IMG/VR virus record: IMGVR_UViG_3300037108_000012
Span: 8,888-72,887 of that record
Length of the DNA stretch: 64,000 nt
Direction: 5' to 3' (one strand)
From: a virus
The first letter of the stretch is position 1. Every line of letters starts with the position of its first letter. The notes below the pieces were generated by a model, which searched no databases, was not told the DNA's origin, and saw only the letters and a program-made list of their open reading frames with translations. Shown here in pieces: positions 1 to 64,000 of this stretch. The translations under genes and the position numbers were made by a program.

Positions 1-13
1 AACTGAGAACGTG

Positions 14-238
14 TTAAAGGTTAACGACCTCTCGGATTGTGTACCATCCCCAGGGACCGCGCCGATGGATAACGAACCTATCGGGAGCCAAGCAGCCGGA
101 CTCTGGGCCATTGACAAGGTAATTCTGTGCGATCTCGCGGGCTTCGTCGATGGAGTCCACTGGTCCGATAATCTGGTAGTGGTCCCAAACTCCGATTCCT
201 TCTACATCGGCTTCGACTACTAGTATTCCGTATTCCAT
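14..238 (-). CDS. hypothetical protein
   Basis: 74-aa ORF with AGGAG RBS, collinear with the minus-strand arm. Confidence 0.55.
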   Translation of the reverse strand: MEYGILVVEADVEGIGVWDHYQIIGPVDSIDEAREIAQNYLVNGPESGCLAPDRFVIHRRGPWGWYTIREVVNL

Positions 239-265
239 AAAGCATTTCTCCTGAGAATTGAAAGG

Positions 266-634
266 TTATGCCGCGTCAATTTGCAACTGCCATTTGATAG
301 CGCGAACGCGGGAAATAATCGCGTTAATGCGTCCAGCTTCTCGCACTTCCCGCAAGTTGGAATAATCTTTCAGCATGGTAGGAACTTCGACAATAGCGGT
401 GTTAGACCACTCATCAAAATTCTTTTCAGTTCCCGGCTGCTCGTATTGAATTGCCTCTGCAATGGCCGCGCAAGGAACTGAGTTTCCCATCCTGAGAATG
501 GCCGCGCAAATAGCTTGCACTTTGGATTCATTCTCTTCTGTGACCACTTTACAGGTCTTTGCGCGTCCGAGTAAACGAAATTCGGGCGGTGCAACCGTGC
601 TGTACTCGTCGCCAGCCTTCGCAATAATAACCAT
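266..634 (-). CDS. hypothetical protein
   Basis: 122-aa ORF with GGAGG RBS upstream. Confidence 0.6.
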   Translation of the reverse strand: MVIIAKAGDEYSTVAPPEFRLLGRAKTCKVVTEENESKVQAICAAILRMGNSVPCAAIAEAIQYEQPGTEKNFDEWSNTAIVEVPTMLKDYSNLREVREAGRINAIISRVRAIKWQLQIDAA

Positions 635-676
635 AAAGCAATTCCTCCGTGTTCCGTTTGGTTCGCTATCAAACGG

Positions 677-1246
677 TTATTCGAGTGATTCTTTGATTGA
701 CTCCAGTATTGACTTTGGCAGGTCCATCAATTCTTCATCGTCCAAGCCGTTCCACCATGAGAGCCGCTGTGAATCGTCCAAGCCGTTCCACACTGAGAGC
801 CGCTGTGAATCGTCCAAGCCGTTCCACACTGAGAGCCGCTGTGAATAGGTCAAGCCGTTCCACCATGAGAGCCGCTGTGAATCGTCCAAGCCGTTCCACA
901 CTGAGAGCCGCTGTGAATAGGTCAAGCCGTTCCACCATGAGAGCCGCTGTGAATCGTCCAAGCCGTTCCACCATGAGAGCCGCTGTGAATAGGTCAAGCC
1001 GTTCCACCATGAGAGCCGCTGTGAATCGTCCAAGCCGTTCCACCATGAGAGCCGCTGTGAATCGTCCAAGCCGTTCCACCATGAGAGCCGCTGTGAATCG
1101 TCCAAGCCGTTCCACACTGAGAGCCGCTGTGAATAGGTCAAGCCGTTCCACACTGAGAGCCGCTGTGAATAGGTAAAGCCGTTCCACTTGCTTACTCGCT
1201 CGGCTAAGAGTGTTTTGATCTGTGCTACCAGTTCGCTTTTATTCAT
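677..1246 (-). CDS. 12-aa tandem repeat protein, WNGL(DD/TY)SQRLS(W/V)
   Basis: AGGAGG RBS; unique N- and C-caps around 12.5 in-frame repeats. Confidence 0.75.
   Translation of the reverse strand: MNKSELVAQIKTLLAERVSKWNGFTYSQRLSVWNGLTYSQRLSVWNGLDDSQRLSWWNGLDDSQRLSWWNGLDDSQRLSWWNGLTYSQRLSWWNGLDDSQRLSWWNGLTYSQRLSVWNGLDDSQRLSWWNGLTYSQRLSVWNGLDDSQRLSVWNGLDDSQRLSWWNGLDDEELMDLPKSILESIKESLE
737..1186. repeat. 36-bp coding tandem repeat, 12.5 copies, two dimorphic sites
   Basis: unit tccaagccgttccaccatgagagccgctgtgaatcg with variants atcgtc/ataggt and ccatga/cactga. Confidence 0.97.
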
Positions 1247-1296
1247 TGCTCGCGCCTCCTATGCGCGTAGGAATCAATTTGGTTTTCTATCAAAGG

Positions 1297-1464
1297 TTAG
1301 GCCGCTGCCGTTCTGCAAGGTTCGCAATAGTTCAGCATTCCCGGCCTATTTTCGGTTTCCTTGCCGCATCCAATACATATAACGGTAGGATGATCCTTCA
1401 GCGATTGCTTAACGTAATCGTCCCATAACTGGAGTGGTTTAGTTGGTGGACGTGGAATTTTCAT
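1297..1464 (-). CDS. small zinc-ribbon protein (55 aa, not in ORF track)
   Basis: MKIPRPP...CIGCGKE...YCEPCRTAAA; GGGAG RBS. Confidence 0.55.
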   Translation of the reverse strand: MKIPRPPTKPLQLWDDYVKQSLKDHPTVICIGCGKETENRPGMLNYCEPCRTAAA

Positions 1465-1564
1465 TGCTTACGCTCTCCCATAGCGTTAGTAGATGATGCT
1501 TGCGTTATGCTTGCGTGATAGCCTTAGAACGAACTGGAAGGCCACTAGGAACGATTAACAGTGA

Positions 1565-1587
1565 CGGGCAAGGGATTACCCTGCCCG
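1565..1587 (-). terminator. hairpin after the VWA gene
   Basis: cgggcaaggg-atta-ccctgcccg inverted repeat. Confidence 0.45.
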
Positions 1588-1595
1588 CGTAGGAA

Positions 1596-2744
1596 TCAGC
1601 GATTCAAATAAACCGTTTCGCCAAAGGGGGCGGTATTCTGTTCATCGGTTGAAAGCCATATTACCGGCACATTGCAATTCTCAGGGAACGGACCTTCAAG
1701 GTCAGTAATCATAACGGCGCAGACCGCTGTACCTTCGTCTTCAATCGCCTTCAGTACCGGCCTAAAATCAGTTCCACCGAAGCCGGTAGGCTTCCACGTC
1801 AAAGTATCGCCTTTATCAAAGCGGTCAACACTGGACACTTCGGAATCAAAGTAATAGACGTTTACAGCAAGTGGCGAAAGTTCATCTATGATACTTTCCA
1901 GTGTTCCACGGGCAAAAGATAAAGACTCTGCCGATACGCTGCCGCTTGTATCAATGCCTATTGCAATCTCTCCGAGTTCCCTTGACTCAAGAGCGGGCAG
2001 GTACAATCCTTGCGCGATATACCGGGAGTTCGGCCTGCTCCAAGAGTAATCGGAATTGCAGCGTTCTGAAAAGAAGCGGAGTAACAGGGAACGAACGTCG
2101 ATCTTAGCCTTGAGTGAATCCTTGACCGTTCTTGCGAGTCCACCGGGCAATTTGCCGCACATCTTAGCAGCGTTCATGGCTTGACTAGCCTTCTGTTTCC
2201 ATTCCTGCTCAGTGGGAGCGGGTTCACCGTCACTGTCGGGACCAGTGGGAGCGTCCCTTACTTCTCCGAGCGGGTCCGGCTTGCTTTGCCCTTGCGCTGG
2301 ATTATTGCCCTGCCCTTGACCGTTCCCATTGCCGTTAGGTTGCGGCTTGTCATTCTGTTGAACGCGGGCATAATGCCATTCCGCCGATTTTCCCGAAACA
2401 CTAGGAAACAATGATCCAGCGGGCAAAGTAAAGCCGGAATCACGTAATTCTGAATTTATGGAATAATCACAGGCGATATTCCAATTTTTAGAATCGCGAG
2501 CTTCTCTCCGCCATGGGTGACCCATTGCACAGTGAAACACTTCATGCGCGACTAACGCGGTAATCCTATCATGCGGTAAGGAATCAATAAAAGCTGGATT
2601 GTAGCCTAGGGACCGCCCGTCAGTCCATGCGGTCTCACAGCTTGTATCCTCTTTGAACTTCAAGGATAAGGCAAGGGAACCAAAAAAAGGTTGGTCTAAA
2701 ACTAACGAAACGCGGGCAGCGGTCATTTTGCTTTGAGCGGTCAT
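1596..2744 (-). CDS. DUF2201-type metallopeptidase plus VWA-like domain protein
   Basis: TAWTDG, HEVFH zinc motif, WNIACD, C-terminal DTSGS MIDAS, GGTDF and TD motifs; start revised to MTAQSKM at 2744 (RBS, and TTGACA-18-TACAGT promoter upstream). Confidence 0.88.
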   Translation of the reverse strand: MTAQSKMTAARVSLVLDQPFFGSLALSLKFKEDTSCETAWTDGRSLGYNPAFIDSLPHDRITALVAHEVFHCAMGHPWRREARDSKNWNIACDYSINSELRDSGFTLPAGSLFPSVSGKSAEWHYARVQQNDKPQPNGNGNGQGQGNNPAQGQSKPDPLGEVRDAPTGPDSDGEPAPTEQEWKQKASQAMNAAKMCGKLPGGLARTVKDSLKAKIDVRSLLLRFFSERCNSDYSWSRPNSRYIAQGLYLPALESRELGEIAIGIDTSGSVSAESLSFARGTLESIIDELSPLAVNVYYFDSEVSSVDRFDKGDTLTWKPTGFGGTDFRPVLKAIEDEGTAVCAVMITDLEGPFPENCNVPVIWLSTDEQNTAPFGETVYLNR

Positions 2745-2850
2745 AGAATCCTTCCCGTAATGCTTGCGTCCATGCTTGCTAAACTGTATTCGATACGGCA
2801 AACGATTGTCAAATGTGCCCGCATAACGGAGCGGGCAGGCCGATAGGAAT

Positions 2851-3720
2851 TTAGAAGATATTCCCATACGTTGCATTCATTGAATCGAGGATTGACTGCG
2901 CTTGCTTTGCGGTATCATGCCGTACATCGGCATTGTCGCGCAAGGTCTGAGGTTCCGTGGAAGCGAGGAGTTCCGTTTGACGGCGGAGCGCTTCAAGTTG
3001 TGGATCTTCGGTGACGTTCAAACGTGTAAGCACATCACACAATTCCCGCGCATTCCCGATAAGCGTATCGCGGAAAATTGCATCAGGAGAAGAGCATTTT
3101 TCGACTATCGCGGAAACTACTTTCCGCAAGCGGTCTACTGCTCCATCTTTGCCAGTCATCGCAGCGGTGAATGCTTGCGATACGCGGGCTTCAGTGCGGG
3201 CTGCAATGGTATCAATCTCAGATTGTGCAAGGGTAACGCGGAAGTCAGTACCTTGCGGAACTGGAGCGTATTCCACGGTCCATTCGTAGCGGTCTCGGAT
3301 ATTTGTAGGATAATCGGAGTCCTGAAACATTCCGTTTAGAACGCGCTGCGCCTCAAGCCGATAGGATGGATACTCTGAAATGAAGTCAGACAAGAGACTA
3401 TCGGCAGTGTGAAAGCCTTGCCGAATGGTATCAGTGTATGCCTGATAATTTTTCACCGGGAGCATTCTCCAACCGTCATCGGACCATGGCAGAGTTTGCG
3501 CATAGTTGAGCACGCGCAAGTTGGCAATGTGCGAGACCAGCGCTTTGTAAGCTGGCGCATCGCCAGGTAACAGGCATTTATTGTACCTGCCCGCATCGAG
3601 AGTGGTTCCGTGAGCGGTTGCGGTATCCTGAGACACTTTGCGGTCATACTTGCGGGCGGACCATGCGCTGATACGCAAGCTAACGAGCATTGCGCGTGTA
3701 TGAAGATCATTCGTGGTCAT
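2851..3720 (-). CDS. DUF3150-like protein of AAA/VWA clusters
   Basis: W..RK.D, TLPW.DDG.R.LP and IFRDTL..N motifs; located between the AAA and VWA genes. Confidence 0.65.
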   Translation of the reverse strand: MTTNDLHTRAMLVSLRISAWSARKYDRKVSQDTATAHGTTLDAGRYNKCLLPGDAPAYKALVSHIANLRVLNYAQTLPWSDDGWRMLPVKNYQAYTDTIRQGFHTADSLLSDFISEYPSYRLEAQRVLNGMFQDSDYPTNIRDRYEWTVEYAPVPQGTDFRVTLAQSEIDTIAARTEARVSQAFTAAMTGKDGAVDRLRKVVSAIVEKCSSPDAIFRDTLIGNARELCDVLTRLNVTEDPQLEALRRQTELLASTEPQTLRDNADVRHDTAKQAQSILDSMNATYGNIF

Positions 3721-3779
3721 TTTCGTATTCTCCTGATAATCGGTTATGGTACGTTTACAGCATGGCGGAAGGATAAAAA

Positions 3780-4814
3780 TTACTCTCTGCCGCTTATCAA
3801 TTGCCCGATAGGACCGCTATTCAAACGAACGAAAGAATCGGTGTACTGAATTTTTTCGTCACGGCGGATAGCGTCACGGATAAGCAAGACAGCGAATTCT
3901 CCATGCTGCGCTTCGGTGTAGAGGCGAGTGGCGTAGGTTGCGATACGGTTGAAGTTCATATCGTTTGCGCGGGCGGCGAGTCCTACCGATACAGCATACA
4001 ATTCGCTAGGCTTGCTAGGAATTGCGGCAGTATCGGGAGCTAACAGAATCGCGTCAAGGTTGACAAGTGACCGATACATTGACCGAAAAGACAGGTACTC
4101 TAGCGCTGCGCCTTCTCCCACTGCGCCGGAAAATGCGGCAGACTCAATATCAGCGGGCAAGTTGAGCGCTTCGAGTTTGGCAACGTGCGACCACGTTCTT
4201 GGAACAGGCGAGTTTGTTAGGTCTGCCGTTGCTTGAAAGTTGCACAGAAGATCGGAGCGGAAGCGCAAAAATGCAATGAGCATAGGACTAACGCTATGAG
4301 CGTATGCCCATGTACTCCAGTCATCGATATTGGCTTCAAGGTCAACGATACAGGCAAACCGGGATTTTACCGGCTCTAAAATCCCTGATACTCCAGCGCG
4401 GTCACTGCGCCGATTCGTCGCGGCAACAAAGGTAATGCAATCCGGCAGAATGTGCCCGTTTACCCGTCGCGCAAGGATAAGTTGCATAAAGCTAGCTTGC
4501 ACAGCAGGAGTTGCTTGACCTAGATCGTCAAGCAGCCAAACAGTAGGACGAACGGCATTTATTGCCGTTGCCAGTTCGCCAAACGGCAGGAAAGTGGCGG
4601 TGTTTCCATCGGCTTTCGGCCATGGGAGACCTTTAGCATCGGTAGGATCTGCTACGGCAGGATGTGAGATTAGAAGGTCTGCTCCCGCACTAGCAGCCGC
4701 TTGTGCGATAATGTCGGACTTTCCTACTCCCGGAGCACCTGTAATCAGTAAAGGCAAACGGGCAGGAATCATGGCTGCAAGTAACGCGGTCAATTGTTTT
4801 GGCGATACGCTCAT
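3780..4814 (-). CDS. MoxR-like AAA+ ATPase
   Basis: Walker A GAPGVGKS, Walker B LLDDLG, AATNR, SRF arginine finger, PRTW. Confidence 0.9.
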   Translation of the reverse strand: MSVSPKQLTALLAAMIPARLPLLITGAPGVGKSDIIAQAAASAGADLLISHPAVADPTDAKGLPWPKADGNTATFLPFGELATAINAVRPTVWLLDDLGQATPAVQASFMQLILARRVNGHILPDCITFVAATNRRSDRAGVSGILEPVKSRFACIVDLEANIDDWSTWAYAHSVSPMLIAFLRFRSDLLCNFQATADLTNSPVPRTWSHVAKLEALNLPADIESAAFSGAVGEGAALEYLSFRSMYRSLVNLDAILLAPDTAAIPSKPSELYAVSVGLAARANDMNFNRIATYATRLYTEAQHGEFAVLLIRDAIRRDEKIQYTDSFVRLNSGPIGQLISGRE

Positions 4815-4871
4815 AAAATCACCTCGAAATGAATTACCGATATGCGCTTCGGCGGACGGTTAAACAAAGGT

Positions 4872-5054
4872 CTAGTGAATTTCAGCATCAGGCGCAAAGC
4901 GCTCGCCAGCGTGAATGCGTCCAAAACAATGGCAAGATACCTTTGTTTGATCGTGACCGCAAGACTCATACAAGCCATTCACGACCCAAGCCTGATGCGT
5001 GTAATCAAAGCCGTTCACGTTCAAAGGGTACTGGTTTGGATTCTCAAGTTTCAT
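4872..5054 (-). CDS. hypothetical small Cys/His protein
   Basis: 60-aa ORF with CGH...CHC and AGGAG RBS. Confidence 0.5.
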   Translation of the reverse strand: MKLENPNQYPLNVNGFDYTHQAWVVNGLYESCGHDQTKVSCHCFGRIHAGERFAPDAEIH

Positions 5055-5089
5055 CGGTTAATCTCCTGTACAACACTCTATACTTAGCA

Positions 5090-6075
5090 AGCAACGTGCC
5101 AAACTCTATAAACGTGTATATAGTTGATTTTAATGAGAGACGATTAAAAGCAGAGTGGTATTTATTTACCACTTCCCCAAGAAAAGAGAAAACATTTACC
5201 ACTATTTAGGGAAGCATTTATTTATGTTGCGTAGAATCAACATCTTAGATTTTATAGGCGCGATAGGAATAAAGGGACACTGCCCGCGTGCATCTATATA
5301 TAGGATAGCGGGAGCGGAACCCATAGGCCGATAGGAATTAAATACTACTTATCTGGTAGACACTATAAAGGGTAGACTATGGACGCGGTAGCGGCAGGGA
5401 CCGCGCAGCGGTCTCGCACTCAGTCGCAAATAATCTTTATTCGAGCAGCCTGTATTTGTTCCATCGGACGCCGATTATTATTTCATCGCGCCGATTATTA
5501 TTTGTTCCGCTCAACTTTAATTAAATTACGTTTGTACACACTTAAACGCGGTATTTATTACAGGAGGAGTAACGCCTTTATTGCCACCAACGATCTTCGA
5601 TTAAGCGCTATCAAGAAACAGGCGCAAGAAAACGCGGTCAAGGCGCATCGGCGAGCGCTGTGAGCCGGTACAGGCGCATCTATCGGCGCGGGAGCGCTCA
5701 ACAGGCCGGTAAAGGCCATAAACAGGCTATTTAGGCGCATATTTAGGGATTATGGGTGCAATGGGATCGATACAGGGAGCGGAGCGGTAGAGCCGATTCT
5801 ACCAAAAGAGGATAAAAGTTACCTTTTGAGTACCATAATGGCAGTATTGTTACTATAATTGTCTTTATTGTGGCGTAAGAATTGCTAGTCGAGTTGTCCA
5901 CCACCACGCCGACCATCGAAGGCTACGACGCCTCAAGTCGTTGTAAGTAAACAACTTAGAAATCAAGAAGCGCAGAAAAATAATATAAAATTTATTGAGA
6001 ATAGTGGCGCAGAAAAATAAAAAGAAAATAGTTGTAATAAGAATACAAGTGTGATAATATAACAACAAGTGAGGT
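5090..6075. promoter_or_regulatory. divergent non-coding control region; possible packaging/terminus or origin region
   Basis: switch of coding strand, AT-rich tracts, direct repeat cgccgattattattt x2 (about 5470-5503), IHF-consensus AATCAAcatcTTA at 5235-5247. Confidence 0.45.
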
Positions 6076-6081
6076 AAGAGT

Positions 6082-6234
6082 ATGAATTTGAAAGATTTGT
6101 TAGTAAAGTGTGGGCGGTGTGGTCATGAATGGCAAAAACGGATAGAGAAACCCGTTCACTGTCCGAAGTGTAAATCTCCGTATTGGAACAAGCCGAGGGT
6201 ACGTGAAAAGAAAGTGGTGAGTGATGGGCGGTAG
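6082..6234 (+). CDS. small zinc-ribbon protein (50 aa, not in ORF track)
   Basis: CGRCGHEW...CPKCKSPYW; GAGG RBS. Confidence 0.75.
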   Translation: MNLKDLLVKCGRCGHEWQKRIEKPVHCPKCKSPYWNKPRVREKKVVSDGR

Positions 6235-6580
6235 AGATAAATTTGAATCAGTGTTTAGGATAGTTCGCAAACAGGTATTGGAGCGCGATGGAAACCGCTG
6301 CGTGAAGTGTGGTTTGGCGCTCGAACTTGAGGTTCATCATATTGACGGCTATACGCATAATGAAATGGGAGATTTGGTTACGCTTTGCTATCTTTGCCAC
6401 GGAATAGCGCCGATGGGCAAAGAGTTGTTCGATCAGTGGATGTTGATAGGAGAAGATGGAGTAGATGTGATTCGCAGACGGCTGGCGAAAAACGGGTTAA
6501 AAGGGATGAAGCGGGAACAGGTTATTATTTTCTGTTCTACGCTAGTTGAACTCAATTTTTATACGAAAAGGCGCAATTGA
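6221..6580 (+). CDS. HNH endonuclease
   Basis: VLERDGNRCVKCG...LEVHHI...DLVTLCYLCH. Confidence 0.85.
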   Translation: MMGGRDKFESVFRIVRKQVLERDGNRCVKCGLALELEVHHIDGYTHNEMGDLVTLCYLCHGIAPMGKELFDQWMLIGEDGVDVIRRRLAKNGLKGMKREQVIIFCSTLVELNFYTKRRN

Positions 6581-6954
6581 AAATGGCAAGGGATCGTATA
6601 AAGGCTAATACGGGACGCTGTGAGGGGATAAAACCGTATGGCTCCAAGGAAGGCGAAGAATATGTTTTAGAGAAAATAAAGGAACTGTATTTAGATGGAA
6701 AAAACTCAAAACAAATTGCACAACAGATCAACGCTGAAAAAATTTTGTCTAGGTATGGAAAGGAATGGATAGCACAATCTATAACGAAGATTTTGGTGCG
6801 CGAAGGATTTATAAAACAAAAAAGGCAAGCTAGAAAGATTCGTTTACCTTTTCCGCAAGATTTACCGAGCCGTACCTATATCGAGACTGACAGGGGGAGG
6901 TGTGTGGGTTCCGGTAATGATGGGCGGCGTAGAGCAGCGCAAAATTCTTCTTGA
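6577..6954 (+). CDS. serine-recombinase-type DNA-binding (recombinase) domain, no catalytic domain
   Basis: GRCEGIKPYG, IAQQIN, SRYGKEW...I..IL; probably frameshifted from the HNH ORF. Confidence 0.65.
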   Translation: MKMARDRIKANTGRCEGIKPYGSKEGEEYVLEKIKELYLDGKNSKQIAQQINAEKILSRYGKEWIAQSITKILVREGFIKQKRQARKIRLPFPQDLPSRTYIETDRGRCVGSGNDGRRRAAQNSS

Positions 6955-7007
6955 CAGTGAGCGCAGCACATGATACAAATGTAGCATAGAGATCAGGAGA
7001 TGGATAT

Positions 7008-7211
7008 ATGGCGGTTTTGAGTTTGCGTGATGTTCCGGAAGAAATGATGCGGTCTTTGAGGGTGGATGCGGCGGCGTCAGGGAAGACGCTACGTGAGTTG
7101 TGCATGGAGCGTCTGGTGCCTGATGGGGGCAAGGCGTGGATTCCGGTGACGGTCAATGGAGAACCTATTGCAGAGACGGCAGCGCGTAAGGCGCGAGATA
7201 TAGAAGTGTAA
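7008..7211 (+). CDS. ribbon-helix-helix (FitA/Arc-like) regulator
   Basis: LSLRDVPEEMMRSLRVDAAASGKTLRE; promoter TTGACA(6951)-17-TACAAA with TG extension. Confidence 0.75.
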   Translation: MAVLSLRDVPEEMMRSLRVDAAASGKTLRELCMERLVPDGGKAWIPVTVNGEPIAETAARKARDIEV

Positions 7212-7430
7212 GCGGTACGACTGGGAGGTATTAGGAATGACTGAAACTGGCGGAGTTGGGGTTCTGGAGATTGAGGAGCCTGTGGTGAGGCATAAGGCTC
7301 AGGCGTCGTCAGGTAGGGTTGGCGGGAGTGGTGGCGGTAAAGTGGTGGCGACGGGTGAGGAGACGGATGGGGTAGAGGTAACAGGCGAGTCAATGAGCGA
7401 GAAGCGTCCGCATAGGAAATGGGGAGAGAA

Positions 7431-7808
7431 ATGAAAATAAGAATTACCGGACTAATTTTGATTGTGATGTGTGGTTGCCACTCTATTCAAACTGCGGCAC
7501 CCATATTGGACGCAAAAAAAGATACTTCGTCAACTGACATTATCCTAAAACAGGTGCGATGGAAAGTTGATTACGCGGATAAGTCTAGTATGTTTACTGA
7601 GCGTACATATCAATGTATCTCTGAGATGTATTCTCTTGCTTATACCCCTGTAGATAACGGACCAGTGTGTCGAGAGTCATGTAAACTGTTCGCAGAGGTT
7701 AATTCTTTTGTGGACAGTGCTCCAATTTACATAGAGAATCCACAACGATACAGTCTTAAAGGAAAAGGTGGTATATGTGAAAAGAAGTATAGAAAATGGA
7801 AACAATAA
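7431..7808 (+). CDS. putative lipoprotein/exported protein
   Basis: MKIRITGLILIVMCGC, a hydrophobic signal with lipobox-like Cys. Confidence 0.5.
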   Translation: MKIRITGLILIVMCGCHSIQTAAPILDAKKDTSSTDIILKQVRWKVDYADKSSMFTERTYQCISEMYSLAYTPVDNGPVCRESCKLFAEVNSFVDSAPIYIENPQRYSLKGKGGICEKKYRKWKQ

Positions 7809-8239
7809 AAGATAGCGCCCATTGCCCACGATGCTTTCACCTTATTGGAGAACATCTGTATTGTAAGGATCACGGTGGCGACTTTGAAAACGAGAAGGTG
7901 AGCAAGTTGCCGACCAGAAAAATTGATCCGTGCCCACCAGAAGCGGTATATGATTTTGACCACAGGTGGTGGGACTTTCTTGATTTTACTGGGAGTGTAA
8001 AGTGAAACGCTTTTTGTGCTGGCTCAGGTTCGGTCACGTATGGAAAGAACTAGGAGACATGGACGTGCGGGGCAGGAAGTGTACAATGTGGCAATGCACT
8101 CACTGTGCGCTGACTGAATTGTTTGATGTGTTGACGGGAGAGAGACGATGATGGATAAGATGTTTTATGGTTTAGCTTATTCAGTTCTAGTGGTTTTAGG
8201 ATTGATGGTTTTTGAGGCAATTTTGAAGGGGATGGATAA

Positions 8240-8587
8240 ATGACCGTATCCGATGAGCGTCTATACCAGTTGGCCTACGATCCGATGATGTGCAACATCT
8301 CAGAAGAGGTACAGGAGTGCTTGGCTGAATTAGTTGTGTATAGGAATGCCGGAAAACATGAATCGCTTAGGAAGACGAAAACACCAGAGTATAATCATGA
8401 TACCGGAGAAGAATTAGAAGAAGGATGCTATATGATGGTTAAATCAGAGGACGGTCTATGTGATCCGATTACCGGCTGTCCGGGATGCGCACAGGAAAGA
8501 CGAAGACGTAATAAATCTCTACAGGATAACACAGTAGTTTGGAACAAAGGCTGTAAGGCAACAGAGAAAGGGTTGGTAAAGAAATGA
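8240..8587 (+). CDS. hypothetical protein
   Basis: 115-aa ORF in a co-oriented cluster. Confidence 0.5.
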   Translation: MTVSDERLYQLAYDPMMCNISEEVQECLAELVVYRNAGKHESLRKTKTPEYNHDTGEELEEGCYMMVKSEDGLCDPITGCPGCAQERRRRNKSLQDNTVVWNKGCKATEKGLVKK

Positions 8588-9076
8588 AGAACATTGTTGC
8601 AGGAGTTCTTATTGTAGTTGTTTTATTGCAATATGGAATTCTAATATACAAAGGTTTCACGGATGGATGGCCTAAATGGGGGAGAAAATTAGGGAATGCC
8701 AAAGATAGTAAACAGTAGGTTTCTTGAGCGAGTGGACGATGTTTTGGGGATGGTTGAGTACAGGAAGACTTTGATGGCGTTGAAGTTTCTGCGGTGGGAG
8801 TTGGAGGGAAAACGATGAGCGACCGCGATTGGGTTAGACGACGTTTCCCCGAGGCAATTGAGTGCCATGCGTGGATTCAGTGGGATGGAGTTTACTACGC
8901 GATCATCGGAATACCGGGGTTCAGGATAATTTCATACCTCGGTTTAGATGAGACATGGAAGGCCGCGCGGGTTTTTATTGAAACCGGAGTTCAGTGGGCG
9001 TGCGGAAGGAAGGTTAGCGATGAGCGACAAGATTCCTTCGATTAGCCTGGAAGATTTTACGAGGAGGAAATACGGG

Positions 9077-9598
9077 ATGAGCGACAAGATTGTTGTACCA
9101 GAAGGGATGCTGATGGCGGCAAAAGACGCCACTGCAACGATGCGTCTGAATATTGAACAATACCTGTTTGACACTCAGACCAAAATGGCCCTAGAAGCGG
9201 CTCTGCGCTGGCTGTCGGAGCACCCGATTCTTCCAACGAAAGAGCAAATAGAACATTTTAATCAGATACCATCTACTCAATACACAACGGATATAATCGT
9301 CGAATGGCAAAGGATAGAATTCCTAGCGCCGGATACGGAAGTATGTCCTATTGAGAAAGCTTTACTTGACAGCGGTGTAACGGTTAATAACGATTGGCTT
9401 TGCCCTGAATGCGAGGGAGTACATCGGGCGATAATCCCAAAGCCGGAAGATATTCAATCCGAAAGAGAAATTATAGACCAATGGCTTCGTAAACACCAGC
9501 CGAACGGGAGTCGTGTTTCACTTGTAGGAGATAAGATGGCTCAAGAATTATTGAATGAACTCGAAGCCTACCGGCGCGGCCAGGAGTTAGGTAAGTAA
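9077..9598 (+). CDS. hypothetical mosaic phage protein
   Basis: GAGGAGG RBS before MSDKIVVPEGML; C-terminal EAYRRG. Confidence 0.6.
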   Translation: MSDKIVVPEGMLMAAKDATATMRLNIEQYLFDTQTKMALEAALRWLSEHPILPTKEQIEHFNQIPSTQYTTDIIVEWQRIEFLAPDTEVCPIEKALLDSGVTVNNDWLCPECEGVHRAIIPKPEDIQSEREIIDQWLRKHQPNGSRVSLVGDKMAQELLNELEAYRRGQELGK

Positions 9599-9869
9599 TG
9601 GACGACCGGTGCGGAGAGTACGCGGCAAGTTTCATCCCTCGTTGGGGAGCGTACTTTTCGTGTGTGTTACAAAAAGGACACGATGGGGAGCATAGGGCTG
9701 GTGGAGAGTGTGTGAAGCACGGAAAGTACGTGATGGAGCATACAGGGCAAGTACCGCAGTGCCCCAAGTGGCCTGATTGCGTGAAAATAGGCGCAGAAAA
9801 ACCTTGACATTCTCCTGCGCTTATGAGAGAGTATGGAAGTGAAACCTTACTACGAAATAAGGAGAATAA

Positions 9870-10781
9870 ATGAACGTTCCGCTTAAATCTCCATTTCCGT
9901 ATTTTGGAGGTAAGTCGAGAGTATCTTCTATAGTATGGGATAGATTTGGGGATGTTGCGAATTATGTAGAACCATTTGCAGGTTCCCTTGCAGTGTTGTT
10001 AGGTCGGCCTACGGAGCCAAAGATAGAAACAGTAAACGATCTTGATTGTTTATTGGCAAATTTTTGGAGGTCTCTACAGAACGATCCTGATGCGGTAGCG
10101 GACGCGGCTGATAGACCAGTAAACGAGGCAGATCAACACGCAATTCATTTATGGTTGGTGACACGAGAAGAGTTTCGTGAGCGAATGAAAACAGACATTG
10201 ACTACTATGATCCATTGATAGCAGGAAGATGGGTATATGGTCAGTGTACATGGATTGGATCGGGATGGTGCGCGGCAAAGCTACCGCATCTTGGGAACGC
10301 GGGACGCGGGGTGAACAGGCAGCTACCGCACCTTGGGGACGCGGGTGGAGAAACACGAGAGTACTTATTGCAATACATGAATGAACTAGCGGAACGCTTA
10401 CGCCGAGTGCGTGTATGTTGCGGAGATTGGTCAAGAGTAACTACTCCTTCTGTAACATTCAGGCATGGGACTACTGGTGTTTTTCTTGACCCTCCTTATG
10501 AAACAGGAAATTTACAATATGCGGCAGGAGGAATTGGAGAAGGGATATGTAAAGATGTTAGAGAGTGGGCTATTGATAACGGAAATAATAAGGATATGAG
10601 AATAGCCTTATGTGGATATGAAGGAGAATATGAAATGCCGGAATCTTGGGATTGTTTCGCGTGGAAGGCGCAATCTGGTTATGCAGCGACTGGAGGCATA
10701 GCAGAGGAAAATTCTAAGCGCGAAAGGATTTGGTTTAGTCCACACTGTTTAAGCGGTAAACAAATGGGTTTGTTTAGTTGA
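9870..10781 (+). CDS. DNA adenine methyltransferase (D12/Dam class)
   Basis: FPYFGGKS, YVEPFAGS, NDLD, FLDPPY. Confidence 0.92.
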   Translation: MNVPLKSPFPYFGGKSRVSSIVWDRFGDVANYVEPFAGSLAVLLGRPTEPKIETVNDLDCLLANFWRSLQNDPDAVADAADRPVNEADQHAIHLWLVTREEFRERMKTDIDYYDPLIAGRWVYGQCTWIGSGWCAAKLPHLGNAGRGVNRQLPHLGDAGGETREYLLQYMNELAERLRRVRVCCGDWSRVTTPSVTFRHGTTGVFLDPPYETGNLQYAAGGIGEGICKDVREWAIDNGNNKDMRIALCGYEGEYEMPESWDCFAWKAQSGYAATGGIAEENSKRERIWFSPHCLSGKQMGLFS

Positions 10782-11320
10782 ATTTATATCGGGATAGGAA
10801 AGAAAATGCACACAAAACACACTACTTTGACGACGGAAGAGGATAGTTTTCTATGAGACGATGGATCGAAAACGAGGATGACGATATAGTGGAGACTACT
10901 GCAAAGTGGTCTCCAGAGGCAAAGTGTTCCTGTCATAACAACGGAGAGCCTTACGATTTGCAAGGGATCATGGTAACGTCTTTGGACCCAAATTGCCGAG
11001 TTCATAAGAAGACTCTCAGTACGTACCCTATCGCTGCGAGTGTGGAACGTGTAGTGGGAAACTGGAATGGAATAGAAAAGTAAACATGGCGGCTATCTGC
11101 TCAGAGTGTCATAGATTCCGGTTAGATGGCAGGACGCTTTGCAAGTGCGGGGAGAGTAAACACACATACGCGATGATAACTTTGAATCTCAGATGTACAT
11201 GGTGCTTCAAGTTATTTACGTGGAAAGTTCGTGAAATGAATAGGATGCCAGAAGGTATCCGCAGATGTTGTTCAAACTCATGTGCTGCGAAGTTGAGGCA
11301 CTGGGAAGAGGAGAGGAAAA

Positions 11321-11716
11321 TTGAGCGAACTTCAGGAATGGTGCAAGGAAAACAATGTGAAGGTATCACCGCAAGTTAAACGTGCGGCTGATTTCCTTGA
11401 GAGCAAAGGATACGATTTTCTAGTAGACTTCGGGTATGAGAACGCAGAGAAAATAGCGAGGGAAAAGTACAACTTCAATGCTGTAGAGCCGAGTCGCAAG
11501 ACGTTGAACGGTATGGTACTTCGGATCATGCACGGTAATAGATGGATGACTCCTTGGGCTATCCAGACTAAGATTATACAGGGCGGTCATTTTGTCTGTG
11601 ATTCCTCTGTGAAGAGCCGTATTCGTGATCTTCGGTTGCCGGAGTACGGATGCCATTTGATTGATAAGCGCAAGATTGTGGACTCTAATGCCTATGAATA
11701 TCGTTTGGTGAGGTAA
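11321..11716 (+). CDS. hypothetical protein with winged-HTH-like C-terminus
   Basis: SSVKSRIRDLR...YEYRL pattern. Confidence 0.5.
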   Translation: MSELQEWCKENNVKVSPQVKRAADFLESKGYDFLVDFGYENAEKIAREKYNFNAVEPSRKTLNGMVLRIMHGNRWMTPWAIQTKIIQGGHFVCDSSVKSRIRDLRLPEYGCHLIDKRKIVDSNAYEYRLVR

Positions 11717-11719
11717 TAA

Positions 11720-12106
11720 ATGACCAATATTTCGACTGAAAACATATTTGATCTTGCGTCGTCTACAACTCGAACTGAAATAGAACGCCTATTATGCGGA
11801 ACAGGACTACATAACTGGATGAATGATTGGGATGAGGCTGCTGGTGATGTGAAATGTTTTGCGTGTGGTAAGAAGTCAGGTAGACCTTGGGTATACATAC
11901 TATCTTTAGATGCAAGTGTAGCTATATGGAAAATCGTCATGAACATCTACCCGGAGATACGGAAAGAGAAGATAGAGCAAGAAAAGAAAGATGAGTCTGA
12001 TTATAAAGAAAGATTGGAAAGGCGAACTCTTGCAGATTTAGAGATTATGCTATCTTTGAATCAGACCATGAATGATTTTTATATTGCATCAATCAAATCT
12101 AGTTAA
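11720..12106 (+). CDS. hypothetical protein
   Basis: 128-aa ORF with GAGG RBS. Confidence 0.5.
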   Translation: MTNISTENIFDLASSTTRTEIERLLCGTGLHNWMNDWDEAAGDVKCFACGKKSGRPWVYILSLDASVAIWKIVMNIYPEIRKEKIEQEKKDESDYKERLERRTLADLEIMLSLNQTMNDFYIASIKSS

Positions 12107-12120
12107 CGGGAGAGGATCAA

Positions 12121-12744
12121 ATGACAGACGAAAAAGTTGTGATGTATGACAGCGACGAAGCAGCGACTCGTGTTGATATGCCGGGTTGGAAATCACGTCT
12201 TGGACACTTCTATCCTGGTGACAATTCAAACAGTGAGCATGGGGCGCGGTGGTCTGGCTGTACGCATCAGAAGTGTTCTTGCGGAGCGATAATGTGGCGA
12301 GGAGAAACACGCTGCCGGTCGTGCCAATCGAAGATAGATAGCGAAAAGTATTATGCTTTGCCAATCGCCAATTGGGATGGTGTAACTCCTACTTGTGACG
12401 ATAAGAAAGATAAGTATTATTGGAGCAAAGACGAACTATTAGACGATATGTACTGGCAACTCGAAGAGGCACAGAAGCGTGGCGAGGAACCAGAGATGCA
12501 CGTAGTAATAGCAGAGCCTCATTATCTTCATGAATTAGATGGTAGTGAATGGGATGATGATCTTCCAGATAACGGAGACTATGATGGGATTCCTAGTGAA
12601 GTAGGAAAAGCGATAGATGCGCTCAATGAGGTTATCAAGGCGCAAGGACCGTCCTGTTGGTATCCGGGTAAGCATAGGATCGACATGGAGCCATTGTGGG
12701 CGCAGTTGAAAGAGGAACTGGCAAAGGAAAAGAAAGATGCCTAA
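12121..12744 (+). CDS. hypothetical Cys-rich phage protein
   Basis: GWKSRLG.FY, ARWSGCTH..C.CG, CRSC. Confidence 0.65.
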   Translation: MTDEKVVMYDSDEAATRVDMPGWKSRLGHFYPGDNSNSEHGARWSGCTHQKCSCGAIMWRGETRCRSCQSKIDSEKYYALPIANWDGVTPTCDDKKDKYYWSKDELLDDMYWQLEEAQKRGEEPEMHVVIAEPHYLHELDGSEWDDDLPDNGDYDGIPSEVGKAIDALNEVIKAQGPSCWYPGKHRIDMEPLWAQLKEELAKEKKDA

Positions 12745-13102
12745 AGCAAATAAACCAGTCAAAAAGTGGACCAATGCCTACCTAATGCAAGAGTTTCTAA
12801 GGTTGGACAAGAAGTTCTTTAGTGGTAAACTACCTATTCCTTTATCTTTAAGGTTTTGTCCGATAGACGGACTAGGGCATACGTTTAGGTATCGAACGGT
12901 AGGGAAACGGCGCAGCAATAATGATCGTTTTGGGATACAGATCAGTCCTAAACTACGGTTTTCAAAGAAATTATGGTATTCAACCCTTGTACACGAGATG
13001 GTACATCTTGAGCAACGTCTCAAGTATAGTTGCTATGGGAAGCGGTTCGATGATCGGATGAAAGAACTTGCGGCGGCAGGAATCTTCAAAGGAATCTGGT
13101 AG
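12737..13102 (+). CDS. SprT-like zinc metalloprotease
   Basis: FFSGKLP, TLVHEMVH; the usual downstream HG..F appears as YGKRF. Confidence 0.75.
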   Translation: MPKANKPVKKWTNAYLMQEFLRLDKKFFSGKLPIPLSLRFCPIDGLGHTFRYRTVGKRRSNNDRFGIQISPKLRFSKKLWYSTLVHEMVHLEQRLKYSCYGKRFDDRMKELAAAGIFKGIW

Positions 13103-13154
13103 TAGGGCTTGACATTTGCAAGCAGGGCGCATATAAACGATAAGAGAGGCAAGC

Positions 13155-13445
13155 ATGGGGCGGAACAAGAGAGTGATGGATACTGAAATAAAGGGAGAAA
13201 TGCAGTCTATTTCGGCTCAATGGAAGCAGCTTAGATTGGATCATGCTCTTACGCAGAAGTTCTTATCGGAGATTGTTGGGGTGAGCCGTAGGACGATCCA
13301 AAGTATTGAAAGCGGAGGAATTATACCCCAAGAGGGAACAATTGCGAAGTTTGAGGAATTGCGGAAGAAGTACGAGAAAAACAGGAAAATAAGCCGCAAA
13401 AGCCTACGGAAACCCAAAGACGAAGAGGACGAATACGAATTCTAA
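13155..13445 (+). CDS. XRE-family HTH regulator
   Basis: LTQKFLSEIVGVSRRTIQSIESG; promoter TTGACA(13109)-17-TATAAA. Confidence 0.85.
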   Translation: MGRNKRVMDTEIKGEMQSISAQWKQLRLDHALTQKFLSEIVGVSRRTIQSIESGGIIPQEGTIAKFEELRKKYEKNRKISRKSLRKPKDEEDEYEF

Positions 13446-13486
13446 CGGTATAATCACCAAACAGCAGGTTCAAAAAGGAGAAGTTC

Positions 13487-13963
13487 ATGGCAGAAGTAAA
13501 CATTGAAGGTCTTTCTGGGACTGAAATTATCGAAGATGTTCTCGATCAAATTCGTCGTAAACTCAAGTATTCATGTAATTTGAGGGACACAGACAGTTAC
13601 GGTCAAGGGTACTCAGGAACGGTTACAATCAACCTAAAAATGTATGCGATGGATACGACAGAAGACAATTTTACCGTCAATATCACTCCCAAGGGAGAGA
13701 TTCCTTCGTCTACAGAGTCAGTTATTGTTACTCCGTTCGATGTGGATGAGAAGCTGGAGATTCCGCAGGAGCTTGACCTTGAGGCTGTTCGAGAGCGTAG
13801 CAAGGTTCCTGAGCCACTGCCAGAGCCTAGCGAGGCTGATGGAGATTCCAGAATGCCAGCGCGACTCAAGAGAAAATACACGAGGCGCACAGGAGTCGCC
13901 TCGTTGGAGCAGACCGTAATCGGTGGTGGGGCGGTCGATCTAGAGAACGAACCGAATTTCTGA
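13487..13963 (+). CDS. hypothetical protein
   Basis: 158-aa ORF with AAGGAG RBS. Confidence 0.65.
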   Translation: MAEVNIEGLSGTEIIEDVLDQIRRKLKYSCNLRDTDSYGQGYSGTVTINLKMYAMDTTEDNFTVNITPKGEIPSSTESVIVTPFDVDEKLEIPQELDLEAVRERSKVPEPLPEPSEADGDSRMPARLKRKYTRRTGVASLEQTVIGGGAVDLENEPNF

Positions 13964-13985
13964 TGTATCCGACCATCAGAGAAAA

Positions 13986-14078
13986 TCCTGCGGCTCCTCG
14001 AAAGAGGGACAGATGCTCCGCCCGTACACGAGGCGCTCACATCGCAGCTAACAGTCCGATAAACGGGCAGCCGCAGGA
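13986..14078 (+). ncRNA. candidate structured RNA (three-way junction)
   Basis: tcctgcggct/agccgcagga 10-bp stem, cctc-GAAA-gagg, gcccgt/acgggc; intergenic. Confidence 0.45.
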
Positions 14079-14107
14079 ATTGAATTAATGGACCACCGGG
14101 AGAGATA

Positions 14108-14905
14108 ATGTCTGAAAGCGTAAGAGGATCGAACGGCGGGAACGCTCGTAAGGAAAAATTAACACCGGAGCAGCGTTCATCTATCGCCAAACTTGCTGCT
14201 CAAAAGCGGTGGGGGAAAACAAAAGAAGAGCCAGAAGATTTAGGATATTCTTATGTAAATTCAAAGACAGGAGAAACATCCGAACCATCTCCTACACCTA
14301 TCGTAATCAATGAATCTCCAAAACCTATTCCTTCTTCGTTTATCTACAAAGAAGATATAAAACCCATTACAGAGCATATTCCTGCGGCTCCACAGGCGCT
14401 ACGTGTAACTCCTTCGGAAAAGGGAAGGAAACGTGCCTCAAAGGAAAACCAAACAGTATCTAAAGTCTATAGACAAGCTCTTTCTACAGCAGAAAAAGAG
14501 TACGAAGAAACAGCGGAAAAACTAGCGTATCATGATGAGATGGCTGCACGTCTAAAGGCTAGAATGCCAAGGCTGATTCAAACCGTAGAGGCGCTACGAG
14601 GAACAATTGATCCTCAAGTAGCGATGCAATCGTATCCGATGCAATCATTTAATACGCCGATGCAAGATTTTTCCGATCCGGCTAGGATGAATCAACCGTA
14701 CCAACCAATGCCGACAATAGAACAGAATCCTATTGATCCTGCTTTGTACATGACAAACTCTAATCCATTACCAGGGTTAGTACCTGCGGCTCAAAATGCT
14801 CCTATGGTTCCTAATACGTCAGTAGGGGGAGCGATAGACTTGGATTATTCTCCAGTGGAAGATGAAGGACCAAAGTTGGCGAACATGGGCGGAGGATGGG
14901 TGTAA
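14108..14905 (+). CDS. hypothetical protein with N-terminal GG.AR..KLTPEQRS.IA..AA..RW basic motif
   Basis: motif recognition; Pro/Gln-rich C-terminus. Confidence 0.65.
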   Translation: MSESVRGSNGGNARKEKLTPEQRSSIAKLAAQKRWGKTKEEPEDLGYSYVNSKTGETSEPSPTPIVINESPKPIPSSFIYKEDIKPITEHIPAAPQALRVTPSEKGRKRASKENQTVSKVYRQALSTAEKEYEETAEKLAYHDEMAARLKARMPRLIQTVEALRGTIDPQVAMQSYPMQSFNTPMQDFSDPARMNQPYQPMPTIEQNPIDPALYMTNSNPLPGLVPAAQNAPMVPNTSVGGAIDLDYSPVEDEGPKLANMGGGWV

Positions 14906-15255
14906 AATGACCGAACAAGAGAAGAAAGCCGAATGTGAGCGTATTTGCGGAGAGTCTGGTAAGCGTGGGATGCACCAGATTGCTCCAGTGATGTGTCCTA
15001 TTAAAGAGGACGAATGGAAGCATCCTAAGCGCAAGAACGACTATCAGGGGGTAAATTGAAGACCAAACTTGAGACGATGATCGAGCTTGAGGATACTGTG
15101 CGTGCCGAGGTAACGGCGCGTTATCCAGATATGGACGCTGATTGGGCCGTAAAGCACTACATGGATCGGTTCTACGACAATAACAAGAAATTATCTGGAA
15201 TCATAGCGGCGATGGTTCCTGAGATCATTAGGTCGCAGATGGAGCCAAAGGAGGC

Positions 15256-15717
15256 GTGATGAGTGGAAACGAAGAGCGTCTTGCGTATGCTTTTGAACGA
15301 ATAGCTACAGCGTTGGAAGGGTTCAATGAAGAATTTAAGCAAGCAGGAACTCGATACTGGCCTAGACCAGGACAGCAAAAAGAAGCCGTCCTTAGCAGAG
15401 TCCCAACCGAAGAGGATAAAATCCGAGAGCGGCAAGGAACAGGAGATAATATCCCAATTGACGAATGGCTCACCGATATTGGAGACCCAGAGGGAGAAGC
15501 AGGAATCGTCGGAGAACGAAGCCGACAGTGGATTATCGACCATCACCCTGAAAAAGAAAAAGTCGTTGATGCCAGTCCCAAAGCTGTCAGCGTTGGAGAG
15601 CAGGACACTTCAAGCGTTGAAGAGGTTGAAGGTAAAGCCGGAAGCGTTGCAGTCATTACCACAGATAACCCCCATGTTGAAAAAAAGTCTCAAAGGCGGA
15701 CTAAGAACCGCTCTTGA
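15256..15717 (+). CDS. hypothetical protein
   Basis: AGGAGG RBS; ERIATALE helix; overlaps the next ORF. Confidence 0.55.
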   Translation: MMSGNEERLAYAFERIATALEGFNEEFKQAGTRYWPRPGQQKEAVLSRVPTEEDKIRERQGTGDNIPIDEWLTDIGDPEGEAGIVGERSRQWIIDHHPEKEKVVDASPKAVSVGEQDTSSVEEVEGKAGSVAVITTDNPHVEKKSQRRTKNRS

Positions 15718-16216
15718 GGCTATGCGTTTTGCAACGAACGATGAAGTGGTAGCGGATTTTCTGAGGGTTTACGATAAGATTCCTATTGGCGATAGGGACA
15801 GATTGCCATGGGAAGCTATAATGATAAAAGCCAAAGTGAATCCGATATACTTACTTGGTGCTATTCAGATGGCGGTGCAGACCTACAGTTGGAATAAGAG
15901 TAGGTTTCTAGCGGTATCGAGTCATCCTGAGATCACAAAGAATAGAATCAAGTTCGCAAAGATGGCTGGAGGCGTAAAGGACAGAGAGGCGTTGGATATA
16001 GTCAACGGATTTTTGCAATCGCCGAAAGGACCAACGTTTATTGGCAAGCAGGTTGCAGTATTTGGCGGTAATGGTGGTGGTCAGAGTAACAATGGTGGCG
16101 GTAATGTAGTGGACGCGGAAGTAGATAATGATGATGGGTTTGAGAATCTGTTTCCTAGTCCGAATGAGATTCAGGACAAACTTGTGCCAATCAGACAACG
16201 GTTGCTGGAGGGGTGA
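15326..16216 (+). CDS. putative terminase small subunit-like protein (start may be 15569)
   Basis: helical protein just upstream of TerL; function inferred from position. Confidence 0.4.
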   Translation: MKNLSKQELDTGLDQDSKKKPSLAESQPKRIKSESGKEQEIISQLTNGSPILETQREKQESSENEADSGLSTITLKKKKSLMPVPKLSALESRTLQALKRLKVKPEALQSLPQITPMLKKSLKGGLRTALEAMRFATNDEVVADFLRVYDKIPIGDRDRLPWEAIMIKAKVNPIYLLGAIQMAVQTYSWNKSRFLAVSSHPEITKNRIKFAKMAGGVKDREALDIVNGFLQSPKGPTFIGKQVAVFGGNGGGQSNNGGGNVVDAEVDNDDGFENLFPSPNEIQDKLVPIRQRLLEG

Positions 16217-16709
16217 TGGCTAATAGATCATTTGATGAGGATACTTCGTGGAGTAGGTCGGGTAAGAGTAAATTTGGTACTCATACTACGTATTACTCTA
16301 GGGCGGTAATCGTAGAGAATGGAAAGAAGTGTGGATTTTGCGCGTATGGAAATACCGTATTGGAAGCCAATGAACTCCTAAATTCTTTCCTGAGCGATAA
16401 ATGTAATTGTTGGACTCCCAAGACAAAAGAAATATGTCCAGTGCATAGAAAGGATAACGATTGATACGATTCATAGATTTAGGAAAACAGATAGCAACAG
16501 ACCCGCATGATCTTGAATGGTCGCGGGAGTTTTGCTTTTATGACACGTTGGAAGCTCATTTTGTTTCTTTTGATAACCGGCAAATCTTTGATTCGGTTGA
16601 TGATTTGAAAGACTGTCTGGACGAAAATGAGGTTGCATACGGGAGACGGATACTAGGGTTGCTTCCGTCGTGGGTTCCCAAGAGCACTAGGAGTTTAGCG
16701 AGGTAGATT

Positions 16710-19700
16710 TTGTATAGCGAAAAGATTATCGAAGCCAATCTTGACCTTTTTGAATCGAAAGAAGGTTGGCGACCAGTGCGCCATACCTTAGATCAAGTAA
16801 ACGAGTTTAAGTCATACGTAGATTCTGTAGTGAAAATAGGAAGTAACAGCAAAGGTTCATGGATTGAATCTGTCGCACCTATGACAGAGAAAAGAAGAAA
16901 AGAAATATCCCATTGGGTAGAAAACGAGCAGGTTCTTTGTGGCTTGGACAGCCTTTATTGGGAACTAAACTATGCGTATGTGTGTTGTCCAGCAGAAGCA
17001 CCAATATGGATGTCTGACTTTTCTTTTAAGCCTATCGGTGAAATAATACCAGGAGATGAAATTATAGGTTTTGAAAGAAAACCTTTGAAGAACACGCCTA
17101 ATGCCACGTTGAATTCGCGTGGTCGTCAACGCACCACGAAATTAGAGCACATTGTAAGAACTAAAGTTACATCGGTTCATAAATGTATACGTCCAATAAT
17201 TAAAGTAACGATGGAATCGGGAGATGTTATAAGATGCACACCAGATCATTTATGGTCTAGTGGAGAACATGACCGAAGTTTATATCCTTGGATAAAAGCT
17301 AGGATAGGTAAAACACTCAGAAAAATAGTTGATGTTTATCCAAACGATCCGCCTGATCCATGGACCGCTGCGTGGTTGGGAGGTATGTACGACGGAGAAG
17401 GATCACGAGGAATGATTTCGCAGTATAAGAGTCATAACCCAGAAGTTCACGCTAAACTCGTTGAATCAATGAAGATGTTCGACTTCAAACAAAAATTTAA
17501 GAGCGGTAAAAGTCACATCGTACAAGAGTATGTAGGGTGGAACGATTACTGTGTTCGCATCAATGGTGAATTAACAGGTAAAGCTAAATTCTTGTGCTGG
17601 TGCAAACCTGTAAGAGCATGGTCGATGGAGAAGCTAATATTTAAGTCAATGAGAGCTTTTGGAGATAAGGTTGTGAATATAGAACCAGATGGAGAAGGTG
17701 AAGTTTTTGCACTTACAACAGAAACAGGAAATTATATAGTATACGGATATGCAAGTCGAAATTGTGACGAAAAAGGGCAGATTTATAAATTTGCACCACG
17801 TATGTCTCAAAGGATATATAATTCCGTCATTGCGGATTTTGATGAGAAACAAGTGTCTATTGAACTCCTTATACTTAAAGGAAGGCAATTAGGGATCACT
17901 ACCCAAACTGCTTTGAAGTTTCTTCACAGAATGCTTTTCCTTCCACATACTCAGGCTATTATGGCCTCAGTTAAAGCGGAAGCATCGCAACTTATCTCAA
18001 GGATTATTGATACAGCGTATGAAAGGTGTCCATTTTGGTTAGTTCCGTACAGAACCCCAAAAAAGGGATTCTCTAATGGTTCGATTCTTTCTGTACAGTC
18101 AGGTATGCAAGCTACGGGACTAGCTCAAGGATGGACACCAAGTTGTTTAACACCAGATTCACTTATTCGTGTTGCTGATGGGTTTGTTAAGCCAATCTCC
18201 AGCATCACCGAAGATGATACTGTAATTACGCACACAGGGAAACTTGTGAAAGTAAAGGCAGCATTCAAAACGAAGCGTGAACCAGATGTGGCACGGTCAA
18301 TTAAATTATGGGGACATCACAGTAGTCTAAAATGTACACCTGAACACCTAATTAAAACTCCTGATGGGTGGGTAGAGGCCGCAGAGATAAGCGTTGGAGA
18401 TTACGTTGTTCACCCGTTACGAAAAATTACAGACGAAATAAAATCGTTTGAAACCTACCTTTATAGAAGAGGTAAAATACGAGAAGATAAGAAAATACGT
18501 TTTAACGTCAACCTTACATCAGGGTTAGGGTATCTGTGTGGTTTTTACCTAGCTGAAGGTACGTGCCACGGAACGACCACCGTGAATAAGAAGTATCTGT
18601 CAGAGGTCGTGTTTAGTATTCATGCAAACGAAATGGAAGACAGAGAAAGGTGTCTACGTAAGTATTTTGGAGAAAAACAAAATATCAATTCCAAAAAGAA
18701 GAATAAAGGAAACGGGGCAAGCATTACCGTAAGCTGTGCATGGTTCGCTAGATGGATAGCGGAAAACTTCGGCAGGACAGATAAGAAGACAATCCCTGAT
18801 TGGGTATGGAATGCCGGGAGAGAGTTTTGCCTTGGATTAGTGAATGGATATTTAGAAGGAGATGGATCAACCTGCGAAGATCGTAATATAGTTATTGCTC
18901 CTTCTATTTGTCAGCAGTTGATTCTTCAAATGCGAGATATGGTAGCGTCTCTTGGTATAGGATGGTCTTCAGTATACTTTAATCCGAAGGAGAAATCTAA
19001 GCACGATAAATCTGTTCGTAAGGACGTATGGAGATTAGCTCTTACTGGACCTACTGCTTATCACTATCGTTCAATGTTTGGATACTTTACTCAACCGCTA
19101 AAAAACGGAGAAGCACGTCATTGGCGCTATGGTGCAGATGGAGAAAGTGTAGAGATTATGGTTGAGTCGGCATTAAATGATTATGCCGATGAGTATTGGG
19201 ATATAGAAGTAGAAGACGAGGATCACTCATTCACCACAGATCAATGTGCAGTACATAACTGCGTTCACCTTTCTGAGATAGCGGACATCCCAGACCCTAT
19301 AAAAACAATCGAAGAGGGATTATTCCGAGCCGCTCACTCATCCAAGAACCTATTCATGGCTCTTGAGGGAACAGGAGGAGGGAGTACAGGGTGGCTTGCT
19401 GACACATGGAGAGCAGCTAAAGAAGATTGGCCTAAAGGACAATCAAGACTGTTCCCGATGTTTATTCCTTGGCCTATGTGTCCAGAGATTTATCCTCAAG
19501 AAGATTGGATTAGGAAATTTCCTTTAGAAAACAGTTGGAGACCAAGCGAAGTAACGCGAAGACATATTACACGCTGCGAGTCGTATATACGCAACACTCC
19601 GTACTTAGCGAGAGTGGCTGGTTACGATTATAGAATGCCGATTGAGCAGCAGTGGTTTTGGGAGTTCAATTATAATCAGGCTTGCAAGAATCATACGCAG

Positions 19701-20744
19701 AAGACATGGGCATCGCAAATGCCAGCGGATGACCATGAATCTCTGACAGGAAAACACGATTCTATCTTTGAGCCGGAAGTTATTGGAGAAATAGAAGAAA
19801 ATATATATGAAATTAAAGGAGACGTTAAGAAAAGGATAAACCCTGTACTTGAATATGCTGTGATCGGTCATGACATTGACGAAATATTCTATCCAGACCC
19901 TTCAATGATAGATAAACATCAACAAGTTATAAATGTAGAATGGAAATCTCACAGAGGTCAGAAGTACGAATGGGAAATGATACCACTTCTACCATTAGAC
20001 GAGGAGGTGGAACGTAATACTATGGACCGTATTCTTATTTATGAGGAGCCAATAAAAGGACAGTATTACTCATGTGGAATTGATACCGCTGATGGTTTAG
20101 GAAAAGAGGATGAGGATAGGACTATCTTATCTGTGGCGAATAACAGGTTTCACGGAGAAGCAGATAAGCAGGTCTGTGAGTTTACTTCTAATAAAGTGAA
20201 CGCAGCCCAAGTTGTAGCTTTTGCGGCTTGTTTAGGTGCGCTATATGGACCGTGCTGCCCTGATAGTAGGGGTATGAAGTATGTTATTGAGCAGATCGGA
20301 AGGCCGGGAGAAACTTGCCAGCATCAGTTAAAGATGATGGGTTTTATGAACCATCACAAGCCAAGGAGATATGATTCAAAGAAAATCAAGCAAGATATGG
20401 GAAGTCACGAAGGATGGTGGTCTAGTTCGTGGAGTGTTCCTATTCTCATGACACGATTTGTAGAAGCCGTAAACGGTGGATGGTATATTCCGTCGTCTAG
20501 GTGGTTGATAGAGGAACTGAAGACATTAGAGCGTCACGCTACGAGTGGTAAATCGAAGATGGAGCATAGGTCTGGACAACATGACGACAGAGTTAGGGCG
20601 GCTGCACAGTCATATTTTACTGCTCATGATATGGATATTTTGACTGAACGCGCTAAGAAGAGGTATGATGTTCCTATTAAGAAGAAGTCGGACCCAAACA
20701 AGGGTAGGTGCATGAGCAACGCGTTTTCAGTGGGAGAATGGTGA
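16710..20744 (+). CDS. terL: terminase large subunit containing two inteins
   Basis: LKGRQLGITT Walker A, VHLSE Walker B, EGTG coupling motif, GIDTADG and HDDRV nuclease motifs. Confidence 0.93.
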   Translation: MYSEKIIEANLDLFESKEGWRPVRHTLDQVNEFKSYVDSVVKIGSNSKGSWIESVAPMTEKRRKEISHWVENEQVLCGLDSLYWELNYAYVCCPAEAPIWMSDFSFKPIGEIIPGDEIIGFERKPLKNTPNATLNSRGRQRTTKLEHIVRTKVTSVHKCIRPIIKVTMESGDVIRCTPDHLWSSGEHDRSLYPWIKARIGKTLRKIVDVYPNDPPDPWTAAWLGGMYDGEGSRGMISQYKSHNPEVHAKLVESMKMFDFKQKFKSGKSHIVQEYVGWNDYCVRINGELTGKAKFLCWCKPVRAWSMEKLIFKSMRAFGDKVVNIEPDGEGEVFALTTETGNYIVYGYASRNCDEKGQIYKFAPRMSQRIYNSVIADFDEKQVSIELLILKGRQLGITTQTALKFLHRMLFLPHTQAIMASVKAEASQLISRIIDTAYERCPFWLVPYRTPKKGFSNGSILSVQSGMQATGLAQGWTPSCLTPDSLIRVADGFVKPISSITEDDTVITHTGKLVKVKAAFKTKREPDVARSIKLWGHHSSLKCTPEHLIKTPDGWVEAAEISVGDYVVHPLRKITDEIKSFETYLYRRGKIREDKKIRFNVNLTSGLGYLCGFYLAEGTCHGTTTVNKKYLSEVVFSIHANEMEDRERCLRKYFGEKQNINSKKKNKGNGASITVSCAWFARWIAENFGRTDKKTIPDWVWNAGREFCLGLVNGYLEGDGSTCEDRNIVIAPSICQQLILQMRDMVASLGIGWSSVYFNPKEKSKHDKSVRKDVWRLALTGPTAYHYRSMFGYFTQPLKNGEARHWRYGADGESVEIMVESALNDYADEYWDIEVEDEDHSFTTDQCAVHNCVHLSEIADIPDPIKTIEEGLFRAAHSSKNLFMALEGTGGGSTGWLADTWRAAKEDWPKGQSRLFPMFIPWPMCPEIYPQEDWIRKFPLENSWRPSEVTRRHITRCESYIRNTPYLARVAGYDYRMPIEQQWFWEFNYNQACKNHTQKTWASQMPADDHESLTGKHDSIFEPEVIGEIEENIYEIKGDVKKRINPVLEYAVIGHDIDEIFYPDPSMIDKHQQVINVEWKSHRGQKYEWEMIPLLPLDEEVERNTMDRILIYEEPIKGQYYSCGIDTADGLGKEDEDRTILSVANNRFHGEADKQVCEFTSNKVNAAQVVAFAACLGALYGPCCPDSRGMKYVIEQIGRPGETCQHQLKMMGFMNHHKPRRYDSKKIKQDMGSHEGWWSSSWSVPILMTRFVEAVNGGWYIPSSRWLIEELKTLERHATSGKSKMEHRSGQHDDRVRAAAQSYFTAHDMDILTERAKKRYDVPIKKKSDPNKGRCMSNAFSVGEW
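16983..17762 (+). mobile_element. intein 1 (260 aa) with LAGLIDADG motif
   Basis: N-terminus CCPAEAPIWMSD, block B CTPDH, WLGGMYDGEG, C-terminus SRN followed by extein Cys. Confidence 0.88.
18144..19259 (+). mobile_element. intein 2 (372 aa) with DOD homing endonuclease
   Basis: CLTPDSLI, CTPEH, GFYLAEG, GYLEGDG, C-terminus VHN followed by extein Cys next to Walker B. Confidence 0.93.
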
Positions 20745-21297
20745 TGGATACAGCCACAGAGATAGAACAATGGCTCCGCAAAGAAGCGCATGAGAAGACG
20801 AAGTACGCTGAATCTCGCAAGAGTTATACACAAGCGCCTTCTTCCGACGCAGATCGTAAATCGGCTCATCAACTGGCACAGCAAATGATGGGACGGAAGT
20901 TCCCGATGCAGAGCAGGGTAGAGGAAGAAAAAAGCAATCGTATTCAGATACGGATCGCAGCAAAGCTAGAGCAAGAGGCGGCAATGCTTTTGCGGTTTGC
21001 AGATTTTGTAGCGGGGAGGAACAATGGGAATCATCCAGTGGTGGAACGACAGGAAGCGTAGTGACGAGCCTGTAGAGATAGCGGCTAAACCATCTGAGAT
21101 AGTGCAGGAACAGACTACACAGAGCGATTACGACCGTGTATCCAAGTACGGAGCAGACGGAGGACACATCGTAGATTTGACCAATAAGCCAAGGAAAGAA
21201 AACGATGGTTTTGCTCCAGACCACGAACTATTGACTTCGTACAATCGAGCGCATCAAGGAACGCGAGACGGAATCAACTCGCTGATGAGGAGATAAT

Positions 21298-21528
21298 ATG
21301 ATCGAAAATAAGATTGAACATGGAATACCAATCCCTCCAATAAAAATAACACCTCTTGAGGAGAGATTCCCTCAATTTCTATCTCTTGAGATTAACGACT
21401 CATTTGTGATCCTAGATAAAGAGTTTCCAATGCACTTCGTAATTGGAGAATGGGGTCGTAATAACAATCGTAGACATGAAGTCAGGAAACTAGATAACGG
21501 AGATTATAGAGTGTGGAGAGTGAAATGA
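21298..21528 (+). CDS. small phage protein, putative DNA-binding
   Basis: IEHGIPIP...LEINDSF...YRVWR pattern common in phages. Confidence 0.6.
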   Translation: MIENKIEHGIPIPPIKITPLEERFPQFLSLEINDSFVILDKEFPMHFVIGEWGRNNNRRHEVRKLDNGDYRVWRVK

Positions 21529-22202
21529 AGTATTTTAAACTCACTAAGCGTCTTAATGAACACGAGAACTGTTTCATCCTCTGGACACAGTGGACAACGT
21601 TAGTGTGGGACCGTGGTTCTATTCAATGCAGAGGAACGGACGAGTTTGAACTGGTAATCAAATATAAGGCTTGGGGTCCATTATTCTATTGGGGTAATAG
21701 AGATATTGAAAAACTAGGAGAGCGGTCAAAGTTTGATAAACTCCAGTGGACTAGGATTCAACCTCGTTATGCGGAGCTTCGTAAGCGTAAGATAGACGAA
21801 CGGGACTTCTACGAACATCGTGAGCAACAGGTAAGGCAGGGGAGAAAGAAAAATCCTGCGGATATGACTTATCCAGAGCGTCATGCGGCGACACTTGAGT
21901 CCATTAAGAAAATGAAGTTTAGTGATAACTTTATGCACTTGATGACCACGCCGTATGGTAAACTTGCACTGGAACGTGGAGAAAAGTGCAGAGACGATGT
22001 AACAGGAGAACTTCTAACAGAAGAAATGTTCCAGCGCGACAAGGAAAAGTACAAGCGTATAGCTCCGCCGAACATAGGTATTCTAGGATTTAAGAGGGCG
22101 GAGAGCGGTGAAGGGTACGATGCAATAAAGGTCAAGGGATTTGAAAAAGTGCAGATTGAGAGTAGCGTAGGACAGAAACTACAGTTGGAGGATGGACGAT
22201 GA
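21513..22202 (+). CDS. hypothetical protein
   Basis: 229-aa ORF; start uncertain. Confidence 0.5.
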   Translation: MESEMKYFKLTKRLNEHENCFILWTQWTTLVWDRGSIQCRGTDEFELVIKYKAWGPLFYWGNRDIEKLGERSKFDKLQWTRIQPRYAELRKRKIDERDFYEHREQQVRQGRKKNPADMTYPERHAATLESIKKMKFSDNFMHLMTTPYGKLALERGEKCRDDVTGELLTEEMFQRDKEKYKRIAPPNIGILGFKRAESGEGYDAIKVKGFEKVQIESSVGQKLQLEDGR

Positions 22203-22503
22203 GATGGCTAAGAACTAATCTAAGAGAAAACGTCTTTTATGTAGACACCAGAGACGATGCGCCTGAAGAAGGGAATGAGGGTGACTTTATGTCATTTCTC
22301 ACCGCAATTCGAGATGATGGGCAGATGTTTGTATCCTTTGCTCCTACAGGGTGTGAGGATGCAAAGCCGAAGAATCTGAGAAAGTTTCTAGATTCCATGC
22401 TAAACGACCCTGCAAAAAGTGAAGTAGTGAGGGCTGATAGAAAATCAAGGGAACGTATGGCTGGTAGCAATAAGGGGCAACCCGGATGGATAGAGGAGGC
22501 ATC

Positions 22504-22941
22504 ATGAACCGCAGATCATTTTTCAAGTTCTTAGGTATTGGAGCGGCCACGGCAGTGGTTGCGCCAAAGTTGTTGAACAATATGGTGCCGGAATACTATC
22601 CAGAATCCAATAGTCCAATCGCACTGGAAAAAATTCAAAAGGTTTATAATGAGCAAAAATTTACTTCTGGTGGTAGTTACAAGTATGTTCGCGTAGCCCC
22701 GACAACTGTTCCTTTTCGTACAGGCGATCTAGTACGCTACAAGATCGAAAAGAGAGGCGGTACAATCGCGTATAGAGTACCAAAATCACCTAAATGGACA
22801 AAAGAAGAATATTATGGAATAGCGATAAACAATGCTTTACCGGGAAACTACACATTTATTCAAGTAAACTCTGATGCAATAACACCTTACAAGAACTGCA
22901 CGCCTCATGCGTTCGCATGGATGAAAGGAACAAATGCCTAG
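22504..22941 (+). CDS. Tat-signal protein with capsid-decoration-like C-terminus
   Basis: MNRRSFFKFLGIGAATAVVAP; YKYVRV and PGNYTFIQ resemble the 31601 protein. Confidence 0.65.
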   Translation: MNRRSFFKFLGIGAATAVVAPKLLNNMVPEYYPESNSPIALEKIQKVYNEQKFTSGGSYKYVRVAPTTVPFRTGDLVRYKIEKRGGTIAYRVPKSPKWTKEEYYGIAINNALPGNYTFIQVNSDAITPYKNCTPHAFAWMKGTNA

Positions 22942-23740
22942 AGCACAAGGAATCATAGAACTACGGGCGTTGAAACTCAAGGCGGAACTGGAAGATCTAA
23001 AGCAAGAGCGCAAGGAACAGGCGCGTGCTTTGAAGGCGTCTAAGGTTTGGGTGAGTGTCAAGAAACGTGTACCCGCGCAGGATTCTCAAAAAGTAATTGT
23101 TTGGCATGAAGGTAGGATGGAGTGTTGCTGGTTTCAGAACGGGAAGTGGTTTGTATACAACGGAACGTATTTCCTAGAGAACAAGGACGTAATCGAAGAT
23201 GTGAGTCACTGGTGCGGTATAGATTGGATGACTTCAAGAGATTATCCTATGCGCGGACCAGGATTCAAAAACGCTATCCTCTATATATGGATGAGGATTT
23301 CCAATCGAGCGTCGGATATGGCGTATGATCTGAGGCCGAAGTCTTGGAGTCGAGGGGCGGCGCAACTGGGTAGGAAACCTGTTTTTTATCGTGACTCTTC
23401 TGGAAAAGTAATGAGCGGGATGCCTGAGAATTGTCCTGCGCCGAGAGGATACGAGAAAATCGTTTGCAATAATGTTCACGAGGCTGAGAGGTACTCGGAA
23501 CTTCAGAGGCGTCAGGAGAGGGTCGATCATAATCGTCAACAGGCCGAGCGTGGTGCGATTGAAAATGAGTTTGCAAGCGAGATCAGATCAGAGATGAGGA
23601 CGAAATACGCAAACGCTAGGAACAATACAAATCGGGAGTTCATGAGACGCGCATTGGAACGTAACGCAAACAGGACAGACCCAACAGCTTTTGAGCGGGA
23701 ATCGTACCTTCACGCCGAGGCTTTTGAACAAGTCCGGTAG
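22934..23740 (+). CDS. hypothetical protein with DUF551-like N-terminal part
   Basis: WVSVKKRVP...VSHW pattern. Confidence 0.55.
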   Translation: MPRAQGIIELRALKLKAELEDLKQERKEQARALKASKVWVSVKKRVPAQDSQKVIVWHEGRMECCWFQNGKWFVYNGTYFLENKDVIEDVSHWCGIDWMTSRDYPMRGPGFKNAILYIWMRISNRASDMAYDLRPKSWSRGAAQLGRKPVFYRDSSGKVMSGMPENCPAPRGYEKIVCNNVHEAERYSELQRRQERVDHNRQQAERGAIENEFASEIRSEMRTKYANARNNTNREFMRRALERNANRTDPTAFERESYLHAEAFEQVR

Positions 23741-24108
23741 ACGGGAGAGAAAATGCAACCAATAGATTTGGGACCGATGCAAGAACTGAAACCGTGGGAA
23801 CCTCCAACATTTGAGGAGTACGCTTCTACGTACTCAGGGGCAACTTTAGATGACTATAATAAAGCGTGGCCTCAGACTGAAGGATGGAAAGAGGAAGTTG
23901 ACGATCTGGCGAAGTTTCTGTTTGAAAACAAGAATGAGATTCTGAGATTGAGTCCAGAAGACGCAAACAAATGGGTATACGAGAACTACCACGGGATATA
24001 CAAAAGAAAACAGTAGACAGTAGACAAAATTTAGTATATCATGCGTTTAGTCATGTTTCGGCTTGGGAACCGGAACTCAACAGTGTACCGGGAGGATTGT
24101 GAGATTAT

Positions 24109-26202
24109 GTGGCGAACGATGTAGAGACAGTTTCGTGGCAATGCCCGCCATGGGAAGCTCCCGCGAGCGTAAAAATAGCATGGGTAGAAGAATGTATTTC
24201 GGAGGGTGAGGGTTATTTATCTGGCTCCTCAGCCTATAGGAATCTGAATAGAAATCTGCGTGTGTTTGATGGAGTTTTTAACGATAAAACAAAAAGTACG
24301 CTAGTCACAAATCAGTTAAAATACAACATTCGGAAATTCTGCGAAACCCTTGCGGAAGTACGTGAAATTGCGGGGTTTAGCTCAGACGTACCTGCCTATA
24401 AAGCAATGGCAGAGATGCTTACAAAGGTAAGCAAATGTGTTTATTTAGAGTCAGATTTTCCCTACCAAATCCTAAAAGTTTTGCAGTACGCAACAGTTTG
24501 CGGCATTGGATATTTATGGCCTAAAGTTCGTCCGACAGAGTACGGATTTGGACCAAGAGAAATGACATTTGATGCGCTAGGGCTATTAGATGTAGTTCCA
24601 GTCCAGATACCTGGGTCAAACGATATTCAAGATTGTTATGCTTGCACGGTTTATGATTATATGCCCATTGCAGAGGCGAGTGCGAAATTTCCTCTATTCC
24701 AAGGCCAACTTCAAACAGTTGGAAGAAATAATTACAAAACTTTAATTCAGGCACAGCGGCAGGATTTTGCTGCTACGTTTCGTTATGGAATGGTTGGGGA
24801 TGTACAGAGCCGGAGTTTTGGAAACCTGTACACAGAGATAAGATACACATTTATTAGAGACATACGGATCAACACTACGGGAAAAGAGATGCAGATGGGT
24901 GATCCGGGAACGTCCTGGTTCTATAAAGTCCCGTCTATGGGACAGCCTATTTTTGGAGGGATGAGGGATGGAAAACCATACAGTCGTCCAGCGATGCCTG
25001 AAGATTGTAGAATCTACCCTAACCTACGGCTCATCATTACGTCTTCAGGACTGGACAGGCCGATGTATGACGGTACTTCCTTCGATTGGGACTCCAAAAT
25101 ACCAGTCATTCAGTATACAGTGGATGATTGGGCATGGGAACCGCTAGGACGGTCATTAGTAGGGGATGTAGCGTCAATTGAGAACACGATTAGGAAGCAT
25201 GAAAGGCTGATGGATCAGGTTCTTACGGCAGGGATGAATCCTCCAATGGGGTACGATTTGGATACAAACGGAGGATCGGAGATTGAGCATTTTGATATAT
25301 TTGAGCCTGATGTAAGACTAGGATTAGCGGGTGGAGAGCCGACAAAGACATTCCAATCGCTACTCCCAGATTCAGTGAGAGTGACTGGAATTAACGAAAC
25401 GTACCTTAAATACTTAGGAGATAAAGAGTTAGCGCAGCTTGGGTTGAATGATGTTGGGAACCTTGCCAACTTAAAAATCAACATGAACGGGGATTCTGCG
25501 GACAAACAATTAGAGGCAATCGGTCCTATCGCCAAGGGGATTGCGATGAGGATTGAAAAAGCCAATAAGCGCATAGGAGAGAGGATGAAGAGCCTCATTC
25601 CTCAATGGATGGATGCTGCGCGTCTTATCGAATATGTAGGACCAGACCATATTGCTAAGGAAATGTTTGATTATAATCCAGACGATATGGTTCCTAGTCA
25701 CTTGCCAGACGAATTGTTTAGTGGACAATTCCCTACTACTCCATCCATGTACGACCGTCTGACCAGAGCGAAGTTCTTTGTAAAGAAGCTCCGACTTGTT
25801 TCTGTTCCTAGCACACTTCTTAAAATCACACAGGCGCAAGAGCAATTGAAGTTTCTTCAACTGAAACGCACTCCCGGATGCCCGATCAGTTGGCTAACTG
25901 TCTTTAAAAAGTTAGACATAGCCAACCCTGAGCAGGAAATTGAGAAGAGTTTCAAAGAGCAAGCCCAACTTAAAAAGATGGAAATTATGAGCCAGATTGA
26001 GGTAATGAAAGCCCTTAAAGCGGCAGGAATCGATCCTTCTATTTTGATGGGTGGAGGACAAGAGGGTGGTCATGGAGGTAGTGGAGGAAAGAGCGGTGGA
26101 CAGCATGGTGGTGGTCGTCCTCCATCGGGACAACGCCAACCTCGCATATCCCAAAAAGGAGCAGCGGGTGGAGTTCCACGTCAGGTCGTAAAAGAGAGCT
26201 AA
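24109..26202 (+). CDS. portal protein
   Basis: 697 aa between TerL and scaffold; G.GY.W and W...GRSLV patterns; Gly/Gln-rich tail. Confidence 0.8.
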   Translation: MANDVETVSWQCPPWEAPASVKIAWVEECISEGEGYLSGSSAYRNLNRNLRVFDGVFNDKTKSTLVTNQLKYNIRKFCETLAEVREIAGFSSDVPAYKAMAEMLTKVSKCVYLESDFPYQILKVLQYATVCGIGYLWPKVRPTEYGFGPREMTFDALGLLDVVPVQIPGSNDIQDCYACTVYDYMPIAEASAKFPLFQGQLQTVGRNNYKTLIQAQRQDFAATFRYGMVGDVQSRSFGNLYTEIRYTFIRDIRINTTGKEMQMGDPGTSWFYKVPSMGQPIFGGMRDGKPYSRPAMPEDCRIYPNLRLIITSSGLDRPMYDGTSFDWDSKIPVIQYTVDDWAWEPLGRSLVGDVASIENTIRKHERLMDQVLTAGMNPPMGYDLDTNGGSEIEHFDIFEPDVRLGLAGGEPTKTFQSLLPDSVRVTGINETYLKYLGDKELAQLGLNDVGNLANLKINMNGDSADKQLEAIGPIAKGIAMRIEKANKRIGERMKSLIPQWMDAARLIEYVGPDHIAKEMFDYNPDDMVPSHLPDELFSGQFPTTPSMYDRLTRAKFFVKKLRLVSVPSTLLKITQAQEQLKFLQLKRTPGCPISWLTVFKKLDIANPEQEIEKSFKEQAQLKKMEIMSQIEVMKALKAAGIDPSILMGGGQEGGHGGSGGKSGGQHGGGRPPSGQRQPRISQKGAAGGVPRQVVKES

Positions 26203-26233
26203 GTAGTACAAACCAAACACATTAGGAGAGAAA

Positions 26234-26467
26234 ATGGCAATCAAAGTTAAGATACAAAAAGATTACCTTCTTACCGAGTTTTCCGTAGAAGGTAGCGTTT
26301 CAGAGATAGATGATGTTTTAAAGTCGATCAAAGCCAATGGTAAGTCAGTAACCTTGTACAATAACGGATCAATCCAAGGCATAAACGTAGAGCAAAGGAC
26401 AAAGCTGACAACAGATCAATCCACTGAAATACGTAAAATGATAGGAGTGGGAGACAAGGAACTGTAG
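26234..26467 (+). CDS. hypothetical protein
   Basis: 77-aa ORF with AGGAG RBS. Confidence 0.6.
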   Translation: MAIKVKIQKDYLLTEFSVEGSVSEIDDVLKSIKANGKSVTLYNNGSIQGINVEQRTKLTTDQSTEIRKMIGVGDKEL

Positions 26468-26468
26468 G

Positions 26469-27136
26469 CTATCCGAAGTCGAACACTTCTTGAGAAAGAC
26501 GTTTAGCGGCGAGTTCGGCATAATCTTCGCGGATTTCGATACCGATTGCTTTTCGTCCTAGTTTCTTGGCTGCTACCAGTGTCGTACCACTTCCACAAAA
26601 CGGATCAATGATTGTTTGCCCCTCTCCGCTTGCAACTGATACTAGCCGTAGCATAACGGAGAGGGGTTTTACTGTCGGGTGTCCCATCCATCCGTTTTGC
26701 TCTGCTGGACAAATAATATATCTGCTACGTGATTCGTATCCTCCAAAGAGGCAGGATGAATCCTCGAAGGAATGGACGATATACTCTGTGTCTGGAAGGT
26801 AGTTCGCATTGACCAAAGGCGTAGGATTCGGTTTATTCCAAGTCAAGAGCATCCATCTTCTTTGAGAGGCAAGGGAAAGCATTTCTTGAAGTTGCTGTTT
26901 AGCGCAGAAGACCATCCAATTCTTGAATGGCATTAGAATACTTGTATCGAACCCGTCGTCAAGCTCACCATCTATAGAGGCAAGGTACTCTCGTTTAGCT
27001 CCTATGCCCCCCCGGAGGCGACCAGTTTGTACGGTGGGTCTGTCAGAAGCAGGTCGCACTTGGGTAGTGTTGGAATGACTTCTTTGCAATTTCCGAGGTA
27101 AATTTCGATTCCAGCATGAGAATAATACGGTTTCAT
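26469..27136 (-). pseudogene. N4/N6 DNA methyltransferase, frameshifted at a G7 tract (27007-27013)
   Basis: MKPYYSHAGIEIYLGNC...TDPPY in one frame; HPTVKP, DPFCGSGTT and GIEI in another; one extra G restores a 222-aa ORF. Confidence 0.85.
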
Positions 27137-27166
27137 TTTCTCTCCAATTCGATTATAATCCTGCGC

Positions 27167-27785
27167 CTACAGGCCGTCAAATAGAGACGGCTGGTTTGGT
27201 ATCGGAGGTTTTGGTTTCAGTATGGACTTTACTGGAAGTATATCGCCAATTCCGTCAGATTTTGCCATATTTGCAGCCATAGAGATCACCCGAACATTTC
27301 CTGACAAATACCCTACAGATGGAATTATCCTGTCGATACTAGCCCAGCAACGACGTTCTCCTTTTCCGTCGTAAATCAATTTTATTCCCAATATAGGGCA
27401 AAACTCAGGTAGTGGTAATATATCTTCCTTCGTAAATCCGAATGGAATATCCTCATTTTTAGAGCGTAGTTTGCATCTCGAAACAGCAGTTGTCGCCCAA
27501 TACTTCACCCTAGACGATTTCTTTGAAGAAATTCTTCTTTCAGGGTGACGCTTCCTAAAACTCCTAGAATTTATCCTATTTCTTACATCTGGTACAAATC
27601 TTATGGTGGAGTTCAGCATCGTTATCTTCAAGTATTTCTCTTATTGAAGGCAAAGATTCCCGATTGTCATCATCAATAAAATCTTCGTCTAATTCAAAAC
27701 CATCAGAATCAAACGAAAAATTAACAATGGACCATTCTGGAAGAATAGGATTTTCGGCGTATAATGGAACAGATAGGGGTGTCAT
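27167..27785 (-). pseudogene. HNH-like endonuclease, split by a frameshift near 27580
   Basis: MTPLSVPLY...KICTRC then CPILG, SIDRI, GY..GNV.VIS..AN..K. Confidence 0.7.
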
Positions 27786-27849
27786 GGTCGTCCTCCTTTG
27801 ACGGCTTAGGCTTTGCCGGGGCAGCAACCCCGACACCTCTATTATACCA
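27759..27849. promoter_or_regulatory. 91-bp structured leader with convergent -10 boxes (copy 1)
   Basis: GTATAAT...ATTATACCA; the leader pairs with the start-codon region; paralogous to 55488-55578. Confidence 0.6.
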
Positions 27850-27917
27850 AACTTTAGAGAAAAAGTGACGAAGTAAAATTATTTTGAAGAAAAGTTCACT
27901 AAACACGTAAAAAAGAC

Positions 27918-27946
27918 TTGACAAACGTCTCGATATGCTCTACTTT
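27918..27946 (+). promoter_or_regulatory. sigma70-like promoter of the head operon
   Basis: TTGACA-17-TACTTT. Confidence 0.6.
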
Positions 27947-28016
27947 TTATAAAGACGCAAGAAGTTAAGGCGTCGAGACATTAGCACGCGGCCCCCTCCT
28001 TATAAAGGGAACAACT

Positions 28017-28050
28017 GGCGACTAGGCGAATTTGGCCTAGCCGCCTTTTT
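28017..28050 (+). terminator. intrinsic terminator/attenuator in the head-operon leader
   Basis: ggcgactaggc...gcctagccgcc followed by TTTTT. Confidence 0.65.
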
Positions 28051-28092
28051 CGTTTGTTCCAAACAATCCAACCAGTTTCAAAGGAGAACATC

Positions 28093-28197
28093 ATGGCAAA
28101 GCGTCACGTAGGTGGAAAGAAAGCACACGTTAAGAAGGCTGCACACAAGGGCCGTGGCCGCAAGCGCACCAGCAAGAAGCTCGCAATCAAGGCGTAG
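28093..28197 (+). CDS. 34-aa Lys/His-rich basic mini-protein (not in ORF track)
   Basis: MAKRHVGGKKAHVKKAAHKGRGRKRTSKKLAIKA; AAGGAG RBS. Confidence 0.75.
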   Translation: MAKRHVGGKKAHVKKAAHKGRGRKRTSKKLAIKA

Positions 28198-28221
28198 TCT
28201 AACCATCTAACGGAGAGATTC

Positions 28222-28524
28222 ATGGCTACGAATTCTATGCCAGTTACGGATCAACAGGGCGGCGCTCCTCCTCAAGGAGCGGGTGCTGCCCCTCCTCCCC
28301 CACCTCCTGATGGTGGGGGTCAGCAAGGCCCACCGTCTCAGGGTCCAGCAAATCAAATCCAAATGCTTTTAGGTAAATGGAGCCAAGTAGCGCAAGAGAT
28401 CGCGCAAGCCTATCCACAGATCGCTGCCGAATTGAACAAAATCGTGCAGGCGATAGGTGAGGCGCAGACGAAGATGGTAGCACCGCCACAGCCAACGCCT
28501 ACAAGCCAACAGCCACCATATTAA
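28222..28524 (+). CDS. Pro/Gln-rich head-module protein
   Basis: 100-aa ORF with GGAG RBS. Confidence 0.7.
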   Translation: MATNSMPVTDQQGGAPPQGAGAAPPPPPPDGGGQQGPPSQGPANQIQMLLGKWSQVAQEIAQAYPQIAAELNKIVQAIGEAQTKMVAPPQPTPTSQQPPY

Positions 28525-28556
28525 GGCAACAAGGAAATCCGGGAGAATAGTGAACC

Positions 28557-29540
28557 ATGACAATCGCAGAAGTGTTGAAGCAATCCGGTTGGAGCCAAGA
28601 GCAAATTGATGCTCTTGACGCGAAAGCTCTAAATGGGCTTAACGGTTATGTAACGGGTGTACAAACAGAAGCGGAACAAAAGCATAAAGCGGCGGTAGAA
28701 GCGGCAGCGAAGGCCGAGGCGGATAGGAAAGCACAAGAGGAATTAACGACCGCAGCGAAGGCCGCACAGGATGCCGCAGAGCTTAACGTAAGGAACTACC
28801 AAGATTTTTGGAATAATGTTTATCCTGCGGCTAACGCAGAATCGGAAGCAGAGAAAGTAAGATTGGCGAAAGAAGCATCGGACGCAAAAGCTGAGGCTGC
28901 TTACTATAAAGCTCAAAGAGAAAGTTACCTTGGGACGCTGGGAATAGAACCATCCAACGCTCCAGTGTTTACCCCTCCCTCCTCTCCAGTAGTAGACCCA
29001 GTAAAGACTCCCGGAACTCCTACATTCTCAGAAGATGCTTTTATGAAGCGTGTGGATAAAGGTGTGTTTACCATTCAGGATATTGGCTGGAAGTATCAGC
29101 AACTTTATGGAACTCCGATTCCTATTTCTCCTAGCGACTTAGTGGCGAAGGCTGATGCGATTAAACTTAGCCCGATGGAGTATGCGGCTAGGACGTATCG
29201 TTTTGCGGAGAAGGAAGCTGAGCATCGTGCGGCGGAAGCAAAGAAGCATGATGACGAGATTGCAGCCGCAGCTAAGAGTGCTTCGGATGCTGACTGGAAG
29301 GCGAAGTTGGATGCTCGTGAGGCTGAGTTTGCAGCGAAAGATCGTCAAAGAGCCGAGCAAATGAGCAGCAATCCTGATACAAAGTTGCCTCCTGGGTCGG
29401 CAAAGTTTACAGAGTTGAAGCGGGCAGTAGCTCAGGGTGAGCGTCCTGATCCAACGAAGATGAGCGCAAATGAGCGCAGACAGTTGACCTTGAATAACAT
29501 CCACAAGGCAATTGAAGAGCGCGAATCAGTTGTAGCGTAG
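28557..29540 (+). CDS. capsid scaffolding protein
   Basis: Ala/Glu/Lys coiled-coil protein upstream of the MCP. Confidence 0.7.
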   Translation: MTIAEVLKQSGWSQEQIDALDAKALNGLNGYVTGVQTEAEQKHKAAVEAAAKAEADRKAQEELTTAAKAAQDAAELNVRNYQDFWNNVYPAANAESEAEKVRLAKEASDAKAEAAYYKAQRESYLGTLGIEPSNAPVFTPPSSPVVDPVKTPGTPTFSEDAFMKRVDKGVFTIQDIGWKYQQLYGTPIPISPSDLVAKADAIKLSPMEYAARTYRFAEKEAEHRAAEAKKHDDEIAAAAKSASDADWKAKLDAREAEFAAKDRQRAEQMSSNPDTKLPPGSAKFTELKRAVAQGERPDPTKMSANERRQLTLNNIHKAIEERESVVA

Positions 29541-29583
29541 TACCTAAGTTGCTAGTATAATAGGACTTAGGAGGAAACAAAGA

Positions 29584-30228
29584 ATGAAGCGTGACTACAA
29601 AATCGTAAAGAAGGACCGTGAAGGTCTTGATGCCGTCAGACGGCCTACAGCTATTGAAGTTGCGTGGGCCGCAGGTATCTACGAGGGCGAAGGAAGTTGC
29701 GTAACGAATCACAACGGAAAAGGCAGTATGTCATTTTCTGTTACGGTTGCACAGAAAGACCCGGAATTGCTTTACCGAATGCGCGATTTATTCGGTGGAA
29801 CAATAAGTCACTACGAGAGAATTTTTAATAAGAAAGTCTGTCCGATTTTTCATTGGAAGATTTGCGGTGACAGAGCAAGAACCTTTATTGGTGTCATCTA
29901 CCCATTTCTAACTGCGAGAAGGAAACAGCAAGTAGAAGCGACACCGGCAGGACATTTTATCGAACTTGCCCAAGATTTAATTCAATTTGATTTAACTCTT
30001 GGTAAGTCTCAAGTTTACGAAAGCCTTTGGAATAAGATTGACGAGTACGATGCACAACAACGTGTAAAAGCGCACGAACACAAAAATCAATACCAGAAAG
30101 AATACTGGGCTAAGCAATCTGCCGATCCAGAATACAGGGAACGGAAACGCCTCGCACAACAAGAACGCAGAAAAATCAAAAAGGAACAGTTACAAGCAGG
30201 AGTTATTAAGTTAGTAGCTGCTGCTTAA
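29584..30228 (+). CDS. free-standing LAGLIDADG homing endonuclease
   Basis: WAAGIYEGEGS, VAQKD, DLFGG, IYPFL..RRK.Q. Confidence 0.88.
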   Translation: MKRDYKIVKKDREGLDAVRRPTAIEVAWAAGIYEGEGSCVTNHNGKGSMSFSVTVAQKDPELLYRMRDLFGGTISHYERIFNKKVCPIFHWKICGDRARTFIGVIYPFLTARRKQQVEATPAGHFIELAQDLIQFDLTLGKSQVYESLWNKIDEYDAQQRVKAHEHKNQYQKEYWAKQSADPEYRERKRLAQQERRKIKKEQLQAGVIKLVAAA

Positions 30229-30245
30229 CTGAAAGGAACCCCATC

Positions 30246-31517
30246 ATGGCATTCACCCCGCAAGATCCACTGTTTAATGAGATCGATTCTACCAACCTGG
30301 AGAGCGTTCGGAAAGAATGTGTCTGGAATAATTTCTTTGTTGGAACTCCATTTCTCGAAGAGTTGCGCCGTTCCGGTGTAGCTGACCCGTATCTTGGTGG
30401 CGCAGGCATGACGGAAGTCTTCCTGTATGGTCGTCCACAGGGTGCTGGTGTTAACCCAGGCCAGACGATCACAGTGACTCGTCAGCAGATCACTGACAAG
30501 CTGAAGTTCTACGAGAAGGGATATGCTTCTTGGTTCCCGATGGATGATTGGGAAATGGACGATGGGTCCAAGCAGGGTGGTGTTATTAACTCTGGTCCTG
30601 CGCGGATTGCTGATCTGTACGCTATCTTTATGGAAGCGTTGGTCATGCAGATCAACACCATGCTCGAAATGGATAGTTTCCGTCACGGACAGGTATCGTC
30701 TTCGACAGTTTCCGATAACCGTTATAAGGTAAGTAATGGTTTGGACGAAGCATTGAATAACGGTATTGATACGTCAGTGTATGGAAACCGTTATACGTCC
30801 TACGGCTCTCAGGCCCGCAACGGTGCGGTTGGTGCTTCGATCAACGTGACTCCGCTGTATCTTGGACAGCAGGTAACGACTGGTACGACGGCGGCTCCTG
30901 CAACGAGTGGACCAGGACAGATTAATTTTGGCGCATTGATGCAGCTTTGGTCTCAGTGCAAGATCACTGGTGGCAAGCCTAAGTTAGGAATCACAAACGT
31001 ATTTGGATTCAAGGCAATTGCTGTGGCTTTGGATGCTTATCGAAGAGACATTTCCAATATCAAGCATGACATCACTTGGGATGCTCTGGACTTTAACGGT
31101 ACGCAGATTTATTCCGATCCTCTTTCTCCATCTGCACAGGCACAGTATTACATTCCTCTCGCATCAGGTGGAGCGTCTGGCAACACGAGCTTGGTTGACG
31201 GCGTAGGATCGAACACGGCAACGGTTGCTTACCAGACTCCTCAGTTCTTGAATGCGGCTGGTGGAAACTCTCTGTTGTCTCCAACGAACTCTGGATTGCC
31301 ATCGAACGCGATCATTCAGCCTTCAGAAGTTATTTACTTCTTGACTCCTGAGACGTTCAAGTTGCGGACGACTGACAAGCCCGGATGGAACTTTGGAGTG
31401 CGCAGAACTAGCCAATGGAATAACGTGAGCGTGGATACAATCTTCATGCGCTTGGCAACGAACCTATATTGCGCCCAGCCAAGGCAAAACGCACTAGGAT
31501 TCGGATTCACCGCCTAA
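30246..31517 (+). CDS. major capsid protein
   Basis: 423 aa after the scaffold; NGLDEAL and C-terminal C.QPRQN pattern; strong RBS; downstream hairpin. Confidence 0.8.
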   Translation: MAFTPQDPLFNEIDSTNLESVRKECVWNNFFVGTPFLEELRRSGVADPYLGGAGMTEVFLYGRPQGAGVNPGQTITVTRQQITDKLKFYEKGYASWFPMDDWEMDDGSKQGGVINSGPARIADLYAIFMEALVMQINTMLEMDSFRHGQVSSSTVSDNRYKVSNGLDEALNNGIDTSVYGNRYTSYGSQARNGAVGASINVTPLYLGQQVTTGTTAAPATSGPGQINFGALMQLWSQCKITGGKPKLGITNVFGFKAIAVALDAYRRDISNIKHDITWDALDFNGTQIYSDPLSPSAQAQYYIPLASGGASGNTSLVDGVGSNTATVAYQTPQFLNAAGGNSLLSPTNSGLPSNAIIQPSEVIYFLTPETFKLRTTDKPGWNFGVRRTSQWNNVSVDTIFMRLATNLYCAQPRQNALGFGFTA

Positions 31518-31524
31518 GATTAAC

Positions 31525-31556
31525 GCCTGACTGTTTGAGTAATTAGGCAGTCAGGC
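31525..31556 (+). terminator. stable hairpin after the MCP
   Basis: gcctgactgtttga-GTAA-ttaggcagtcaggc. Confidence 0.55.
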
Positions 31557-31600
31557 TGACAACAAGTTTGATTTCGAGAATGTAGTCAAGGAGATTTACG

Positions 31601-32446
31601 ATGCCACTTCAACAAGCATTGCCAACATTTGGTCCTCTTAACAACGTGAATAGCGTGTCGCAGTCAGGCGTGAGCGATCCGATCACTGGCCTCCAGTATG
31701 CGGGTGGTGGATTGAATCTTGGTGACTACTTCGATCTGACAGAGCAGGAAGCTAATCAACTGTCCTATCCGACAAATGGACTGTTGCACGCTGGTCGGTA
31801 TCGTTATGTGTATGTAGCATCGAACGCTACCGCTGCTAACGTCAAGGCTGGTACGGTTGGCTATATTCAACCAGGTCAGTTTGTCCAGAACATTGTGCAG
31901 CTTGTAGCTGGTTCCGGTATGACAGTAGGAACCTCTGTTACAGGAACCACATCAGGCGGTGGTGCTACGACTCAGGCAACATACCAAGTTGTTGTGCTGA
32001 CTGCAACGACTGTAGCAATCACATTGTTGACTCCGGGTGTTGGATTTACCTCACTCCCAACTGCAACGATTACTGGAACTGGCGGAACTCCTCCTACTCT
32101 TAATGTTCAGATGGGGTACGCAGTCAATCAAGTTACCAGCGCAGATATTGCGTCTTCAAATGGTGTGCTAGTTCGCCCTGTGGTGTTCTTGAACTCAATT
32201 ACACCGGGCAACTATGGATTTGTGCAGGAACTTGGAATTGCTACTGTGTTGGATGCTGCGACAGTACTTCAAACCGCAGGTACATTTGCTATCGCGGCTT
32301 CATCATCCCCAATTGGATTGATGACAACTTCGAGCACTACTTTCACCCAATACGCAATTGGATACGTCCTTGACGGAGTGGCCGTTACAAATACGGCAAT
32401 CACGCCATTCAAGGTTCTTCTTAACGGTCCAACGGTCCAAGACTAA
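31601..32446 (+). CDS. capsid decoration/cement-like protein
   Basis: RYRYVYV and PGNYGFVQ motifs; directly after the MCP. Confidence 0.6.
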   Translation: MPLQQALPTFGPLNNVNSVSQSGVSDPITGLQYAGGGLNLGDYFDLTEQEANQLSYPTNGLLHAGRYRYVYVASNATAANVKAGTVGYIQPGQFVQNIVQLVAGSGMTVGTSVTGTTSGGGATTQATYQVVVLTATTVAITLLTPGVGFTSLPTATITGTGGTPPTLNVQMGYAVNQVTSADIASSNGVLVRPVVFLNSITPGNYGFVQELGIATVLDAATVLQTAGTFAIAASSSPIGLMTTSSTTFTQYAIGYVLDGVAVTNTAITPFKVLLNGPTVQD

Positions 32447-32504
32447 TCATTAATGGATGGGGCGGTGAAATACCGCCCCGCAAGTTTTGCAGTAAGGAGA
32501 AATC

Positions 32505-33059
32505 ATGCTGATAACACTAATTCCTGGTTACCCAGATTTGATTGGTCGGAGATTCGCGTGGGTAGGGTACGGTAACGGACCTGCGTCTTATGTTTTAGGA
32601 GGCGATCCATCGCAACTCTCGCCTTCTCACACATACATTGATACGATTACGTCTGATGTGTTATCTCTTAGCGGAAACTACGCTGTTGTTCCTGCACAAA
32701 GTTCACCTGGAGTACGACCAACTTGGAAACTTAAGTGGGTCTATGCGGGTAATCAACTTGGCGTGGATGGTGTTAGTTCTTCGGGCGGTTCTGGAATGAC
32801 TGCTGGAACTTATGCGCTCACGTTCTCTACTGGAAACGCGACAGGTACTATCACGGTTTCGACTTCTGCTGTGACTGCTATTAATATAACATCGTCTGGT
32901 TCAGGGTATTTGTCTGTTCCCACAGTGAGCGCTGCCACTGGTGGAACTCCTCCAACGCTTACCGCAACGATTGGCATAGTAAACGGTATTGAAGTTCCAG
33001 CAGGAACCAACCTATCGGCTGAAACTATACAGCTTGCAGGTTTTGGTGGTGAATACTAA
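32505..33059 (+). CDS. virion structural protein
   Basis: GPASY..GG and EVPAGTNLS motifs typical of head-associated proteins; Gly/Thr insert. Confidence 0.6.
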   Translation: MLITLIPGYPDLIGRRFAWVGYGNGPASYVLGGDPSQLSPSHTYIDTITSDVLSLSGNYAVVPAQSSPGVRPTWKLKWVYAGNQLGVDGVSSSGGSGMTAGTYALTFSTGNATGTITVSTSAVTAINITSSGSGYLSVPTVSAATGGTPPTLTATIGIVNGIEVPAGTNLSAETIQLAGFGGEY

Positions 33060-33198
33060 GTTTTAACACAAGGTCTGATTCTATCCTCTCCCGGTGGACA
33101 GACACTTACGCCCTCTGTGGTCCCGGAAGGGTAATCGCAGGGGGCGTTTTCGGTAAGACAAGGATTTTGAGAAGTACCAAACGAAAAGGAGAAACACA

Positions 33199-33369
33199 AT
33201 GCCCACGAAATCTAAGATTCACAAGACACCATCGCCAAGCCACGCAAAGCACACAGTGAAGGCCAACCACCATATCAAAGGTCATTCGACGATCCATGTT
33301 CACAAAGGAACAGGAAAAGTGAAGGTTGGTGGCAAGAAGGCTACGAGTAAGAATACGGTACTCAAGTAA
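33199..33369 (+). CDS. 56-aa Lys/His-rich basic mini-protein (not in ORF track)
   Basis: MPTKSKIHK...KVKVGGKKATSKNTVLK; AAGGAG RBS. Confidence 0.7.
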   Translation: MPTKSKIHKTPSPSHAKHTVKANHHIKGHSTIHVHKGTGKVKVGGKKATSKNTVLK

Positions 33370-33378
33370 CTAGGAGCA

Positions 33379-33561
33379 ATGATGGCGACCAAGAGCACCT
33401 ACAACACGTATGGCGGAGGTTCTGCTGCGAAAATTACGACGACAAATTATGTCGTTGGCGGAACCAAAGCATCAGGCGAAATTGATCTCGCTAGGAAGAC
33501 TAACGAGGAGTTCCCGAAGTATTACAGACAGGGAGTTCCAGCCAACGAAAAAGAAGATTAG
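33379..33561 (+). CDS. hypothetical small protein
   Basis: AGGAG RBS, 60 aa. Confidence 0.6.
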   Translation: MMATKSTYNTYGGGSAAKITTTNYVVGGTKASGEIDLARKTNEEFPKYYRQGVPANEKED

Positions 33562-33574
33562 GACGGAGGAAAAC

Positions 33575-33823
33575 ATGGCAACCAAAAAGAAAGCAACAAA
33601 GAGTAAGGCATGGATGGATGATGGGGATGACGCGCATTTTCCTGATAATCCAGCGGTAGCTCATAAGGTTCACAACCGCAAGAAGAATGGGAAGAAACAC
33701 GCCACGGTCAAGGGTGGTACAGAGGGTAGCAAGAAGATTGTTGGCGGATTGGCAAAGGTTGTGATTGCAGCGAAGAAACCAGCGAACCACAAGAAGACGC
33801 ATAAACGCGTTGCAGGCAAGTAG
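33575..33823 (+). CDS. 82-aa basic protein ending KRVAGK
   Basis: GGAGG RBS; MATKKKATK...HKRVAGK. Confidence 0.7.
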   Translation: MATKKKATKSKAWMDDGDDAHFPDNPAVAHKVHNRKKNGKKHATVKGGTEGSKKIVGGLAKVVIAAKKPANHKKTHKRVAGK

Positions 33824-33836
33824 GGAGCAATGAGAC

Positions 33837-34307
33837 GTGGAGTTTGAGCATATTACACCTGCTGAATGGGCTTACTTCGCTGGCATTATAGATGGCGAGG
33901 GATGTATAAATATCCACGCCCAAAAATCAAGAAAAGGAGAAAAAGTATTTGTATATTACACCCTTTTCTTGGTTGTGGGTAACACATCATACTCAATGCT
34001 TAAATGGTTGCATGATAGATTTGGAGGAAGTTTCGTCCCAAGAGGAAATACTGTAACTCAAAAACAGATATGGCATTGGGGTGTGGCGTCTCAACAAGCA
34101 GAGAATCTGCTCAGGAATATATTGCCATATCTTGTTGCTAAAGTGGATCAAGCTGAATTGGCTCTTCAATTCCGCGACTCCTACAAAGGTCTAAAACCAT
34201 GTGGGAGGAGACCACTTCCGATAGAAATATCTGAATTTCGAGGAAAATGCAAAATTGAATTAAGCAGAATAAAGAATCCAAACGAATCGAAGGAGGATGT
34301 AGCGTGA
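33837..34307 (+). CDS. free-standing LAGLIDADG homing endonuclease
   Basis: AYFAGIIDGEGCI, RFGG, ILPYL..K..QA. Confidence 0.9.
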   Translation: MEFEHITPAEWAYFAGIIDGEGCINIHAQKSRKGEKVFVYYTLFLVVGNTSYSMLKWLHDRFGGSFVPRGNTVTQKQIWHWGVASQQAENLLRNILPYLVAKVDQAELALQFRDSYKGLKPCGRRPLPIEISEFRGKCKIELSRIKNPNESKEDVA

Positions 34308-35542
34308 GCTTCCAGACGATGATCCAAGATGTATTAGGAACATTCTCAGGCATGAACCGTGGGCTTGCCGCTACGCGGATCAATGAAGCGTACACGAAGA
34401 TACAGATGGAGAACGTCTGGTCGTTCCAAAACATCACAGGGGGTTGGTTAACGCCTTCGCTTCTTGGTGGACTAAACGCCGGAACGAATTTCTTGAGTCC
34501 GGGAACAATTACAGTAACCCCATTCACGAACACTATTACAGGTGATGCAGTAGCGACGGCGGCATGGACGCAAACTGTTCCTTTCCCTCCGCTGTTGACG
34601 CAGATGCAGATTCGTGTTCCTTCGTACTCGCTTTACAATATCATCGAGCTAGGAAACAACGGGACAGTGGCCTATGCGACAGTGTTGACTCCCGGTTCTG
34701 GACAGAACCCCGGTACATATACTGTGCCAGTCCTTGACCCTTCTGTGGGAACGGGAGGAACAGTTTTAATTACAGTCAATGCGAATGGGACTATAACTAT
34801 TCCCCCTATTACCTTGACCGCAGGAACTGGTTATACAACTCCGTACATCACATTCTCTCAGGGTGGAACGCCTGCGACATTCTCTATCTCTTTGATTGCG
34901 ACTTTAACGATTGACAGATTGTGGACAGAACCTCCTCAGTGGAACGGACAATATTGCGTGTACCAGGCTTATTATCCTTGTCCTGTTGGATTCCGTAAAT
35001 GGATGGATATTCGCGATACGCAAAATAATGAGCAGATGGACTGGTGGAGTTGGACGCAGATCGACCTCTCCGTAGAAGACGCCCAGCGCGAAATATTCGA
35101 TCAGCCAACTGCCGTAGTTCCGTATGGAACTGATACGAGGCCAGGAAGCGCAACATATGGTCAGCTTTTGGTGGAATTATGGCCGCACCCAATTTCGATT
35201 TTAAGCTACACATTCCAATGCCAATGCAACTTACCACCGCTAGTAAATCCGAACGACACGATTGCTTATCCTTTAAGTGAAGAATTGGTAAGACAAAGGA
35301 CTTACGAAATGTGCTGTCTTTGGAAGGAAGGTTCCAAAGGCGACGATATGGAACGCGGGTCTGGCGCAAACTGGCAGTTTTTGGCAAAGGCCTATCACGA
35401 AGAGTATAAGGATTTGTTGAGACAAGCACGTATCGCGGATAGAAATTTGATGGAACTTTACTTCACCAAGGCCCGCATGAACGCTCCGTGTGACGGGCAA
35501 CCAGATTCATACACAGGGAACCAAGCCAACGTAGGTTGGTAG
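34304..35542 (+). CDS. head-tail adaptor-like structural protein
   Basis: INEAY..I...W.F N-terminus, ELWP.P, helical C-terminus. Confidence 0.6.
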   Translation: MSFQTMIQDVLGTFSGMNRGLAATRINEAYTKIQMENVWSFQNITGGWLTPSLLGGLNAGTNFLSPGTITVTPFTNTITGDAVATAAWTQTVPFPPLLTQMQIRVPSYSLYNIIELGNNGTVAYATVLTPGSGQNPGTYTVPVLDPSVGTGGTVLITVNANGTITIPPITLTAGTGYTTPYITFSQGGTPATFSISLIATLTIDRLWTEPPQWNGQYCVYQAYYPCPVGFRKWMDIRDTQNNEQMDWWSWTQIDLSVEDAQREIFDQPTAVVPYGTDTRPGSATYGQLLVELWPHPISILSYTFQCQCNLPPLVNPNDTIAYPLSEELVRQRTYEMCCLWKEGSKGDDMERGSGANWQFLAKAYHEEYKDLLRQARIADRNLMELYFTKARMNAPCDGQPDSYTGNQANVGW

Positions 35543-35553
35543 GAGGAAACAAA

Positions 35554-35940
35554 ATGGCACAATATTCAGGTCCAGGAACAGCGACGTTAATACGCCAAGG
35601 AGAACAGAAATACTTATTCCTCAACGATACTGTATTTGTTGGGGAGTCTAGTTTGGCCTATATGATTGAGCGTAATCCGGGAATTTTCTATCCGTGGGGA
35701 ATGTCGTTTGATATGGCGTTTAGCGGAGCACCAGGGACGTTTGAGATTGATATTCAAACTGCGGATATAGACCAAGATTCTCACTATGTGACGCTCAACA
35801 GTTTGACGACGGGGAGTTTGAATACTTCGAATGTTGGAAGGGTTGAGTTGCCTAATTTCTGGGCGAAGTATGTTCGTGTAAAGGTAGTATCCTTTGCGAA
35901 TTATGCAACGGTAAATTTGACAGTTTTGTTGACGAGGTAG
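35554..35940 (+). CDS. virion structural protein
   Basis: beta-rich, ends YVRVKV; AGGAGG RBS. Confidence 0.55.
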   Translation: MAQYSGPGTATLIRQGEQKYLFLNDTVFVGESSLAYMIERNPGIFYPWGMSFDMAFSGAPGTFEIDIQTADIDQDSHYVTLNSLTTGSLNTSNVGRVELPNFWAKYVRVKVVSFANYATVNLTVLLTR

Positions 35941-35944
35941 GACA

Positions 35945-37861
35945 ATGAAAAGGATTTTTGTTTTTCTTTCGACGATACTAATGTTTGGTGCTGCGTCTTT
36001 GGCATTAAACGGGCAGACTGTTGTCGGAAACTTTATAGCGACTTCTTTTTCATCTGGGAGTGTTCTTCCATCTACATGTTACGGAAGTTCTGTGTTTACG
36101 CTGACTACGACATGGCTCCCGTATTATTGCAATGGTGGAGTTTATGTAGCGTTTGGGACTGGAGCACCAGCAACTACTGCTGCAAATTTAACTAATGGTT
36201 CTGTAGGAGCACAGCCCTATCAGACCGCAGCCAGCACAACAGCATTTGTCTATCCAGCTACCGATCTTCAGATGCTTACGCTGGACTTGAACCGCACAGA
36301 TAGTTATACGGAAGATGGTACGATTGAGCGCCCATACAAAAACCTTCCTACTTTGGTTATACCAAGTACAGGGTTAGCTTCGATCTTTGCGAGTCCTAAT
36401 GCCTCTTATTCCACGTCAACAGCGACAACTCTTCCTGCTATCCCGCTCACGATTTACGGTAATAACTCTACGTGGACTTTCTCTGGTGGGCTGACAGTCA
36501 ACTCTCTTCCGACTACGATCTACGACCTTAATACTGTGGGAAATACGACTTACTCAACCTGCGGAAGCACAATTCGTAGCGAGCGACATGGGGGTAGTTA
36601 TAGCGGTGGAAACATAACCCTAGGCGCGGGCTGCTACACGCATTTCTACGGCGTGAATCTGAGCGGGAACAGCTACAACCTTACAGCAAACGGGCTGCTT
36701 TACGGCGAAGCACTAACCGGCAGTATGGGAATTAAGTCTGAAGGGTCAAGCGCAGTCCTTGCGCTTTATAACCCAAACATAACGAAGACAAGCGGCTACA
36801 ACATTGACATGACTTCAGGGGGGCAGCTACTTTTTAACGGTGGGATTCTGAATACAGTAGCGGGAACCGCAAACGTCTACCTACCAGTCGCCAATACCTC
36901 ATCTACGGCACACTTGATTTCAGGTTTGATTACCGGAACGGGAAATGGCGTAAACTGCGTCAACGGTACAACTACCTACGTTGTTTACGGGTTCAATCTC
37001 GCGCCGATTACGAACTGCACTTTAGTTCCCGGCTATCAGGGATCGACTAATTTTCTTGGGCCAGTTACTGCAAACTCGGTTACGTCCTCTACGGCAACGC
37101 AACTCACTGTTCAGTCCGGGACGACCGGCGCGGCAACCTTCGATAGTGGCACAACTGGTGCGGTCAACATAGCAACAGGAGCAGGCTCAAAAGTCGCCAC
37201 GCTTGGGAACTCGTCTAATAGCTCCACTCAGATTTTAGGGTCGTATGTGTACATAGGAAGTGGTCAGACGTCTGGTTCGATAAACATTGGAGGGAGCGCG
37301 GCTGCGACCGGAGGAGTTAACATTGCTCCTGGAACGGGGGCGCAAACTGTTTCTATCGCAACCACAGCGACAGGCGTAAAAACCGTAAATGTCGGCAATA
37401 CGGTAAGTGGCTCAAAGGTCAACATAGCCGGTGAAATCGATGGTGTAGCGGCGGGAGCGGGGTACGTCGGGGAAGTTTTGTCATCCTGCATCGTGCGTGG
37501 CAGTGGCACGGCGCTGACTTCGGCATCCACCATCAACTTTCTTACGCTATCGTTAACGGCTGGCGATTGGGACGTGATGGGAAACGTGAATCTTGTTGGG
37601 GCGGCATTAACAGCATCCAATGGAAACTTTGCTAACAGCATCACCACTACGAGCGCAACAGTTAGCTCAGATGGTTCTGAGGTTCTTGCACCCACTTTGA
37701 CCATGACGACGTGGACGGGATACAACTCAGTTGTGCTCCCCCGCAAGGTGGTCAACGTCTCGGCAACGACTTCCACTTATTTGGTAGTCAACTTTCAAGG
37801 CACCATCACATCTGGCACAGGCACGTTGTGGGGCTGCATGACGGCGCGTAGAGTTCACTAA
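35945..37861 (+). CDS. tail fibre-like protein with Sec signal peptide
   Basis: MKRIFVFLSTILMFGAASLALNG-Q; DGTIERPYK; C-terminal GYVGE...LTAGDWDV...ARRV fibre-tip domain. Confidence 0.7.
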   Translation: MKRIFVFLSTILMFGAASLALNGQTVVGNFIATSFSSGSVLPSTCYGSSVFTLTTTWLPYYCNGGVYVAFGTGAPATTAANLTNGSVGAQPYQTAASTTAFVYPATDLQMLTLDLNRTDSYTEDGTIERPYKNLPTLVIPSTGLASIFASPNASYSTSTATTLPAIPLTIYGNNSTWTFSGGLTVNSLPTTIYDLNTVGNTTYSTCGSTIRSERHGGSYSGGNITLGAGCYTHFYGVNLSGNSYNLTANGLLYGEALTGSMGIKSEGSSAVLALYNPNITKTSGYNIDMTSGGQLLFNGGILNTVAGTANVYLPVANTSSTAHLISGLITGTGNGVNCVNGTTTYVVYGFNLAPITNCTLVPGYQGSTNFLGPVTANSVTSSTATQLTVQSGTTGAATFDSGTTGAVNIATGAGSKVATLGNSSNSSTQILGSYVYIGSGQTSGSINIGGSAAATGGVNIAPGTGAQTVSIATTATGVKTVNVGNTVSGSKVNIAGEIDGVAAGAGYVGEVLSSCIVRGSGTALTSASTINFLTLSLTAGDWDVMGNVNLVGAALTASNGNFANSITTTSATVSSDGSEVLAPTLTMTTWTGYNSVVLPRKVVNVSATTSTYLVVNFQGTITSGTGTLWGCMTARRVH

Positions 37862-37880
37862 GGACATAGGAGAGAACAGA

Positions 37881-40800
37881 ATGAAAAAGATTATCGCGCT
37901 AGGATTTTTATTTGTCGCGTCTTTGGCTTATAGCCAGACAGCGGTTCTACCTGTCTACGATTGCGTCCAGAATGGGGTTCAAGCAGTTACTAGCGGGTTG
38001 AAGTCTAGCAACTACCAGCTTGGAGTAGTGCCATATTGCCAGGTTACCGTGTTTCTAACAGGAACGACCACGATAGCAACGACGAATCCTCAAACTCCAT
38101 TACAAGCAAAATCTGATGGTTCTATTCCTCCGATCTATGCAACTACGGGAGTTGGATATGATGTAAAGTTTAGTGGAGGAATATATCCAAATGTTTATAC
38201 GACGCCTGTCACGTTGACAGATGTACAGGTTGGGGGAAGTGGTCTTACTGCCCCAGTGCTCATTTCCCAAGGCGGCACGGGTCAGACCACGCTGCCAGCG
38301 GCGCAAGCGGCTCTCGGCATCATTGGGCCGACTTACAATGTGATGGACCCGAAATACGGAGCGTGCGGCAACTGGAATGGCTCGACCGGCTGCGATGATA
38401 CCGCAGCAATCCAAGCGGCTTTTAATGATTGCTATAATAATGCAAACTCTCCACAAGGCGGCATAGTCGAGTTCCCTGGCCAGCATAATTACAAAATAAC
38501 TTCGACCATCAATGGACTAGACGGATGCCGCATTGAAGGGACCATTGGCAATATAAACGGCGGTTATGGTCCTCCTGAAATCGTTGAAGTGTTTCCATCG
38601 CAAGGTGTGACTGCCACGGTTACTGGTTTTACCGTCACCCGAAACTGCACCACGGGCGGCTCCGGTTGCACATACACGGCAGCTTTCCCGTCTGATCGGG
38701 GAGGCATTGGAGTTCAGAACAGACTCGCTCCGTATGTGGTTTCTTTCACCGGAACAAACTCATACACGGCAAATCAGTGGGTGGAAATAAGTGGTTGCTC
38801 GACAGCGGGAGGACTCGGCCTGAATAGATCGGTGTTGCAAGTCGCCTCCTCTACGGGTACGGGTTTTGTGGCAGTCGCTCCCGAATCTGGAATATCGCTT
38901 GGAACTTTCGCTGATAACTGCACAGTCACTTCGCGCAACGTGGTGCTTGCATTTGACGGGAGTGCCCGGTATGAGCAAGAAGTAAAAGACATTGAAGTCG
39001 CAACCTACGATGCGAATACCATTGGAATCCTCTTTGGTAGCCGCGTTGATACAGGGACACGAGTTTATAACACATGGGTTGCCGGAACATCGGAATACAG
39101 TTATTATTTCGCACAGGGAGGAATCAACGTAGATTTTGACAAAGGGTGGCGTGCGGATAGAGCGCAACAAGGAGGGATTTACTGGCGTATTGGTGGCGGC
39201 GACGATTTATCTCTGCTCAATGGAACGGAGGATAATACAAGTACAGCATCCGCATCGGGGCCAATGATTGTTTTGGACGGGGAAGCCAGTTGTGGACTTA
39301 TGCTTTTGCATGTGGAAAACGTCAAAATGGAGATCAATACCTCAATTCAACCAGGCGAGGGTGTTGTTACCATGTATGATTGCCCTCTTGGTGCTAATTA
39401 TCCGCAATTTCGCATCAGTTTTGATGAGGTGTTTCTTGCTCCATCCACAACGTCCACGGCAGGTTTTAACTTCACAACTCTGTCGATGATTCCTGCCAGT
39501 GGGAATAGTCTGAAGTTTACTGCTATAAATACCGATTTGCAGTCTGGTACGGGGGCCAACACGACACAGCCGTTCATCGGAATTCCGGAATTAACAGCGC
39601 ACTCAATTGCAGGGAGTCATGGAAACACCCCTCTGCTGGCATACGGGAACTCGAATATATCGAGTGGTCAGTCCGTAATGGACGCTGCACCAAACGAATT
39701 ATTCGGTGACACGAACATAGATCAGTTATGGCAATATGGCATCAATGCCTCTGATTTTCTGTACACTGACACAGCATTTACAGCATTGGCAACAGGCACC
39801 ACTTTGTATAAGGGGCAGATTATTGCACCACCCACATACTGGGATGTGGCGTCTCCTACGCGCTATGCGTTACAAGTGGTTAAAGCCACAGGTACGACAG
39901 GCACCCCAAACAGCGGGTCTACAACCTGCTCCGCTCCAGGGTCAACAAATGTGCTGACATGCACAAGCGCTACAGACCTTACAGTGGGGCAGGTGCTTTC
40001 AGCCGGGACCTGCGGGAGCAGAACGATTAACCTGATAGATGCAACCAATCCAAGCTCGGTGAATATCTATGGTGCAGGCAACTGGAATGCCTGCACTGGG
40101 CAAACCCTTGGATTTTTAGCGCCTACATTGGGTCCAGAGATACAACTGCTCACCAAGAGGTCAGCAGCGCCTACGACCGGCACATGGGTGGCAGGGGATG
40201 AGGTGCAGAACGACGGCAGTATCACAAACGTATCTACGACGAGTGGCTGGCAATGCACGGTCAGTGGAACCCCTGGCACATGGATTGCGCAAGCGGCGGG
40301 TGGCGTGTCCTCAATTACAGCCGCAGATGGCACGATGACCGTCACGCCTACGACGGGACCGGCCACTGTAGCTGTAAACCTGGCGGGCGCATTTACGTGG
40401 ACTGGCAGTCAGGTATTGGGTAACACGAGCAGCCTGCTCATTGGTTCAGGCGCATCAGTCATCTCTAATGCTAATTTTGTGCTTCGTCCCTACACCCCAG
40501 CAATCAGCGGCACAAACGTTAACGGGCCGAACTTGTCTTTTATCGCAGCCGGATACCCGACAGGCGGACCGAGTGCTTTTGCATCGATCAACTGCTCCGC
40601 AGTGATAACAAACACGGTGCAGACCCCAATTACCACGCTAAAATGTACAGGAACCAATAGCGGGAGTTTGGCTTCAACATTCGGCGCTGACTTTAGTTTA
40701 TTGACAGCGGGATTCGTTGTACCAAGCACGTTCTCTATGAGCGGGTGCGGTGCTAGCCAGTACGTGAAGGGGGATGGGACAGGATGCGGAACACCTAGTG

Positions 40801-41699
40801 GGGCCGGTACTGTGATTACGAGCGGCTCCCCGGCCAGCGGGAACATCGCAGTGTTCTCCAGCAGCACGGCGATTACCGCAGCCACGGCGGCGCAAGTGGG
40901 AGCGCTGCTCAATTTGACCCAGTACGGCATTGTCTACAGCACGGGGTCGAGCGGCGCTCCGGGAACCATTCTGCCTAGCTCGTGGACAACAGGACACACG
41001 TTCGTCCCTGCATGGCAGCCGAGCGGGTCCGCGCTGGCTCCGGTAGTCGTGGATATGACATACGCGGCGGCGCTCTCGTACACGCCAGCGAATCAGTCCA
41101 CCACGATCAATGGTCACCCGCTGAGCAGCAATGTGACGGTGAGCGCATCGGACCTTACTACTGGCACGCTACCGCACGCGCAGTTGCCCACATTGCTCAG
41201 TGGAGACATTCCCAACAATGCAGCGAACACGAGCGGCACAGCGGCGAATCTGAGTGGCACCCCAGCGCTTCCGAATGGCGTTACAGCCACAACGCAGAGC
41301 GCTGGCGATAACAGCACGAAGCTGGCGACTACGGCCTATATCGATGGGACGTTTGGAGCAGGCCACAGACCATGGGCGTGCGATACCGGCGTCGGCGACG
41401 GATTAAATGCGATCACGGCAGGAACCTATCTTCAGACCATGTGCCAAAACACAACTGGCGTTTCAGTGACGCTGACGGGACTCAGTTGCTACATCGACAG
41501 CGGCTCTAGTTCCACCATGAATGCGGCAGGCAACACGTTGGGAGCGCTGTTGACAGGTGCGGTGACGTGCAGCACGTCGTTTTCGGCGGGAACACAAAGT
41601 GCAAACGTGACGCTCACGAACGGCGACTACATCAAATTCACCTTTGTGGCAGATGGCACAGCCAAACAGACAACCTGGGTTGTGAAAGGAACTTACTAA
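37881..41699 (+). CDS. tailspike/depolymerase-like protein (beta-helix) with Sec signal peptide
   Basis: MKKIIALGFLFVASLAYS-Q; YNV...YGA...DDTAAIQAA pectate-lyase-like start; GWQCTVSGTPGTW; AGDNSTKLATTAY fibre repeat. Confidence 0.75.
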   Translation: MKKIIALGFLFVASLAYSQTAVLPVYDCVQNGVQAVTSGLKSSNYQLGVVPYCQVTVFLTGTTTIATTNPQTPLQAKSDGSIPPIYATTGVGYDVKFSGGIYPNVYTTPVTLTDVQVGGSGLTAPVLISQGGTGQTTLPAAQAALGIIGPTYNVMDPKYGACGNWNGSTGCDDTAAIQAAFNDCYNNANSPQGGIVEFPGQHNYKITSTINGLDGCRIEGTIGNINGGYGPPEIVEVFPSQGVTATVTGFTVTRNCTTGGSGCTYTAAFPSDRGGIGVQNRLAPYVVSFTGTNSYTANQWVEISGCSTAGGLGLNRSVLQVASSTGTGFVAVAPESGISLGTFADNCTVTSRNVVLAFDGSARYEQEVKDIEVATYDANTIGILFGSRVDTGTRVYNTWVAGTSEYSYYFAQGGINVDFDKGWRADRAQQGGIYWRIGGGDDLSLLNGTEDNTSTASASGPMIVLDGEASCGLMLLHVENVKMEINTSIQPGEGVVTMYDCPLGANYPQFRISFDEVFLAPSTTSTAGFNFTTLSMIPASGNSLKFTAINTDLQSGTGANTTQPFIGIPELTAHSIAGSHGNTPLLAYGNSNISSGQSVMDAAPNELFGDTNIDQLWQYGINASDFLYTDTAFTALATGTTLYKGQIIAPPTYWDVASPTRYALQVVKATGTTGTPNSGSTTCSAPGSTNVLTCTSATDLTVGQVLSAGTCGSRTINLIDATNPSSVNIYGAGNWNACTGQTLGFLAPTLGPEIQLLTKRSAAPTTGTWVAGDEVQNDGSITNVSTTSGWQCTVSGTPGTWIAQAAGGVSSITAADGTMTVTPTTGPATVAVNLAGAFTWTGSQVLGNTSSLLIGSGASVISNANFVLRPYTPAISGTNVNGPNLSFIAAGYPTGGPSAFASINCSAVITNTVQTPITTLKCTGTNSGSLASTFGADFSLLTAGFVVPSTFSMSGCGASQYVKGDGTGCGTPSGAGTVITSGSPASGNIAVFSSSTAITAATAAQVGALLNLTQYGIVYSTGSSGAPGTILPSSWTTGHTFVPAWQPSGSALAPVVVDMTYAAALSYTPANQSTTINGHPLSSNVTVSASDLTTGTLPHAQLPTLLSGDIPNNAANTSGTAANLSGTPALPNGVTATTQSAGDNSTKLATTAYIDGTFGAGHRPWACDTGVGDGLNAITAGTYLQTMCQNTTGVSVTLTGLSCYIDSGSSSTMNAAGNTLGALLTGAVTCSTSFSAGTQSANVTLTNGDYIKFTFVADGTAKQTTWVVKGTY

Positions 41700-42487
41700 T
41701 GAAAAAGCTAACATCTATCCTTCTTCTTTGGATGCTGCTCTTCGTGCAGCAGGCTGCGTTCGGTCAGCAGATTATTTCCGGGCGGCATCGGAAGATATTT
41801 ACGGCCACCGGCAGCCCAACTTACGTCGGCTACACCTACTGCCCCAGAACATATAGCGGCTCAACGGCCACGTCCACGGCTACCTGTGGTGGCGGAGGTA
41901 CTTTGACTGTTGCTGTTGGGGATGTAATTGTAATGGAGTGCGGAACTGACACTTATAGTGTAGGGCAGTCGGTTGTAAACCTATCGGACAGCAACGCCAA
42001 TAGCTACACACTAGGAGGAGATACCAGCAGCGCGTCTTATTACAGGGAATATAGCCGAGGCGGGTGGGCGGTTGCTTCTACGGCAGGAGCTACAAACTTT
42101 ATTTGTACGATGACCAATGCGACAGGCGATGTCAACTTTGCGGTGGTTGTTTACAGAGGGCTTCTTGGCACCGTCGATACATCTTTGGCCAGCAATCTTT
42201 ACCCTAATTCAGGGTCATTCTTGACATCATCTTTTACCACGACGGTCAAAGACCTTGTAATAGTTTGCGCTTCTTCGGGAGATGCAAACGCAGGTGGTAT
42301 CTGGATGGCAGGACTCATACAAGGGTCAACTGGTTCCGTTGTAGGCGTAAGTGGAGCAACACTAAGTACTAGCTCATTAACAGGATGCGAGGCCCGACTG
42401 AATAGTAGTTTTGGCAGCGGCACAGCAGCAATGACATACGGAGGGCGTGGAGATTATGGGTACCAAGTACTCGCCTTCAAGTATTAG
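41699..42487 (+). CDS. exported beta-rich protein, putative fibre accessory
   Basis: MKKLTSILLLWMLLFVQQAAFG-Q; GDVIV and SDSNANSYT motifs. Confidence 0.65.
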   Translation: MKKLTSILLLWMLLFVQQAAFGQQIISGRHRKIFTATGSPTYVGYTYCPRTYSGSTATSTATCGGGGTLTVAVGDVIVMECGTDTYSVGQSVVNLSDSNANSYTLGGDTSSASYYREYSRGGWAVASTAGATNFICTMTNATGDVNFAVVVYRGLLGTVDTSLASNLYPNSGSFLTSSFTTTVKDLVIVCASSGDANAGGIWMAGLIQGSTGSVVGVSGATLSTSSLTGCEARLNSSFGSGTAAMTYGGRGDYGYQVLAFKY

Positions 42488-42711
42488 TTGACAGCGGGGC
42501 AAATTACAACGGCTTGCGGAACAGCGCTATAGGGCAAGCAGAGCATGGACGTGGGATGGGATATTCACACAGAGTGTCCCAACGCTCGGAACCACGGTAG
42601 TATTGGCAGGAACAAACTTTGCCGCTGTTGGCGGCGTTTCTGTGCAGATGTTTGTGATTAAGTAGCACCCGTTAGAGTCCAGTTGGAGATTTTCAGGAAT
42701 GGGGTAAGCGA

Positions 42712-42993
42712 ATGTCGGAAACGACGATAGCGGAATTGGCAAAAGAGGCGCGCGAAGACGACCGGGCATGGAAGCGTCAGATCGAAGGGACAATCGAGGG
42801 CGTGCGCAACACCATCAATGAACACGGTCAGACACTTGCGGAAATCAAAGCCAATACATCACCGTTGCCAGATTTACACCGTCGCCTCCGAGACACCGAA
42901 AGCTCCACGAGTAATTTGTGGACAGTGCTCAGAGTCACATGGGCTGTGATTGTGGCTCTTGTCGGCGCAACATGGCTTTGGACCAAGCATTAA
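42712..42993 (+). CDS. coiled-coil protein with C-terminal TM helix (XhlA/holin-like)
   Basis: C-terminal hydrophobic helix, lysis region. Confidence 0.6.
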   Translation: MSETTIAELAKEAREDDRAWKRQIEGTIEGVRNTINEHGQTLAEIKANTSPLPDLHRRLRDTESSTSNLWTVLRVTWAVIVALVGATWLWTKH

Positions 42994-43005
42994 AGGAGAC
43001 CCACT

Positions 43006-43284
43006 GTGACCGTAACCGTGACCGTGATGGAACCAGCTTGCAAGGCGGATGCAGTTGAGGCCCAACGCGCCTCCAGAATCATCAACGGACTCTACAACGC
43101 CTGCCACATCAAAGCCATGCGTGCCATCCTGAAAGAGATTGGTAGACCTGCCTGGATATGGGCCAGCCGGAACCAGTTATTCGCGGCAATCATCACCGCG
43201 CGGCAGGACGCTTCCATGTTGAACCCGAAGCGCGACGCGGAGCTGGCAGAAAACCTGAAAAAGGCTATTGACAGATGGGTGTGA
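43006..43284 (+). CDS. hypothetical protein
   Basis: AAGGAG RBS, 92 aa. Confidence 0.55.
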   Translation: MTVTVTVMEPACKADAVEAQRASRIINGLYNACHIKAMRAILKEIGRPAWIWASRNQLFAAIITARQDASMLNPKRDAELAENLKKAIDRWV

Positions 43285-43297
43285 TTGTGCTTACAAT
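43268..43297 (+). promoter_or_regulatory. sigma70-like promoter
   Basis: TTGACA-18-TACAAT, ending 7 nt before an ATG (leaderless). Confidence 0.65.
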
Positions 43298-43304
43298 TGC
43301 ATAC

Positions 43305-43439
43305 ATGGCTGACGATTGCATGGTGCGAGTGCCCCGGCACCTGTTCGAGGAGATCAGGCGATTGGCCCACCCTGCGACAGCGGCGGCGTATTTGCGCCAT
43401 GTGATCGAGCAGCATATCGAGCAAGCACGGAAGAAGTGA
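43305..43439 (+). CDS. 44-aa ribbon-helix-helix-like regulator (not in ORF track)
   Basis: MADDCMVRVPRHLFEEIRRLAHPATAAAYLRHVIEQHIEQARKK. Confidence 0.6.
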   Translation: MADDCMVRVPRHLFEEIRRLAHPATAAAYLRHVIEQHIEQARKK

Positions 43440-43444
43440 GACGG

Positions 43445-43545
43445 TCACGCAAGACGGGCAAACTTTCCATAGTGCGCAGTTGCCGCTTCGCAGTAGAGTT
43501 TGTAGGCTTCAACAGCGGTGGAACGATGGCCCAAACGAAAACTTT
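43445..43545 (-). pseudogene. AP2-domain C-terminal remnant of an HNH-AP2 gene
   Basis: RLGHRSTAVEAYKLYCEAATAHYGKFA resembles SLGTFSSELEAHLRYCEKAKELFGEFA of 45509. Confidence 0.6.
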
Positions 43546-43578
43546 GTCGCCCCCCACGCGGGGGGCGTGGATTGAAAC
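43546..43578 (+). CRISPR. solitary type I-C-like CRISPR repeat (not an array)
   Basis: GTCGCCCCCCACGCGGGGGGCGTGGATTGAAAC, 8-bp hairpin and ATTGAAAC end. Confidence 0.85.
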
Positions 43579-43830
43579 AATCATCGGCAGGGCGGTGAAA
43601 GGCCGTCTGACAGCATGGAAAGACAGCAACTTGCGCGGGAGCGCCCGGACTCCGAACAGGACATCGGGATCGGAACTCACCAAATGCGGCCCGCGCAAAG
43701 AGATTGAGTCGCTGGCGTGGATGTGCTTGCAGGCTGCGGCGAAAGCCGGATACCGACCACGACGGTAGCCTGGAAATTAAGCGGCGGTGAGCAGCGATGC
43801 AAGCCGCCGCAAAGCAAAGGAGCAAGCATC

Positions 43831-44052
43831 ATGAAGAACTGGAAAACAACTACGGCGGGGCTGCTAGTGGCATTAGCATACGGCCTGCAAAACTATAACG
43901 GAGCAAACACTTGGCAGGGATATGCTGTATGTTTCTTCCTTGCTGCCGGTGGATTCTTCTCCAAGGATTACAACACGCATTCAACGGAGGCCCAAGTGCA
44001 AACGGCCACGGATGATGCCAAGGTTGCCACGCTGGCTGCTGTCAACAAGTGA
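43831..44052 (+). CDS. holin-like membrane protein
   Basis: MKNWKTT..G, two hydrophobic segments, ..SKD motif. Confidence 0.65.
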   Translation: MKNWKTTTAGLLVALAYGLQNYNGANTWQGYAVCFFLAAGGFFSKDYNTHSTEAQVQTATDDAKVATLAAVNK

Positions 44053-44059
44053 GGCCGCA

Positions 44060-44437
44060 ATGACCAGTACATCATCGTGCATTATCATCTACCCATGCAC
44101 CGCAGCATTAGGGATGCTTGCCCTTCTTAATGCTGGCTTCAAGCAACGGGGCAAGCAGTGAGGCCGCGATGAGACATATTCTCTCTATGGTCCTACAATT
44201 GCTTTGCTTTGCGACTATCATGGGGCTTTGTGGGTTTTCGCTATGGCGCGATTTTTTGCGTTTCCGCAATATGTGGCGTGAAATTAAGGAATACCGAGAT
44301 TCGGACCAGTAACCAGAAGCAAAGGAAGTGAGGCCGAGATGAATCGCAAATCAGTCTACCTGCTTGTCGGCATCACGTATTGGCTCTGCGTCATTGTCGC
44401 ATTTGCGAAGATGATGCAGGGTATCGGAAACCAGTAA
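44060..44437 (+). other. array of three small single-TM ORFs (44060-44161, 44169-44312, 44339-44437)
   Basis: each preceded by AGTGAGGCCG(nn)ATG; each has one hydrophobic helix. Confidence 0.55.
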
Positions 44438-44463
44438 CGCAGCACAACCCGCAAAGGAGACCT

Positions 44464-44976
44464 ATGAAGCGAATCTCTGTATTTACCATCATCATGCTGG
44501 CAGCTTTCGCTATGCACGCGCAGACCACCACCCCATCATTATCCGCGACTACTGACGCCGTGGGCATCCACGAAGCGGGCGCGTGGGCCGCTGCCACGCA
44601 TATTACTGAGTCGCTGGACTTGGTTGATTTCGGCGCGAAGAAGACGAACCATTTCTATGTCGATGGTCATGAGATTTTGGCCGAAGCGTCCAACTTCACG
44701 CTCTATACTGGGGGAGGTTCCATTCAACCGGACTTGAGCGCCTTATGGAAAAAGACAAACATTTCCTCAGACAACATCAGCATTTTGTTTTCCGTTTCTG
44801 CCGGCGACAAGATTCCGACCGGGATAGGATCGGCTCACATTGCTGGTTTGTTCAGCGGGTCTTTCCGCTATCGAGCATCCAGCACTTTGACGTGGAACAC
44901 GCTGCAAGCCGGGGCGATCCTGAGCGCTGGCAAGGTAAGCCCGTTCGTTTCCACGGGCCTCGTCAAGTATTTTTAG
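44464..44976 (+). CDS. exported protein, putative outer-membrane beta-barrel
   Basis: MKRISVFTIIMLAAFAMHA-Q; alternating beta pattern; C-terminal YF. Confidence 0.6.
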   Translation: MKRISVFTIIMLAAFAMHAQTTTPSLSATTDAVGIHEAGAWAAATHITESLDLVDFGAKKTNHFYVDGHEILAEASNFTLYTGGGSIQPDLSALWKKTNISSDNISILFSVSAGDKIPTGIGSAHIAGLFSGSFRYRASSTLTWNTLQAGAILSAGKVSPFVSTGLVKYF

Positions 44977-44984
44977 GAGGCACC

Positions 44985-45212
44985 ATGGCAATTCTCACAG
45001 AACTGGCTGGTTTGGTCACTGATGCCCGCGCTCTTGTTCAGGCGTGGACGCTAGTGGCTCCCAGCGTCAAAGCGGCTGCGGACGCGGCAACGACCGACAT
45101 AATCAAACTCGGCACGACCGAAGACACTATCACTGCGGAGATTCCTCAAGCCCAGGCCAGCGTGCAAGAGGTTGCGGACGCGGCGAAGAACTTCAAAATC
45201 AAGGTGCTTTGA
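44985..45212 (+). CDS. hypothetical Ala-rich protein
   Basis: AGGAGG RBS. Confidence 0.6.
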   Translation: MAILTELAGLVTDARALVQAWTLVAPSVKAAADAATTDIIKLGTTEDTITAEIPQAQASVQEVADAAKNFKIKVL

Positions 45213-45372
45213 TGGCACCCACAGAGGTCCCAAGATGAAGTGGTGGCAGCGTATAGGATGGCTGATTACCTGGCCAATCGGCAAGCTGACAGGAATCAGC
45301 AGGATCAACAAACCATAGGGGCTGCTGCATGAGGCATGGGGCCCGGCCCCGAATAAGTTGCGCGGTTGATAT

Positions 45373-45457
45373 GGTGGGTTGCCAGAGAGGTTTAATGGCG
45401 TGACGTGCAAAGGTTAAATCCTGTCACGATTCGTTGGTCCGAATCCAACACCCACCA
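45373..45457 (+). tRNA. tRNA-Cys(GCA)-like with an 11-nt anticodon-loop insertion
   Basis: acceptor GGTGGGT/ACCCACC, D arm CCA/TGG, anticodon stem GTGAC/GTCAC, T arm GTTGG-TCCGAAT-CCAAC. Confidence 0.7.
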
Positions 45458-45476
45458 GAGAACCGCGCATTTTCAC

Positions 45477-45508
45477 AGCCGCCTGTTCTCATGTGCAGGC
45501 GGCTTTTG
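45477..45508 (+). terminator. intrinsic terminator
   Basis: agccgcctg...caggcggct followed by a T run. Confidence 0.7.
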
Positions 45509-45979
45509 TTATTCAAAACAAGCAAATTCTCCAAACAACTCTTTGGCCTTCTCGCAATATCTGAGATGAGCCTCTAGCTCAGAAGAGAAAGTTCCGAGAC
45601 TGATTGCTTTACCATTATGAAAAATGGTTGACCAATATCTTTTACCTTGCCTGTATGCCCCTTTTAGTGATCCGTCGTTTCTCTTTCCTTTAGAGTTTCT
45701 GTTATTTTGTGATACTGTTGCAATACGAAGATTAAATCTCCTATTATCTAAGGTATTATGATTTATATGATCCCCTTTGAGGGGAGAATCTTTTTCTATC
45801 CCAAGGATTATTCTGTGCATACGAATAGATGGACTATACCCTCCGTTTCTTTTATCGTTTCTCACGGCATAAAATAAGCCCCTTCTTGAATGCGCGTACC
45901 ATTTCCACTGCATCAGCCAATCGTAATCAGCGGCATCAACAATGGCAACCTTTATAACAAGGAGATGAGATGAATTCAA
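45509..45979 (-). CDS. HNH-AP2 homing endonuclease (5' end possibly truncated)
   Basis: AIVD..DY, MHRIIL, DHINHNTLDNRRFNLR, AP2 C-terminus. Confidence 0.82.
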   Translation of the reverse strand: MNSSHLLVIKVAIVDAADYDWLMQWKWYAHSRRGLFYAVRNDKRNGGYSPSIRMHRIILGIEKDSPLKGDHINHNTLDNRRFNLRIATVSQNNRNSKGKRNDGSLKGAYRQGKRYWSTIFHNGKAISLGTFSSELEAHLRYCEKAKELFGEFACFE

Positions 45980-46401
45980 GCCAAAACTGCCGGAATCAGA
46001 TAATGCAATGGGAAGGCACCAAATTGTCTATCTATTCAGATGCAAATGGTTTTCCAACAGTGGGGATAGGCCACAAACTCACGCCCGCAGAGATTGCCAC
46101 GCACGCCTATGCGAATGGCATCACAACCGGGCAGGCTGTGATTCTCTTCGACGATGACATTGCGAGCTTCGATGCGCAGATCAATTCGCTCTTCGACGAT
46201 AGACATTTGACGCAGGGGCAGTTCGATGCTCTTGTAAGTTTCTGCTACAACAATGGGTTTGGGCGACTGCGCACGATGCTCTCGCATGGGCTGGCGAATG
46301 TGCCGAACGAGTTGCCGCGTTGGGTGTACGCCGGGACGGTAAAGCTCCCCGGCCTGGTCACGCGGCGTGCGCAAGAGGTTGCGTGGTGGAATCAGAAGTA
46401 A
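45970..46401 (+). CDS. endolysin, GH24 lysozyme
   Basis: EG...Y.D..G.PTVGIGH, QFDALVSF.YN.G, GLVTRRAQE. Confidence 0.93.
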   Translation: MNSSQNCRNQIMQWEGTKLSIYSDANGFPTVGIGHKLTPAEIATHAYANGITTGQAVILFDDDIASFDAQINSLFDDRHLTQGQFDALVSFCYNNGFGRLRTMLSHGLANVPNELPRWVYAGTVKLPGLVTRRAQEVAWWNQK

Positions 46402-46536
46402 AATCCAAAAAAGAGACATGGTGTAGCGCCATAGCAGCGGAATAAAAACTTGCATTTTGATTGAAAGTTTGTGTTAAACTGATTCCATCGGGAGAGGAGA
46501 GCGCGGGCTTGTCTCTATTTTTGTTTGGAGGTTGAG

Positions 46537-46737
46537 ATGCCATCAAGCGTTGTTATGGAAGAATTTCGGGAAGGAAAACTTCACTCTGGAAAGAAAGTGA
46601 AGGGGAAGAAACGTAAGTTAGTTCATAATAAAAAGCAAGCTAAGGCTATTCTTCTCTCGTATCTCCGTAAAGAGGGGAAAATAGTACCGCGCAAAGGAAA
46701 TAACACAAATCAAAAGAAACGTGTGGCTGGAAAATGA
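46537..46737 (+). CDS. basic mini-protein (DUF6496-like) ending KRVAGK
   Basis: VMEEFREGKLHSG...KQAKAILLS. Confidence 0.75.
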   Translation: MPSSVVMEEFREGKLHSGKKVKGKKRKLVHNKKQAKAILLSYLRKEGKIVPRKGNNTNQKKRVAGK

Positions 46738-46895
46738 GTGAAATCGAATCATGCACACTTGAGAGCGTAGGAAAAGGACGCAAGAGGGTTGCGGGGAAAA
46801 TGAAGACGAGAATGCCTTACGCGAAAAAAGGAAGTAAATTTGAGTTTGCAAAGAAAAGCGGAAAAGGTAAGCGTTTTTCTACGAAGAAAGGTTAA
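46734..46895 (+). CDS. 53-aa basic mini-protein containing KRVAGK (not in ORF track)
   Basis: ATGA-coupled; MSEIESCTLESVGKGRKRVAGKMK...STKKG. Confidence 0.6.
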   Translation: MSEIESCTLESVGKGRKRVAGKMKTRMPYAKKGSKFEFAKKSGKGKRFSTKKG

Positions 46896-46897
46896 AG

Positions 46898-47767
46898 ATG
46901 AAGAGATTTTTGTTGATTTCTCTCCTTTTGGTATGCGGGTTAGTTGCACACGGACAAGCCTGCTCGCCTGTGAACGGAATGACTTGCACCCCGAACCTCA
47001 ACTTGTACCTTCCTCCGCTCAACTATCAGAACTGGAACATCGCTCTCAATGCAAACTTCAACTTGCTCGATACCTCGTCGGCTAATTGGGTAAAGTTGAA
47101 CGCCTTAAACACGTTTACCCAAATTCAGACTATGCCAGGTCTGGTTATTACTGGAGCGCCGTCAGGAACTTACGCCAAAGCGGATGGTACAGGCTACGGG
47201 ACTCCTGCGGGAAACACCCCATGTACTATAGGACAGTTAGCTTACTATGCATCTGGTGGAGCGGTACAAGCCTGCTTGAATCTAGGGACAGGATTAACTA
47301 TCACAAGTGGAACGCTCAATGCGGCAGGAGGTAGCGGGGGCATCACCCAACTGACAGGAGATGTTAACGCAACCGGACCTAACATTGCAACGGCAACATT
47401 GACGGCGAGTGGAGTGACAGCGGGAAGCTATACCGGGGCAACAATCACGGTAGACGCAAAGGGACGAGTGACGGCTGCGGCAACAGGGTTCACTTCGGGA
47501 AGTAATACTAACGGTTACTGGGAAAAAAGCCCGACAGGGCACATCCATCAATGGGGATTAACCACTGTTTCCAGCTCTACAACAACAATCACATTTCCGA
47601 CACCGTTTACAATTTTGGCCTCAATAATTCCTAGCGGTAGTCCATTAGGAACCACATCGCAACCATCAGCAGATAATCCTCCGTTGTTTTGGAATGTGGG
47701 GTTGAATGGTATGTCAATAAACACCAATAGCTCGACGGGGGCTAGTTGGACAGCCGACGGATATTAG
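46898..47767 (+). CDS. tail fibre protein with Sec signal peptide
   Basis: MKRFLLISLLLVCGLVAHG-Q; TPNLNLYLP...WNIALNANFNLLD anchor; SGVTAGSY..ATITVDAKGRVTAA; NGYW...QWG gp53-like tip. Confidence 0.8.
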   Translation: MKRFLLISLLLVCGLVAHGQACSPVNGMTCTPNLNLYLPPLNYQNWNIALNANFNLLDTSSANWVKLNALNTFTQIQTMPGLVITGAPSGTYAKADGTGYGTPAGNTPCTIGQLAYYASGGAVQACLNLGTGLTITSGTLNAAGGSGGITQLTGDVNATGPNIATATLTASGVTAGSYTGATITVDAKGRVTAAATGFTSGSNTNGYWEKSPTGHIHQWGLTTVSSSTTTITFPTPFTILASIIPSGSPLGTTSQPSADNPPLFWNVGLNGMSINTNSSTGASWTADGY

Positions 47768-47774
47768 GAGAAAA

Positions 47775-49166
47775 ATGGCTGGATCATACACATGGCTTCG
47801 ACTTTCTGATGCTATTTCTCAGTTAGGACAGAGGCTTAATATAACACCATCCGCAACGTCCTTCTGGACGATAGATGAGTTGCAAGTGTACATTTCGACA
47901 GCATTACGCCAATTCAACTCTTTAACGGGAATGTGGAGACAGGACTTTAATTTTCAATCCACACAGGTCTGGAATTCGTTGGGTTCTATTCTCGGAAGTC
48001 CTAGACAAAGAACTCTGTTAGATACGTACTGCTACACAGAGATGGAGATGATGCTGTTGGAGCCTCCGACAGGACAAGTTTGGACTGGAACAAACCAATT
48101 CCAGATTTCCGATCTTTCACAGGCATTACAGAGACGGCGTGATGAGATGATCCAGATAGGTAATCTCAATCAGCAGCTAATTCCAGAAATAGATTTAACT
48201 CCCAACGAGATTAGGACAGAACTTCCCGATAATGTGATAGACGTTGCTCGTGTCCGTTACATTCCGGGAGGCCAATTATCGGGGGGGTACGGTACGGGTG
48301 GATACGGACAGGGAGGTTATGGAGTAGGGAATTTTACGAACGGTCCTAGCCCTGTAACTCTTTATCGAGACGATACAGTAGCTAACGAATTTTTCAATGC
48401 ACCTCTTTACCAACTTTCATCAGGAACTCCACAAACATTTTCTTTGTCGTCAGAGCCTCCGTTATCTTTTCAGGTAGACATTCCCCCCGCACAACCAGGA
48501 ACATACGAGGCGATAGTTTTACAGTCAGGATCACCGTTTAATCCTCCTACTCCTACGCTACTGAACATCCCAGATGATATGGCGTGGGTATTGGAGTATG
48601 GCGCATTGGCAGACCTTCTAGGACGCGAGAGCGAGGCTACTGATAGGGAGAGGGCCGCATACGCTCAGAAGCGTTACATGGACGGCTTACAGTTGATGCT
48701 CAAGACTCCGTGGATCGAACTAGGACGAGTAAACGGAGTGGCGGTAAGCTGCGATTCTATAAAAGACACTGATTCGTATGATCCTGAGTGGGACTCAAAT
48801 CCTACGGGCTTTGGTCCTGTGATTGTGACGGGAGGAATAGACTTCATAGGCGCTCCCTTGAACGCCAACATCGGTTTAACCTGTCTCGGCAATGCGCCCG
48901 TGCCAACTTTTGGAAAGGATTTTATCCAGATAAGCCGCTCGGATGCAGAAATCATGTTTAATTTAGCACAATCTAGGGCGCTTTTTAAGTGCGGAGGAGC
49001 AGAATTTAAGGCTTCGCTCGATCTAGAGAAGCAAGCAATACAGACATGTGCAGCAGAAAATTCACGTCTAAGAAGCTGTGGAGCTTACTCTGACGTGCTC
49101 GTGCAAAGAGGACAGGCGCAGGAGCGTTCAATGAACAGGTACAATGTGAAGGGGGATAAGGGATAA
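47775..49166 (+). CDS. tail/neck adaptor-like protein
   Basis: FWT.DEL..YI..AL N-terminal motif repeated in a second domain. Confidence 0.6.
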   Translation: MAGSYTWLRLSDAISQLGQRLNITPSATSFWTIDELQVYISTALRQFNSLTGMWRQDFNFQSTQVWNSLGSILGSPRQRTLLDTYCYTEMEMMLLEPPTGQVWTGTNQFQISDLSQALQRRRDEMIQIGNLNQQLIPEIDLTPNEIRTELPDNVIDVARVRYIPGGQLSGGYGTGGYGQGGYGVGNFTNGPSPVTLYRDDTVANEFFNAPLYQLSSGTPQTFSLSSEPPLSFQVDIPPAQPGTYEAIVLQSGSPFNPPTPTLLNIPDDMAWVLEYGALADLLGRESEATDRERAAYAQKRYMDGLQLMLKTPWIELGRVNGVAVSCDSIKDTDSYDPEWDSNPTGFGPVIVTGGIDFIGAPLNANIGLTCLGNAPVPTFGKDFIQISRSDAEIMFNLAQSRALFKCGGAEFKASLDLEKQAIQTCAAENSRLRSCGAYSDVLVQRGQAQERSMNRYNVKGDKG

Positions 49167-49480
49167 TGGGAGCAAAGATACATCAGATGGACGCTAACCA
49201 CTACGCTTTCAATTGTCCCGGCTGCGAGGGCGGACACATGGTACGAGTGTCAGGAGATCACCCTTGTTGGGGATGGAATGGAAGCGTAGAGGCTCCTACG
49301 TTCACGCCTTCAATCCTAGTCACATATCCTGCGAATCCTAATGCGCTAGATGAATTCAAGGAATGGAGAACAGAGAGAAAATGTCACAGTTTCGTCACTG
49401 ACGGGAAAATACAGTTTTTGGGAGATTGTTTTCATAAACTGGCGAATTCGACGGTTGAACTACCAGATTGGGACGAGTGA
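49166..49480 (+). CDS. DUF6527-like Zn-binding protein
   Basis: FNCPGC, WNG...PTFTPSIL, CHSFVTDG.IQFL.DC.H. Confidence 0.75.
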   Translation: MGAKIHQMDANHYAFNCPGCEGGHMVRVSGDHPCWGWNGSVEAPTFTPSILVTYPANPNALDEFKEWRTERKCHSFVTDGKIQFLGDCFHKLANSTVELPDWDE

Positions 49481-49534
49481 ATAATGCTTGCATAATCATG
49501 CGCTTTGTGTGAGAATAGTGGTATCGGGGGGGAT

Positions 49535-50113
49535 ATGGGACAACGAATAGAAGAACTTGCTGCTCTATCTTTAGGCATGGAAGGATTAAGTTATTTGCAT
49601 TCTCAACACAAAGACGCAGGGCCGATCAAAGAATGCTCATGTGAGTATGCAAAAGCGTTTCGAGTAGTATCTGCACTGCGCTGCAAAGATTCATATGAGG
49701 AGTTAAAGGCTAAAATACGCCGTGAGGCAAGGAATCGTTGCTTAGATGAAATTGAGTCACTTGCGAATGGCGAATCAATCGAACATGGAATTGGGCTAGA
49801 CGTAGAAAGAGTTTATTCTTTGTCTGTGTTAAAGACAAAACAAACCAATGGTGTGAAAATTAAAGACTTTATAGAATACGAAAAGGAACTCTACGGACAC
49901 TGTACAAAATGTGGAGCGGACATTGCTCAGCCAGATATTCCGTATGCGCACAAGTCAGTGGCAGGAAACATTATGCCGGGACACACGGATACGGAAGTTC
50001 CAAAAGAGATCAAGGATTTGCTCTGGCATGACGATGAATATGAGAGTAAAGATAAACAGGTAAACAAAAGATTGATTGAAGCGTTCCGTCGCGGAAAGGA
50101 CAGCACATTATGA
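49535..50113 (+). CDS. hypothetical mosaic phage protein
   Basis: EVPKEIKDLL...EAFRRG module. Confidence 0.55.
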   Translation: MGQRIEELAALSLGMEGLSYLHSQHKDAGPIKECSCEYAKAFRVVSALRCKDSYEELKAKIRREARNRCLDEIESLANGESIEHGIGLDVERVYSLSVLKTKQTNGVKIKDFIEYEKELYGHCTKCGADIAQPDIPYAHKSVAGNIMPGHTDTEVPKEIKDLLWHDDEYESKDKQVNKRLIEAFRRGKDSTL

Positions 50114-50427
50114 CTCTTCTCTATGTACTAGACTGGATAACGTTTATACTTTTCATTGGCGCATTTGTTCTTGCAATGTATGTAGGATATTGCGTGATGT
50201 TTAGGAAGAGGATATGGATACTAGACGTTAAACCGAAGGCGATAATGGGATTCCGTGTAGCTTCTGGAATAAAAATGAGAAGCGATATGGTGGTTATTCC
50301 TTGCGACAAATGCGGAGATGATATGTGGATCACTCCAGAGGGGATGGACGTTAAAGAGAAGTTTTGCTCTGGCTGTGTATATAAAGCCGGTATTAGCATC
50401 GAGGAGATATTGATTGGACAACTGTAG
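50110..50427 (+). CDS. TM plus zinc-ribbon protein
   Basis: N-terminal TM helix, CDKC...CSGC. Confidence 0.55.
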   Translation: MTLLYVLDWITFILFIGAFVLAMYVGYCVMFRKRIWILDVKPKAIMGFRVASGIKMRSDMVVIPCDKCGDDMWITPEGMDVKEKFCSGCVYKAGISIEEILIGQL

Positions 50428-50619
50428 AGTATGTCATAATCCGAGAGAATCCCATCATCAGGACAAAGATGGAGTATGGTGGTGCTGTGATAACATTTCT
50501 GTGAGGGCTTCTTTTAAGATCAAATCCTGCTTGTATCAAAAGTAGGAGATATTGAGTAATTTGTAGTACAATGTTAGTATCCTACCGCAACGGGAGAGGC
50601 GTAGGATTTAAGGTGAACT

Positions 50620-53600
50620 ATGGCTCCCGGACCATTTGACCACAGAGGAATCGATTTAACTTCCGCCTTGAACCGTATCCGTTCAGGGTTTACCTCAGTT
50701 TCTGTCAATATAAGAAATTATACCAAGGGTGGCGTCACCTTCCGTAATCTCCTAACGGGAGCGATGTATACGTTATCAGCAGCAGTACACAGCTTAAAAA
50801 GGCTTAATGACAGCACGCCAAACGCACCCTCTAGCGGTTTCTCAATCATTAACGGTGCGGGAACTGTCCTATCCGCATGGAACTCGACAATAGGAGTAAA
50901 GAATGTAGCCACAGGACAGAGTGGGAATCCTGTTTCGATGGTTCCTTTTCGTCCTAACGCATCTGTCGAAGATTGGATGTACGTTGCAGATTCGGCTTCT
51001 CAAGGATCAACAACCCTTCATACTCAGTATCTCGGTCTAAATAGTTTTGGACCTTCCGGTACGCCTGTAGATTTCGTTTCCAATGGAATGATGAAAGTTT
51101 CCTGTAATGAAGGATATACGGGAACTCCTACGCCTACCGCAGTGTGCTGGAAAATGGGAATCAAGGAGCCGCAACTGGCACCTATTGTATCCACTTCTAA
51201 TTCAACCGTACCTTTTGGTGGAGGAACAGGAAACCTTCTAGCCACGGCAATTCCATGGACTAACAATCCTACAGGAACAAATTCTAGTTTCAATTATGGA
51301 GAAACTGAGGGTCATCCACACACTGATCCAACGACACCAAAAGACGGCACAATATGGTACAGCGTAAATGTTCTAAATGCTTCGTATGTAACGATTAGCA
51401 GTTTGGTGCCAAATGGGACCGTAGTTATAAACGGAACAAGCATAACAACTCAGGCTGAACTTGAGGTTACTTCAACCACACGAGTTAGGGCAGACGTACC
51501 AGGGTATCCAGGACAATTCCTGCAAACTTTAGGATCGCCAACTCCTCCAAGCGTAGCATCGTATGTGATAGGAGCATTTGTTGATTCATCCGGTGCTGTT
51601 ATGGATAAGGGAGTTGCAATCCTTTACGTTCCTAGTGTAGTTGATATTGGAGCAAACATTGGAGTGGAAATTACAGTTCCTTATGGAGCGTCCTCTCTCC
51701 AAATTGGTATGAATTCATTAGGAAATACATATTCCTCAAACTCTGGTTCTATCGGAGGAGGACAACTTACTATTTCTGGCACTGTCACAACAAACGCTCT
51801 TCCATCTGTAACTTCTATACTAGGAAATCTTACAGCTTATTACTGGGGAGATTCTCCTGCGGCTGCGGGTGCCAATGATGCCTCCTTTTATATATGGAAA
51901 AATCCTAGCGATCCAAGTGGAAGTGGACCAGTAAGAACCACATCTAATGCGGACGGGAGTACGACAGGAAATTCCTTTATATTTGATGCAACGATTGGAC
52001 CAACTCCAGCAGGAATGCCTCAACTTCCAGGACTCGGACCTCCAGATAGTCCAGATAGTCAGACAGTCCCGATGATTTGGTATACTCTTAATCCAGAGAG
52101 CGTTATTACTGGACAAAGCAGTGTATTTGCCGCGCCAATTACAACAACCTACAAGACAAATACGAGTTACAATAACTTCAACTTCTGTCTAACTGGAAAC
52201 ATTTATTTCCCGTCTGGTGGACCAGGAGTTTACTATACTCTTGTTTTAACCAGTAAGGATGATTGTATTTGGGGTATAGGAGGAGGGGTAAAATTAGTTT
52301 CCGGATCAGTGTCCATATCAGGAAATAATGAGGGAAGCTCAGCATCTATATCTGGATGGGGTCAGACCATCACAGTTGTAGGAGGATACTCGCTTCTTCC
52401 ACGACAAAACTATACTCATGGGGATGATAATACTTATGCACTAACAACATTGCAAGTAAATCCTCCGGCAGCGGGAATCTATCCAATTGAAATAGATTAT
52501 GACTATTGGTATCGCAATGAGCGTATCTTGTTACTGATGGCTTCTCCGACAGCGGGAGCTAGTCCAACTATTATACCTCCTCTTCAAAAAGATATTAGGC
52601 AAGATGTACAGTACCGTTACTGCTATAGGAGTTCCGCAACAGGAGCGCAATCGAATCCATCTCCTGAGTCTACATCTGAATCTATTCCAGTAAAAGCAAA
52701 TACAATCACATCTCTATGGTCGAATGATCCTCAAGTAGATGTGGTGGATTATTATCGGATAGATTCGACAACCTCAGAATTTACCTATGTGGCGACAGGA
52801 CCGAATGATAATCTTGGGGGAAATGGATACAACACCGCAATCTCCGATTCATTAACCGACACAGAATTAGGGACTAAGACACTTGATTACGACAATTACG
52901 AGCCTTTCCCCTCTATAGATTTGCCTCAAAAGGGAGTATGCAATGTAATAGGCGGTGTGATTACTTGGGTTTCTGGTGGAGCGATAGGAGGATCAGGTTT
53001 AGGATTTAGTCCTAGATGGTTATCGGGAACGGAGATATTGATTGGTTCTCCTACGTCTTTGGCATACACGTTTATTTCTCGTCCTATAGCATCTTCATTT
53101 CAAACTAATTACCTGTATCCATTGAACTTCATGATTCTTGATCCTTCCAATCACTACCAGTTAGTGACTGTATCAGGAACATCCGGGGTCGTTGATCCAA
53201 CATTTAACGATGCGGGTGGTACCACAGTCAGCGGAGGAGTAACTTTTACAGACAAAGGAATTTATATTCCTACGGGGTATGTTACTGAGATTGAGATTTC
53301 TGGAGTTCCAGACGGATCGAGTGTAGCTTACCAAATACCAGAGCCTATTCTTGCAGCACAGCCGTTGCCGTATTTGTGGGGGCCAACGGACAATGTGAAT
53401 TACTGCTTTGGTGTAGGAGACCCGCTAAGACCAGGAACGCTGTATTGGTGCAAAGGATCAAACTTAGACTCGTCTCCTGACACCAATCAGCAGGAAGTAT
53501 GTGACCCAGGAGAACCGCTAGTCAACGGAGCAATTGCTGGTGGTTTAGGTGTTCTATTCTCAATCAAGCGTGGATGGTTGATTATGCCTAACTTCAGTAG

Positions 53601-54477
53601 TGCTAAGGCTACGGCCGAAGGAACTACGGGTTCTACTTGGACATTGCAGGAATCATCTATTCCGAGAGGATTATATATTCCTCGATGCGTCTGTGTTTCT
53701 GGGGGAGGTAACATATTCTTTCGTGTAGATGACGGTATTCACGTATCGCCTTACGGATCAGCGAGCCAGTCTATCACAGACCAAAATTTGTATCCTTTAT
53801 TTTCTCACGAGAACTCAGATAACACTGGTACTCAACCACAACCAATAACTAGGAACGGAATCACTATCTATCCTCCAGATGATTCACTTCCTAATCTGCA
53901 ACGGTTTTCTTATAATTCCGGTTATATGTACTGGGACTACCAAGGAACGGATGGATACCCCCACACGCTAGTATTTGATGAAAAAGCGGAGGGATGGATT
54001 TATGATCTATACAACCCTGCTGCGACGATACACGCATCTAATGAAGGACAGAGCAAACAAGGAATATTGGTAGGATGCTCAGATGGAAGTGTCCGTCAAT
54101 TAACCAGTGTGGGAACGGAAACCATTACTGGGACAATTGCAACACCGGCATTCGGTGGCAAAGGATATATGCACGTCGGTCAAGCTGTAGTTGAATACTC
54201 TTCAACATCTACGGTAACTCTTAGTTTCTATGTAGCGGACGAAGGAAATAATTCCTATGCTCCTCAGACAATTACGTTACCGAGTACAGGTGGAGTTTTG
54301 ACAAAGTATTTCTTCCGTCCTAGCGCGGCTAAGTGGAAGTTGTTGGTTGCACAGTTCTCGTCGAGTGTCAATTTTGTTTTGAACCTTCAGGGGGCGATTT
54401 TCTATCTTAGAGTCTGGGGTTCATCTGGAGTCTATCAGCCAACACCTATATTTGGTGATGCAGGAGGAGAGGGATAA
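50620..54477 (+). CDS. tail stabilisation/nozzle-like protein with inserted carbohydrate-binding-like domains
   Basis: 1285 aa; YRYCY...SNPSP, LYW.K propeller-type segments, PA14-like SKDD/YPIEIDY. Confidence 0.6.
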   Translation: MAPGPFDHRGIDLTSALNRIRSGFTSVSVNIRNYTKGGVTFRNLLTGAMYTLSAAVHSLKRLNDSTPNAPSSGFSIINGAGTVLSAWNSTIGVKNVATGQSGNPVSMVPFRPNASVEDWMYVADSASQGSTTLHTQYLGLNSFGPSGTPVDFVSNGMMKVSCNEGYTGTPTPTAVCWKMGIKEPQLAPIVSTSNSTVPFGGGTGNLLATAIPWTNNPTGTNSSFNYGETEGHPHTDPTTPKDGTIWYSVNVLNASYVTISSLVPNGTVVINGTSITTQAELEVTSTTRVRADVPGYPGQFLQTLGSPTPPSVASYVIGAFVDSSGAVMDKGVAILYVPSVVDIGANIGVEITVPYGASSLQIGMNSLGNTYSSNSGSIGGGQLTISGTVTTNALPSVTSILGNLTAYYWGDSPAAAGANDASFYIWKNPSDPSGSGPVRTTSNADGSTTGNSFIFDATIGPTPAGMPQLPGLGPPDSPDSQTVPMIWYTLNPESVITGQSSVFAAPITTTYKTNTSYNNFNFCLTGNIYFPSGGPGVYYTLVLTSKDDCIWGIGGGVKLVSGSVSISGNNEGSSASISGWGQTITVVGGYSLLPRQNYTHGDDNTYALTTLQVNPPAAGIYPIEIDYDYWYRNERILLLMASPTAGASPTIIPPLQKDIRQDVQYRYCYRSSATGAQSNPSPESTSESIPVKANTITSLWSNDPQVDVVDYYRIDSTTSEFTYVATGPNDNLGGNGYNTAISDSLTDTELGTKTLDYDNYEPFPSIDLPQKGVCNVIGGVITWVSGGAIGGSGLGFSPRWLSGTEILIGSPTSLAYTFISRPIASSFQTNYLYPLNFMILDPSNHYQLVTVSGTSGVVDPTFNDAGGTTVSGGVTFTDKGIYIPTGYVTEIEISGVPDGSSVAYQIPEPILAAQPLPYLWGPTDNVNYCFGVGDPLRPGTLYWCKGSNLDSSPDTNQQEVCDPGEPLVNGAIAGGLGVLFSIKRGWLIMPNFSSAKATAEGTTGSTWTLQESSIPRGLYIPRCVCVSGGGNIFFRVDDGIHVSPYGSASQSITDQNLYPLFSHENSDNTGTQPQPITRNGITIYPPDDSLPNLQRFSYNSGYMYWDYQGTDGYPHTLVFDEKAEGWIYDLYNPAATIHASNEGQSKQGILVGCSDGSVRQLTSVGTETITGTIATPAFGGKGYMHVGQAVVEYSSTSTVTLSFYVADEGNNSYAPQTITLPSTGGVLTKYFFRPSAAKWKLLVAQFSSSVNFVLNLQGAIFYLRVWGSSGVYQPTPIFGDAGGEG

Positions 54478-54596
54478 TGAAGAACCCAGTCACACCAAGA
54501 CGATGCACCCGATGCGGGACGATAGCACATAATCCTCATCCGAATGGATTATGTACGTCATGCGATAAATGGCAAGCCAAACAGGAGAATAAGTAG

Positions 54597-55454
54597 ATGG
54601 CAACTTCAACAAACTCTCGTTTTCCGTTTGAAAGCCATATCTCTGATATGGCTCCTCAACATCAGTATGTCATTAAAAATTTGTGGAACGCAATATCTGA
54701 CGTACAAGAATCGGTTCCTATACTAAAGTCTCAGATAAACGATAATAAAAGCACTATTTCCACAGTGAGCAAAACTGTGAATAATAATATATCAACAGAG
54801 AACGTAACAACTTCATCATCAACTTCTTCTACAAGTGGATCTGTGAATAAACAAACAGGAGTCACGTCCTATTCGATATTGCCTTCTGATAATAGTTCGT
54901 TCCTAGTTTTTAATGATGCTTCTCCTGTCGCGCTCACGCTGAATACAGGTCCGTCAATTCAGTTGCCGTACTATTTTTGGATTTATAACGAAAATACTGG
55001 TATAGTTACGGCTACTCCAATGTCAGGTACGATCTCATTTCCGGGAAGCATTGGTGCATCAGCTATGACTATCCCTCAATTTTTCGGAGCAGTTATATTT
55101 TATGATGGTTCAAATTTCTTTGCTTTATTATTCCCGGTTTCTCCGCAGAATACTCCTCTAGTAGCGCATCAATGGTTAAATTCTTATAATTCTACGACTG
55201 GAGTATTTGGACAATCTGAGCCTGCGATAGAGGATGTGACAGGTTTGAGCGCATCCCTTTCATTATTGGCCCCTATTGCTTCACCAACATTCACTGGAAC
55301 AGTAACACAACCCACTCCTTCTGTGTTGACGACGGCTACGACATCTACCAGCGCGACAGCAGGAGCAGCTTCTGTCCTTCCCTTAACGCCTCTAGGATAC
55401 CTAGAGTCGAGCGTTAATGGAACGACCGTGAAGATTCCATATTATTCTGTTTAG
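54597..55454 (+). CDS. tail-associated protein
   Basis: LAPIASPTFTGT fibre motif; C-terminal KIPYY. Confidence 0.6.
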   Translation: MATSTNSRFPFESHISDMAPQHQYVIKNLWNAISDVQESVPILKSQINDNKSTISTVSKTVNNNISTENVTTSSSTSSTSGSVNKQTGVTSYSILPSDNSSFLVFNDASPVALTLNTGPSIQLPYYFWIYNENTGIVTATPMSGTISFPGSIGASAMTIPQFFGAVIFYDGSNFFALLFPVSPQNTPLVAHQWLNSYNSTTGVFGQSEPAIEDVTGLSASLSLLAPIASPTFTGTVTQPTPSVLTTATTSTSATAGAASVLPLTPLGYLESSVNGTTVKIPYYSV

Positions 55455-55487
55455 AGAGTAAACAATAACTCTTGACGGTTTTCCAAT

Positions 55488-55578
55488 GTATAATTCAGAT
55501 TGTGAAGCTGTCATGTCGTCCTCCTAGACGATAGGGTTAGAACCGGACGTTAGAGCGTCCGACAGCTTCATTATACCA
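55488..55578. promoter_or_regulatory. 91-bp structured leader with convergent -10 boxes (copy 2)
   Basis: GTATAAT...tgaagctgtc/gacagcttca...ATTATACCA. Confidence 0.6.
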
Positions 55579-55715
55579 AAACAATGATTCGTGTGTCAAA
55601 AAGAAAACAGTTGCGTTTTTGGCGGTTTGCGGTATAATGTCTTAGGCAATGCTGTAGGGAGAGCGGCGTCTGCCTTTGTTGCGACGGGTAAACCGTTGAT
55701 GACGGAGGTTTTAAC

Positions 55716-56279
55716 GTGGGATTTTTCAGCAGTATTTGGGGCGGGAAAAATGATACTTTGAACGCCAATATCGCCAAAACTGGTCAGATTGGCGACTGGG
55801 CCACTCAGGGTGGAGAAGGTGATATTACAAAAGGTACAGACTTTTGGAAGTCTTTGCTCAGTGGTGATTCGAGCAAACAAATGTCTGTATTATCCCCTGA
55901 GATTAGCGCAGAGAAAACAGCAGTATCTAACGATAACAAAACAAGTACATTATTTGGAAGCAGGAGCGGCGGAACGGCGGCTGGTAATGCTTCTAGGAGT
56001 GATAAAGTCCACGGTGATATAACCAATCTTTTAGGAAAGTTGACAGGAGATGCGGCGAGCAATCTTACAAGCGCAGGGACAAATCTAATGGGTACAGGTT
56101 TGCAAGCGTATGGAATGCAAACACAAATGTCACAGGAACGCATGAGAAACTGGTCTCAGAGTATACTTGGACATGGAATGATTTCTGGTGTACAGACGGC
56201 TGAAGAAATGGGTGAAATGAAGGCTACTGGTGGACAATCTACTCAGGCGTCTAGTGATTACAGCAGCGGACCTGGATAA
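55716..56279 (+). CDS. putative DNA-ejection/pilot protein
   Basis: MGFFSSIWGG start, Gly/Ser/Ala-rich. Confidence 0.6.
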   Translation: MGFFSSIWGGKNDTLNANIAKTGQIGDWATQGGEGDITKGTDFWKSLLSGDSSKQMSVLSPEISAEKTAVSNDNKTSTLFGSRSGGTAAGNASRSDKVHGDITNLLGKLTGDAASNLTSAGTNLMGTGLQAYGMQTQMSQERMRNWSQSILGHGMISGVQTAEEMGEMKATGGQSTQASSDYSSGPG

Positions 56280-56328
56280 ACATCGGTGGTGTTCTGAAGT
56301 AAATTAAAACTCATCGAAAGGAGTAAAT

Positions 56329-56721
56329 ATGGGTCCGAGCGGAATGAGTGGTGGCAGTGGTATGGGCGGAATGGGTGGAGGCGGAAAAGAAAAGAAAAAC
56401 AAGAAGCGTCCTCCGGTCCAAGACTTCCAACCAAAAGGTGAGAAAAAAGAATACCATTCTCCTACGTTGAAAGCGAGGGAACCTGTTCCTAGTTTTCAAC
56501 CATCTGGAGGGCAGACAGCAAAACCTTCTTCCTACCATAAAGGCGGAAAGGTGAGGAAGAGTGGGAATGCTAACGTGTTGAAAGGTGAGGAAGTTCTCAC
56601 TGCCAAACAAGCCAAAGAATACCACAAGGTACAAAAAGTTGCTGGAGCCAAAACGAAGTCTAGGTTCCGTAAGTCTGGAAATAAGAAGTCGGCTAGGACA
56701 AAAAAGATGGTTTCCAAGTAG
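56329..56721 (+). CDS. basic protein with GGKV...KGEEVL motif
   Basis: AAGGAG RBS; Lys-rich. Confidence 0.7.
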   Translation: MGPSGMSGGSGMGGMGGGGKEKKNKKRPPVQDFQPKGEKKEYHSPTLKAREPVPSFQPSGGQTAKPSSYHKGGKVRKSGNANVLKGEEVLTAKQAKEYHKVQKVAGAKTKSRFRKSGNKKSARTKKMVSK

Positions 56722-56743
56722 AAGATTGAGGGTAATTGTTCTC

Positions 56744-58441
56744 ATGGGACAAAACAGCATACCAAGTAAAGAGCCGTGGCAGACTCCTCAGCAATACGAT
56801 GCGATACTGCAACGTAAACAGCAAGAGTACGAGGATCGTCATAATGACCTGCGCAACAGGATAACCAATATAGGAACTAAACTTGCGTCTGTTGATCCGA
56901 AAACGAATCCAGAAGATTACCAAAAGATAAATACTGACCTTTTTAAAGCGCACAAGGAATATCAAGACTTTATTGATCCTACAAAGAACCCTGGAGTGTT
57001 TGAGAGGGTAAAACATTTAGTACGACTAGGACCGGGAGCACAATCACCTTTTTCCTCTGCGACTGCGGGTGCGGCTAGTGATTTAGGATTAGACACAAAA
57101 AAGAAACTTTATCCTAGCCAGATGAAACAAGAGGCAGAGAAATTAAGAAGAGCATCGGGTGAGGTACAAGAGGACATAGCGGCAGGACCACTGTCTCCAG
57201 AGCAGCAAGCAGGAGTAGATGCAAGAGGAACGCTTGCAAAGTTTAACGCAGACTTGGAAAACCATAAGACGATGAATCCTCACGCTTATGGTCCTGACGC
57301 GACACCAGAAGAGAAGCAGATGGTAGAGGACTACAGGAATGAGAGGGTGCAATATTACGGTCAGGGGATTAAGCCCGTACAGCCGAAAGAATCTGACGAG
57401 TATTGGACCGACGTAAAAGGAGCAGTTTCACAAGAATATCCAAAAGGATCAGGAAAGTACAGGATAGAGCAGACGAACAAAAAAGGAGAAAGGCATTGGA
57501 AGGATGAGCCGGAAGGTTATACTCCATCTGCTCCTAAAGTAAAGCCAAACAACACCGCGAAGATGATAGGTTTGGATTCATACGCAAAGTCTCACGGATA
57601 CCCTTCATTTAATGATATTCCAGATGAGTATCGTGAGGAGGTAAACGACTATGAGATTAGGAAAGAGGCGTTAGATCATGCAATTCCTAAGTCTATAACT
57701 TCGACTAGGATTATGCCTGACGCAAATGGAGTACCACAAACTGTAACTATCACTAATTACACTACGCCAGGAGGAAACGTACAACTCATTGATCCTATGC
57801 CTGTTAAGAAAGTAAGCGAACAACCCGAAGTAGGTTCTAGTCAGCCATCTACTCCATCGAATCCTGTGGTTCATGGGAGCAACAAGGGAAATAGTAAGAC
57901 AGCAACGCTACCTCCATCGGGAAGCGGAAATGTCAAAGTTGGGGCACCTCTTCCTTTTCAGATGAAGACACCCGCAATAGCAAAGGCTCAAAACGATATT
58001 GTGGATGCAACGAAAGTGTACTCTATTGCAAAGCAGGTAGAGGCAAAACCAAACGATGCTTTTAATCAAAAAAGACTTGCTGTTCAACTTGAAAGGGCAA
58101 GCGCAGGTAGATTTACGGTTCAAGCTCTTGATTATGTAAAAAAAATGGGATGGGGAGCCACTTTACAGGAGTGGGCTAGCAAACCTACCACTGGAGCCTT
58201 ATCCCCTCAACTAGTGCGACAGTTGATAGATGGAGCACACGAGAATTTAATAGCAGCGCAAGAATCATTAAAGGCTGCTCTTACACCTGTTTCTCCTAGT
58301 GGTAACACAACTCCTCAAAGCGGAGGCGATATGATTACCATGAAATTAGCAGACGGTAGAACGGGACCGATTCACAAATCTCAAAAATCCAAATTTATAG
58401 CGGATAATCCCGGAGCGGTGGAGGTAACAGGTGGCCGATAA
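56744..58441 (+). CDS. putative internal virion/ejection protein
   Basis: large hydrophilic ORF in the ejection-gene position. Confidence 0.6.
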   Translation: MGQNSIPSKEPWQTPQQYDAILQRKQQEYEDRHNDLRNRITNIGTKLASVDPKTNPEDYQKINTDLFKAHKEYQDFIDPTKNPGVFERVKHLVRLGPGAQSPFSSATAGAASDLGLDTKKKLYPSQMKQEAEKLRRASGEVQEDIAAGPLSPEQQAGVDARGTLAKFNADLENHKTMNPHAYGPDATPEEKQMVEDYRNERVQYYGQGIKPVQPKESDEYWTDVKGAVSQEYPKGSGKYRIEQTNKKGERHWKDEPEGYTPSAPKVKPNNTAKMIGLDSYAKSHGYPSFNDIPDEYREEVNDYEIRKEALDHAIPKSITSTRIMPDANGVPQTVTITNYTTPGGNVQLIDPMPVKKVSEQPEVGSSQPSTPSNPVVHGSNKGNSKTATLPPSGSGNVKVGAPLPFQMKTPAIAKAQNDIVDATKVYSIAKQVEAKPNDAFNQKRLAVQLERASAGRFTVQALDYVKKMGWGATLQEWASKPTTGALSPQLVRQLIDGAHENLIAAQESLKAALTPVSPSGNTTPQSGGDMITMKLADGRTGPIHKSQKSKFIADNPGAVEVTGGR

Positions 58442-61181
58442 AAAAGACCCATTTGCCGCATATCAGAAGCCTCTTAAATCTAGCGGGAATGATCCATTCT
58501 CTGCGTATCAAAAGCCAGCTATGGATTTCACTCCAACTCCCGGTATGGGAACATATCGTATGCTCCCCTCTTCTCAACAGGGTTATACGGACGGGTCAAA
58601 AGAAATCCAAGTTTCATACGATAAGGTGAACGATGCTCTAAAGTCTGGATTACGTTTGCATCCTGACGAAGAGAAGCGTTTCAAAGATGACTCAACCCAT
58701 GAAGGACAAGGACCGTCTTTGTGGGAGAAAACTAAGAAGTTTTACGATGAGCAAACCACTCCTATTCCCGATTACGAACAGAGACCTATTGATCCTAAGC
58801 ATCCGATAACGTCTACGTTGGGTAGACTAGGAGATGCGAGTGCAAACGTAGGGTTAATGGTTCCAAACACGGCACGCGCCGCAGTAAGAGGAGTGGTAGG
58901 ACTGTTTTCTATTCTCCCTCAATCCAAGGATATTATAGAAAAAGTCCGTAATGGCGATCCTTCTGCGTTTAACGATCTTGCAGAATTCTATCCTCCAAGA
59001 ATTGCGTACAATATGTTAGATCAGTATAAAAACGACGCAAATACTGTTGGACCTACGCAAGCATTGTCAAACCTGACTGGAAATATGACGGCTCTTTATG
59101 TGGGAGGAAAGGCTGGAGGGAAGCTAGGAGAAAAGGTTAAGGAAACTGCATCTCATCCTGCTGAGGCATTGAACAACGTAAAAACAAAAGCGGCGAATAT
59201 AAAAGACGTACCGGGAAATCTTGTACGTAAAACAGCCGAGATAGTTACAAACACACAACCAAGGAACGTAAAGGATTTAGGAAAAAAAGCATGGAGTGAC
59301 GCATTAGAGCATAAGAATGCAACAGCAGAAGAGTTGGGTAAGAGATCAGATACTCACGATGCTGAGGTTAAGGCTGTTAAGGAACATAATGCGCGTGTGG
59401 CTGAAAAACATAAGATTACATCTGAAAAGATAGAGAGAGAAAGAGAAGCAGCCGAACATGAATTAGACCTTCGTCGTTCGGAAGAGTTGAATTTACACAA
59501 ATCCTCAGAAGTTCTTGACCAGAAAATAGAGGGGGCTAAGAAAACTGCAACTGCTCGTGTAAATAAAGCATTTGATGGAGTGCGTAACGCTACTGGTGGT
59601 AGAAAGACACCTTTAGCTCCTGTAAAAGCGGTTGTAGAAGTAGCCAAAGGTCAAGCAGACCCAGTATCGTCTCCTATTTTCAAAAGCATTATAAATGAAG
59701 GAGATGAAGTTAGCAGTAAAGATGGAGTCCTAGTTGTTAATGGAATTTACCGTCCAGTGTTTTCGGGAGGAAAACAGGTTCTATTTGATGACCCTAATTT
59801 CGCAGACGCTTACGAGGCGCAATACAAAGAACCAGCGCCTTTAGTCGGAGGAGAGACGGATTTTAATCGCCTTCAACGCTGGTACACGTATCTTGGAGAT
59901 AAGATATATAACGGAGGACGGTTAGAGGCAGGAACGTACAACGCACTAAAGATGACAAGAGATGCTATCGGTGATGCAATGCGCTCTATAACCGATGCTT
60001 CCGGTGATGTTCCTGATCCTAACGATCCTAATAAAACAGTATCCGTAACAAGTTTATGGGATAATGCTCGTAAACTTAACACAGAGAAGATGGAAGCATT
60101 CTCCGATTCTCCGAATGAGCCTCCAACAGTTGCGAGTAAAGCGCAGAGTAAATCAACTCCTAAGTTCGTTGAGGAAAAATCGCAAGCGGAAAGATTAAAG
60201 AAAATTGCACAAGCAGGAAACGATCCTTCGATTGTTGACCATGCTGAAAACATTGAGAAAATAAAAAAACGTCTAAAGATGACGAAGGACGAAGAGCAAC
60301 TTCGCGCACGGCTCCCGCGTTCTATTCCTCCACCGAGTTTAGATCATCCAGAGGAAACGTATCGCCTAAAACCAGAACCAGAACCGTTTACTGGTAGGCC
60401 AACGGAAAGAGATGAGCCAACAGGAGAAAGAAAGCATGATGAATCTGGAAAGACGGTGTGGGCGGAGGATAAATTAAAAGACAGGATAAAACCTGTTAGT
60501 ATTTCTGAGGATGATGCTAGTAAAATTGCAAAGTCTGCGGATGAATTTAGGAAAATGGGAATCCGACGTGCTTTATTTGCTGGTTTGACCGGACTTGCTT
60601 TTTCGGCTACCACGTTTTTTAATGGCGTCGGAATGGAGCACTCGGCATTGGGTGGATTAGGAGCAGCAGGCGCAGTGCTTATGGGTTCTGACTGGATCGC
60701 AAATTTGCTAGATAGACCAGATTTCGTAAAATGGATGTCTAAGGTAACTCCAGCAAAAATAGAAGAGTTTAATAAACTACCGCCTGAGCAAAAAGCTCTA
60801 TTTACTGAGGATATGAGGAAAATTGCAGATGGGGCTAGGAAGAAAGGTATAAAAGTATCCCCAGATTTGGATCAGTGGTTGATGATGGATAAAGAAAGAT
60901 CGATAGGAGAAGGTAGAATTGCAGGCGCTAGTGCGGCAGGAGCCTCACAAAAGAAGAGAAATGATTTAGTAGACGAATGGAACAAAGCACATCCTGATAA
61001 GCAGGTAACGCTTCCACAGCCTAGTACGTCACCATCGTCTACAGAGGCTCCACAGACAATGGGAGGACAGTCGAGTGTCCAAGGACCGCAATCGTCTACG
61101 AAACCCATGACGCGACAGGATGTGTTGGCAAGGGCGGCTGAGTTGCAAGAGCAGTTTAGAAAATCGGGGGTAGCAAGTTGA
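58431..61181 (+). CDS. putative internal virion/ejection protein with hydrophobic hairpin
   Basis: DPF.AYQKP x2 at the N-terminus; hydrophobic segments near the C-terminus. Confidence 0.6.
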   Translation: MADKKDPFAAYQKPLKSSGNDPFSAYQKPAMDFTPTPGMGTYRMLPSSQQGYTDGSKEIQVSYDKVNDALKSGLRLHPDEEKRFKDDSTHEGQGPSLWEKTKKFYDEQTTPIPDYEQRPIDPKHPITSTLGRLGDASANVGLMVPNTARAAVRGVVGLFSILPQSKDIIEKVRNGDPSAFNDLAEFYPPRIAYNMLDQYKNDANTVGPTQALSNLTGNMTALYVGGKAGGKLGEKVKETASHPAEALNNVKTKAANIKDVPGNLVRKTAEIVTNTQPRNVKDLGKKAWSDALEHKNATAEELGKRSDTHDAEVKAVKEHNARVAEKHKITSEKIEREREAAEHELDLRRSEELNLHKSSEVLDQKIEGAKKTATARVNKAFDGVRNATGGRKTPLAPVKAVVEVAKGQADPVSSPIFKSIINEGDEVSSKDGVLVVNGIYRPVFSGGKQVLFDDPNFADAYEAQYKEPAPLVGGETDFNRLQRWYTYLGDKIYNGGRLEAGTYNALKMTRDAIGDAMRSITDASGDVPDPNDPNKTVSVTSLWDNARKLNTEKMEAFSDSPNEPPTVASKAQSKSTPKFVEEKSQAERLKKIAQAGNDPSIVDHAENIEKIKKRLKMTKDEEQLRARLPRSIPPPSLDHPEETYRLKPEPEPFTGRPTERDEPTGERKHDESGKTVWAEDKLKDRIKPVSISEDDASKIAKSADEFRKMGIRRALFAGLTGLAFSATTFFNGVGMEHSALGGLGAAGAVLMGSDWIANLLDRPDFVKWMSKVTPAKIEEFNKLPPEQKALFTEDMRKIADGARKKGIKVSPDLDQWLMMDKERSIGEGRIAGASAAGASQKKRNDLVDEWNKAHPDKQVTLPQPSTSPSSTEAPQTMGGQSSVQGPQSSTKPMTRQDVLARAAELQEQFRKSGVAS

Positions 61182-61387
61182 TTGAGCTAGCAGAAGGAAT
61201 CTGGATTGATCCATTTTCGGTAGCGGTGATTAAGTCGGCAGATGAGGGATCGTGTGTTCTATGGACGAGAGGTCAGAGTGCGCTGGACGGTCATATTATT
61301 CCGTATTCGGGAGAGGATGTTTCTCAGGCGATAAACGATGCTCTTGAGGATAGCGGGGAAGAACTAGACACAGAAGATGTAGAATAA
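61178..61387 (+). CDS. hypothetical acidic protein
   Basis: 69-aa ORF overlapping the upstream stop. Confidence 0.55.
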   Translation: MIELAEGIWIDPFSVAVIKSADEGSCVLWTRGQSALDGHIIPYSGEDVSQAINDALEDSGEELDTEDVE

Positions 61388-61391
61388 TAAT

Positions 61392-62312
61392 ATGTACAGC
61401 GCACAACTCCTAACCGAATACGAACACTGCAATCGCGCCGGAGTATGGTCACGAGACTGGAAGAAATGGAAAATCAAAGATACAGAAATGATTCAGCGTT
61501 CAATACGCGCTGGATTACTTTCTGACCGTCCTGATTTTAATGTCGCGTCAGGCGAAGAAACAATGACTCTGAGCGCGGAACCTGGATTAGAAACCAAAGA
61601 ATACAACGTGTTCGATCAGTGCGTACATTTAGCTTCGCTTTCTGATATTTTATCCTATGCGATTAGGAAACCCTCAGAGAAGCCTTGGTTAATTCCAGAG
61701 GATGTAAGGATAGGAGACGGTACTACGTGGCGTAGCGCGGCCTATATGGACCCAACAGGAACATATCTAAGGCGAATAGCGGTTGTGAGTAATTGGGGAG
61801 ATGACCGTCATTTTTCCGAATGCAGAGGATATTTTTCAATGGGAGAGATTTGTGCTTACAATCTTCCTATGCAACTGGTCATAGCTGTCATAGGTCAGAG
61901 TAAAAGCGGGAAGCGTCACAGCCCGTTTACAAAAGGAATTCAGCACCCCGTAAATCGAAAATTGAAATTCAAAAAGAAGAATAATCCTAACGAGCCGTTC
62001 AAATCTTCATGGCTCCCTATTTGGCGAGAGGATCACGACGAAATTACTACCGAGTCATGGTTAAATTCAATGCTAGAAGATACAGTATTACCGGACCATC
62101 TTTTCAAGGTAGATATTCCTCTTCCGACTCAGGATGCGCAAAGGAAAATAAAAGATTTGATATGTAAGAAATTAGAGGAAATCGAGACAGCAGACATACT
62201 CCCAGATATGCAAATGTCAACTTGCGATTTTCCACAAGTATGCACACATAGAGTCCATTGTCATTCCGGCAACAACCCTAGCGGGAAGTACGGGTTTGTG
62301 AAGATTGGTTGA
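61392..62312 (+). CDS. Cas4/RecB-like (PD-(D/E)XK fold) protein
   Basis: N-terminal S...L..YEHC.R and C-terminal C.....C.....C Fe-S-type cysteines. Confidence 0.5.
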   Translation: MYSAQLLTEYEHCNRAGVWSRDWKKWKIKDTEMIQRSIRAGLLSDRPDFNVASGEETMTLSAEPGLETKEYNVFDQCVHLASLSDILSYAIRKPSEKPWLIPEDVRIGDGTTWRSAAYMDPTGTYLRRIAVVSNWGDDRHFSECRGYFSMGEICAYNLPMQLVIAVIGQSKSGKRHSPFTKGIQHPVNRKLKFKKKNNPNEPFKSSWLPIWREDHDEITTESWLNSMLEDTVLPDHLFKVDIPLPTQDAQRKIKDLICKKLEEIETADILPDMQMSTCDFPQVCTHRVHCHSGNNPSGKYGFVKIG

Positions 62313-62327
62313 CTGCGATGATGGGTC

Positions 62328-62570
62328 TCATTTGCTCGGCTCCTCTGGTGGCGGATAAAGGTACGCAGTTACAGCGTCCATTGTGTCGCGCCATGTCTTC
62401 ACATCACTTGCGGCGGTAGAAACAGAAACTCTCTGTAGCAGGTTCCGCGCATCGGAAAGCTGCTCTCGAAGGATATTGACGGCAGTTTTCTCATCGGCAA
62501 GCTGGCGCTCAAGTTCGGCGATTCTAACTCGCTCCTCTTTTAGTTCCCACATTTTAGCGTGTGCCATCAC
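62328..62570 (-). CDS. hypothetical coiled-coil protein
   Basis: overlapping minus-strand cluster. Confidence 0.55.
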   Translation of the reverse strand: MMAHAKMWELKEERVRIAELERQLADEKTAVNILREQLSDARNLLQRVSVSTAASDVKTWRDTMDAVTAYLYPPPEEPSK

Positions 62571-62962
62571 TTACCTGCTTTCTGCGCCGCTGCGCGGCGG
62601 GTTAAAAGAATCCCGTCGAAGACGTTAAGCACGTATCTATCGATAACTGGATTCAAAGCCACACAGGCCATTCTTTCACTTGTGCTTATCGGCGCACTCA
62701 GCGCCTCCACCTGTGCTTTGAGCTTGGCGTTCTCCTCTCGAATGTTCAAGAGATTCTGCATTTCGTGATTGAGCGTTTCGCGCTCGGTTGTCAGGCTTGC
62801 AATACGCTCATCACGAGCTTTCTCGCGCATGGCGGACATCCACCGCAACCGCTCTTCGAGTGTCTCAGGACTTGTTAGCCAAAGACCCTCTAAATGCGTT
62901 ACCTGATTACAGGCGACGGCGTAATCAAGCGCCAGATCATTTGGTATCTGTAAATCATCCAT
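62567..62962 (-). CDS. hypothetical protein
   Basis: AGGAGG RBS. Confidence 0.6.
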   Translation of the reverse strand: MDDLQIPNDLALDYAVACNQVTHLEGLWLTSPETLEERLRWMSAMREKARDERIASLTTERETLNHEMQNLLNIREENAKLKAQVEALSAPISTSERMACVALNPVIDRYVLNVFDGILLTRRAAAQKAGK

Positions 62963-63725
62963 TCTGTGCCTCCTTCAGTTGCGCGATCTTTCCAAGGCGC
63001 GCATAGGAAAGTACGTCGTCAGGTTTAACTTCGACCCCATCCACATACAATCGCTTTTCGTGCCGTGAGACGTAGTGGCCGTCCATGATTTCTACGTCTT
63101 CGATTGTCACCCGTTCTTCCGGCGTCTTTGGTTTAGAGGTGAGAATAGAGCAAACAGCTTTTGAGAACCCCACAGGAGGGACACCCCAAAATGGTTTCTG
63201 CGCCGTTGCCTTCTGAATCGCCTCTCGCACCTCCTCCCGCGTGAACGATGCGGGGAGTGGCATATCTGATTTGAGAGTAAATTCCGCCAATATCTTATCC
63301 CTAACGTCGTAGGAGTTCCAGAATACCTCACGCATGAGAACTTTATCGAGTACATCGGTTATCTGCTCCAGCGTGAACCCTTTCGCATGTGTAATTTTAG
63401 CTCGCTCACTAACTAGTAGATCATCCAACGCCTCCATGATCTGAATATCCCCGCCACCATTCGGGTACATTCTGATAGAAGATGCTACAGATGACACCCA
63501 TGAACGACCACTACTCTCTTCCAGCGTAAACCCATCCTTGGGGCGCTTGGCGAGTACAGCGTCGATTCCAAGTCTCGTCGCATAGTGAGTCCAGCTTCCA
63601 CAACTTTCACAAGCTTCAAGCCACTCACTATCACTCAGTGCCCAGTTTGCATGCGTCACTTCAACTTCTTGCTGTCCCACTTGATTCCGTGGAGCTACTA
63701 TCCTTGCGCTTTCGAGTCCTGCCAT
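62955..63725 (-). CDS. hypothetical mosaic phage protein
   Basis: GAGGAGG RBS; repeated GFTLE/FTRE modules. Confidence 0.6.
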   Translation of the reverse strand: MAGLESARIVAPRNQVGQQEVEVTHANWALSDSEWLEACESCGSWTHYATRLGIDAVLAKRPKDGFTLEESSGRSWVSSVASSIRMYPNGGGDIQIMEALDDLLVSERAKITHAKGFTLEQITDVLDKVLMREVFWNSYDVRDKILAEFTLKSDMPLPASFTREEVREAIQKATAQKPFWGVPPVGFSKAVCSILTSKPKTPEERVTIEDVEIMDGHYVSRHEKRLYVDGVEVKPDDVLSYARLGKIAQLKEAQNG

Positions 63726-63769
63726 GATCCCTCCTCAAACCTGACCAAGTTGATGTTTAGCTATCCCAG

Positions 63770-64000
63770 GTGAATTACCCCACGTCTAAAGACGGGGGCT
63801 TCCGGTTTCGTTGGCATCTGCGTTGGTTGAGGACTTGCGTCCCAACTTCCGTCTTACGTTGCCTCCACCGGCTGTAGCGCCAATCCCTGACGCCAGTATC
63901 CGTAGACCTTCGTCCCGGATATTCCTTGCCGCGTTTATGTCGCGGTCATGATGAGTCTTGCAAGATGGGCAAGTCCAAGAGCGTACATCCAATGGCATCT
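63770..64000 (-). mobile_element. tnpB: IS200/IS605-family element: 3' end of tnpB with right end/omega-RNA hairpin
   Basis: [20 protein letters not shown]; right-end hairpin ccccacgtctaaagacggggg and terminal TCAC (63770-63773, minus strand). Confidence 0.88.

What the first reader, a model, noticed from the sequence alone, without database searches (positions are those of the whole stretch)
43268..43722. Promoter, leaderless RHH gene and solitary type I-C CRISPR repeat: candidate RNA anti-CRISPR (Racr) module
Seen: TTGACA-18-TACAAT drives an unannotated 44-aa RHH-like ORF (43305-43439). About 105 nt later lies one near-canonical I-C repeat (43546-43578, 33 nt, perfect 8-bp hairpin, ATTGAAAC end). 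There are no cas genes or array. A hairpin-less echo, gtcgctggcgtggat, occurs at 43708. Established: solitary repeat units in phages can act as Racrs that titrate Cas proteins, often under Aca repressors, and some Acas are RHH proteins; Cas5d processes I-C hairpins. Inference: this is a Racr against host I-C Cascade, or a single-guide mini-array whose downstream approx. 34 nt (aatcatcggcagggcggtgaaagg...) redirects Cascade. The ORF at 43006 is an Acr candidate by proximity only.
Basis: partly seen in the sequence, partly recalled or inferred. Interest (0 to 1): 0.82.

Follow-up and report, generated by a model that had tools for sequence, protein, structure and literature searches.

The report
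Lone host CRISPR repeat in phage
A peat-soil phage carries a single, perfect copy of the CRISPR repeat of its likely Acidobacteria hosts, which most likely serves as a decoy RNA against their immune system, a trick already known from other phages.

Summary
Window 43546-43578 (+) is a 33-nt type I-C CRISPR repeat, the only copy in the 72.9-kb viral record. It is 33/33 identical to array repeats in 25 genome stretches, 22 of them Acidobacteriota MAGs, and one of those arrays lies beside cas5d-csd1-cas7-cas4-cas1-cas2. The record has no array or cas genes.

It fits the known class of viral solitary repeat units (SRU / candidate Racr; RacrIC1 is a validated I-C precedent).

The "module" reading is weakened:
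- The promoter, the 44-aa RHH-like ORF and the 92-aa ORF are about 99.5% identical in three sibling contigs. In these, homology stops at 43440 and no repeat follows.
- The repeat's upstream flank is the truncated 3' end of an HNH homing-endonuclease gene on the opposite strand.
- No target was found for a downstream "guide".
- No Acr homology was found.
- No RNA contig bridges the repeat.

Best reading: Racr-type decoy (0.45). Main rival: a recent, neutral recombination relic (0.3).

This is a new member of a known kind. The scan has noted solitary I-C repeats in other phages before.

The parts
43546..43578 (+). Solitary type I-C CRISPR repeat (SRU). Stem 43548-43555/43560-43567, loop ACGC, then the 11-nt would-be 5' handle TGGATTGAAAC at 43568-43578.
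   Evidence: It is 33/33 identical to array repeats in 25 genome stretches. The hairpin forms in the MFE and centroid folds of 43440-43830 and 43305-43660. The 11-nt handle and the Cas5d cut at the 3' base of the stem are recalled knowledge of I-C systems, not tested here.
43268..43297 (+). Sigma-70-like promoter TTGACA-18-TACAAT, embedded in the 3' end of the 92-aa ORF.
   Evidence: 11 of 12. An identical site is present in the SRU-less sibling L032 at 1537-1566.
43284..43321 (+). Possible operator. Direct repeat GCTTACAATTGCAT (43289-43302) / GCTGACGATTGCAT (43308-43321). Palindrome CAATTG (43294-43299). 5-bp inverted repeat ATTGT-N4-ACAAT (43284-43297) over the -10 box.
   Evidence: for the direct repeat and the palindrome. 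The 5-bp inverted repeat was read. Short motifs; significance not established.
43305..43439 (+). 44-aa ORF with no Shine-Dalgarno sequence, RHH-like by predicted topology. The alternative start at 43275 gives 54 aa.
   Evidence: AF2: pLDDT 88.3, coil 1-10, helices 11-19 and 23-43. Homodimer model with antiparallel contacts of residues 5-9. ESM Atlas lead. No family hit.
43006..43284 (+).
   Evidence: self plus one marginal hit among 1.84 billion representatives. AF2 gives four helices, pLDDT 75.3. No Foldseek match at E <= 0.001.
43445..43546 (-). Truncated 3' end of an HNH homing-endonuclease gene (last ~30-33 codons plus the stop at 43445-43447). It is cut off at the repeat.
   Evidence: BLASTP against the phage's own HNH endonuclease (45509-45976, minus): 12/30 identical, residues 123-152 of 155, E 9e-5 for the single comparison. 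phrog_99, the same profile region, E 0.12 (compare).
43441..43779 (+). Allele-specific cassette that holds the SRU. Sibling contigs have different sequence here.
   Evidence: The fold of 43440-43830 has z = -2.83.
43687..43709 (+). 23-nt island identical in the SRU-less allele (L032 1864-1886). Its CCCGCGCAA pairs with TTGCGCGGG at 43631-43639.
43708..43722 (+). Echo GTCGCTGGCGTGGAT: the repeat's first 5 nt and 9 nt of its 3' half, without the hairpin and without TGAAAC.
   Evidence: Not a functional repeat as judged from its sequence.
43780..44052 (+). Conserved hairpin (43781-43810), ribosome-binding site and 73-aa membrane (holin-like) ORF at 43831-44052. Homology with sibling L032 resumes here.
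   Evidence: Relatives of the 73-aa ORF in 3 IMG/VR loci. 'Holin-like' is inferred from its position before the endolysin and its hydrophobic sequence.

Best explanation
The 33-nt unit is a solitary copy of the type I-C CRISPR repeat of the phage's probable Acidobacteriaceae hosts. It most likely acts as an RNA anti-CRISPR (Racr) decoy.

Proposed mechanism, all inferred:
1. The repeat is transcribed on the + strand. The source is read-through from the near-consensus promoter at 43268-43297 through the 44-aa ORF, and/or the surrounding rightward operon.
2. It folds into the authentic 8-bp hairpin.
3. Host Cas5c (Cas5d) binds it and cuts at 43567/43568.
4. This leaves an RNA with a true 11-nt 5' handle but no proper spacer or 3' hairpin.
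5. Cas5c/Cas7/Cas8c are drawn into non-functional complexes, which lowers interference against the phage.

Shown here: the identity of the repeat, its solitude, its sense orientation, the matching host subtype, and the presence of its unique flanks in RNA libraries.
For: Identity and host match:
- 33/33 identity to array repeats in 25 genome stretches, 22 of them Acidobacteriota MAGs.
- One such array (L003) lies next to Cas5d, Csd1, Cas7, Cas4, Cas1 and Cas2, which is type I-C.
- Csd1 was found in 17 of 301 sampled genomes of that family.

Solitude:
- One copy in the window and in the record.
- No cas genes.
- No second repeat at array spacing; the best flank match is 18/33, which is background.

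Geometry:
- Same strand as all neighbouring genes.
- A promoter matching 11 of 12 positions lies 250 nt upstream.
- No terminator-like site lies between that promoter and the repeat; all 3 such sites in 42500-44500 lie at 42619-42636.
- The repeat hairpin forms in the MFE and centroid folds of both tested transcripts.

Precedent (PMC10651486, passages read):
- RacrIC1 lies 11 nt behind a small ORF, is co-transcribed with it and inhibits I-C.
- 2,103 viral SRUs were reported, and 83% of prophage SRUs match the host subtype.

Same repeat family elsewhere: 33 of 43 IMG/VR stretches hold a single unit, and 22 of those 33 have no other repeat core in the locus.

RNA libraries of three studies, labelled peat or wetland:
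- They hold allele-specific flank pieces: 43417-43527 (X2), 43412-43479 (X4) and 43646-43803 (X3).
- All four runs hold repeat-spacer-repeat contigs of host arrays.
Against: - Three sibling contigs are 99.1-99.5% identical up to 43440 and then lack the repeat. The unit is dispensable and recently gained or lost, so its perfect sequence cannot be read as purifying selection.
- It abuts a truncated homing-endonuclease gene. That looks like a rearrangement junction rather than a built unit.
- No promoter lies directly in front of it, although published SRUs often have one.
- No known acr gene lies nearby.
- None of 794 distinct spacers from host and viral arrays matches the window beyond 16 nt. 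Targeting of this phage by I-C is therefore not shown.
- RNA libraries can contain DNA, and contigs show neither strand nor ends.
Confidence: 0.45

Rival explanations
1. Neutral relic. A piece of host CRISPR DNA (one repeat) was captured recently by illegitimate or microhomology-driven recombination in a stretch that is turned over by homing endonucleases. It has no function and will decay.
For: - The homology break with siblings falls at 43440, 4 nt from the stop of a truncated HNH-endonuclease remnant that ends at the repeat.
- The repeat-less allele coexists at about 99.5% identity upstream.
- There is no dedicated promoter.
- A hairpin-less echo 129 nt downstream suggests past rearrangement.
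- Neither a target nor an acr partner was found.
Against: - The flanks resemble no host leader, trailer or spacer among 25 array loci. They match nothing in 5 host genomes, and 41700-43545 matches nothing in 301 family genomes.
- A random capture from an array would usually bring spacer-repeat periodicity, and none is present.
- The orientation is the productive one.
- Solitary units of this repeat family recur in many unrelated viral contigs, as the literature reports.
- A gene call that covers 43717-44049 of this allele is on record for 9 JGI contigs. The allele is therefore not a one-off.
Confidence: 0.3
2. Single-guide RNA. The repeat supplies the 5' handle and the next ~34 nt (43579-43612) act as a spacer. 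That spacer would either silence host cas or toxin promoters (Cracr / viral crlRNA) or direct host Cascade-Cas3 against a competing sibling phage allele.
For: - Published viral crlRNAs can consist of one repeat-like unit plus a spacer-like stretch, and I-C examples exist (bioRxiv 10.1101/2024.10.29.618823; abstract, section 7 and passages read).
- Earlier notes of this scan describe one-repeat guides against siblings on other DNA.
- Only one sibling allele could be sampled here.
Against: - No TTC plus a PAM-proximal match of 9 nt or more in 395 kb of 15 host cas loci and 25 array loci. The best seed was 7, with 10 hits against a mean of 15.8 for shuffled spacers.
- Only chance-level matches in 5 host genomes.
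- No TTC-flanked seed of 9 nt or more in 987 kb of all fetched loci, siblings included.
- One IMG/VR hit to the first 23 nt (positions 6, 12 and 18 left free) lies in a coding gene behind TAA, not TTC, and does not extend.
- There is no downstream hairpin to end a crRNA.
Confidence: 0.08
3. Cas-dependent processing site for the phage's own RNA. The repeat lets host Cas5c cut the transcript between the RHH-like gene and the lysis genes, which would couple phage gene expression to the presence of the host system.
For: - The repeat sits between a promoter-proximal small gene and the holin-like gene, inside a strongly folded 390-nt non-coding stretch (z = -2.83).
- Earlier scan notes on other phages proposed similar uses.
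Against: - Siblings manage without it.
- Only 17 of 301 sampled family genomes have Csd1, so such control would fail in most hosts.
- No data on RNA ends at the repeat.
Confidence: 0.07
4. Artefact or coding sequence. Either the assembly is chimeric at the repeat, or the repeat is merely part of the open frame 43316/43526-43768.
For: - Open frames run across the repeat on both strands.
- Repeats break assemblies.
Against: - Both flanks are non-array sequence, and the far side returns to the phage backbone shared with L032 at 43780-43835.
- Independent RNA-library contigs cover 43417-43527 and 43646-43803 at 100% identity.
- The open frames have no family hit and are not on record as gene calls.
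- 33/33 identity to a CRISPR repeat is not a coding coincidence.
Confidence: 0.03

Closest known systems
RacrIC1 and viral solitary repeat units (SRUs / Racrs; Faure 2019 as cited in, and Camara-Wilpert et al. 2023, PMC10651486)
   Same: - A single CRISPR repeat on a virus, without an array or cas genes.
- The subtype (I-C) matches the predicted host.
- Sense orientation downstream of a small ORF and a promoter, as for acrIC5-racrIC1.
- The same repeat family (GTCGC...GCGTGGATTGAAAC).
   Different: - The unit lies 106 nt, not 11 nt, behind the ORF, and that ORF is not a known Acr.
- No promoter lies directly upstream.
- It sits in homing-endonuclease debris and is missing from near-identical siblings.
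- Host phylum is Acidobacteriota.
- Activity is untested.
- This record may already be among the 2,103 IMG/VR3 SRUs of that paper's supplementary data. I could not check, because supplements are closed.
Viral crRNA-like regulatory RNAs (Cracr; Liu et al., bioRxiv 10.1101/2024.10.29.618823)
   Same: One repeat-like unit followed by unique sequence on a phage. I-C cases are reported.
   Different: The defining match of at least 9 PAM-proximal nt to a host cas or toxin promoter was sought and not found. The repeat here is perfect rather than degenerate.
Aca14, a ribbon-helix-helix anti-CRISPR-associated regulator (bioRxiv 10.64898/2026.07.27.740549)
   Same: A small protein predicted to form an RHH-type dimer, encoded at a promoter that has short repeats over the -10 box, next to a candidate anti-CRISPR element.
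   Different: - No sequence comparison with Aca14 was possible, as no sequence was on hand.
- No RHH family hit.
- The gene and promoter persist unchanged in siblings without the repeat, so they are not tied to it.
Virus-borne mini-CRISPR arrays
   Same: Host-type repeat on a virus without cas genes.
   Different: A mini-array needs two repeats around a spacer. Here the only second element is a 15-nt hairpin-less echo 129 nt away.

Membership tests
Viral solitary repeat unit (SRU) | Sequence matches a known CRISPR repeat | tested here: met
   33/33 identity to array repeats in 25 genome stretches. Rfam CRISPR-DR9, E 0.003, below the gathering score.
Viral solitary repeat unit (SRU) | Not associated with other full or partial repeats (no array) | tested here: met
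   One copy at up to 3 mismatches in the window and the record. The best other 33-mer in the flanks is 18/33, which is background. Caveat: a 15-nt echo at 43708.
Viral solitary repeat unit (SRU) | On a virus or plasmid, with no cas genes nearby | tested here: met
   IMG/VR record with tail-fibre-sized ORFs, an endolysin and an HNH endonuclease. No Cas5d, Cas7 or Csd1. The record is 64% complete.
Viral solitary repeat unit (SRU) | Intergenic position | tested here: inconclusive
   No supported gene covers it. However, it touches a pseudogene remnant on the minus strand, and open frames run across it.
Racr (functional RNA anti-CRISPR) | Expressed as an RNA that contains the repeat | tested here: inconclusive
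   Unique flank pieces are present in RNA libraries of three studies. Contigs show neither strand nor ends, and DNA carry-over is not excluded.
Racr (functional RNA anti-CRISPR) | Host carries the matching CRISPR-Cas subtype | tested here: met
   Arrays with the identical repeat lie beside a I-C cas operon. The host is predicted from the repeat only.
Racr (functional RNA anti-CRISPR) | Binds Cas proteins and lowers interference | not testable with these tools
   Needs a Cas5c/Cascade binding or cleavage assay and a plaque or plasmid-rescue assay.
Cracr / viral crlRNA | Spacer-like part with at least 9 PAM-proximal matches to a host cas or toxin promoter | tested here: not met
   The best TTC-flanked seed was 7 nt in 395 kb of 15 cas loci and 25 array loci, at chance level. 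Only a sample of hosts was searched.
Mini-CRISPR array | Two repeats flanking a spacer of about 32-37 nt | tested here: not met
Ribbon-helix-helix (CopG/Arc/MetJ) regulators, Aca14-like | Match to RHH family profiles | tested here: not met
   No Pfam or PHROG hit at E <= 1. NCBIfam RelB-like at E 0.088, 13 bits against a cut-off of 50. No RHH among the PDB sequence hits.
Ribbon-helix-helix (CopG/Arc/MetJ) regulators, Aca14-like | N-terminal strand then two helices, with a dimer through an antiparallel strand pair | tested here: inconclusive
   - AF2 monomer: coil 1-10, helices 11-19 and 23-43, pLDDT 88.3.
- ESMFold2 homodimer score 0.52 against 0.00 for the best of 3 controls. That mark was reached by 21 of 30 proteins solved as pairs of one chain and 0 of 23 solved as single chains. 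The runs agree in at least 97% of contacts, and partner pLDDT is at least 82.
- Closest contacts are 7-7, 6-6, 9-5 and 33-33.
- RHH dimers are much solved, so the pass may reflect likeness only.
- Foldseek and VIA-align gave no RHH match.
HNH(-AP2-type) homing endonuclease (the remnant at 43445-43546, minus strand) | Similarity to the C-terminal domain of an intact family member | tested here: met
12/30 identical to residues 123-152 of the phage's own HNH endonuclease, E 9e-5 pairwise, and both end 3 residues after 'FA'. phrog_99, E 0.12, positions 236-265. No HNH catalytic part is recognisable, so it is a fragment. Pfam gave only HNH_3 for the intact gene.

The most novel reading that the evidence does not exclude
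The repeat plus the ~34 nt that follow it would be a protein-free, one-guide competition or homing element lodged in a homing-endonuclease insertion site. It would borrow the host's I-C Cascade-Cas3 to cut a not-yet-sampled sibling allele (for example one with the intact endonuclease gene), so the cassette would spread at the siblings' expense.

The evidence does not exclude this, because only one alternative allele could be sampled. No target was found in anything searched.
Probability: 0.06. Interest if true: 0.7.

Novelty: new member of a known kind. Interest (0 to 1): 0.35.

Why it matters
If active, this would be an RNA anti-CRISPR in a phage of Acidobacteriaceae, abundant but poorly studied peat and soil bacteria. 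My one literature search turned up no anti-CRISPR work on their phages: 8 papers hold 'acidobacteri', 'anti-crispr' and 'phage', and none of the 7 listed is about it, judged from the listing only.

The practical value has three parts:
- The repeat gives a host prediction for an uncultured virus.
- Nature supplies near-isogenic phages with and without the unit, about 99.5% identical upstream. That is a ready-made comparison for testing the cost and benefit of a Racr in field time-series.
- Its position at a truncated homing-endonuclease gene hints at how such units are gained and lost.

The mechanism class itself is already established, so a specialist would not be surprised.

Tried and rejected
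**Searches that found nothing**
- Host spacers against the phage. 140 spacers, then 866 spacers, 794 of them distinct, from host and viral arrays. Nothing matched beyond 16 nt, which is chance level.
- Flanks against host DNA. No likeness to leaders, trailers or spacers of 25 array loci beyond 5 nt next to the repeat. Only chance matches in 5 host genomes. 41700-43545 was found in 0 of 301 family genomes. That search rang nowhere, so it proves little.
- Flank likeness to other viral SRU loci: none.
- A hidden repeat in the sibling cassette. Rfam found none. An ATTGAAAG-ending 23-mer of L032 was absent from 301 family genomes.
- Alignment of the two cassette alleles. It is not better than shuffles; 84 of 500 reach the score. 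A tempting 'clean insertion of the repeat' picture from a global alignment is therefore not claimed.
- Further endonuclease remnants. A possible second remnant on the minus strand (43673-43756, E 0.14) and a plus-strand one in L032 (E 15) are not significant.
- Relatives of the remnant: none.
- Relatives of the 92-aa and the 44/54-aa ORFs: only their own 90% clusters.
- Fold searches for both small proteins gave nothing usable.
- A codon-usage test could not tell coding from non-coding for these short ORFs.
- GC content of the cassette is not unusual.
- Integration-site idea: no tyrosine integrase or resolvase in the record, which is 64% complete.

**RNA evidence**
- No listed contig joins a unique flank to the repeat. 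Every contig on 43545-43579 is a host repeat-spacer-repeat piece. With contigs this is no evidence of absence.
- No silent control stretch could be laid, because the cap is one call.

**Not available**
- Supplements of PMC10651486 were not available. I cannot say whether this record is already in its SRU list.
Full report
**What is there**

The window is bases 8888-72887 of a 72,887-b IMG/VR virus record with a CheckV completeness estimate of 64. At 43546-43578 on the + strand lies GTCGCCCCCCACGCGGGGGGCGTGGATTGAAAC.
- It has an 8-bp G+C stem (43548-43555 / 43560-43567) and a 4-nt loop.
- The stem is followed by 11 nt, TGGATTGAAAC. From recalled knowledge of type I-C systems, these would form the crRNA 5' handle after Cas5d cuts at the base of the stem.
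- It is the only match at up to 3 mismatches in the window (0 of 100 shuffles give any) and in the whole record.
- Matches to its 3' 14-mer at up to 3 mismatches are at chance level: 6 found, 6.06 expected.
- Rfam places CRISPR-DR9 on exactly these bases: 26.8 bits, E 0.003, below the gathering score of 45.

**Whose repeat it is**

An exact-match scan of one genome per prokaryotic species returned 25 stretches. 22 come from Acidobacteriota MAGs (Acidobacteriaceae, Terracidiphilus, Granulicella, Edaphobacter by record title), mostly as arrays of up to 31 exact copies per stretch listed. Three are single copies in other phyla.

In locus L003 the array lies directly behind genes that match Cas_Cas5d, Cas_Csd1, Cas_Cas7, Cas4, Cas1 and Cas2 (E 6e-45 to 1e-158). 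That is a type I-C operon. Csd1 was found in 17 of 301 sampled genomes of that family.

The viral record has no Cas5d, Cas7 or Csd1. The unit is therefore a solitary, perfect copy of a host I-C repeat on a phage. The host link rests on the repeat alone:
- None of 794 distinct spacers from the fetched arrays matches the window beyond 16 nt.
- No prophage-like DNA was found in 301 family genomes.

**Surroundings on the + strand**

All supported genes around the unit run rightward:
- a 1,272-aa tail-fibre-sized ORF and further large ORFs;
- a 93-aa membrane ORF;
- a 92-aa orphan ORF (43006-43284);
- the 44-aa ORF (43305-43439);
- then 390 nt without a supported gene;
- a 73-aa membrane ORF (43831-44052) and, further on, an endolysin (Phage_lysozyme, E 3e-27).

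TTGACA-18-TACAAT at 43268-43297 matches 11 of 12 consensus positions. The ATG at 43305 follows the -10 box by 7 nt and has no Shine-Dalgarno sequence, so a leaderless message is plausible but inferred. No terminator-like site lies between the promoter and the repeat. The repeat hairpin forms in the MFE and centroid folds of 43305-43660 and 43440-43830. The latter folds better than all 100 shuffles, z = -2.83.

**The small proteins**

The 44-aa protein has no Pfam, PHROG or NCBIfam family; the best is RelB-like at E 0.088, far below the cut-off. In 5.8 billion proteins it has no relative outside its own 90% cluster.
- AlphaFold2 without an alignment gives an extended N-terminus and two helices, pLDDT 88.3.
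- A two-copy ESMFold2 model scores 0.52 against 0.00 for the best of 3 controls. That mark was reached by 21 of 30 proteins solved as pairs of one chain and 0 of 23 solved as single chains. The runs agree in at least 97% of contacts, and partner pLDDT is at least 82.
- Its tightest contacts pair residues 5-9 of the two chains in antiparallel, and helix 2 with helix 2. This is the ribbon-helix-helix arrangement. Such dimers are common among solved structures, so the pass shows likeness only.
- The ESM Atlas lists two RHH_1-bearing clusters at ranks 9-10, score 0.92, but only 152-153 shared features.
- Fold searches found no RHH.
- I keep 'RHH-like' as an inference.

Short repeats lie over the -10 box and the start codon: GCTTACAATTGCAT / GCTGACGATTGCAT and CAATTG. 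They would suit an autoregulator. A preprint describes an RHH Aca, Aca14, whose inverted repeat overlaps the -10 box (10.64898/2026.07.27.740549, passages read).

The 92-aa ORF is an orphan. It found itself plus one marginal hit among 1.84 billion representatives, and its four-helix model matches nothing at E <= 0.001.

**Siblings without the repeat**

A metagenome scan with the 92-aa ORF returned three contigs, L030-L032.
- They match the window at 99.1-99.5% identity over 529-1,709 bases.
- In all three the match stops at 43440, one base after the stop codon of the 44-aa ORF.
- The promoter and the 44-aa protein are unchanged there.
- What follows is different sequence with no CRISPR-family match.
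- Two islands are shared: a 23-nt identical stretch (window 43687-43709) and, in L032, the hairpin, ribosome-binding site and start at 43780-43835.

So the repeat sits in a roughly 340-nt allele-specific cassette. The promoter, RHH-like gene and 92-aa ORF are not tied to it.

The allele is not a one-off:
- A gene call covering 43717-44049 is on record for 9 JGI contigs.
- RNA-library contigs from other studies reproduce 43417-43527 and 43646-43803 exactly.

**What the upstream flank is**

I tested it.

On the minus strand, 43457-43546 translates to a peptide with 12 of 30 residues identical to residues 123-152 of the phage's own 155-aa HNH endonuclease (45509-45976, minus). The pairwise E-value is 9e-5, and both end three residues after 'FA'. 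The peptide also touches the same part of phrog_99, HNH endonuclease, at E 0.12 (compare).

The remnant's stop codon (43445-43447) lies 4 nt from the homology break at 43440, and its coding sequence is cut off at the repeat. The cassette border is therefore the end of a homing-endonuclease gene, a mobile kind of gene. The repeat sits at the point where that gene is truncated.

Further remnants, and a 'clean insertion' picture, did not pass controls.

**Testing the guide readings**

The 36 nt after the repeat were scanned for TTC plus PAM-proximal identity:
- In 395 kb (15 host cas loci fetched around Csd1, plus 25 array loci), the best seed was 7 nt. There were 10 hits against a mean of 15.8 for shuffled spacers.
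- In 5 whole host genomes there were only chance-level matches.
- In 987 kb of all loci, including the siblings, there was no TTC-flanked seed of 9 nt or more.
- An IMG/VR scan with the first 23 nt (every sixth base free) gave one hit. It lies inside a coding gene, behind TAA, and does not extend.

No second repeat lies at array spacing; the best is 18/33, which is background. The echo at 43708-43722 is statistically real but lacks both the hairpin and the handle. The mini-array and Cracr readings are therefore unsupported. The Cracr criterion of at least 9 PAM-proximal matches comes from bioRxiv 10.1101/2024.10.29.618823, section 7.

**Expression**

Twenty RNA libraries hold part of 43000-44100. 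I laid the four best, which are contigs only.
- All four contain 96-98-nt repeat-spacer-repeat contigs. Host arrays with this repeat are thus represented in the same RNA libraries as the phage.
- Phage-specific pieces cover both flanks of the repeat, as listed above.
- Contigs cannot show strand, ends or level, and DNA may be present in such libraries. I treat this as presence only.

**Comparison with what is known**

Viral solitary repeat units are a described class. The paper reports 2,103 on viral sequences, including IMG/VR3, often behind a promoter and enriched near acr genes. 83% of prophage SRUs match the host's subtype. RacrIC1 lies 11 nt behind an acrIC5 homologue, is co-transcribed with it and inhibits type I-C (PMC10651486, passages read).

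My own IMG/VR scan with a pattern for this repeat family found 43 stretches. 33 have a single unit, and 22 of those have no other repeat core in the locus.

The present unit meets the SRU criteria. Racr membership needs function, which cannot be tested here.

**Verdict**

This is a new member of a known kind. It most likely acts as a I-C decoy RNA (0.45), and a recent neutral capture at a homing-endonuclease junction is a serious rival (0.3). The 'module' with an Aca and an Acr is not supported as such. Interest is moderate to low (0.35). The useful extras are the host prediction, the natural with/without sibling pair, and the endonuclease context.

Noticed in passing
window 43440-43441: In two RNA runs of different studies (X2, X4), several short contigs end at 43441 and run straight into sequencing-adapter letters. 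Other pieces (43417-43527, 43412-43479) run on. The place coincides with the homology break between sibling alleles and lies one to two bases after the stop of the 44-aa ORF. It may be an RNA end or an assembly-graph effect; contigs cannot decide.
   Followed up: partly
window 43631-43639 / 43690-43698, and L032 1711-1718 / 1868-1875: The 23-nt island shared by both cassette alleles contains CCCGCGCAA. In each allele this can pair with a TTGCGCGG(G) placed at a non-homologous position: 50 nt away in the window, about 150 nt away in L032. This is a possible conserved stem of unknown role.
   Followed up: partly
L041/L080 (IMGVR_UViG_3300017989_000161) and L059/L056 (IMGVR_UViG_3300029267_003234): Two related viral contigs each carry two different solitary I-C-type repeats with conserved flanks. 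One of the repeats lies directly behind a TTGTCA-17-TATAGAAT-like box. Such a conserved pair of solitary units would make a better test set for selection on SRUs.
   Followed up: no
L011 73-105 (Terracidiphilus MAG contig): A single exact copy of the repeat in a host contig, with no second repeat in the 72 nt before it or the 170 nt after it. It lies next to beta-propeller / BNR-repeat protein genes rather than cas genes. It is an orphan repeat in a host genome.
   Followed up: partly
L004 2591-2688: A host one-spacer mini-array (two exact repeats, 32-nt spacer) behind a leader like that of L017. It may be a newly founded or regulatory array.
   Followed up: no
window 45373-45457: Another first-reader note reports a tRNA-Cys-like gene here. 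ARAGORN finds no tRNA in 42000-47000.
   Followed up: partly
window 45509-45979 (minus): An intact 155-aa HNH homing endonuclease (HNH_3 E 1e-5; phrog_99 E 1e-27) sits between the lysis-region ORFs, 2 kb from the truncated copy. The stretch between the tail fibres and the endolysin appears to be a landing zone for such genes.
   Followed up: partly
L032 3628-3918 and window 737-1300: The end of sibling contig L032 matches the window's 12-aa repeat protein region (90-95% identity, many registers). The sibling genome is therefore arranged differently or is circularly permuted.
   Followed up: no
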